This document shows positions 1 to 36,805 of a stretch of DNA of 36,805 bases, one piece after another. The notes under the pieces are model-generated. The model did no database searches. It worked only from the letters and a program-made list of their open reading frames with translations, and was not told the origin of the DNA. Source of the stretch: Bdellovibrionota bacterium (lineage in GTDB: Bacteria > Bdellovibrionota_C > UBA2361 > JBGSMV01). Location of the stretch: positions 1 through 36,805 of the forward strand of contig JBIKWF010000034.1 of assembly GCA_044356455.1 (NCBI GenBank), read 5' to 3'. Each line of letters opens with the position of its first letter. The first letter of the stretch is position 1. A program made the translations under genes and the position numbers.

Positions 1-5
1 CGTCT

Positions 6-1040
6 ATGAGTAGTATCGCTGCCGTAAGTACGGCCCTCCCCAAATTCCGCTTTACCAGAGAACAAATTACGGAAGAGGCCAAGCGCTGGCTTTCTGCTAA
101 GCCCCAAGAGTCCAAGGTCTTTGAACGTTTCCTCAGTGCAGTAAAAATTGACTCGCGCTCATTTGTCATGCCGCTTGACGCCATCGTCGCGCTTGGAGGC
201 ATGTCCCAAAGAGCCGAAGTATTCGAACGCGAGGGCCTACCTCTTGGACAGGCCGCGGTAACCTCCGTGCTTTCAGCCGCCGACATAAAGCCTAAAGATA
301 TCGATGCGATTATCTTTACTTCCTGCACCGGCTCTCTCATTCCTACTCTTGATACTCACCTCATCAATACCCTGGGGTTTAATCCCTCGGTTCTGCGTGT
401 CCCCATTTACCAGTATGGCTGTGCCGGAGGCGCCTCAGGCCTTGCGCTTGCGCACGAGCTCTGTAAAGCGGGTAAACGGGTTCTACTAGCTTCAGTGGAA
501 ATCTGCTCGCTGGAGTTCCAACGAGGAGATGTAAGTGGCGGCAATCTTTTAGGCGCAGCACTCTTTTCTGATGGAGCCGCAGCGGTAATCATCACGCCCG
601 AGCAAAAGGGGGTTCAGGTAATCGACTCTACCTCTATCCTTATTCCCAACAGCCAACCCCTTATGGGTTATGACATGTGCGACGACGGTCCTCACCTAAG
701 GCTCCTCAAAGAGCTGCCTTCTGTGCTCGCTGCCGCCTCTCGCGAACATATTCCTCCTTTCCTCAAGAAACATGGACTCACTCCCAAAGACGTAACGTCT
801 TGGCTCTTCCATCCCGGCGGAGTCAAAATCCTTGAAGTTCTTGAAGAAGCCTTTGAGCTCAAGCGCTCGCAAGCGCAGTGGTCTTGGGACGTGCTCGCTC
901 AGTACGGCAATATGTCTTCAGCAACTGCATTGTTCGTGCTTGATGGGTACATGAAGGATGCTCCTCCCGGGTATGCCCTCATGCTTGGCGTCGGACCTGG
1001 CCTCTCCGTTCAACTTCTCCTTATGAAGAACAATCCTTAA
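6..1040 (+). CDS. Type III polyketide synthase (chalcone-synthase-like, BpsA/SrsA type)
   Basis: Cys-His-Asn triad motifs YGCAGG, FHPGG and YGNMSS; C-terminal GPGL; 344 aa. Confidence 0.93.
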   Translation: MSSIAAVSTALPKFRFTREQITEEAKRWLSAKPQESKVFERFLSAVKIDSRSFVMPLDAIVALGGMSQRAEVFEREGLPLGQAAVTSVLSAADIKPKDIDAIIFTSCTGSLIPTLDTHLINTLGFNPSVLRVPIYQYGCAGGASGLALAHELCKAGKRVLLASVEICSLEFQRGDVSGGNLLGAALFSDGAAAVIITPEQKGVQVIDSTSILIPNSQPLMGYDMCDDGPHLRLLKELPSVLAAASREHIPPFLKKHGLTPKDVTSWLFHPGGVKILEVLEEAFELKRSQAQWSWDVLAQYGNMSSATALFVLDGYMKDAPPGYALMLGVGPGLSVQLLLMKNNP

Positions 1041-1048
1041 TACGAACT

Positions 1049-1681
1049 ATGAACTCAGCCTCACCTTCAGCGCCGCTCTATCTCATTTACGCCATCCTTG
1101 TGCTGCTTACCGCGCTTCAGCGCTTGTGGGAGCTCTCCTGCGCGCGGCGTCACAAGGCCTCGCTGAAAGGAGTGAATCTGCAAGCCGGCGAGCCCGAGGG
1201 CGCCTACCTCCAGATGGTCCTCGTGCACGTTCTATGGTTCGTAGGACTCGTGATTGAACCCATCATTACGCATCGCACCCCACCGCTTTGGCTTGCATGC
1301 ACGGGGGCTGTGCTTTTGCTAAGTGGCCAAGCCATTAGAATTTGGGCTCTTCGGACGCTTGGAGTGAGATGGAATACCCGAGTACTTGTCCCCTCCCAAG
1401 ACCATGCTGAACATTTCATTGTCGGGGCTGGACCCTATCGCTTGGTGCGTCATCCCAATTACGCAGCAGTCATCATTGAGATTATCGGACTCCCCTTAGT
1501 AGGCGGCGCATACTTTACTGCCGTTCTTGGTACGATTCTGAACGCACTTATTTTGAAAAGAAGAATCGCCTACGAAGAGCGAGCACTCTTTGCTTTACCT
1601 AATTACCGCGAGACCGTAGGCAAAAATCCACGCTTTTTTCCGAGGCTGAGCTCGCTTCGTGCGGTGATTTCAGGGGCGTAG
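1049..1681 (+). CDS. Isoprenylcysteine carboxyl methyltransferase family membrane protein (BpsB/SrsB-like)
   Basis: RLWEL, LGxRWNTRV, GPYRLVRHPNY and RIAYEE motifs; hydrophobic; 8 bp downstream of the PKS. Confidence 0.9.
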   Translation: MNSASPSAPLYLIYAILVLLTALQRLWELSCARRHKASLKGVNLQAGEPEGAYLQMVLVHVLWFVGLVIEPIITHRTPPLWLACTGAVLLLSGQAIRIWALRTLGVRWNTRVLVPSQDHAEHFIVGAGPYRLVRHPNYAAVIIEIIGLPLVGGAYFTAVLGTILNALILKRRIAYEERALFALPNYRETVGKNPRFFPRLSSLRAVISGA

Positions 1682-1823
1682 CTTGAACTTGGCAAAAGAG
1701 ACTTTTCTCGTCTCGTTCTTCTCGACGTGCTTTTGCTTATTTTCTGCTCGCTGCGACGAACCTAGCTGCGGAAAGAATTCCTATCGAGGTCCTATAAGCC
1801 ATCCACAGCCAGCTTCCAGCACC

Positions 1824-2144
1824 TTAGGTCTTCTTTCGGCTTTTTGCTTTGCTCTCCCAGAAATTCCGAATCACTGGCAATGAAAGAGTTGAAAGCAAAA
1901 AGCCAGAAGTGGGAACAAGTGCATCGAGATAAGGGCGCGCGGAGCCGAGCACTACAAAAATGAGAATCATAGTTACGTAGGTAACCGAGGTAACTCCTAG
2001 CATACGGATCCTACTGGTTTCCCACGCTTTATTGAGCTCTACTCTTTCGTTCCTCACGGATATCTTACGGAGCTCCTCTTCAATATGAGCGAGGCGAACT
2101 TCAAGTTCTGAAGCCTGGGGGGAGGACAATGTGGATGACTGCAT
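1824..2144 (-). CDS. Small hypothetical membrane protein
   Basis: Coiled-coil N-terminus (RNERVELNKAWETS) followed by two hydrophobic segments. Confidence 0.7.
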   Translation of the reverse strand: MQSSTLSSPQASELEVRLAHIEEELRKISVRNERVELNKAWETSRIRMLGVTSVTYVTMILIFVVLGSARPYLDALVPTSGFLLSTLSLPVIRNFWESKAKSRKKT

Positions 2145-2280
2145 AGAGAAGCCCCATAATTACAAATTCAAGCGCTCCGTTTCTTGATGGTACTGCCTTT
2201 CAACAACACGATAAAGGCATCGATAGCGCCGTGATGGGTGCGCGTCTTTAAGAATGACACCTATTCATTTCGCACAATTC

Positions 2281-3492
2281 CTAGTCATCAACCCTTGCTG
2301 CCAAAGTTAGAATTTCAGTAATACCCGTTTGCCAGGGAAGTATTTCTACATTGTGGATCTTCATTGGGCGCGCCGCTCGCGAGATGCAAAAAAGTCTTGC
2401 ATGCTCGTTCTCGCGCGCAAATTCCTGGAGTTCGACCAGGTCACGCTCTTCGATTATTTCCTTTGATTTCACTTCAATCGCAATGGGAGGCTTGTGGAGA
2501 CCCCGATCGATAATGAGGTCGACTTCTACTCCCGCCGCAGTTCGCCAACTATAGAAGGCGCGCTGGGTCTTTAGATAACTCCGCTGTCTGAAGAATTCAG
2601 TGATCACAAAATTCTCAAAGAGCGCACCATACCTCCGAGTCCCTGCGCGCACCTCTGCGAGCTGCTCGCCCAAAATTGCGTTTAGGACCCCGCAATCAAA
2701 GAAGAAAAAGCGCGGCATCTGCTGGAGCTGCGCGCGTACCGAACGATTCCATGCAGGAAGCTCAAAGGCGAGGAGCGTATCCACCAAGATAGAAAAGTAG
2801 TCTCGAACAGTCTGATCAGAAATTCCCACCTCCCTACCAATTGCCGAGAATTTTATCTGCTTTCCATTCATTTGAGCCGCCACCGAAAGAAAGCGGTGAA
2901 AAGGTTCTAGTTTTCTTACAAGTCGCTCTCCTTGGATCTCTTCTTTCAAATAGGTCTCAACATAGCTGGAGAGGAGGCCTGATGTCCCAACGCTGTCGAG
3001 ATAGAAACGCGGGAGAGTCCCATACTGGAGAGCACGCTCCAGATGGATCTCAAGTTCCAAAGCGGAAATGGGGTGAAGCTCTAGCGATAGTGCTCGCCCT
3101 GCGAGAAGATTGGCTCCTCCCCTTTTGAGTTTTCGAGCGCTCGACCCAGTCAGAATGAACTGTATCCGCTTGGGAGCCTCCTCAAGTAGCGCATGAACTT
3201 CATCAAGGAGCTCAGGCATTTTTTGAACTTCGTCGACTAGCACGACGACTGGCTCCGGCCCCAGTGATAACTGATACAGGACATCACTCTTAAAGAGGCC
3301 CGGATTGGTGCGATAACGAGCTTGGTTTGCGAGACTAAGCAGGTCAATGTCGAGTGTTCTGGCTCCATCCTCACGGCGCCCCTGCAGGTAGTCCTTTGAG
3401 AGCTTGGACTTGCCGGTACCCCTAGGACCAAAAAGAAACGTAGATAGACCACCCGCCAGAGAGTCGATTAAACTAAGTTTTCTCGATATCAT
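2281..3492 (-). CDS. AAA+ ATPase with C-terminal PD-(D/E)XK-like domain (AAA_14/DUF4143 type)
   Basis: Walker A GPRGTGKS, Walker B VDEVQK, LTGSS, LAGRA, GALFENFV, EVDL...IEVK; start placed at ATG 3492 because a -10 box sits directly upstream. Confidence 0.88.
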   Translation of the reverse strand: MISRKLSLIDSLAGGLSTFLFGPRGTGKSKLSKDYLQGRREDGARTLDIDLLSLANQARYRTNPGLFKSDVLYQLSLGPEPVVVLVDEVQKMPELLDEVHALLEEAPKRIQFILTGSSARKLKRGGANLLAGRALSLELHPISALELEIHLERALQYGTLPRFYLDSVGTSGLLSSYVETYLKEEIQGERLVRKLEPFHRFLSVAAQMNGKQIKFSAIGREVGISDQTVRDYFSILVDTLLAFELPAWNRSVRAQLQQMPRFFFFDCGVLNAILGEQLAEVRAGTRRYGALFENFVITEFFRQRSYLKTQRAFYSWRTAAGVEVDLIIDRGLHKPPIAIEVKSKEIIEERDLVELQEFARENEHARLFCISRAARPMKIHNVEILPWQTGITEILTLAARVDD

Positions 3493-3527
3493 AAGTCGAA
3501 TTATAGTCGTTTTCTCGACTTTGGCAA
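3493..3527 (-). promoter_or_regulatory. Sigma70-type promoter for a probably leaderless ATPase mRNA, with overlapping inverted repeat
   Basis: Minus strand TTGCCA-16nt-TATAAT-7nt-ATG; inverted repeat AAGTCGA (3493-3499) / TCGACTT (3515-3521). Confidence 0.6.
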
Positions 3528-4278
3528 GCGTAACTACCTGAAACAAGGTAAGTCAAAGTTTTGCCGCTGTTAAAACCATCCCTCAAGATATCGAGCCACT
3601 TGAACACACCCAATAGAGACTCCCAAACCCCATCTCGGACAGACCCCTAAGCAGCGCACTCGTGCTATATTCCTTAGACACTATGCAACCACCCGCGCGA
3701 CAACAATTACCCTCCCTCAGATCCAGCGTTTGGCAGGGGAGGTCCGCATCCCAACTCGAGAAATAGAGCTGCTCTATTCTGGGTTAGAAACTACGCCACA
3801 AGAATGCGCGCGAGGGTTCTGCGCCCTCGCCTCCATTGTCGGCAGACTTTGCCCTCGCGATCAGATTACTTTTCCCGGAAGTTTGGCGCGAGTTCTCCGA
3901 TGGCCGTATCTCCGATTATGGAAGGTTTTTCGGCGGTGGTTAAGACGCGCCTTGGCGACCCACAATTTGATATCTTAAAAGACACCCTTGAGCGGCGAGA
4001 GCCAATTCACCTCACTCTTGAACTGGTAAAGATTATTCCGCCTCGTAGTCGGCTCTCCTTTAATTAGGGAGCCTTAAGGAAACGAAAGTTTCACCCGCTC
4101 TTTGTGTTATTCGGCGTATTGGTAAAGTGGAACTATCAAAAACATTCAAGGCTTTCTGGTAGGCCTATGGCAGGACAATTGGTGCAATAATAAGCGCTCG
4201 CTTGACCTGCACTACGTTTGTTCGACCAGCAATCCAGGCAGCAAACCAGAAAGGACGAGAATCCATCGCCGGGGAGAG

Positions 4279-5109
4279 TTAAAAGTGCCTCTGAAGTTTC
4301 GCCTTCAATGCCCGTGCCCGCTCAGGGCTTTTTGACACCTTAAGACTGCAGCGCCCCTTTAGCTTAAACAGATTGGAGAAGAGCTCAATATCGAGCTGCT
4401 CTATCGCCTGGATGGAATCAAAAAAGAACTTAAACTGCCTCGCGATTAAAGGGGGAAAGTTAACTTCAATTATGTAAGGCCCCCCAACCCAGAGCGCATA
4501 GCCCTCACGCGGCAGGTCGTGATTGACGGAGCAGGTGGAGTGAAACCCATCAATCTCAATCAAGCGCTTTCCATAACGGTCGAGAAACGTATCGTTCCCA
4601 TACAGCATGAAAAGCTCAAGCCCTCGGCTCGTCAACCCCTCCATAACCCTTTGCTCAGTGTCTGGCATACCAATCGAGTACCAAGGGTGCGAATTAAACG
4701 CGTACAGTTTTTTTGATTTCGTTTTCTCGCCTAATTCAACCAAGACGTCAGTCCATAGCGGGTCGAGCTGCAACAATGAACCAGCTTTGAACTCGCGAGC
4801 GAGCGCAGCACCTTCTGGAAACTTCGTTGCCTGACTTTGGCCCGTGAAATAGTTCTTCTTAAGCAGATCTGAGAACCGCATGGTGTGGCTAACCCAAATG
4901 CGATTGAGGCTCAGCATTCCCGATTCCCGCACGAGCACCTGCGCCGTGAGCAGCAGCGCTACCGTGCGGTACAAATTCTGCGGAGAAACCTTGACCTGGT
5001 ACTCTGAAACAATCCGCTCCTTAAGCTGGTGCATCGAGAGCGGATGCTCCCGGCCAAGAAGCTCGATAATTGCGCTTTGAATGGGATGAAGGGGGTCAAG
5101 TACAGCCAT
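4279..5109 (-). CDS. Hypothetical protein with N-terminal winged-helix-like domain
   Basis: IIELL...LSMHQLKERI...VSPQNLYRTVALL...VLVR pattern resembles a wHTH; 276 aa intact ORF. Confidence 0.6.
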   Translation of the reverse strand: MAVLDPLHPIQSAIIELLGREHPLSMHQLKERIVSEYQVKVSPQNLYRTVALLLTAQVLVRESGMLSLNRIWVSHTMRFSDLLKKNYFTGQSQATKFPEGAALAREFKAGSLLQLDPLWTDVLVELGEKTKSKKLYAFNSHPWYSIGMPDTEQRVMEGLTSRGLELFMLYGNDTFLDRYGKRLIEIDGFHSTCSVNHDLPREGYALWVGGPYIIEVNFPPLIARQFKFFFDSIQAIEQLDIELFSNLFKLKGRCSLKVSKSPERARALKAKLQRHF

Positions 5110-5230
5110 GCTGCCATTTTGCCTAATTCTTATATTTTAAGAAATCCACCATTTTTCTTAATAAATTTGATTAGCCCCAGGGCGCGCGTATAGTCATGGT
5201 AAGGACAACAGCGCTTGGAGGCTCTCCAGT

Positions 5231-6364
5231 ATGATACGCGTAATTCTAAAATCTTTGCTTCTCTCGGCGACGGTAGCCAGCTACCTGAGCGTGCTGCCAG
5301 CGAAGGCAAACGATACACTTCTGAAACCCCGAATCGGATTTACTACCTCGCTCACGGGCGACGGCGCTATTTCCGGGAACGAGATGAGAAATGCAGCGCT
5401 CTTAGCAAACGAGATACTTGCCAAGAATACCTTCGATATAATCTTTGAAGACGAGCGCTGCTTAGGAGCGCCTGCTGCTGCAGCTGCTATGAAGCTCACC
5501 ACTATCGATAAGATAGATTACGCGATGGGCTTTTTTTGCAACGTTTCGCTGCTCACCGCGGCTCCGATCTATGTCAAAGCGAAGGTGCCTCTCATAAGCA
5601 CGTGCGCTACCACCATGGATACGCCCGAGGTGGGAGAGCGGGTCTACCGTCTCTTTCCCGCCGACCAACAATCTATTCCCGTGCTGTACAAGCACGTCGC
5701 AACAAAGGCCCAGCATGTAGGTATCTTGGCCGAGGAAGACGCCTATGCACAGATGTTGAGCAGAGAATTTGAGCGTGTGAATGCCGCGGCCGCTGCGCCT
5801 CTTAAACTAACTACTGAGGACTATCCCTTTGAAAGCGTCGATTTCCGGGCCCTGATATTGAGGATGAAATCAAAGGGCATCGACACGCTATTTATTGACA
5901 GCGCAACCGAGTCCACATTCATTCGCATCGTGCGGCAAATGCGAGAACTCGGCTTCGCGCCACAAATTGTGGGGGTGTACACACCCGTTTCAGAAATCGC
6001 ACGGAAAGAGCTAGGCCAGCTCCTTGAGGGTGCAGTAGCAGTCACGTTGCCAGATTTTGAAGCCCGCACGAAAAACCCCCTGGGACGTGAGCTGATGCGG
6101 GAATATGTCCGGCGATTTGGCACTCCTCAGTCAGCGTTCCCAGTCGTACTCACCACATTTGAGGCCATGCGTCTCGTGACGCTGGCGCATGAGACGAGAC
6201 GACCCATTCAAGAAGTGGTGCGGGACCCGGCGATCCTTGAGAAAAGCCTTATCGGAGAATATGAGTTCGATCGCAACGGAGCAGTGAGCCGGATTGAATT
6301 CGAGCTCAGAGTAGTTAAAGGAGGTAGGGTTGTGAAGCTTCCCGAGATAAAACTGGAGCGCTAA
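5231..6364 (+). CDS. Periplasmic substrate-binding protein, LivJ/LivK (type I PBP) family
   Basis: Signal peptide; IGFTTSLTGDGAISG, FEDERC and DFRALI motifs. Confidence 0.88.
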   Translation: MIRVILKSLLLSATVASYLSVLPAKANDTLLKPRIGFTTSLTGDGAISGNEMRNAALLANEILAKNTFDIIFEDERCLGAPAAAAAMKLTTIDKIDYAMGFFCNVSLLTAAPIYVKAKVPLISTCATTMDTPEVGERVYRLFPADQQSIPVLYKHVATKAQHVGILAEEDAYAQMLSREFERVNAAAAAPLKLTTEDYPFESVDFRALILRMKSKGIDTLFIDSATESTFIRIVRQMRELGFAPQIVGVYTPVSEIARKELGQLLEGAVAVTLPDFEARTKNPLGRELMREYVRRFGTPQSAFPVVLTTFEAMRLVTLAHETRRPIQEVVRDPAILEKSLIGEYEFDRNGAVSRIEFELRVVKGGRVVKLPEIKLER

Positions 6365-6579
6365 GGGCAGTCCCGTCACCAGACCTTCCAGGAACACTCA
6401 GAGATAAAAGTAAGCCCAGAAACCAATCGCTCTCTGTCGGCGGTCGACGCGGAGCTAAACGCATGGATCGCAAACCCGCACGTCCTCTCGCGTGACCCGT
6501 ATCAACTTGCCTAAGATATAAATTAAACGGGGGCGAAAGCCCCCCCCAGTGAAGGATGTAAATCGCGGCACCTTTAGGT

Positions 6580-6992
6580 TGCCCGTACTGACACATAGGT
6601 GACAAATAGTTCCGGACACATAGGTTACACTTTGCCCCACTTTTGGGGAGGGAGCTTATGGGATGGAAGGAATGCTCTATGGTGGATGAAAGAATGAAGT
6701 TTGTAGCTCGGCTTCTGGAGGGGGAGGCTATGACAAGCCTCTGCGAGGAGTTCGGGGTATCAAGAAAGACCGGATATAGGATTTTTAATCGTTCAAGGAC
6801 GCCCTCTCGCTGCTCAAGCATTCGGAATTCGACAGGTTGATGATGAATCCTGGCTCGTTACCTTTATGGACTATGACCTAGGATATTTTGATACTGATAG
6901 TAAAACTTTTGAAGCGCTGCCTAACCCCTTCGGTGCTAAAGTGCTACCTATGTCTTACTAACTATCTGTTACCTATGTGTCCGGTACGGATA
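6580..6992 (+). mobile_element. Internally deleted IS481-family element (413 bp), non-autonomous
   Basis: Imperfect TIRs TGCCCGTACTGACACATAGGTGACA / revcomp TATCCGTACCGGACACATAGGTAACA with subterminal repeats; AGGT duplicated at 6576-6579 and 6993-6996; transposase N- and C-terminal fragments inside. Confidence 0.88.
6658..6961 (+). pseudogene. IS481 transposase remnant (N-terminal HTH joined out of frame to the C-terminal tail; catalytic core missing)
   Basis: MGWKECSMVDERMKFVARLLEGEAMTSLCEEFGVSRKTGY, then in another frame GIRQVDDESWLVTFMDYDLGYFD...NPFGAKVLPMSY*. Confidence 0.88.
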
Positions 6993-7279
6993 AGGTGACT
7001 GATGGCGGAGCTGACCGGACAACACTCGCCCACTAGCGGTTCAACCTTCAGATTTCACAAATTTAAATTTAGCGGGGGCGAAAGCCCCCCCGGTGAAGGA
7101 TGTAAATCGCGGCACCTTTAGGTGACGGATGGCGGAGCCGACGGGACTTGAACCCTGCAAGGAAGAAATGCTCGCCAGCTCGCGTTTCTATCTTCCCATT
7201 ACGTGCTCTATGTTTGCCCGCTACGCTACGCAAACCCGCACGTCCTCTCGCGTGACCCGTATCAACTTGCCTAAGATAT

Positions 7280-7306
7280 AAATTAAACGGGGGCGAAAGC
7301 CCCCCC
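7280..7306 (-). terminator. Intrinsic terminator downstream of tRNA-Asp (repeated in each array unit)
   Basis: Minus strand GGGGGC-TTTC-GCCCCC followed by GTTTAATTT. Confidence 0.65.
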
Positions 7307-7344
7307 AGTGAAGGATGTAAATCGCGGCACCTTTAGGTGACGGA

Positions 7345-7421
7345 TGGCGGAGCCGACGGGACTTGAACCCGCGACCTCTCGCGTGACAGGCGAGCGTTCT
7401 AGCCAGCTGAACTACGACTCC
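7345..7421 (-). tRNA. tRNA-Asp(GTC), CCA encoded
   Basis: Revcomp GGAGTCGTAGTTCAGCTGGCTAGAACGCTCGCCTGTCACGCGAGAGGTCGCGGGTTCAAGTCCCGTCGGCTCCGCCA folds as a cloverleaf with anticodon GTC. Confidence 0.97.
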
Positions 7422-7625
7422 GCAACTAACAGATAAGCCCTACGGCAAAAAAGCTATTCTGACCGAGCTGATCTGTTAACTACGCAGTGAGGCCGGAAAG
7501 GTATAGTAATCTTGGCAGCATAGCAAGACTTCCCGACCAAAGAGACGGTTTGATCCAGACTTTCACCAAGTGCTATAAGTCCCTTATATCGTGAAATAAT
7601 CTTGGGTTCAGGGAGGCCCTTCACT

Positions 7626-10319
7626 GTGGCAGATTTTGATCATGTTTCTGTAGACCAAAAGTGGCAGCGCTACTGGGAAGAAAATAAGACCTTTAAGGCC
7701 CAGGCCCCCTCCGCTAAAAAGTTCTATTGCCTCGACATGTTCCCTTACCCCTCAGGCTCGGGCCTGCATGTAGGCCACCCTCTTGGCTATACCGCCACGG
7801 ATATTGTCTCGCGCTACAAACGCATGCGCGGATTCTCTGTCCTACATCCGATGGGTTTTGACGCCTTTGGTCTCCCCGCAGAACAACATGCCGTATCGAC
7901 CGGGGAACACCCGAGCGGCATCACTATGCAGAATTGCGAAGTCTTTACTCGGCAACTGAAAATGGTTGGCCTTAGTTATGATTGGGACCGCAATCTTGCG
8001 ACGTGCACGGTAGATTACTACCACTGGACCCAGTGGATCTTTCTTAAGCTCTACAATTCATATTTTGATGAGAAGACGCAAAAGGCGTGCCCCATCAGTG
8101 AGCTTCCTATTCCTGATGCAGTAAAGAAATCAGGAACCAAGGCCATACTCGAGTTCCAAGCGGAGCATCGCCTCGCCTTTTATGCGGACGCCATGGTCAA
8201 CTGGTGTCCTGCTCTTGGCACCGTGCTCGCGAACGAAGAGGTAATCGACGGCAAATCAGAGCGCGGAGGACACGACGTCATCCGCAAACCGATGAAACAG
8301 TGGCTGCTGAGGATTACGAAGTATGCCGAGCGCCTCATCAGTGAATTAGAGGGCATCGATTGGCCTGAAAACATTAAGGAGCAGCAGCGCAATTGGATCG
8401 GAAAGAAGCTGGGCGCTGAAATCCATTTCAAAGTTGAGGGCACGAGCGAAGAGCTTGTCGCTTTCACCACGCGCCCCGATACCCTCTTTGGGGTCACGTT
8501 CTTCGTAATTTCTCCTGAACATGCGCTTGCCGACAAAGTAGTAAAGCCGGAATGCCGCGCCGCAGTTACCGCCTATCGCGAAGAGGCCAAAAAGCTGAGT
8601 GACTTAGCGCGCACGATGGAGAACCGCAAAAAAACGGGCGTCTTCACGGGCTGTTATGTCATTAACCCGATTACGAACGAGAGAGTTCCGCTTTACCTGG
8701 GTGACTATGTCCTCATGTCCGTAGGGACCGGCGCCGTGATGGGCGTGCCGGCTCACGACGAACGTGACTTTGAATTTGCGCGCACCTTCCGCATTGATAT
8801 TCGGCCCGTGCTCGCGCCTGCTGATGATAAATCAGAAGTGCGCCAAGCCGTAATTGAGGGCGAAGTGGCGTGGACGGAACCTGGGGTAATGCTTCCAAGT
8901 AGCAGCCCCGTGGCCAAGGAACTCGGCGTCGAGGGCAAGCCCAATCTGGAGGCTGCAAAACTAATTGTAGGCTGGCTTGAAAATAACAAACTAGGTAGGC
9001 CCACGGTAACTTACAAGCTGCGGGATTGGCTCTTCTCTCGTCAGCGTTACTGGGGCGAACCCATCCCGGTAATTCACTGGGAGGACGGAACCTCTACCGC
9101 TCTCGACGAATCTGAACTTCCCTTAAAACTCCCCGAAGTAGCAGATTACAAGCCCTCTGATGGCGGAGAATCACCTCTCGCTAAGGCTACCGATTGGCTC
9201 ATCGTGCGCGATGAGAAGACTGGCCGGATGGGGCGAAGGGAAACTAACACCATGCCGCAATGGGCGGGCTCGTGTTGGTACTACCTGCGCTTTATTGATC
9301 CTAAGAACGGCAAGAAGGCCTGGGAGCCTGACCTTGAAAAGGGCTGGATGCCGGTAGATCTGTATGTCGGCGGCGCAGAGCATGCCGTGTTACATCTTCT
9401 CTATGCCCGCTTCTGGCACAAAGTCCTTTTTGACCTTGGGCATGTGAGTACCCGGGAGCCATTCCAGAAGCTCTACAATCAAGGAATGGTGCTCGCCAAC
9501 GCCTACAAGAACGGCCGCGGCGCACTGGTACCCACCGATGAAGTCACTGAGGGCGAAGACGGCGTTCCTAAACATGCCAAGACGGGTGAAGCGCTCGAAA
9601 GAATCATTGCCAAGATGTCAAAGTCGCTTCGTAACGTGGTGACTCTTGATGAAATCATTGGGCAATACGGAGCCGACACGTTCCGCATGTATCTCATGTT
9701 TATGGGACCGCTAGATGTGTCCCGAGTATGGGATTCGCGCGCCATTGTAGGCGTGCACCGCTTCCTTAAGCGTGCCTGGACCTTCGTGGCCGGGAGTGAA
9801 GATAAAGGAGTGCGCCCCACAGTCGAAGCTTCTGCGGAGTCCAAGGAAGTACAAAAGGCTCTGCATCGGCTAATCCACAAAGTCGGGGCAGATATCGAGT
9901 CCATGTCCTTTAATACTGCCGTATCGAGCATGATGGAGTTCTTAAACTCCGTTTCCGATAAGCAGTTCTCGCGCGAGTCTCTTTCAAAGTTTGTGCTCGT
10001 ACTTTCGCCCTTCGCCCCACATGCAGCGGAAGAACTTTGGCAGCGTCTTGGTAACAAGACGACCTTGGCATATGAGGCCTGGCCTTCGTACGACGAAAGC
10101 TTGCTAAAAGATGACGTCGTAACGGTGGTGGTGCAAGTGAATGGTAAGAAGCGTGCACTTCTCGAGGTTGAGGCGACGATAACCGAAGCTGCTCTTAAGG
10201 CCTTGGTAATTGAACGCATGGGCGCAACGGAATACAAAGTAAGCGAGGCGGATCAGTTCTTTACGGTGCGGACGCCGGGGACGAATGTGCCGAAGCTAGT
10301 AAATGTGGTGAAGCGGTAA
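7626..10319 (+). CDS. leuS: Leucine--tRNA ligase
   Basis: MFPYPSG.GLHVGH, TTRPDT editing motif, SRQRYWG, KMSKS; GTG start chosen downstream of GGGAGG. Confidence 0.98.
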   Translation: MADFDHVSVDQKWQRYWEENKTFKAQAPSAKKFYCLDMFPYPSGSGLHVGHPLGYTATDIVSRYKRMRGFSVLHPMGFDAFGLPAEQHAVSTGEHPSGITMQNCEVFTRQLKMVGLSYDWDRNLATCTVDYYHWTQWIFLKLYNSYFDEKTQKACPISELPIPDAVKKSGTKAILEFQAEHRLAFYADAMVNWCPALGTVLANEEVIDGKSERGGHDVIRKPMKQWLLRITKYAERLISELEGIDWPENIKEQQRNWIGKKLGAEIHFKVEGTSEELVAFTTRPDTLFGVTFFVISPEHALADKVVKPECRAAVTAYREEAKKLSDLARTMENRKKTGVFTGCYVINPITNERVPLYLGDYVLMSVGTGAVMGVPAHDERDFEFARTFRIDIRPVLAPADDKSEVRQAVIEGEVAWTEPGVMLPSSSPVAKELGVEGKPNLEAAKLIVGWLENNKLGRPTVTYKLRDWLFSRQRYWGEPIPVIHWEDGTSTALDESELPLKLPEVADYKPSDGGESPLAKATDWLIVRDEKTGRMGRRETNTMPQWAGSCWYYLRFIDPKNGKKAWEPDLEKGWMPVDLYVGGAEHAVLHLLYARFWHKVLFDLGHVSTREPFQKLYNQGMVLANAYKNGRGALVPTDEVTEGEDGVPKHAKTGEALERIIAKMSKSLRNVVTLDEIIGQYGADTFRMYLMFMGPLDVSRVWDSRAIVGVHRFLKRAWTFVAGSEDKGVRPTVEASAESKEVQKALHRLIHKVGADIESMSFNTAVSSMMEFLNSVSDKQFSRESLSKFVLVLSPFAPHAAEELWQRLGNKTTLAYEAWPSYDESLLKDDVVTVVVQVNGKKRALLEVEATITEAALKALVIERMGATEYKVSEADQFFTVRTPGTNVPKLVNVVKR

Positions 10320-10397
10320 CTTGCGCGACTACTTGCCGCCAGGGCGCAAGCAAGAATACTCGGCGAAAAACCGTAAAATTGCTTAAAATTTTTTTGG

Positions 10398-10510
10398 ACC
10401 ACAAAGGACGCTAAGGACGCAAAGAAAGCTCAATTAAAACTACCTGTTCTTCCCCCTCTCAACAGAGAGCGGGGAAGCTTACAGAGCGGACTTTTTCAGA
10501 GATTCCTCAG
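10398..10510. repeat. 9-bp-periodic repeat tract plus right end of the YTAG MITE family
   Basis: ACCACAAAG-GACGCTAAG-GACGCAAAG at 10398-10424; CAGAGCGGACTTTTTCAGAGATTCC near 10482-10506 closely matches the revcomp of the end at ~31917-31941. Confidence 0.7.
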
Positions 10511-11671
10511 TTACCTTTTCTCATTCGACCTAAGGAACACTGAGAGCCCGTACCCTGCAATCGCAAAACACGCAGCCAAAAGGAACGCGAGGTCCAAGCG
10601 ACTCCCCATGCCGCCTACCCCAATAAGAAGTGCCGCACTCGCAAGCCAAGGCCCAAGCGAGCGCGCCACTCCCATGAATAGAAACGTCTGAATTCCCTGC
10701 AGCGAATACCGAGTCCCCTCTTCGGCGCGTTCTCTGAGGATAATAGGCAGGGTCACAAAAAGTCCCACTACAATAGGTCCGTGAAGAAGCTGTGTAAGAA
10801 CTGCAACTAGGAGAGAGTCCGACACACAAAGAAGCAAAGTCCTCATCGCTATGGCTAGAATGGCGCCAAGCACAATCCGCTCCGCACCGATGCGCTGGAT
10901 GAGTCTCCCCGTGAAGGGCATCAAGATAATTTCAGCGACAACCCCTAGGTTGAAAATGAGGCCGAGGGCCCCAGGCTGGGCCCCAATTTCTTGCAGATGA
11001 CGCGGGTAAGTATTGTAAAAAATTGCGAGCCCCAAAGTCGCAACCGCTGCGGGCCATAGCACTCCGACAAGGGGTGGTTTGAGGGTCAGCTTAAGGGCTT
11101 CAAGCGAAGGAGCTCCCACGACGGGCGGGCTTTCGGGCCCTGAAACAAGCATCGCCGAACATAGCGCCGCAAGCAGCGTCCCTGATGATACGCCTGCGAC
11201 AAAGAATAAACTAAGCGTCTCTGTCGACGGGGCAAGGAGTGCACAAATAAGCGAAGGAAAGACGAAACCAAAGCTTCCGTAGATACGAATCTTCTGAAAC
11301 TCGTGACGCGCCCCGGCACCAAGAAGCAGCAAGGTATGAGCATCAAGCAAAGAGAGCGCGGGAAGATAGCAGCTAAAAAAGCAAAAGGTGATAACAAACA
11401 GGATCGGAATGGAGCCCCCAAGGAGCCACAAGGGAGCGAGTAAACTTGCGCCGGAAAAGGCAGCTACCAGAAGCCACTTCACACTCCATCGTCTGTCAGC
11501 AAAATGCGCTACTATGAGGGGAGAAAAGAGCGCTGCAATTCCTAATCCACTTAAAATAAAGCTGTTGGCAGCATCCGAAACGCCCTGAGCTCGAAGAACA
11601 GGGGGAAGAAAAGGCAACAAGAGACCGTAGGCTAGGAAAGCGGCAAAATAGAGTAACTTAAGATGAGCCAT
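10511..11671 (-). CDS. MFS transporter (nucleoside:H+ symporter/MFS_1-like)
   Basis: Multiple TM helices; HFADRRW, RIYGSFGF, GVVAEI and QLLHG motifs; start moved to MAHLKLLYF to avoid overlap with argP. Confidence 0.85.
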   Translation of the reverse strand: MAHLKLLYFAAFLAYGLLLPFLPPVLRAQGVSDAANSFILSGLGIAALFSPLIVAHFADRRWSVKWLLVAAFSGASLLAPLWLLGGSIPILFVITFCFFSCYLPALSLLDAHTLLLLGAGARHEFQKIRIYGSFGFVFPSLICALLAPSTETLSLFFVAGVSSGTLLAALCSAMLVSGPESPPVVGAPSLEALKLTLKPPLVGVLWPAAVATLGLAIFYNTYPRHLQEIGAQPGALGLIFNLGVVAEIILMPFTGRLIQRIGAERIVLGAILAIAMRTLLLCVSDSLLVAVLTQLLHGPIVVGLFVTLPIILRERAEEGTRYSLQGIQTFLFMGVARSLGPWLASAALLIGVGGMGSRLDLAFLLAACFAIAGYGLSVFLRSNEKR

Positions 11672-11715
11672 GGGTCCTTGAGGCAACGCGCGTACCTCTA
11701 GACCATCGCAAGCAC

Positions 11716-12612
11716 TTACTTTTGACGCAACAATCCCTTGCCAAGTTTTACAATTGATTCCGAGAATTCTCGAACAAAGGGAGGCTGAAGGCGCGTATAT
11801 TGCCAATGGAGCTTAATGACTGCCCGCTCCCTCGGGGCAAGCTCTACGAGAATGCCTCTTTTCAAGAGATCAGCCGCTTGGAACTCTGGAACAAGGCCAT
11901 AGGCAAGGCCTCGCTCTACCAGACTTACAAATCCCTGAGACGAGGGGACCAAATGATGCGGGAACAAGAGATCTCCCATACCAAGGTGCCCTTTTAAGAA
12001 CTCCGAGTGAAGCTCATCTCGGCGATTAAAGAGAACCGCGGGAGCCTGCTCCAGACTCTCTCTGGTAATCCCTTTCTTAAAATAGCGCGCACGGTATTTC
12101 GGAGTAGCCACAAGACGATAGACCATAGAACCCAAGTACTCAGAGTCGCAGCCGACGGGGGCCTTCGCGCGCGCACTTACGCATCCCGAAACCTCTCCTC
12201 TCCGAAGAAGCTCATCGGTATGCCGCTCGTCGTCTACCAAGATGTGGATGAGATTTGTTGGCTTCGAAAGAGCAGGCACCACGGCATCGAGAAACCACGA
12301 GGCTAAGCTATCGGCATTTACCGCTACCGAAAAGGTCGAGAAGCTCACTCCTTGCGCTCCTTCGAGCTCCCCTAGCACTCCCCGCTCCCAGCGCTCGACT
12401 TGCTGTGCATGATGCAGAAGAGCCCGCCCACTCTGGGTGGGACGCGGAGGAATCTCACGCACAAGTATCCTGTGTCCAAGAATGTCTTCTAGTGCCGCTA
12501 TGCGCTGCGAAACTGCAGACTGGGTTATATGGAGTGCTTGCGCAGCCTTTGCAAAGCTCCCTTCGCGGAGCACCGTGCTAAACGCATGAAGATGATCGTA
12601 GTTCAGTCGCAT
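11716..12612 (-). CDS. argP: LysR-type regulator, ArgP/IciA/LysG subfamily
   Basis: GSFAKAAQALHITQSAVSQRIAALE HTH; subfamily motif AVNADSLASWF; divergent from a LysE gene. Confidence 0.92.
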   Translation of the reverse strand: MRLNYDHLHAFSTVLREGSFAKAAQALHITQSAVSQRIAALEDILGHRILVREIPPRPTQSGRALLHHAQQVERWERGVLGELEGAQGVSFSTFSVAVNADSLASWFLDAVVPALSKPTNLIHILVDDERHTDELLRRGEVSGCVSARAKAPVGCDSEYLGSMVYRLVATPKYRARYFKKGITRESLEQAPAVLFNRRDELHSEFLKGHLGMGDLLFPHHLVPSSQGFVSLVERGLAYGLVPEFQAADLLKRGILVELAPRERAVIKLHWQYTRLQPPFVREFSESIVKLGKGLLRQK

Positions 12613-12629
12613 GGGAGCATGTTCCGTAT

Positions 12630-12673
12630 ATTAATAAATCTAATGTCTCTAAAGTTTAATTACTTTTACTCAT
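12630..12673. promoter_or_regulatory. LysR-type binding sites between argP and argO
   Basis: ATTA-N7-TAAT (T-N11-A) at 12630-12644; weaker ATTACTTTTACTCAT at 12659-12673. Confidence 0.6.
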
Positions 12674-12719
12674 GATCTCAATTAAGTGCAATCTCACACG
12701 CAAGGAGAACTTACTTGCC

Positions 12720-13340
12720 ATGGCACTTACTTCGGGACTTATCACTGGCTTGGGACTCATTGTGGCTCCTGGCCCCCAGAATCTTTATATTCTTTGGGCC
12801 TCTTCTCTTCGTCGCTGCACCGTCTGGGTAGTGCTGGCAGCCTTTCTCTCTGACACTCTGCTCATTGGCTTAGGTGCCTTCGGATTGGGAGGCGCTCTTT
12901 CGTCCTCTCCTACTTCGATGTGGTGGAGCACTCTGGCAGGCATGCTTTTTGTTGGCTTCTTCTCGATTCAGTCCGGCAGCGCTTTAATTGAGAGCCTCAG
13001 GAGAAGTCCCCTCCCCGCGCCATCGGTCGAGCGGCCTAAAAGTACGGCATCTCGTCGCTCACTCGTTGGAAAAGTTGCGGCATTTTCACTTCTTAATCCG
13101 CATGCGGTCCTTGATACGACCGTGCTCCTCGGCACCGCGAGCTCTGCCTGGGGCGAGCACTCCCCTGCATTTGCACTCGGAGCAATGGCTGCTTCTGGAA
13201 TTTGGTTCTCGCTGCTCGGCGTGACTGGGCACCTCTTTGCGGGCACATTGGAGCGGCCCCGGGTGAGAAGCGCTCTTCACTTACTTTCTTTTTTATTTCT
13301 TTCAAAGACAGCAATAGATCTAGGTGCGCAGCTATTCTAA
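12720..13340 (+). CDS. argO: LysE/ArgO family amino-acid exporter
   Basis: GLIVAPGPQN, SDTLLI, SLLNPHAVLDT and ASGIWF motifs; AAGGAG upstream of ATG 12720. Confidence 0.85.
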   Translation: MALTSGLITGLGLIVAPGPQNLYILWASSLRRCTVWVVLAAFLSDTLLIGLGAFGLGGALSSSPTSMWWSTLAGMLFVGFFSIQSGSALIESLRRSPLPAPSVERPKSTASRRSLVGKVAAFSLLNPHAVLDTTVLLGTASSAWGEHSPAFALGAMAASGIWFSLLGVTGHLFAGTLERPRVRSALHLLSFLFLSKTAIDLGAQLF

Positions 13341-13399
13341 GCTGTCTCATTCTGACGCTCCCCGGAGACATAGCCGCGAGCACCTTATCGCCATGCGAG

Positions 13400-13516
13400 C
13401 TAGGAGTGTGTCCCGTAGAAACATTAATCTGCACTTTGGACAAAATCCGCAGGTGGGCTGTCCCGCTGCCACCACAACATGTAGTGGTGGAAGTTTTCTA
13501 CGGGACAGACTCCTAG
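13400..13516. mobile_element. 117-bp CTAG-bounded MITE with internal NrdR-box-like palindrome
   Basis: CTAGGAGTGTGTCCCGTAGAAA ... TTTCTACGGGACAGACTCCTAG (22-bp inverted repeat, 1 mismatch); related copy at 21336-21402. Confidence 0.78.
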
Positions 13517-13536
13517 GTTCGCTTTATTCTACATGT

Positions 13537-14083
13537 GGTAGGGCGCGCTGTTCCGCCTCTGCCAGTAGGCGACGGCGAGACGCGCGCCCTAGCGTGCCGA
13601 ATCAAATGCCCCGGGGCACCCATGAGCGGTTGCTATTTCGCAATCAGTGACGTGGGCGAATACAGGCCACGTGCCAGGACGAAAGTTCTTGCGGCACCGC
13701 GGGGACGCGGCGCCCTACCAAGGGGGCGAGACGCGCGCCCCGGCGTGCCGAATCAAATGCCGCGGGGCATCCATGAACAATAGCGAATTCGCAATCAGTG
13801 AGGTGGGCGAATACAGGCCACGTGCCAGGACGAGAGATCTTGCGGCACCGCGGGGACGCGGCGCCCTACCAAGGGGGCTCGCCTCTAGGTAGGGCGCGCC
13901 GTTCCGCCTCTTCCAGTAGGCGACGGCGAGACGCGCGCCCCGGCGTGCCGAATCAAATGCTGCGGGGCATCCATGAACAATAGCGAATTCGCAATCAGTG
14001 AGGTGGGCGAATACAGGCAACGTGCCGGGACAAGAGATCTTGCGGCGCCGCGGGGACGCGGCGTCCTACCTAGAGGCGAGCCC
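13537..14083. repeat. Three-unit GTAG REP/REPIN-like array
   Basis: Units 13537-13719, ~13725-13870 and 13888-14070 (periods 151 and 200 bp); ends GGTAGGGCGC...GCGCCCTACC; perfect 19-bp inverted repeat at 13875-13893 / 14065-14083. Confidence 0.9.
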
Positions 14084-14117
14084 AGGACAGAGCGCCCTCA
14101 CTCACCAGTATGACTCC

Positions 14118-14699
14118 CTAGACTCCCTTTAGCCCAAGCGCCTCGGCCTCTCCGCGCAGCGCTGCAATGACATTCGTCACATGCTGCGGAAGTTCAATCG
14201 CCAGTTCCTCTGCGCCGAGTTTAATATCATCTCGATTACAACCTCGCGCAAACGCCTTGTCTTTCATTTTCTTAAGAACGGAACTTGCTTCGAGTTGTAA
14301 AATCGACTTGTCGGGGCGAACTAATACGCTCGCGGTTACCAGCCCACTAAGCTCATCTACCGCAAACAGGGCTTTTGCCATCCGAGAGGCGCGAGCAACT
14401 CCGGTATAGGTGGCGTGTCCCATAATTGCGGTTCTGAGTTCTTCAGGATATCCGCGCTCAAGAAGGATTTGATTACCCTTAAAGGGGTGGCCCTCGGGCG
14501 GCGCTGGCTCGGGGTACCGCTCGTAGTCAAAGTCATGCAGCAGACCTGTCATACCCCATAGCTCCTCCTCTTCTGAGGGGACCCCAAAGTGCCGCGCATA
14601 CCAGCGCATGGAGGCTTCTACCGCGAGCGCATGCTTGAGGAGACTTGGCGAAGCGGTAAACTCGTTGAGAAGCTGAAAGGCTTCAGTTCGTGTTTTCAT
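14118..14699 (-). CDS. HD-domain (HDIG) hydrolase
   Basis: KHALAVEA, GLLHDFDYE, AVDELSGLV, KDKAFARG. Confidence 0.9.
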   Translation of the reverse strand: MKTRTEAFQLLNEFTASPSLLKHALAVEASMRWYARHFGVPSEEEELWGMTGLLHDFDYERYPEPAPPEGHPFKGNQILLERGYPEELRTAIMGHATYTGVARASRMAKALFAVDELSGLVTASVLVRPDKSILQLEASSVLKKMKDKAFARGCNRDDIKLGAEELAIELPQHVTNVIAALRGEAEALGLKGV

Positions 14700-14725
14700 A
14701 ACTAACCTTTTAAAGACAAAAGACG

Positions 14726-15394
14726 CTAGGGAGCTGGAAGAACTTGTTCACCAGCAGCTGCTCCTTCCGGCGAAGCGTCCCCTTGGGATGAAATTGCTTC
14801 AGAACTCGAATTGAGAGAAGCACTACTTGATGACTCTGCCACAGAAGAAGACGGCGCAGCCGTGGCTACCGGCTTAGAAAATTCCTTAAAGAGCTTTAGG
14901 AGAAGAAGCGCAGCAATATTTCCTTCAACATCTGATGCTTTAAGAGAAGACTCAAAATTGCGATCGGGGCCTGCTACTTTAAAATGCAGCACCGCTTCCG
15001 TGCTACTTTCTATTCCCGCTCCGCGGTTCGCATCGAAAACCCCCGCCTCCTTCATCAGGTCAAGAAGCCGAAGAAGATGCTGAGGACGACTGGGATCTGC
15101 GTTAGGGGCTACGCGATACAGTTCCTCGAGTTCTGTACCAGGCTGCCGGATTCGCACCTCAAGCGTAGGGAGATTAGCGGCACTCGCGGAAGTTTTGGCC
15201 CCGCTCGCATCTGTTTCCGCCTTATCCGCAGCAAATCGCACGGCACTCTTAAGGTGCTCCTGTTCGCCTGAGAGCCAGGTATCGAACTCATGCTGCAAAG
15301 AAGATTGTAGAGGCCGCAAGGTTTCGCCAAAGAAGTAGAAGCCTGCAAGCAAAGCAGCAACCAGAACAAGTTTAGAAACTCGGGCCTTCGACAT
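14726..15394 (-). CDS. Hypothetical protein with N-terminal membrane anchor and Ser/Ala-rich tail
   Basis: Intact 222 aa ORF co-oriented with neighbours. Confidence 0.7.
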   Translation of the reverse strand: MSKARVSKLVLVAALLAGFYFFGETLRPLQSSLQHEFDTWLSGEQEHLKSAVRFAADKAETDASGAKTSASAANLPTLEVRIRQPGTELEELYRVAPNADPSRPQHLLRLLDLMKEAGVFDANRGAGIESSTEAVLHFKVAGPDRNFESSLKASDVEGNIAALLLLKLFKEFSKPVATAAPSSSVAESSSSASLNSSSEAISSQGDASPEGAAAGEQVLPAP

Positions 15395-15536
15395 ACGCCC
15401 CCTACTATCCTTTAGTCTGAGTAACTAGGTCAAACCCAATAAACAGACCCGGGCAGGAGCTGGCTACTTACAAAACTCTCTCCCAACCTATGGTGGTGGC
15501 GACGAAACCCCTTTGGCGCAGGAGGATATGGCGCTC

Positions 15537-16889
15537 CTATAGGCGCTTTTGCGCCTCGCGCAGGAGCTCTTCTTTGGTATTGCGGTCAGGGTTCTCGATC
15601 ACAAGCTCTTCAAGCTCCTTGAGGAGTTTACCCATGGCTGCCCCTGGTTTCATTCCTAGCGCGATGAGGTCGTCTCCTCTTACTGCAAGTCGATTCCCCT
15701 GCTTTTCTCGGCGGCGAAGTTCTGCAGCGACCATTTCATCAAACTGACTGAGTCTCTGCAGTACCATGTCGTCAGCCATAATAGGCGGGGCGTCCGCGTA
15801 CTTAAACGTTCGCCAGTCATCATAGTAGGGGGCAACATCGCGCAATATTCTACGTATGCCGGGAGGACCACATTCGATTGGTCTCATATGCATACGCACG
15901 ACTCTTGAAACGTGCGTAATCTCCTCCCCTGAGAACTTCAGGCGCTCAAGCGCAGCAAGGCAAAGGCGCTCACTCACCGTTTCATGTTCATAAAAATGCC
16001 TTCTCCCATCCTCCCCCACGCTTAGCGTGGCGGGCTTGCCGCTGTCATGAAAGAGCGCAATGAGCCGAAGCATGGCATTGGGCGGGCAACGTTCGAGAAC
16101 TGAAAGAGTATGGTCGAATACATCCTCGGTATGAAATTCATTCTGCTCCACTCCCACCATGGGAATAAGCTCTGGCAGTACGAGCTTAAGAAGACCGAGC
16201 GCCAGCATTTGACGAATCGCAGCCGCAGGATGAGCGGTGACCAGTATCCTCTTGAGTTCTACTTGAACTCGCTCAGGACTGACCTCAAGAATCCTCTCCG
16301 CATGACGCTGCGCGGCTTCTAAAGTCTGCGGGGTGACCGTGCGCCCCGCGGCAACGCCGAAGCGAATCATTCGCAGGAGCCGAAGCGGGTCCTCATTAAA
16401 GCGCTGCGAAGCGTCTCCTACACAGCGAAGAGTTCTTGAGGCAAGATCCGAAAGCCCCAAGAAGGGATCCACAAGAGCATAGGAACTAAGGGATACCGCC
16501 AAGGCGTTAATGGTAAAATCCCGTCCCCCAAGATCCTCAGTTATCGACAGGGCATATTTATTCACGTGGTGGGGATTGGGCTGACGAAAGGTCGTGAGCT
16601 CAATATGCTCCCCCTCGTGAACAATGGTAATGGTTCCATGCTTGAGGCCTGTCTCAACGACCTTTAGCCCTGAGCGTACACAGCGCAATGCAGCCTCTTC
16701 GGGCAAAAGTCGTGAGGCGATATCGATGTCACTCGCAGCGGCGCCAAGCGCGAGGTCGCGCACTGCCCCACCCACTAAGTGCACATCCGCATCACTGCCA
16801 AGCGCCAAAACAATCGGAGCAAGACGCGGGCCTTCAGCAAGAGCACGAGACGCGGCCCCCAATTCCGTCGGAGAGGAAACTAGCGACAT
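15537..16889 (-). CDS. Class II tRNA nucleotidyltransferase with HD domain
   Basis: VGGAVRD, DIDIA, RDFTINA, EDPLRLLR, FHDSGKP; GGAGG upstream of ATG 16889. Confidence 0.92.
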   Translation of the reverse strand: MSLVSSPTELGAASRALAEGPRLAPIVLALGSDADVHLVGGAVRDLALGAAASDIDIASRLLPEEAALRCVRSGLKVVETGLKHGTITIVHEGEHIELTTFRQPNPHHVNKYALSITEDLGGRDFTINALAVSLSSYALVDPFLGLSDLASRTLRCVGDASQRFNEDPLRLLRMIRFGVAAGRTVTPQTLEAAQRHAERILEVSPERVQVELKRILVTAHPAAAIRQMLALGLLKLVLPELIPMVGVEQNEFHTEDVFDHTLSVLERCPPNAMLRLIALFHDSGKPATLSVGEDGRRHFYEHETVSERLCLAALERLKFSGEEITHVSRVVRMHMRPIECGPPGIRRILRDVAPYYDDWRTFKYADAPPIMADDMVLQRLSQFDEMVAAELRRREKQGNRLAVRGDDLIALGMKPGAAMGKLLKELEELVIENPDRNTKEELLREAQKRL

Positions 16890-16925
16890 GTAGCCTCCTG
16901 GGCACGAAGTCCCGAGGCCACCCAA

Positions 16926-17441
16926 TTAGGTGACAGGTTCAGAGGAAAGAAAGAGATACCAAGAACGAGGGATGTTGCCATTCAAACGTATAGTCAGCAC
17001 AGGTAGCCAATCGGGCCTCGCGGGCTTCGTACGAAGCGCCATGCGAGCCTCAGCTGGTGTGCGACCGCCTTTCTTACGGTTACATGCGGCGCAGCAACAT
17101 ACGATATTATCCCAAGAAGTCTTACCCCCGCGACTTCGGGGCATTACGTGATCAAGAGTAGCTTCACGCAAAGTAAGCTGCCGGGCGCAGTACTGGCACT
17201 CAAAATTATCTCTGGCCAGTATATTACTTCTGCAAAGAGGAGGCGACTTTCTGCCGATTTTTACAAATCGAAGGAGCCGCACGACGGCTGGCGCCTTGAT
17301 AAAGAGAGACACCGAACGGATGTGGTGATCGTACTCTTCAACTACTTCAATCTTCCCCGTGAAGAACATCGTGACTGCACGCTGCCACGAAATAACTTTT
17401 AGGGGCTCAAAGCTCGAGTTCAAAAGAAGAACGGGTTGCAT
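16926..17441 (-). CDS. HNH endonuclease (McrA-like)
   Basis: VLLLNSSFEPL, RDNFECQYC, TLDHVMPRSRGG, WDNIV..C..CN.KKG. Confidence 0.92.
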   Translation of the reverse strand: MQPVLLLNSSFEPLKVISWQRAVTMFFTGKIEVVEEYDHHIRSVSLFIKAPAVVRLLRFVKIGRKSPPLCRSNILARDNFECQYCARQLTLREATLDHVMPRSRGGKTSWDNIVCCCAACNRKKGGRTPAEARMALRTKPARPDWLPVLTIRLNGNIPRSWYLFLSSEPVT

Positions 17442-17848
17442 TAACTCTATCCCCAAAATTACGTTTCTGAGGGTGAAACAACACTACTAAGCCACTGCCT
17501 TCACTATCAGTATTAGGAATATCGGCAGAGTTCGCAATTTACCAAATCGCAAGAAGTCCCAAATAACCCTGCCAGATGGGTAGCAGAGCAGCAAAAGCTC
17601 GCGGGAACATCAATTAAATGACTGAAATTATTGACATTAGCCACCAAACTCTCGCACTTAGAGACAAACCGGCGCTTAAGGGGTTCGGCACTAGAACGGT
17701 CATCTTAAGACAAGGGATATTGAGACCAAATCACCCCTTCACTCGCCAAGGGTTCTCAGCTCCGGGACACCCATTTTCCCTGAATTGGCGCTTCCAATTT
17801 TGCCCCCTTGCTCCACGATCTCACACCTCTTTTTCACCGAGCCTCTTT

Positions 17849-17884
17849 TGACCCCTTTAGTGACCCCTTTAGTGACCCCTTTAG
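17849..17884. repeat. 12-bp tandem repeat x3
   Basis: TGACCCCTTTAG, three exact copies. Confidence 0.95.
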
Positions 17885-18062
17885 GACACCCACACATTCG
17901 AAGGTGATGGCAGGTGAAAATCACCTCGGGACCTGAGCTAAGGTGCCATTTTCATTTCGCAATCACCTGCGATCATTGAGAAGTCGATGAAAACGCTGAA
18001 TCCCCCCCCCTAATTTTCCTGCCTTAAAAATCCCAGGAAACACATAAATCTCAGTGGTTTAC

Positions 18063-18101
18063 TTGACATACAATCGACCGATTACTATCTTCTCGCGGCG
18101 C
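18063..18101 (+). promoter_or_regulatory. Stable-RNA-type sigma70 promoter
   Basis: TTGACA-17nt-TATCTT followed by GC-rich CTCGCGGCGC discriminator-like sequence, upstream of two tRNAs. Confidence 0.65.
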
Positions 18102-18317
18102 TTAATGGCACCTCAATCCGTTAAGCGCGATCTTTTTCTAAAGATTGAATTGGTTAGAGGCTCTAGACCAAAGGCGATTGATTCGCCGACGGGAGAAGGC
18201 ATCTTTTCATTCTTCTTGAAACTAAGGTCGCTTCAGAAGTTTGTTAGTACCGATAATTTTGCTGGCATCTCAAATTTCCCTATTCGGGAGTTGAGCTGTC
18301 AAAAATTAAGAATCATT

Positions 18318-18394
18318 GGGCCAGTAGCTCAGGTGGTTAGAGCGCATGCCTGATAAGCATGAGGTCGGAAGTTCGAGTCTTCCCTGGCCCACCA
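18318..18394 (+). tRNA. tRNA-Ile(GAT), CCA encoded
   Basis: GGGCCAGTAGCTCAG...CTGATAA...GTTCGAGTC...CTGGCCCACCA cloverleaf. Confidence 0.97.
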
Positions 18395-18594
18395 GCTTCT
18401 TTTCGGATGATTATCCGCGAAGGGTTAAAAGGCTGGGATTGTAACTGATTTCAGGATTGCTTGATTTCAGCAGCCTCTGAATTCAGTAGTGATTCACCTC
18501 GGGACTGAAGAGCTAAACTGCGTATCGCGGAGCTGCTCTTCGAAACATGCTTTTGAACTCTCCGGATTAACCTTTCGGGGACTTCTAATATTGT

Positions 18595-18667
18595 GGGGCA
18601 GTAGCTCAGCTGGGAGAGCACCGGCTTTGCAAGCCGGGGGTCAGGGGTTCGATCCCCCTCTGCTCCA
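18595..18667 (+). tRNA. tRNA-Ala(TGC), CCA not encoded
   Basis: GGGGCAGTAGCTCAG...TTTGCAA...GTTCGATCC...CTGCTCCA; G3:U70 identity pair; followed by a T run. Confidence 0.97.
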
Positions 18668-18736
18668 TTTTTTCTCCTATTCTTTTCTCTCAATCTCTTT
18701 TTCTTTTTCCGCAGTTTTCTCAGATTGGCACTCAAA

Positions 18737-18770
18737 CCAATACGCTCTTCTGGCCAATACGCTCTTCTGG
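18737..18770. repeat. 17-bp tandem duplication
   Basis: CCAATACGCTCTTCTGG x2. Confidence 0.9.
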
Positions 18771-18900
18771 CTAATCCGCACGCTTGGGGCCGAGATTCTC
18801 AGGCCCTCCGCTACTCACAATCCCCCCGTGACGTCCCCGAAACTTCGAAGTAAAAAGTAGAGATTACGGTTGATAACTCAGCATTAAAGGCGAGACTAAC

Positions 18901-19830
18901 GTGACCTCAGGTAAAATGTACGAAATCATTGGCGCAGAATTTGACTCGGGAGGCCGAGTTCGCGGAACCGCGCTTGCACCTAAAGCCTTGCGCGGCAATC
19001 GCCTCGTCGAACGCTTGCGGGCTACAGGAGCCCTAATTGCCGAAGGGCAGGACATCTTCTCACCGCCCACTACCGCCTCCCATCGCCCTGGCCCGCCTCA
19101 CGTAAATGATCTTCCCGAGGCCGAGACTTTTTGCGCTGAAATGTTCCGCGCCTGCTTTCGCACGATGGAATCAGGCAATATCCCCCTGGTGATTGGAGGA
19201 GACCATTCAATAAGCATCGCCTCCTTCTCTGCGGTTGCTGAGTTTGCTCGAAAAAGACACGGGGCAGATGCCAAAGTAGGATTAATTTGGGTTGACGCTC
19301 ATCCCGACCTCAACACTCCCGAGTCAAGCCCTAGCGGAAACTTACATGGGATGGTTACCCGAATTCTATTGGGCGAAGGGCCAGCCTCTTTAACCTCACT
19401 TGGCAGCGCACGACCTAAGCTGAGAGCAGAAAATCTCGCTCAAATCGCGATTCGAGACGTGGATCCGCCTGAAAAACAATTCATTAAGGCGTCACCGGCG
19501 TGTGTAGTCACCATGAAAGATATTGATATGCATGGCGTCTATACGGGTATGCGCCGCTGCATCGAGGCTGCCTCTCAGGGCACCGTAGGAATTGTTGTCT
19601 CATTTGATCTCGATTCTTGCGATCCGAGCATTGCTCCGGGTGTTGACACTCCCGTACGAGGAGGACTCTCCTTCCGTGAAGCTCACCTCATTATGGAAAT
19701 GGTCGCGGAACTTACGAATGTGCTTGCGATTGAACTCGTAGAATACGACCCGAATCTTGATACGAAACACTCAAGCGCTGACCTTGCCATTGCACTCTTG
19801 GAATCAGCACTCGGAAAGAGCATTTTGTGA
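18901..19830 (+). CDS. rocF: Arginase
   Basis: GGDHS, DAHPD, SPSGNLHGM, SFDLDSCDP, GGLSFRE; start uncertain (GTG 18901 or ATG 18916). Confidence 0.9.
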   Translation: MTSGKMYEIIGAEFDSGGRVRGTALAPKALRGNRLVERLRATGALIAEGQDIFSPPTTASHRPGPPHVNDLPEAETFCAEMFRACFRTMESGNIPLVIGGDHSISIASFSAVAEFARKRHGADAKVGLIWVDAHPDLNTPESSPSGNLHGMVTRILLGEGPASLTSLGSARPKLRAENLAQIAIRDVDPPEKQFIKASPACVVTMKDIDMHGVYTGMRRCIEAASQGTVGIVVSFDLDSCDPSIAPGVDTPVRGGLSFREAHLIMEMVAELTNVLAIELVEYDPNLDTKHSSADLAIALLESALGKSIL

Positions 19831-19831
19831 T

Positions 19832-19967
19832 TTAGGGAACCACTGAAGATCCTCAATATCTTATTCTATCTCTCTGTGACCTCTGCGCACTCTGTGGTTT
19901 TTCAACAATTTAAATAAACCACAGAGGGCACAGAGACCACGGAGTGAATTTTTCCGAGGCTCACTAG
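19832..19967. mobile_element. YTAG-bounded MITE with 9-bp-periodic hairpin core (copy B)
   Basis: Colinear homology with 21180-21316; TTAG...CTAG ends; right CTAG coincides with the alkC stop codon. Confidence 0.8.
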
Positions 19968-21079
19968 CTTGCAATCAACCTGAACGACCCAAGCGAGCTC
20001 ACTTGCCCGTTTATGACGGCCTCAACTCGGTGGGTGCCGGGGTAATGTTTCCGAGTTGTCATTTCTTTAATGGAAATCCTCTTCTGAAACACGCAGATCT
20101 CCTTCGCATCCAGGGTCACTTCTTTAACTTTGAAGACCTTGGGGTTTGCCTTTCCGTTAGCTTTCACAAAATGTACTTTGAGATCTACAAGAACGTGCTG
20201 GGCGGAACTTGCCTTATTTTCAAGACCAAAGGAAACAACTATCGAATCTCCAATCTTTGCTCGCGAAGGCGCTATCGTTGCTTGCTTAAGTGCCACTTTA
20301 GCGGTCTTACCAAAACCCATCACCGCAAGGGCTCCCGGATCTCCTCTCTTCACTGCTGTTCTTAACGCGTGGCGCAGAATCCACCTTCTTTCCTCGGAAG
20401 CACGAACCATCCATTTTTTTGCTGTCTCCACTAACAGCGCAGGGTGATCCTTCCCAATATCGTTGAGACAATTCGCTACGGAACGGCGCACGTAGAGCTC
20501 CTCATCGTCTTTGAGCAATTCAAGGAGAGAGAGCACGGGAGTTGGATCTCTTTGAAAAGCAGAAAGACGTGGGGCCCAGGGCAACCGAGGGCGAATGCCC
20601 TCGGAAACGAGTCGCCGCACATGAGGACTTGGGTCCTTGGTCCAAGACCTCAATCTTGCCAAAGTCTTTTCTTGGTGATGCTCTAAATAGGGGCGGATAC
20701 TAAATTCCGCGGTAAATCTCTGCGTAAGCTCGTACTGCGCCTGCATTGATATTTCAAAGTGCCTGAGGCCATATTCGGCCACAAAAAAGACATGCGGCAG
20801 GTAGAGAAATGGCGCCATACCATTCTCAGACGTTCGCTCTAAGGTTGGGCCGAGAGAGTCCAAGAGAATTCTTGCTGCTTTTGGATACTCTTGTGGGAGG
20901 TAGTCCCGCATACCATGCGCAATTTTCCTTGCGCGGTCCATCAAGCCAAGTTCGTCATAGTCTTGCAGAACTGCACGAACAAAAGCAGCTCCTCGAAAGG
21001 AAGGAGAGGCCTCGGCCAACATTCTCGAGATTTTTTTAACCACCTCGGGACCAAATTGATTCTTAAGTGGTTCTGCCAT
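19964..21079 (-). CDS. alkC: HEAT-like-repeat DNA alkylation repair glycosylase with C-terminal beta domain (AlkC-like)
   Basis: TAEFSIRPY, HVRRLVSEGIRPRLPW, YVRRSVANCLNDIGKDHP, TTRKHYPG.H; start MAEPLKN. Confidence 0.85.
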   Translation of the reverse strand: MAEPLKNQFGPEVVKKISRMLAEASPSFRGAAFVRAVLQDYDELGLMDRARKIAHGMRDYLPQEYPKAARILLDSLGPTLERTSENGMAPFLYLPHVFFVAEYGLRHFEISMQAQYELTQRFTAEFSIRPYLEHHQEKTLARLRSWTKDPSPHVRRLVSEGIRPRLPWAPRLSAFQRDPTPVLSLLELLKDDEELYVRRSVANCLNDIGKDHPALLVETAKKWMVRASEERRWILRHALRTAVKRGDPGALAVMGFGKTAKVALKQATIAPSRAKIGDSIVVSFGLENKASSAQHVLVDLKVHFVKANGKANPKVFKVKEVTLDAKEICVFQKRISIKEMTTRKHYPGTHRVEAVINGQVSSLGSFRLIAS

Positions 21080-21179
21080 AAGTCGCCACGAAGTTCGCAA
21101 TATATTCTCAAAGACTATGCGTGGTGCTGTTATACTCTTAGCAAGCTACGAGAGGTCAAGAGCGCAGAATTCTTCAAAA

Positions 21180-21316
21180 CTAGGGGGCCTCTGAAAAACC
21201 TCGATATTTAATTTTCTCTCTCTGTGATCTCTGTGTCCTCTGTGGTTTTTCAACAATTTAAATCAACCACAGAGGGCACAGAGATCACAGAGCGGGGTTT
21301 TTCGGAGGCTCCCTAG
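21180..21316. mobile_element. YTAG-bounded MITE with 9-bp-periodic hairpin core (copy C, most intact)
   Basis: TIR CTAGGGGGCCTCTGAAAAACCTCG / revcomp CTAGGGAGCCTCCGAAAAACCCCG; core (CTCTGTGnn)3-AT-rich loop-(nnCACAGAG)3. Confidence 0.85.
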
Positions 21317-21335
21317 GCAAGGCAAAAGAACGGAA

Positions 21336-21402
21336 CTAGGAATGTGTTCCGTTGCCACCGCAATATGTAGTGGTGAGAATTTTACACGGGTCAGACCCCT
21401 AG
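21336..21402. mobile_element. 67-bp shorter derivative of the 13400-13516 MITE
   Basis: CTAGGAATGTGTTCCG...CACCGCAATATGTAGTGGTG...CGGGTCAGACCCCTAG; right CTAG coincides with the stop of ORF 21399-22109. Confidence 0.72.
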
Positions 21403-22109
21403 CTACCCAAACTTACCTTCTGAGCGATTAGAGCCTCTTTGCTTGGATCGATTAGAAACAGGGACATCCCGAATTCAATCGCTGCCAACTTGGTTGCAAT
21501 TCTCGGCGCGTCCCCGGGAGAGCAGGCAAGCCTTATGGCTTCTCTTGCAAGATCCGCAATTCTCTGTGAGCGCGATGCCTTTGGAACGAGCTCCGTAAGA
21601 TGAGTTTTCACGAGCATAAGCGCAAAACGAGGCGTTACGACTACACTTGCAAGCAAGTGAGGAGCCTGAACAAAAGAAAGCAGATCGACCTCGCTAAAGT
21701 GCTCGATACTTCGCATAGTTCCCGCCTCACGAGGGTGAGTATGCAGCATGATGGCAGCGCGCTTGGTGGCCGAGGTGGTATATTCAAGCACTATGCGATC
21801 AGACGTTCCCACCTGCGTTGGCTCAAATGAGAGAACGCGGCTGGACTGATTCACGAAACCTAATCTTCCGTGCTCTCGGTCCTGATGAGCTAAAGCCCTT
21901 AGACGCACAAAGACCGGAGCCATTGGTCCCAAGTCGATAGCATCGCCTATACGCGCGGGAGCACGTCCGTAGAATGCCTGATCATACATGGAATCAAAGA
22001 AAGTCGAATACGACCAGGCATTTGAATGGGCAGGATTATTTGAAGTGGTTGCCTGTTGGCGAGTATACCCTTGGGGGCCCTGATGCATTTCCTCCTTACC
22101 GCGGCACAA
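21399..22109 (-). CDS. Hypothetical protein with JAB/MPN-like metal-binding motif
   Basis: DREHG ... LHTHP-x11-FSEVDL followed by SVVVT...ALMLVKT strands; start uncertain. Confidence 0.6.
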   Translation of the reverse strand: MCRGKEEMHQGPQGYTRQQATTSNNPAHSNAWSYSTFFDSMYDQAFYGRAPARIGDAIDLGPMAPVFVRLRALAHQDREHGRLGFVNQSSRVLSFEPTQVGTSDRIVLEYTTSATKRAAIMLHTHPREAGTMRSIEHFSEVDLLSFVQAPHLLASVVVTPRFALMLVKTHLTELVPKASRSQRIADLAREAIRLACSPGDAPRIATKLAAIEFGMSLFLIDPSKEALIAQKVSLGS

Positions 22110-22289
22110 GGCTTACTAAGGTGACCAGAAACTGCCGTCTCCTTCCTCTTGCGCTCGCTATAGGGGTAATAGCCTCCCAGGCTGAAGTTGTAAGGTTTTT
22201 CGGCTGTGCGAAAGGTCGCTGAACCTGGGATGAGACAAGAAAGAGGCGATTAAAGGAGTAGGGCTTTGAGGCTGCTCCTCATTGAGGCT

Positions 22290-23234
22290 CTATGACCCCT
22301 TCTTCGCCCCTGTTTCCGGAGGGGTGTCTGCGGGAGCAGGATGCTGGGCATCATACCTTCTTTGAAGCGCCATCCATTCTCGGGAGGTCTTTCCAAGCGC
22401 CCTAGAAATTTCGCGCGCTGCCACCTCGGTAATGGGTCTCTTCTGTGCAACAAGTTCATCGAATTCTGGCGGTTCTATACGAACAATTGCCAAAATACGC
22501 TCTCGAGTAAGTCCTCGCTCATGCATGAGGGCCGAGACCACAGCCCCAGGGTGAGGCGCTTCTTCATTTGCTACTTTCCTTTTTACGAGAGCAGCATCTC
22601 CCCTTGGCGCAGGAACTGCCTCAAAGACGGCACAAAGAGCCGAGGCAAATGGATCAGGATGTTTCCCGTGAATCTCGGAAAGCTGGGCAGATAAGGCCCT
22701 CAGTTCACGAGGCGCCGATCCTACATCCCTCTGCCCTTTCGCCTTCGCTTTCCAAAGATCGTCGATGTGCCGCACCGCATCACCGAGAAGAAGCGTCGTT
22801 GATTTGTAGGCCCGGGTAGCCCCTTCCATCACTTTCTCGCGCGAAGGATCCATCACTGTCTCGAGGAGCGTGCGGAGTTGATCGGGTGAATACGGTTCAC
22901 TAATGAAACCATCGACGCCCTGCATGTAGAGCTGAACAACAGATGCGAGCTTAGATGAAGTATGGCGATCGACCGTGACCAACATCGCGGTGGTAATTTC
23001 CTTTCCCGAACTCGACACCTCGGCGACAAGCCTTTGCACGGCCTCTCTCCCTATCGAGGATGCAATAAAGAGAATGGGAATCTTTGAGTCATTCAGCAGC
23101 GCAGAAGCTGCTTCAGGAATAGTACGAACAGCCCTGATTTCAGATTTGAAAATAATGGAATTGAGCGCCTCACGCAGGCGAACGCGGCACTCTGAATCCG
23201 GAATAAGAATAAGAACCTTGAGCCGTTCAAGCAT
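22290..23234 (-). CDS. Receiver-like domain fused to a HigA/VapI-like HTH
   Basis: N-terminal KVLILIPD...GVDGFISEPYSPDQL (REC-like); C-terminal PHPGAVV...GLT...KRPIT...AREISRALGKTSREWMALQRRYD (HigA-like); start overlaps the trhO end. Confidence 0.7.
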   Translation of the reverse strand: MLERLKVLILIPDSECRVRLREALNSIIFKSEIRAVRTIPEAASALLNDSKIPILFIASSIGREAVQRLVAEVSSSGKEITTAMLVTVDRHTSSKLASVVQLYMQGVDGFISEPYSPDQLRTLLETVMDPSREKVMEGATRAYKSTTLLLGDAVRHIDDLWKAKAKGQRDVGSAPRELRALSAQLSEIHGKHPDPFASALCAVFEAVPAPRGDAALVKRKVANEEAPHPGAVVSALMHERGLTRERILAIVRIEPPEFDELVAQKRPITEVAAREISRALGKTSREWMALQRRYDAQHPAPADTPPETGAKKGS

Positions 23235-24204
23235 GCGGCTCACCATCCCTCGGACGAGTGAGCGACCCTGAAGATGACCTGCCTGAGGGCCCCCGAGACA
23301 AGTGATGCGCACAGTCCTTTGAACACGCCTGCCTAGACGGTGTTTTTTCGCAGTCTTCGCAAATCATACAAGGCTCGGCGCACCGCGCACAGGAAAGCGA
23401 AATCTCGGCGGGATTACCGCAGTGTGGGCAGAGACTATAACGTTTAGAAGGAGCGAGGTGCTGATCGACGGCAACCCGGTGGTCGAAAACGTAACACTCG
23501 CCTTCAAACTGAGAATGAGGATGGGCGGAGAGGTAGTTTAAAATTCCCCCTTCAAGTTGATAGACCTCTTTATACCCAATACTTCTGAGAAGTGGGGCAG
23601 CCTTCTCACAGCGAATCCCTCCGGTGCAGTACATAAGGAGTGGTTTATCCTGGGGAATCTTGGCACTGCTGAGAAACTCGGGGAACTCTCCAAAGTTCTT
23701 AATGTGAGGATCCACAGCTCCCTTAAACTTCCCCACTTTGGTTTCATACCAATTCCGCACATCGACGAGCGTATACTCACGCTTCATTTCTGGAGATGAA
23801 GGAGATAGCCATTCATTCCATTCAGAGGGCGAAAGCCTACTTTTCTCATCCTCAGGTGTCGGATGGAACACCGACCCGTCAAGGGTTACAATTTCGGGCC
23901 GAACCTGCACTTGCAGGCGCTTAAAGGGCGAGCGCTCAGACCAACTTTCCTTTGGTTCGTAAGGTTCATGACCTAGTCGCTGCGCCACCTTCTCAATAAA
24001 AGACCGCACAGAAGACTCCTCCCCGCACACGGTGCCATTCACCCCTTCCTTTGCAAGGAGAAGCAAACCACGGATTCCAAGGGCTTCACCCGCGGCGAAA
24101 ATCTCATTTCGCGCAGCATCAAGCTCCCCCTCCGGAATCTCATGAAAGCGATACAGTGCGAGAACAAGGGTAGTTGCCATTTCAAACTCAACCGCAGAGC
24201 TCAA
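23227..24204 (-). CDS. trhO: tRNA uridine(34) hydroxylase, rhodanese-domain (YceA/TrhO)
   Basis: EGVNGT, DVRNWYETKVGKF.GA, MYCTGGIRCEKA, LEGGILNY, GECYVFD.R, Cys-rich tail; start may be ATG 24180. Confidence 0.92.
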   Translation of the reverse strand: MSSAVEFEMATTLVLALYRFHEIPEGELDAARNEIFAAGEALGIRGLLLLAKEGVNGTVCGEESSVRSFIEKVAQRLGHEPYEPKESWSERSPFKRLQVQVRPEIVTLDGSVFHPTPEDEKSRLSPSEWNEWLSPSSPEMKREYTLVDVRNWYETKVGKFKGAVDPHIKNFGEFPEFLSSAKIPQDKPLLMYCTGGIRCEKAAPLLRSIGYKEVYQLEGGILNYLSAHPHSQFEGECYVFDHRVAVDQHLAPSKRYSLCPHCGNPAEISLSCARCAEPCMICEDCEKTPSRQACSKDCAHHLSRGPSGRSSSGSLTRPRDGEPHA

Positions 24205-25719
24205 TTAGTAAGATTTTGCAAAAATGGCATCCAAAGTCGCCGGTTTACCTGTTAATACGCACGTCCCTTGCGTTCCACTTTGTTCAAGCGGCACACAACG
24301 AACCGTAACCTTAAGGTCTTCAAGTACCTTTTCACTACCAGGCTCCCCAGACCACTTTGCAAGCGCAAACCCGCCATGGATCTCGGGTTTCTCGATATTC
24401 TTGGGAGTAAAGAACGCTTTGAGGTCAGCGAGATTCTTAATTCCCTTCTCGGTTTTTCTTTCGCGAAGTTCAAGCGCTTGCGCGTAATAGCTCTGCTGCA
24501 TTTCACCGAGCAAGCTCTCCACTCGCTGTGCAATAGCATCCACTGAAACCATTTCCTTCTCTTTGTGGGGACGGTCACGGCGAGTTACCACCATGCCACG
24601 CTTTTCCAGGTCACGTGGTCCAATTTCAATTCGTAGGGGAATTCCTTTCTTGACCCACTGCCACATTTTGTCGCCGCCGCGTATATCGCGTCGGTCGATG
24701 TGCACCACAACGGGGTCTCCCGCAAAACTCACTTTTCGAATTTGCTGGGCTACTTCCTCACAGAAAGCAAGCACGCTCGCCTCAACTTCAGGCTTAGGAA
24801 GCACCGGCAGAATCACCACATGCTTCGGGGCAACACGCGGCGGAAGTCTAAGCCCATCGTCGTCGGCATGCGTCATGATAAGTCCGCCGATGAGCCTCGT
24901 GGAAACACCCCATGACGTGGTAAAGGCGTGCTGAATTTCCCCAGCCTCATTAGTAAACTTAATGTCGGAGGCCTTGGCAAAATTCTGCCCTAAAAAGTGC
25001 GATGTTCCCGCCTGCAAGGCTTTTCCGTCTTGCATCATGGCCTCGATGCAAAGAGAGCGCTCCGCGCCTGGGAATCTCTCATGTGCCGGCTTCTCTCCTG
25101 CAACTACCGGCATCGCGAGCACTTCCTCGGCGAACTCACGATATACCCTGAGCATGGTTTGAACTTCGGCCATTGCCTCCTCGGCATTCGCATGGACCGT
25201 GTGCCCCTCTTGCCATAGAAACTCTGCCGTTCTCAAGAAAAGGCGCGTGCGCATTTCCCAACGCACCACATTCGCCCATTGATTAATGAGCAGAGGAAGA
25301 TCGCGGTACGAGTGCACCCACTTTGAGAAAGCATCTCCTATAATCGTCTCAGAAGTTGGCCGAACAATAAGCGGCTCGTCGAGCTCACCTGTGGGCACGA
25401 GCTTCCCGTTTTTTTCTTCGAGACGGTGATGGGTTACCACGGCGCACTCTTTGGCGAACCCCGCCACATGCGACGCCTCTTTCTCTAGGAAGCTGAGGGG
25501 AATAAAGAGAGGGAAATATGCGTTCTCATGCCCTGTCTCTTTGATTCTACGATCAAGGTCGCGCTGAATACGCTCCCATATTCCATATCCCCAAGGCTTA
25601 ATTACCATGCAACCGCGCACCGGGGAATTTTCCGCCATATCAGCGGCTTTGATGATCTGCTGGTACCACTCCGGGTAGTCCTGAGCACGCGTTGGGGAAA
25701 TTGCACTTTCTTGGGCCAT
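24205..25719 (-). CDS. proS: Proline--tRNA ligase, archaeal/eukaryote-like type
   Basis: VRPTSET, QWANVVRWE, FLRTAEFLWQEGHT, ALQAGTSHFLGQNF, SWGVSTR, C-terminal AKSY. Confidence 0.98.
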   Translation of the reverse strand: MAQESAISPTRAQDYPEWYQQIIKAADMAENSPVRGCMVIKPWGYGIWERIQRDLDRRIKETGHENAYFPLFIPLSFLEKEASHVAGFAKECAVVTHHRLEEKNGKLVPTGELDEPLIVRPTSETIIGDAFSKWVHSYRDLPLLINQWANVVRWEMRTRLFLRTAEFLWQEGHTVHANAEEAMAEVQTMLRVYREFAEEVLAMPVVAGEKPAHERFPGAERSLCIEAMMQDGKALQAGTSHFLGQNFAKASDIKFTNEAGEIQHAFTTSWGVSTRLIGGLIMTHADDDGLRLPPRVAPKHVVILPVLPKPEVEASVLAFCEEVAQQIRKVSFAGDPVVVHIDRRDIRGGDKMWQWVKKGIPLRIEIGPRDLEKRGMVVTRRDRPHKEKEMVSVDAIAQRVESLLGEMQQSYYAQALELRERKTEKGIKNLADLKAFFTPKNIEKPEIHGGFALAKWSGEPGSEKVLEDLKVTVRCVPLEQSGTQGTCVLTGKPATLDAIFAKSY

Positions 25720-25845
25720 AGAACCGTCTTCTAAGGAATATGATTCCTAAAGATCCCATAGCTAAGGCAGGGATTCAAGGTCGGGACTTTCTCAATTGAC
25801 AGGCATGCACAGAAAGATGTGGCCTAAAGGAGAGGCAAGAAGCGG

Positions 25846-26259
25846 TTATGCTGCTCGTTTAGACTTATCTCGGTTATTTTGAGCTTCCCAGCGCCACTTC
25901 TTCTCAAGGCGCTCAAGAGCCCCGCCCCAAGTCTGTTCAACCTTATCGATAATCTGGGCCATGACAAACTGCCCATCCTCATCAAAGCGACTAGGCGGCG
26001 GGAACATGGAGAGAATACAAAAGGCAATATCCTTCTCGTGGACAAGAAACTTGGCGGATTTAGAAAACATGCCTGCAAGCGCCGCGATATCGAATACATA
26101 GTGATTCTGAATCGCCGCCGTAAAACTCGGCTCCAATTCCCGCAAAACTCGAAAGACAAGCTCAGGGAAAATCTCTCCCGGATAATTGGAGATGCCATAG
26201 GCCCAGCCTTCCATTTCTATTTGGAAGATTTCGTCGTATCGGTCCTTAGGCTGAATCAC
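25846..26259 (-). CDS. Hypothetical protein
   Basis: 137 aa ORF with globular composition, co-oriented with neighbours. Confidence 0.65.
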   Translation of the reverse strand: MIQPKDRYDEIFQIEMEGWAYGISNYPGEIFPELVFRVLRELEPSFTAAIQNHYVFDIAALAGMFSKSAKFLVHEKDIAFCILSMFPPPSRFDEDGQFVMAQIIDKVEQTWGGALERLEKKWRWEAQNNRDKSKRAA

Positions 26260-26304
26260 TACTCGCTCTCAAAAATTCAAAGATGCTCGAAGCAATCGGA
26301 ACGT

Positions 26305-27246
26305 TTAATTGTTCCGCGGATCAAATGCTACTTCATCCGCTTGCTTCCAAAGTTTAATGATCTTCTGGGCAATGGCCCCTATCTCTTCCTTGGTAGCTGG
26401 GGCTTTTTCCCCCAATTGAAGTACCTTCTCCTCTATCCTCTTCATCGCTTCCTGGCTAATTGCTCCAAGCATAAAGAGCTCAAGGATTTTCTCAGGGGTT
26501 ATCTCACTGGGCGCCAACCTACTGATTTCAGATAATATTCGCTCTTCTTCCTCTTCATCGAGCCTGTCAGGCTGAGGCGTATTCGCAAAAAAGTAAAGAA
26601 TAGTTTGCACGAGAGCCGACTGCGAAAATTTCGCACGATTGGCAAACTGAGAAGTCGCCTGCGCAAATTCTACTGCTGCATCTGGGTCAAGGCCGACTGC
26701 ATTCTCCGGAGTAGTAGAAGGAGCCGCGCCAAGATTTGGGCTCAGTGTTCCACTATTCGCTAACTCTTCATTAGGATCGACCTCGGTCCCCACCGAAACA
26801 CTGGGATCTCCCCCCGCTACTCGATCCCCAATTTTTGCCGCGCGCTGGCTCTGTTGAGTTGCCGCGGCCTGTTCATCAGATAGATTCCCCGCGTCTTCTT
26901 GAACCTTTGCCTGCTCTCGCGCCTCTTGGCGCTGCTGCTCCCTGACTTTCGCTTCTCTTTCTCTCTGTCTGCGCTGCGCGCGCTGTTCTCTTGCTTCAGC
27001 TGAACGAGAAGAGCGAGATGAGGTTCTATCTGAAGTGCGCTGCTGAGTTCCGGCGACTCTTCCCGGCCTAATCCGGGCGCCTTCATCGCGCTGCTGCTCG
27101 CGCACAGGTCGGTCTGGGCCACGCTCGGTCGTGGGCTTTTCAAGCCCATGAACCTTTAGCTGCCCCAGGTCAGAGGACTGCTGTTCTTCCTTTTTCGGAG
27201 AACCGCCTGGCCGGAGTAACCGACCTGTTGAAGTTTTCTGCTCCAT
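26305..27246 (-). CDS. Hypothetical protein, charged low-complexity N-terminus and helical C-terminus
   Basis: 313 aa intact ORF; R/E/Q-rich coiled-coil segment. Confidence 0.7.
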   Translation of the reverse strand: MEQKTSTGRLLRPGGSPKKEEQQSSDLGQLKVHGLEKPTTERGPDRPVREQQRDEGARIRPGRVAGTQQRTSDRTSSRSSRSAEAREQRAQRRQREREAKVREQQRQEAREQAKVQEDAGNLSDEQAAATQQSQRAAKIGDRVAGGDPSVSVGTEVDPNEELANSGTLSPNLGAAPSTTPENAVGLDPDAAVEFAQATSQFANRAKFSQSALVQTILYFFANTPQPDRLDEEEEERILSEISRLAPSEITPEKILELFMLGAISQEAMKRIEEKVLQLGEKAPATKEEIGAIAQKIIKLWKQADEVAFDPRNN

Positions 27247-27621
27247 GAACCCCTATACCTAGAAGCATCCGCAAAAAGAGCTAAATTAAGCCCTCTGCCG
27301 AGGGTACTGCCCTTAAGGAGGCGCTCACGCTCCCCCGCAAATACTCAGGCTAAGTTATGAAGAAAACCGAGACTTTTGTGCGTTTGAAACTAAAAATCTT
27401 GTAAAGATAATGGTACCACAGGGCTTCAGGGCCAACCAATGTATACCTTCAGAACTACTGGCCCCTGAGGCTAACTATTTGTTCTCACACAACTTCTAAT
27501 TACCTCAAAGCTTTGCTAGGGTCAGCTCGCATGGCGGCGAGGAGCCTTAGCGACTCTAGAAGGGGCATTTTACCCCCCCCCTATAGGCCGGCTAAGCCTT
27601 TGAGAGTGCCGAGTAAAATTC

Positions 27622-29370
27622 GTGGAGAGAGAAACTGTGCGGTCAGAACTTGTTACAGCGCTTACTGAAGCACTTGCAAAGGCTACGGGTTGGGAGCTCT
27701 CACAAGTCCAATCGGCTCTTTCCCTTCCGAAGGACTTTGCTCACGGAGACTATGCCTTCCCCTGTTTCGGTCTCGCCAAAGAGCGCAAAATGCCCCCCCC
27801 CGCCTGTGCAGAAGAGCTTGCGAAGACCCTTGTTTTGCCTGCTGGCATAGAACGCTCACAGGTAGTCGGCCCCTATCTCAACTTTTTTGTAGAGCGAAAG
27901 ACTTTTGCCAAAGAAGTGCTCGCTAGGATTTTGTCGGGCGGATCTCCTCTTAAGGTGGCTGCCCAGAAAAAGAAGTTTATTGTCGAATACTCTAGCCCCA
28001 ACATCGCCAAACCCTTTCACATAGGGCATTTGCGAACCACGCTCATTGGGCATTCGATAGATAGAATTCTTCGCTCGCTTGGGCATGAGGTGATTAGCGT
28101 CAATCACTTGGGCGACTGGGGCACTCAGTTCGGATTTGTGTATGCAGGGTGCAAACTCTGGGGCCGTCCTGCAGAAGAGAATATTTTTGAACTGGTAGAT
28201 ATGTATGTGCGCGCGTCAGCCCTCAGGCGTGCCCAAGAAGAGAAAACCGTTCCTGCCGAAGATCTCGACAAGCCTGACGTTAATCAGATGGCGCGGGACT
28301 ATTTCTTGAAGCTTGAGGCAGACGACCCTGAGGCGACCGAGTTCTGGCAGTGGTGCCTTGATATCTCTCTTAAATACCTAAAGGACCTTTATCAGCGCCT
28401 CGGTGTGCATTTTGACCACTACACTGGCGAGTCGTTTTACCGTAAGAAGCTTGGCGCCGTTGAGAAAATGCTCCGAGAAAGTGGTATCCTCGAAGATTCG
28501 CGCGGCGCGCTTGGCGTGGACTTAGGTAAGCAACTTGGTTTTGCGCGCGTGTTCACTGAGGATCTTGCCACGGCAGACTACCGCCATAAAACGTATGCCG
28601 CAGACAAGATTCTCTACGTTGTCGGCGCACCTCAGAGCCAATACTTCAAACAACTGATTGAAATCTTCAAGCGCATGAAGCACCCCGTAGGGGACACCAT
28701 GGTCCACGTTTCCTATGGCAATGTACCGGGCATTAGCACGCGCAAAAGCTCTGGGAAGGATGATAGGATTTGGTTGCATTCGCTCTTAGACGAGGCGCAC
28801 GAGCGGGCGCTCGAAGCCTATCGCAGCCAGGTGGTGAAAAAGGCCGATGACGGCACTACTCCCGTCCCCGCGGTGGCGGACGAGGAGACTCTCGCAGAGG
28901 CGGTCGGCTTGGGCGCGATATTCTTCAACTATCTTTGCCGCACCAACGTAAAGGAGTTCAACTTCTCTTGGGAAGAGGCACTCAGCTTCCAAGGAGATAC
29001 AGGGCCCTACGTCCAATATGCGGTTGCCCGAATTAACAGCATCGAAGCGAAAGCAGCCCAAACGGGCATTACCCCACTCGCAACCTGTGATACCAGCGCC
29101 CTTACTGACGATTCCGCCCACCAGGTAATGTCTCTCCTGAGCCGTTTCCAAGACGTCGTAGAACTATCTGCCGAGGACTATGAACCCAATCATGTAGCCT
29201 CCTATGTGCTCGATTTGGCAAAGTCCTTTTCCGGAGCTTATCGGAACCTTAGAGTCATCGGCGAACCCCCCGAGGTTGCAGCGGCTCGCTTAACTCTTTT
29301 TAGAGCGGTAAAAGATACGCTCAAGGTCGGACTTGGGCTCATCGGGGTTCCCGTGGTGGAGCGGATGTGA
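27622..29370 (+). CDS. argS: Arginine--tRNA ligase (apparent short in-frame deletion)
   Basis: HGDYA, GPYLNF, EYSSPNIAKPFHIGHLR, HLGDWGTQFG, GESFY, GDTGPYVQYA..R, C-terminal ERM. Confidence 0.96.
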   Translation: MERETVRSELVTALTEALAKATGWELSQVQSALSLPKDFAHGDYAFPCFGLAKERKMPPPACAEELAKTLVLPAGIERSQVVGPYLNFFVERKTFAKEVLARILSGGSPLKVAAQKKKFIVEYSSPNIAKPFHIGHLRTTLIGHSIDRILRSLGHEVISVNHLGDWGTQFGFVYAGCKLWGRPAEENIFELVDMYVRASALRRAQEEKTVPAEDLDKPDVNQMARDYFLKLEADDPEATEFWQWCLDISLKYLKDLYQRLGVHFDHYTGESFYRKKLGAVEKMLRESGILEDSRGALGVDLGKQLGFARVFTEDLATADYRHKTYAADKILYVVGAPQSQYFKQLIEIFKRMKHPVGDTMVHVSYGNVPGISTRKSSGKDDRIWLHSLLDEAHERALEAYRSQVVKKADDGTTPVPAVADEETLAEAVGLGAIFFNYLCRTNVKEFNFSWEEALSFQGDTGPYVQYAVARINSIEAKAAQTGITPLATCDTSALTDDSAHQVMSLLSRFQDVVELSAEDYEPNHVASYVLDLAKSFSGAYRNLRVIGEPPEVAAARLTLFRAVKDTLKVGLGLIGVPVVERM

Positions 29371-29445
29371 TACGAGTGCGCCCGGGCGGACTTCTTCGAA
29401 GCAGTCCGCCGGAGCGTGAGAGCGAGAGGGAGCCGTCAATAAGGT

Positions 29446-29506
29446 CCTTCTTAGCGGTCTTAGTGTTCTTAGTGGTTGTTTTTATAAACTACTAAGACCA
29501 CTAAGG
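29446..29506. repeat. 9-bp-periodic hairpin, CTTAGTG variant
   Basis: CTTAGCGGT-CTTAGTGTT-CTTAGTGGT, AT-rich loop, ACTACTAAG-ACCACTAAG. Confidence 0.8.
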
Positions 29507-29530
29507 GGTTTTTTGAAAATTGATTGATTA

Positions 29531-29604
29531 CGGGGTGTAGCTCAGCCTGGTAGAGCGCACGGTTCGGGACCGTGAGGTCGAAGGTTCAAATCCTTTCACC
29601 CCGA
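29531..29604 (+). tRNA. tRNA-Pro(CGG), CCA not encoded
   Basis: CGGGGTGTAGCTCAGCCTGGTAGAGC...TTCGGGA...GGTTCAAATCC...CACCCCGA. Confidence 0.97.
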
Positions 29605-29750
29605 TTTAAAAATCACCGCAAGTTCTCTCTTTGGTGTTGGCCTTTCCTGGCCTGTCACACCCCCGGTAGAGGCAAGTCCCTTTTGAACCAGACGCCATCA
29701 ATCGCCAAGTTACCCCTCACAAACCGTGAATACCGAGTCCAATCAAACCG

Positions 29751-30365
29751 CTACAACACCGCCCCTTCTTTGCGTCCATGCTGAGTTGACTCATCATAGG
29801 AACGATCGAGGCTTCGAATCTCTGCAAGCACATCATTTGCTGCCCGATGGGCTTCCTTCGTAGTGAGGTTAGGGTTCTTCTTCGCAGCTTCTCGAACTCG
29901 TTCTGCTACCCGCTCATAGTTCTTGAGCACAAAATCGATATGCGTGCGTTCATGGTTCAGAATAGCCACAAGGTAGGACTCCCATGCACCCCGAAGCGCC
30001 TGAGAAGAAACCGCTCCCCCCTCCCAGCGTGGAACCGTTACCTCAATTGCATACTCTGCCTTGGTGCTAGCAAAGTCGTTAATGCCTCCTTTCTCCGGCC
30101 AGACCCAGGACACTCGCCATGCCGTGTACGCATCAACTTGGGAGCCATAGAAATCTTTTGGCCCACGCTGCCGAATCTCTTGCATGATTTTTTCGGGAGT
30201 ATCACCGGTAACGGAATACTCAGTTACCACCACTCCCGGAATCTCTCGTAGTTTCCTCAGCAGGCTCTGCGACGAAGTGCTGCCCACTGGGTCTCGATAA
30301 AAACCAAGCGCCAGCACCACCGCAAATGCCGACACGAACGCAAGAATACTTTGCAGCTTATTCAT
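29751..30365 (-). CDS. Secreted putative Zn-dependent protease (DUF922-like)
   Basis: Signal/anchor; YSVTG, VPRW, HERTH (HExxH), YDESTQHGRKEG. Confidence 0.8.
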   Translation of the reverse strand: MNKLQSILAFVSAFAVVLALGFYRDPVGSTSSQSLLRKLREIPGVVVTEYSVTGDTPEKIMQEIRQRGPKDFYGSQVDAYTAWRVSWVWPEKGGINDFASTKAEYAIEVTVPRWEGGAVSSQALRGAWESYLVAILNHERTHIDFVLKNYERVAERVREAAKKNPNLTTKEAHRAANDVLAEIRSLDRSYDESTQHGRKEGAVL

Positions 30366-30403
30366 CCCCCACCCCTCTCAACCACACACCAATGAAAACT
30401 AGG

Positions 30404-30985
30404 CTATTGAACGATGAACTCAGTGAAGTACACGTTCGTCACCACTGGCTCTTCATAGGCCAAAGCCTCATTAATACCCTCGACGAGTTCTTCCTTAAGT
30501 CTGTCTTTTCCCTCACCAGAAAGAACCTCAGATGACTTTTTCGAGACGAATACGCGAATGATGGCGTCGCGAAGCATTCCCTCTCTCTCCTTCATGCCGT
30601 GCGGTAGCGCCTGGGAATCGCCGCCACCTCCTCCGCCTCCTGCCGCACCACCTCCGTGCCCACTGCCACCTTCAGCAGAATGCGCTGCAAGAACTCGGTG
30701 CAGAATCGTTTCATCGTATTCAATAAGGATCACCGCTTTAAGAAAGGACGTTTGCTCAGAGAGATTCACAAGAAAGGGATCCATTTTTGCGAGCTTAAGC
30801 ACAGGCTCTACGTGCTCTTCTTTCTTCTTGTCCTCTTTCTTTTCGCCGCCCATGAGGGCCATGGCCGCGCCTCCTCCACCGAGCAGGAGCACGACTACCG
30901 CAATGATGATGACAAGCATCTTCTTGCTGCCCTTTTTAGGAGCTTCGCCTTCGCCTTCTTTCTTTTCTTCTTCTGCCTTGGCCAT
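30404..30985 (-). CDS. fliL: Flagellar basal-body-associated protein FliL
   Basis: Single TM then LGGGG; FLVNL, LRDAII, EGKDRLKEEL..IN, VYFTEFIVQ; GAGG upstream of ATG 30985. Confidence 0.92.
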   Translation of the reverse strand: MAKAEEEKKEGEGEAPKKGSKKMLVIIIAVVVLLLGGGGAAMALMGGEKKEDKKKEEHVEPVLKLAKMDPFLVNLSEQTSFLKAVILIEYDETILHRVLAAHSAEGGSGHGGGAAGGGGGGGDSQALPHGMKEREGMLRDAIIRVFVSKKSSEVLSGEGKDRLKEELVEGINEALAYEEPVVTNVYFTEFIVQ

Positions 30986-31088
30986 ATATCTACCTCGCGC
31001 ATTTCTGCTGCATTGAGTACGCAGACCCCAATCACAGAAGGAAAGTCGGCAGCTTAGTGAATAAAGTTGAACGGAACCGGGTGAGGCC

Positions 31089-31841
31089 TTAGCCCTGGCC
31101 CAAGAGTGCAATCTGGCCTAAGAGAAATGCCAAGGCCTGCTCGACCCGCAGCACGCGAGATCCCAAAGAAATGCTTTGAAATCCACGACTTAGCAGCAAG
31201 AGCCGCTCCGCCTCCGACCACCCGGCCTCGGGTCCAAGGGCCACCATAGTGGAAGCCCCTGGCACAAGGTGAATTTTTGATACCGAGCTCTCAGGAGATG
31301 CGAGCGTATCGGCAAAAATGGCTGCGCCGTGACCATGAGGAGGGACTGGTTCAGCAAAAGGGCGTACCTCTGCCAGGCATTTCTTTAAGTGAGAATGCAC
31401 GGCGACTTTCGGAAGACGCCACTCACCACCCTGCTCAAGTCCTTTCACAAGAAAGCGTTGCAACTCCGCGGGTTCGAAAACAGTGGACGATTGATAACTC
31501 TTCTCGCCTTGTTCTGAGGCGACAAAATGCAGCTCGGAAACCCCCAACGTAGCACAGAGCTCAAGCACTTTTTTTACCGTCTGAGGCCTAGGAAGCCCAA
31601 TTAGACAGCGAGCTGCGCAGGGAGCAGCTGGGGCAGAGGAAACAGTAAAGTCGAGCGAAACTTCTTGAGGGGTAACCGATAACACCGTGCCAGTGCCGCG
31701 CCCACGATTCTCAGCAACCACTGCGAGAGAGAGACCGGCCTCTACTTTGTGCTGGTCACGCGCATAGGCAGCTCGCTCTCCGACAAGCACTGCTCGGCCT
31801 TCCGAAGAGCACTCTGCTGAATAGAGGAAAAGGTAATTCAC
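31089..31841 (-). CDS. rsmE: 16S rRNA m3U1498 methyltransferase
   Basis: GLPRPQ, ATLGV, LEQG, ALGPEAGW...E, SLGSRVLRVEQA SPOUT knot. Confidence 0.9.
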   Translation of the reverse strand: MNYLFLYSAECSSEGRAVLVGERAAYARDQHKVEAGLSLAVVAENRGRGTGTVLSVTPQEVSLDFTVSSAPAAPCAARCLIGLPRPQTVKKVLELCATLGVSELHFVASEQGEKSYQSSTVFEPAELQRFLVKGLEQGGEWRLPKVAVHSHLKKCLAEVRPFAEPVPPHGHGAAIFADTLASPESSVSKIHLVPGASTMVALGPEAGWSEAERLLLLSRGFQSISLGSRVLRVEQALAFLLGQIALLGQG

Positions 31842-31912
31842 ATCAAAAGCAAATTTTGCGATTTCTCTTGGATACCCTGAGCGACTATAGAAAATTCCCC
31901 ACCTTAGTGTTC

Positions 31913-32021
31913 TTAGGGAATCTTTGAAAAAGTCCGCTCTGTGAACTCTGTGCCCTCTGTGGTTGATTTAAATTGTTGAAAAACCACAGAGGGCACAGAG
32001 TTCACTGAGAAAAAATAAATT
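31913..32021. mobile_element. YTAG MITE copy E, inverted orientation, one end lost
   Basis: Matches the revcomp of 21180-21316 from the TTAG end through the hairpin core. Confidence 0.8.
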
Positions 32022-32090
32022 ACGCGAAGGACTACCGGTGGTTATCTTCGCGTCCTTCGCGTCCTTCGCGTCCTTCGCGTCCTTCGCGTT
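32022..32090. repeat. 9-bp tandem repeat CTTCGCGTC x5 with an inverted partner
   Basis: Five copies at 32046-32090 (last ends in T); ACGCGAAGGA at 32022-32031. Confidence 0.92.
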
Positions 32091-32133
32091 AAAATTGCCT
32101 TACAATTCTTAAGAGAATCTGCAACTCACCACA

Positions 32134-32559
32134 CTAGCAATCTTTAGGGCAAGAAGCAGCGCTTTCAGGACATGGGCATCCAACTGCCATGCACACAATC
32201 TCTTGGCACTCTCCGTCGCCACAAAGATCGCGGCATGCCGCTTTGCCGGAACCTGGAGACTTTTCAAGCGGGCGCCCGCCTTCAAGACCTAAGTCCTCGA
32301 TGATTTCTATCGAGTTCGGGGATTTTCCCTCAATAAAGGTTGCCCCGTCACGTGTCATGCAGCTTGGCGGCAAGGTTCGGCGAATCACATTTCCGGCCGC
32401 TACACATTGCTCGAAGGAAGTAATTTTTGGCCCTGGGGACTGAGCGCCTGGAGACTGCGCTACAGTGCACCCACTGCCCAGAAGTATCACCGCACTTAGA
32501 GCGCCGACGAGTCTTGCCGAAACCATTCCTAAGCTACTCATTAAGATTCTCCTCCGCAC
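32134..32559 (-). CDS. Putative Cys-rich lipoprotein
   Basis: Lipobox-like LLGSGC; ITSFEQCVAAGN...C module; C-terminal CGDGECQ...CPCPE...CPKDC; start uncertain. Confidence 0.75.
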   Translation of the reverse strand: MRRRILMSSLGMVSARLVGALSAVILLGSGCTVAQSPGAQSPGPKITSFEQCVAAGNVIRRTLPPSCMTRDGATFIEGKSPNSIEIIEDLGLEGGRPLEKSPGSGKAACRDLCGDGECQEIVCMAVGCPCPESAASCPKDC

Positions 32560-32574
32560 GAAGTCGAAGCTACT

Positions 32575-33066
32575 TTAGTGATGATGTCCACCCGGTCCAT
32601 GAGCATGGCCGTGGGTGAGCTCTTCCTTGGTAGCAGGGCGCACCGCGACAATTGAGACATCAAAAAAGAGCTTCTTGCCCGCGAGCGGGTGATTTCCGTC
32701 TACCTCAATTGACTCGGACTCAATCTTAGTGACCCTCACGACGAGCGTCTCGTTTTGTGGGCCGGCCAACTCAAACATCATGCCCATCTCAATCTTAGCA
32801 CCCTTAGGAAATTGCTTTTTCTCGAGCGAAAGAATTAAGCCCTCGTCGTATTCTCCATACCCGTCTTTAGGCGAAACTTCAGCCTTCACTGAATCGCCAA
32901 CTTTTTTGCCCAAGAGTTCTTTCTCAAGCCCAGGAATAATTTGGCCGTGGCCATGGAGATACATGAGCGGCTCGGCTCCTTCTGAGCTATCAAGAACGCT
33001 CTTATCCTCCCCGCGGAGGGTGTAGTGAATTGAAACAACAGTGTCCGCCGAAATAACATCAACCAT
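32575..33066 (-). CDS. slyD: FKBP-type peptidyl-prolyl isomerase SlyD
   Basis: VSIHYTL, YLHGHGQIIPGLE, VDGNHPLAG, HGHAHGPGGHHH; GAGGA upstream of ATG 33066. Confidence 0.95.
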   Translation of the reverse strand: MVDVISADTVVSIHYTLRGEDKSVLDSSEGAEPLMYLHGHGQIIPGLEKELLGKKVGDSVKAEVSPKDGYGEYDEGLILSLEKKQFPKGAKIEMGMMFELAGPQNETLVVRVTKIESESIEVDGNHPLAGKKLFFDVSIVAVRPATKEELTHGHAHGPGGHHH

Positions 33067-33232
33067 ACCAATGTCCTCTAAAGACGAGAGATCCTTAAAA
33101 AGGCGAGAGCGCCATATATGAGTTCCTACAGGTGGCCCGGCGGGAGGCCCGCGCCCCAAGAGGGGAGATGATGTCACGTCGAAACACTGCTTCGCAAGCG
33201 CAGCATGGGTGTGAAGAGGCCTTAAAGGGCCT

Positions 33233-33520
33233 TCATTTGCTTGTAAGGATTGAAAAAGTGCAAAATTCCTCAGGCTCTGGCGGGGACTCGTGCACGGAAA
33301 CACTCTCCACGCGAGCCCCCGAAGGGCCTCGACGGAGTGCCGTCAAAAGCTCCGCTACTCGTGCCTGGTCGCCCTCAACGAGAGCCTGAACGGATCCATC
33401 CGATTCGTTCTTTACCCAGCCCACGCACTCTCGGGCCAGAGCCTCACGCTCCGTCCAGCGCCGAAAGCCAACGCCCTGCACCTGACCTGAAATTGTTACA
33501 AGCACTCGGCGATGCGTCAT
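33233..33520 (-). CDS. acyP: Acylphosphatase
   Basis: GQVQGVGFR, GWVKN..DGSV, GPSGARV. Confidence 0.95.
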   Translation of the reverse strand: MTHRRVLVTISGQVQGVGFRRWTEREALARECVGWVKNESDGSVQALVEGDQARVAELLTALRRGPSGARVESVSVHESPPEPEEFCTFSILTSK

Positions 33521-33584
33521 GACTAACTATTCGTCCCGAGGAAATATGAATGTTCCGGTGGTGGATTGCGGTAGGGCGCCCCAC

Positions 33585-35666
33585 CTAGACTGCCATCTCT
33601 AGCCCATGTTTATCCTTAAGCTGCGCAAGCACCTCATTCATGGTCTGGTCGACTTCTGCGTGTTCAAGCGTACGCTCCGGCGACTGGAATACGAGCCGCA
33701 AGGTGGTGCGCCTAAAATCTTCTCCTTCCTTCCGGAAGTCATCAGACACAAGAATGCTACGCACATGCGGCTTTTTCATTTCCTCAATAAAGCGCACTAT
33801 CCTGCCCGCCTGCTCACGCGCAGGTATTTTAAGCGTGACGTCTCTCTTCACCGACGGAAAGTCAGAAGGCAAATCTTGTGCCCTCACACCTGAAAGCTTG
33901 GTAAGGAGGGCGACCTCAAGCTCCGCATAGATAACATCAGTCTTAAGACCAAGCGCCGCTTTCATTCCGGGGTGGATAACACCGAAGTGGCCAACAATTA
34001 GCCGTCCTGCCTTAAGCGAGCCCTGCATCCCGGGATGCAAGAAGGGATACTCACTCTCGGAGACCGAAGCGGTCTGGCCGATTGACCGGACGAGTCCCTC
34101 AAGCACTCCTCGGAAGAGCTGAAGACGCTGCTCAAGCCCCTCACCTTTTTTCCACTCCCCTTCATACCAACGGCCCGAGGCGGCAAGAGTGACCACCTCT
34201 TTCTCGAAGGGGTACCCTTCTTTCGCCGCGAAATCAGGCGAAAAGACTCTCCCGACCTCAAATACTTTAGCACCCAAAAGACCGCGGCGCTGATTCATGT
34301 CGCAAAGTTGTGCAAGGTGAATCGCGTTGGTGACTTTAAGATGCGAGTAACTACTCTCGAGCGAATTTTTCATCTCGATGTGCCGAGGAAGTTTCTTGCC
34401 CGCAAGCTCCGTGAGCACCTTCACGGATTCTGCCGAGTAGTAACTGCGGGTCATCACTTCATAGAAGCCTTGGCCCAAAAAGACCGGCTCGAGGCGAGTC
34501 ATAAGCTGCTCAAGCACCGTCGGGTCTGCGGTTTCGGAATCAAGCGGCGGAAGCTCTTGGCGCACTCTTGATAAACTTAAGGCACGCGCCACTTCCTCCA
34601 CTAAATCATCGTGATTCTTAATGTCCCAAAGCCTCCAAGACGGCACGCCGACCTTAAAGTCGCCAGCCTCTCCTGCGGGCTCTATTGAATAGCCCAAATT
34701 CTTAAGACGCGAAGTGACTTCCACATCTGCAAGTCTTGGCAAATTGACCTGCCGCTTTACCTCTTTTAGAGAAAGCGTAAGTTTTCGCTTCTCGGCTTGA
34801 GCTCCTTCAACATAGGTGAGTCCAACGACATGAGCCCCGTCTTGGTCTTTAATGGCGCCCGCTGAGCCTTCCGCGAGATACACCAAGCGGCGCAAGGCAT
34901 ACATCACGCCTTCCACATCCGAGCCACGCTCGAACGCGTAAGAAGCGTCCGTGCTAATCCCCATGGCACGTGCTGTTTTACGAACCTGCACAGGATCAAA
35001 GGCCGCAGATTCTATAAGCGTGCGCGTGGTAGAAGCAGTCACCATGGAGTTCGCGCAGCCTATGACTCCCGCTACGGCAACAATTTTCTTGCGGTCACGG
35101 ATCAAAATTGAACGCGGAGGTACCGTATACGTCTTACCGTCCAACGCTTCGATAGTTTCAGAGGTCTCTGAAACATCAATGATAATTTCGCCGTCGATCT
35201 TTTCCCTATCGAAGGCGTGCATGGGCTGTCCGACTTCGAGCTGCAAATAATTGAGCAGATCAACTATTGCGGGCTTCTCTGATACCGCGCCTGGATACAT
35301 CACTGCGGCCACATCCGCACGCAGCTTCATGCCGAGCGGGAGAGTCATCTCTAAAAGCGCATACCTCGAGCAAAGATCCGTAACCTTTCGCACCGGAAGT
35401 GTGCCCTTTCGGTCCAGCAAGGGGGAGGCGATCGTGGGCGGATTAATTGCCTTTAGATAACGCGCAGAGAGCTCTCGCGCAGCACCAAGGGCGTATAAGT
35501 GATCGCCGCGATTGGCGAGTGTCTCAATAGTAAATATGGTCTTAAGCCCCTCGCCCTCTACTCCCTTTACTTCAAGGCCAAGATCGTCAAGCACCTGACG
35601 CAGCTCCTGCATGTCCTGCGAAGGTAGCTCAATAAGCTTTGAGAGAATGGAAACGTGCAGCTTCAT
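33585..35666 (-). CDS. pheT: Phenylalanine--tRNA ligase beta subunit (short form)
   Basis: NRGD...G.ARE, GQPMHAFD, TDASYAFERG, DLVEEVAR, FEVGRVF, FPSVKRD; downstream of pheS. Confidence 0.96.
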   Translation of the reverse strand: MKLHVSILSKLIELPSQDMQELRQVLDDLGLEVKGVEGEGLKTIFTIETLANRGDHLYALGAARELSARYLKAINPPTIASPLLDRKGTLPVRKVTDLCSRYALLEMTLPLGMKLRADVAAVMYPGAVSEKPAIVDLLNYLQLEVGQPMHAFDREKIDGEIIIDVSETSETIEALDGKTYTVPPRSILIRDRKKIVAVAGVIGCANSMVTASTTRTLIESAAFDPVQVRKTARAMGISTDASYAFERGSDVEGVMYALRRLVYLAEGSAGAIKDQDGAHVVGLTYVEGAQAEKRKLTLSLKEVKRQVNLPRLADVEVTSRLKNLGYSIEPAGEAGDFKVGVPSWRLWDIKNHDDLVEEVARALSLSRVRQELPPLDSETADPTVLEQLMTRLEPVFLGQGFYEVMTRSYYSAESVKVLTELAGKKLPRHIEMKNSLESSYSHLKVTNAIHLAQLCDMNQRRGLLGAKVFEVGRVFSPDFAAKEGYPFEKEVVTLAASGRWYEGEWKKGEGLEQRLQLFRGVLEGLVRSIGQTASVSESEYPFLHPGMQGSLKAGRLIVGHFGVIHPGMKAALGLKTDVIYAELEVALLTKLSGVRAQDLPSDFPSVKRDVTLKIPAREQAGRIVRFIEEMKKPHVRSILVSDDFRKEGEDFRRTTLRLVFQSPERTLEHAEVDQTMNEVLAQLKDKHGLEMAV

Positions 35667-35719
35667 GGGAAATCCTTAGAGAGGTGGCAAACCACTGTCA
35701 TGCCAACGTAGTTGTTAGA

Positions 35720-36805
35720 TTAAGGAAGCGCCTCGTATACTCTGAGATCATTTTCGTACGCGAGTTTAAGCGTGGGCAGCCCGCAAAGCTGACAAGCCAA
35801 GCGTGACGTTCCAAGACCGAATGCAAATCCAGTCACTTCTTCTGGATTATACTTAAACTCAGAAAGCACGTTGCGATGCACCATGCCGGCGCCTGCAATG
35901 GTCACCCAGCCTGATCCGCCACACGCGCCGCAGCCCGCCCCCTTACAAATAGAGCAATCAATCTGAGGCCCAATGCTTGGTTCCGTATAGGGATAAAACT
36001 TCGGAACGAATCTGACCTTGCGGCGCTTTCCGTAGAGGCCCTTTAAAATGTGCGTAATCAAAGCCATGAGATTGGAAAGCGTGAGCCCCTTCTCGATCCA
36101 GACAAGCTCAAATTGATGGAACATGGCTTGATGCGATGCGTCTTCTGTCTCATTGCGATACACACGCCCAAAAGAGGCCACCTTTACGGGCAAATTCCCC
36201 TTCTCAAGAGTGCGCGCCTGAACCGAAGTCGTGTGCGTGCGCAAAAGATGCAGCACCCCTGAAATAGGACGAGGGTTCCCTTCTGGAACCTCGCGCCCTG
36301 CTTCCCAAAGATCCCCTGCGTTCACGTAAAAGGTATCCTGCATATCTCGCGCGGGATGATGCGGGGGAATATTGAGAGAGTCGAAACAATAATATTCGTT
36401 CTCGATCTCAGGCCCGGGTATGTTAACGAAGCCAAAAGGCTTGAGGAGTTCTGCGATACGCCTTTCAACAATCGTGATGGGGTGCACGCGGCCAAGCCCA
36501 GGTGAAAGAGCGGGCAGTGAGGTGTCGATGTATTCATTCGTTAACGAGGCCGCGCGCTCTGCCGCAACAAGCTCCTGCTCCTTCGAAAGCACGAAACTTT
36601 CGGCTTGGGCTTTAAGCTCATTCATCTTGGCCGCAACGGCCGGCTTCTCTGCATGCGGCACTTCACGCAGACGCTGAAACAAATTTTTTATCGTGCCTTC
36701 TTTGCCAAGCCACTCGCGCTTTAGAGCCTCGAGCTCTGCCTTTGTCCGCACCGAAGCGCAGGCGGCACCGAGCTTTGTCGCTAATTCTTGAAGCGCTGTA
36801 ATTGT
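35720..36805 (-). CDS. pheS: Phenylalanine--tRNA ligase alpha subunit (5' end outside window)
   Basis: HHPARDMQDTF, LLRTHTT, GRVYRNE, FHQFE, YPYTEPS, GFAFGLG; frame stays open to the window edge. Confidence 0.97.
   Translation of the reverse strand, partial: TITALQELATKLGAACASVRTKAELEALKREWLGKEGTIKNLFQRLREVPHAEKPAVAAKMNELKAQAESFVLSKEQELVAAERAASLTNEYIDTSLPALSPGLGRVHPITIVERRIAELLKPFGFVNIPGPEIENEYYCFDSLNIPPHHPARDMQDTFYVNAGDLWEAGREVPEGNPRPISGVLHLLRTHTTSVQARTLEKGNLPVKVASFGRVYRNETEDASHQAMFHQFELVWIEKGLTLSNLMALITHILKGLYGKRRKVRFVPKFYPYTEPSIGPQIDCSICKGAGCGACGGSGWVTIAGAGMVHRNVLSEFKYNPEEVTGFAFGLGTSRLACQLCGLPTLKLAYENDLRVYEALP

Follow-up and report, generated by a model that had tools for sequence, protein, structure and literature searches.

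The argS gene of the window, by which we mean the whole 36,805-nt stretch of DNA analysed here, has lost exactly nine codons in frame and with them the tyrosine of the arginine pocket, and this lesion is private to one metagenome contig and most likely without biological standing. On the whole, our analysis indicates that the working enzyme of the population is probably the canonical intact arginine--tRNA ligase (ArgRS), the gap being either an assembly-level error or a young, unfixed and impaired allele. Taken separately, an assembly-level error is a quite real possibility, and a real but unfixed, impaired allele is a possibility too. A new kind of ArgRS pocket is unlikely.

The argS gene and its nine-codon gap

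The gene lies at 27622..29370 on the forward strand and forms an open frame of 582 codons from its first GTG. Its three domains come in the expected order, each nearly full length: the N-terminal ArgRS domain (PF03485, residues 9-90, 27646..27891 +, E 2.8e-14), the class I catalytic domain (PF00750, residues 103-450, 27928..28971 +, E 9.2e-63, profile positions 5-349 of 349) and the DALR anticodon-binding domain (PF05746, residues 464-582, 29011..29367 +, E 4.7e-28). Against the TIGR00456 equivalog the protein scores 398.3 bits, the cut-off being 261.65, and it spans profile positions 3-569 of 569. As read from the translation and the alignments, the catalytic domain holds the HIGH motif (H133-H136), the pocket acid E122 and the GISTRK motif (370-375). 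HIGH is the signature of class I synthetases, and here it stands in P-F-H-I-G-H-L-R, with H133, G135 and H136 falling in near-invariant columns. The nearest solved relative by sequence, among 12 distinct PDB sequences matched with HMMER, is yeast ArgRS (1bs2_A, E 3e-85), and an AlphaFold2 model of the window protein (mean pLDDT 93.3) matches the fold of 1f7u_A with a TM of 0.86 (E 2.4e-38). Judged by these sequence features, the gene is an ordinary ArgRS. Its start is placed differently by the gene callers (window 27622-27790), at 526 aa in the JGI call, 577 aa in the NCBI call and 582 aa for the longest GTG frame; the JGI call begins at Met residue 57 and thus cuts into the N-terminal domain.

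The assembly, consisting of 216 contigs and 93.29% complete, holds one ArgRS copy, with TIGR00456 giving one hit among 7 scored candidates, PF00750 one among 3, and the DNA itself one copy. The original prediction had proposed a search for a second argS; none was found in this assembly by TIGR00456, PF00750 or the DNA search, and the two family searches were both positive in 14 of 14 control genomes. The argS of the window is essential and single copy. A very improbable alternative is that it is a dying copy, with an intact second argS in the unassembled 7% or collapsed in the assembly; the incompleteness and the number of contigs leave room for this, and the order to which the window belongs holds two ArgRS types, both of them present in the relative G035. 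However, the searches recover the window copy only, the site of argS in the same genus is assembled here (C43) and occupied by other genes, and the window gene shows no decay apart from the gap.

At the site in question the frame reads ...GKQLGFARVFTEDLATADYRHKTYAADK... (translation of 27622..29370 +). Around the joint the protein is G-F-A-R-V-F-T-E-D-L-A-T-A-D-Y-R, with the DNA TTC ACT GAG GAT CTT GCC at 28552-28569, and exactly 27 nt, that is the nine codons of D-G-R-S-L-Y-I-T-R, are absent in frame between E313 and D314. The joint (28560..28564 +) lies within or adjoins GGAT (28560-28563), and its placement is ambiguous by 4 bases. The 12 bases at its left, TTC ACT GAG GAT (F311-D314, 28552..28563 +), are an imperfect copy (8/12) of ATC ACC CGG GAT (I-T-R-D), with which the 27-nt segment ends in the intact allele of another metagenome, run X2. 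In the HMMER alignment with yeast ArgRS (1bs2), the query has a 9-column gap exactly at this site, opposite yeast Q-K-S-D-G-T-T-L-Y (Q339-Y347); Tyr347 and Asp351, which we take to be the pocket residues of the yeast enzyme, agree in numbering with this alignment. When 29 ArgRS frames from related genomes are aligned with it in MAFFT, the window alone shows a 9-column gap. The earlier statement that the gene lacks a DGxxxYxTRD segment, with about nine codons missing in frame, is borne out by both alignments, and the number is exactly nine (27 nt) when the gene is aligned to 23 orthologues.

Function and conservation of the lost residues

The role of the lost residues can be discussed from a study of E. 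coli ArgRS (PMC3956977, Protein Cell 2014). In the part of that source used here, D118, Y313 and D317 bind the guanidinium group, Y313 by a hydrogen bond, and R324 holds D118 in place; Y313 stands just after insertion domain 2, for which the range 258-311 is stated. The mutations D118A and D317A abolished arginine binding, and with Y313A the reduction was no more than two-fold, accompanied by a large enthalpy loss, the mutant measurements in this part being of binding and not of aminoacylation. In the window, the first pocket acid is E122, which stands in I-V-E-Y-S-S-P-N and aligns with yeast E148 and E. coli D118. By its spacing, D314, directly before L-A-T-A-D-Y-R321, appears to be the second pocket Asp, and R321 the Arg, as in E. 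coli D317...R324. The pocket Tyr (E. coli Y313), which normally precedes the second Asp by four residues, is deleted, and V310 holds that spacing from D314; the Tyr is present at this position in 23 of 23 orthologues and in 119 of 119 database relatives. Thus the loss of the Tyr, as claimed from the DNA alone, is confirmed by the alignment with orthologues, with one Asp kept. The accompanying claim that the segment lines the arginine pocket holds in part, since arginine is contacted by the Tyr (Y313) and the retained Asp (D317) but not by the other residues, as far as the same part of PMC3956977 describes them.

An AlphaFold2 model of the intact relative P0003 (mean pLDDT 94.2) has a strand F-A-R-V-F at 302-306, a loop at 307-313 and a helix from Y314, and the nine lost residues are predicted to make up most of the loop and the first turn of the Tyr-bearing helix. 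In the model of the window protein the helix begins at T312, two positions ahead of D314, and pLDDT is 92-94 around the joint. Such models describe the lost piece, and their confidence says little on the effect of the deletion and is not evidence of function.

All of the 40 related genomes searched besides the window's own were matched at E <= 0.001, and close orthologues, 48-68% identical, are found in 23 of them. Where the window has E-D, these 23 without exception read (E/D/P)-D-G-R-S-L-Y-(I/L)-(T/M/A)-R-D. Seven of the nine lost columns are identical across all 23, showing that the gap is not a chance variation, and the six distant ArgRS frames in the alignment also carry residues at the gap; private gaps in the 23 orthologues themselves reach 3 residues at most. 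In the protein database, a search with residues 200-440, drawing on 6391 candidates, gave 371 proteins at E <= 0.001. The alignment was made from 119 of the best 120 of these 371, with P0002 left out as the window's own gene call, and none of the 119 relatives (50-86% identical) is gapped in any of the nine columns. The residues D, G, L, Y, T and R of the segment are at least 90% conserved in the 120-sequence alignment, and this conservation, together with that among the orthologues, argues for strong selection on the segment. Among the database relatives, those around 55% identical bear the source names 'Deltaproteobacteria bacterium' and 'Oligoflexia bacterium'.

The gap is borne by two proteins only, P0002 and P0123, both of them gene calls on the window's own 36,805-nt contig. 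The 90%-identity cluster of the window protein has three members, of which two are the JGI and NCBI gene calls on this contig and the third is a 198-residue C-terminal fragment too short to include the site. The next cluster (P0003/P0125/P0126, 85-86% identical) has the same flanks, ...GKQLGFARVFTE and DLATADYRH.TYAADKILYVVGAPQSQYFKQLIEIFKRM, with DGRSLYITR between them. A search for short near-identical protein fragments across the site gave 3 hits among 79 candidates, all 49-59% identical and none near-identical, and a degenerate-pattern scan of metagenome contigs for D-L-A-T-A-D-Y-R-H, which may omit the records of the window's own genome or of a very near one, gave one locus, that of the intact 85% relative. 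Altogether, the deleted form is seen in no source besides the window's own contig. It is scarcely credible, then, that the window protein belongs to a lineage-specific ArgRS subfamily or paralogue that never had the segment or has long been without it. The gap itself speaks for such a subfamily, and nothing more, whereas the segment is missing in 0 of the 23 orthologues and 0 of the 119 database relatives, even relatives of 68% (same genus) and 85-86% identity having it, and run X2 holds an intact allele whose downstream DNA is identical. An ArgRS with an altered pocket, one of the readings first offered, is for the same reasons disfavoured as a feature of the lineage.

Apart from the gap, the gene is healthy. 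Agreement of at least 22 of the 23 orthologues marks 131 columns, and the window protein differs at 10 of them, of which 7 are the gap; the other three departures (I152, A333 and Q346) are within the range for other orthologues (0-11), and the intact 85% relative carries the same residues in these columns. Between the window and this relative, 234 of 266 aligned codons specify the same residue, with pN 0.081 and pS 0.86 (saturated), giving a ratio of 0.094, and judging from these codons the gene was under purifying selection until the recent past. No compensating change is found near the pocket, the 25 residues on each side of the joint being identical to those of the intact 85% relative. As a control on the same contig, ProRS and PheT show no private gaps against 19 and 17 orthologues respectively, which indicates that the gap in argS is a single event and not general assembly decay. 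Nothing in the sequence points to a long existence without the segment. The rest of the gene had been called intact at the outset, and we agree, as its domains, motifs and near-invariant columns are normal.

An intact allele and the origin of the joint

The stretch is held by 24 public runs, all labelled lake water metagenome. We placed the Logan contigs of four runs (X1-X4) on window 27600-29400. In X2, a lake-water metagenome from another study, a contig of 411 nt corresponds to window 28560-28907 with 348 of 348 bases identical; the nearest other known DNA (L032) is only about 75% identical. This contig has 63 further letters before 28560, the last 30 of which are GGAAGACGGCCGGTCGCTATACATCACCCG, and in the frame of the window these 30 letters read E-D-G-R-S-L-Y-I-T-R, followed by D-L-A, which is the intact form. 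An intact allele thus exists in the same population. Since the undeleted form here continues into downstream DNA identical to that of the window, the species has not fixed the deletion, which is no trait of the lineage. As the loss is confined to this assembly and the population has not fixed it, the working enzyme is likely an ordinary intact ArgRS.

The joint coincides with a change in relatedness to the X2 allele. At 28557-28563 the X2 contig has GGAAGAC where the window has TGAGGAT, with 3 of 7 bases differing, whereas 0 of 348 differ on the right side. All three differences are at the third base of a codon, and both of those whose codon is seen in full leave the amino acid unchanged. This shows that the left side of the window represents a genuine, diverged haplotype rather than read noise, and that the deleted form is not a plain derivative of the allele in X2. 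In all of X1-X4, window 28552-28559 is covered by no contig, and such holes in contig cover carry no weight. In X1 (0.96 of sampled words), contigs fit 28396-28551 and 28560-29400 without other letters and nothing lies between, the hole itself being uninformative; X3 is without cover from 28473 to 28637 and X4 from 28525 to 28818, and these holes are uninformative as well. No weight was given to contig depths differing around the joint, the graph scenarios weighed being a two-allele bubble, clipped tips and random drop-outs. Further upstream, at window 28100-28134, much deeper short contigs of other organisms fit about 34 bases with 2-3 other letters each (X1, X3 and X4); the place encodes a conserved N-H-L-G-D-W-G-T-Q, and these fits are cross-matching of the motif, not a feature of the genome.

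As for its origin, the gap probably arose by mispairing of two imperfect 12-base repeats (F-T-E-D / I-T-R-D), which are 27 nt apart and share GGAT at the joint. Pairing of the two copies out of register would remove exactly nine codons and leave F-T-E-D-L as seen. The GAT microhomology suspected from the DNA is found, since GAT is present at both ends of the 27 nt in the same-genus gene, and GGAT is common to GAG GAT of the window and CGG GAT of the intact allele. Within each of 24 intact relatives, the corresponding 12-mers agree at 4-9 of their 12 bases. In the cell, replication slippage or out-of-register recombination would give a young allele, present in no more than a part of the population and, by prediction, impaired; in vitro or in silico, the same joint could be made during library preparation, or in the sequencing and assembly of a low-depth strain mixture. 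A De Bruijn-graph assembler as a rule makes a joint only where reads span it. Given this, and given that an in-frame, repeat-flanked loss resembles a biological deletion, a pure software artefact is not the obvious reading. An assembler may, in its gap-closing step, connect two graph tips whose short overlap is imperfect, a possibility to which no weight was given. In favour of a real molecule there are the in-frame loss, the short flanking repeat and the genuine haplotype of the left flank. Against an impaired allele as the explanation, a real allele abundant enough to assemble needs living carriers, which fits ill with its being impaired.

Alternatively, an established strain would live on the shortened ArgRS as its sole and adequately working enzyme, without the pocket Tyr and the loop before it, which we consider doubtful. 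Such a strain would be in keeping with the frame being kept and all other motifs being intact, with E122, D314 and R321 standing at the positions of E. coli D118, D317 and R324, with the failure to find a second argS in the assembly, and with the genuine diverged haplotype left of the joint. Furthermore, the lost residues are by prediction confined to the loop 307-313 and the first helix turn, with the helix of the window modelled at pLDDT 92-94, and E. coli Y313A had only two-fold weaker arginine binding in the part of PMC3956977 used here; by analogy, the confident model and this still-binding mutant together make a working shortened enzyme possible. However, the strong selection on the segment and the want of any compensating change near the pocket relative to the intact 85% relative speak against it, as does the finding that the deleted form occurs in no second source while the sole independent contig reaching the site is intact, and the gene in question is single-copy and essential. 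The evidence favours the ordinary reading, an assembly error or a passing allele, over a living strain with a shortened enzyme. That a free-living lake bacterium lives on a single ArgRS without the conserved pocket loop and Tyr, its allele having come from an out-of-register joint of two diverged haplotypes at a 4-base match, is in our estimate unlikely.

If the gap comes from faulty assembly or from an allele that is only passing, the lesson is one of data quality alone: a public metagenome-assembled genome holds a damaged essential gene, which annotation pipelines accepted as a normal ArgRS. Should a strain truly depend on the shortened enzyme, nature would have made an experiment on the arginine pocket, in which a conserved Tyr and the loop preceding it, present in 119 of 119 database relatives, would be dispensable for life, and this would be relevant to the study of aminoacyl-tRNA synthetase specificity.

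Gene neighbourhood and comparison with known enzymes

The neighbours of argS in the window are housekeeping genes, namely those for ProRS, the PheRS beta chain, an RNA methyltransferase, FliL, FKBP and a DUF922 protein. The gene is placed differently here (window 27250-29750) and in the same-genus genome G001 (C33, L036), where it lies between a KsgA-like gene and a methyltransferase gene; in the window's own assembly (C43:14097-18141, L080), the KsgA-like and methyltransferase genes flank a 798-aa frame without Pfam hit, an HTH_17 protein and an alpha/beta hydrolase. DUF922 and FliL flank argS also in L012, and FliL does so in L007. The position in the window is probably the older one, and a move or new acquisition of the window argS, considered as bearing on the deletion, was rejected on the adjacency of these genes in L012 and L007. 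Two further frames in this region may be mentioned. At window 26305-27246 (-) there is a 313-aa frame of no Pfam family, whose first half is rich in E, R, Q and K and whose C-terminal half alone is weakly alike (32% identity) to a frame at the syntenic place in G001. The FliL-domain protein at window 30404-31111 (-) has PF03748 at residues 109-235, after a long N-terminal extension, and a glycine run GGSGHGGGAAGGGGGGGD inside the domain region.

The two ArgRS types in the order are a short, window-like type, present in 24 of 41 genomes (the window's included), and distant longer frames of 598-782 aa. In G003 and G004, which represent two genera of the window's own family, the distant type alone is found, with best E of 4e-18 and 1.4e-17 respectively, and G035 has both types. 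Such a distribution points to the replacement of one ArgRS type by the other in this group.

Compared with other known proteins, the window protein shares a DALR-type C-terminal part with NrtL, the ArgS-related anticodon-binding protein (NF045898), at 68.4 bits; this is far under the cut-off of 340 and the full catalytic domain is present, so that membership of this family was rejected. The metagenomic ArgRS of the P0003/P0125/P0126 cluster are of the same length class (583-591 aa), and their identity to the window over 25 residues on each side of the joint includes FTE and DLATADYRH; they keep DGRSLYITR, encoded as GAC GGA CGA TCG CTC TAT ATC ACC CGC in L032 (a 4502-nt contig), which the window lacks. 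With canonical ArgRS (nearest solved structures yeast 1BS2/1F7U and E. coli 4OBY/5YYM), the window protein has in common the three-domain build, HIGH, the pocket acid E122, one pocket Asp, R321 and the GISTRK loop, and it differs by the absence of nine residues, among them the pocket Tyr (E. coli Y313). Among the E. coli point mutants Y313A, D317A, D118A and R324A of PMC3956977, Y313A is like the window protein in being without the pocket Tyr and keeping both acids and the acid-holding Arg; in the mutant, however, one side chain is lost, whereas in the window a whole loop and a helical turn are predicted to be lost.
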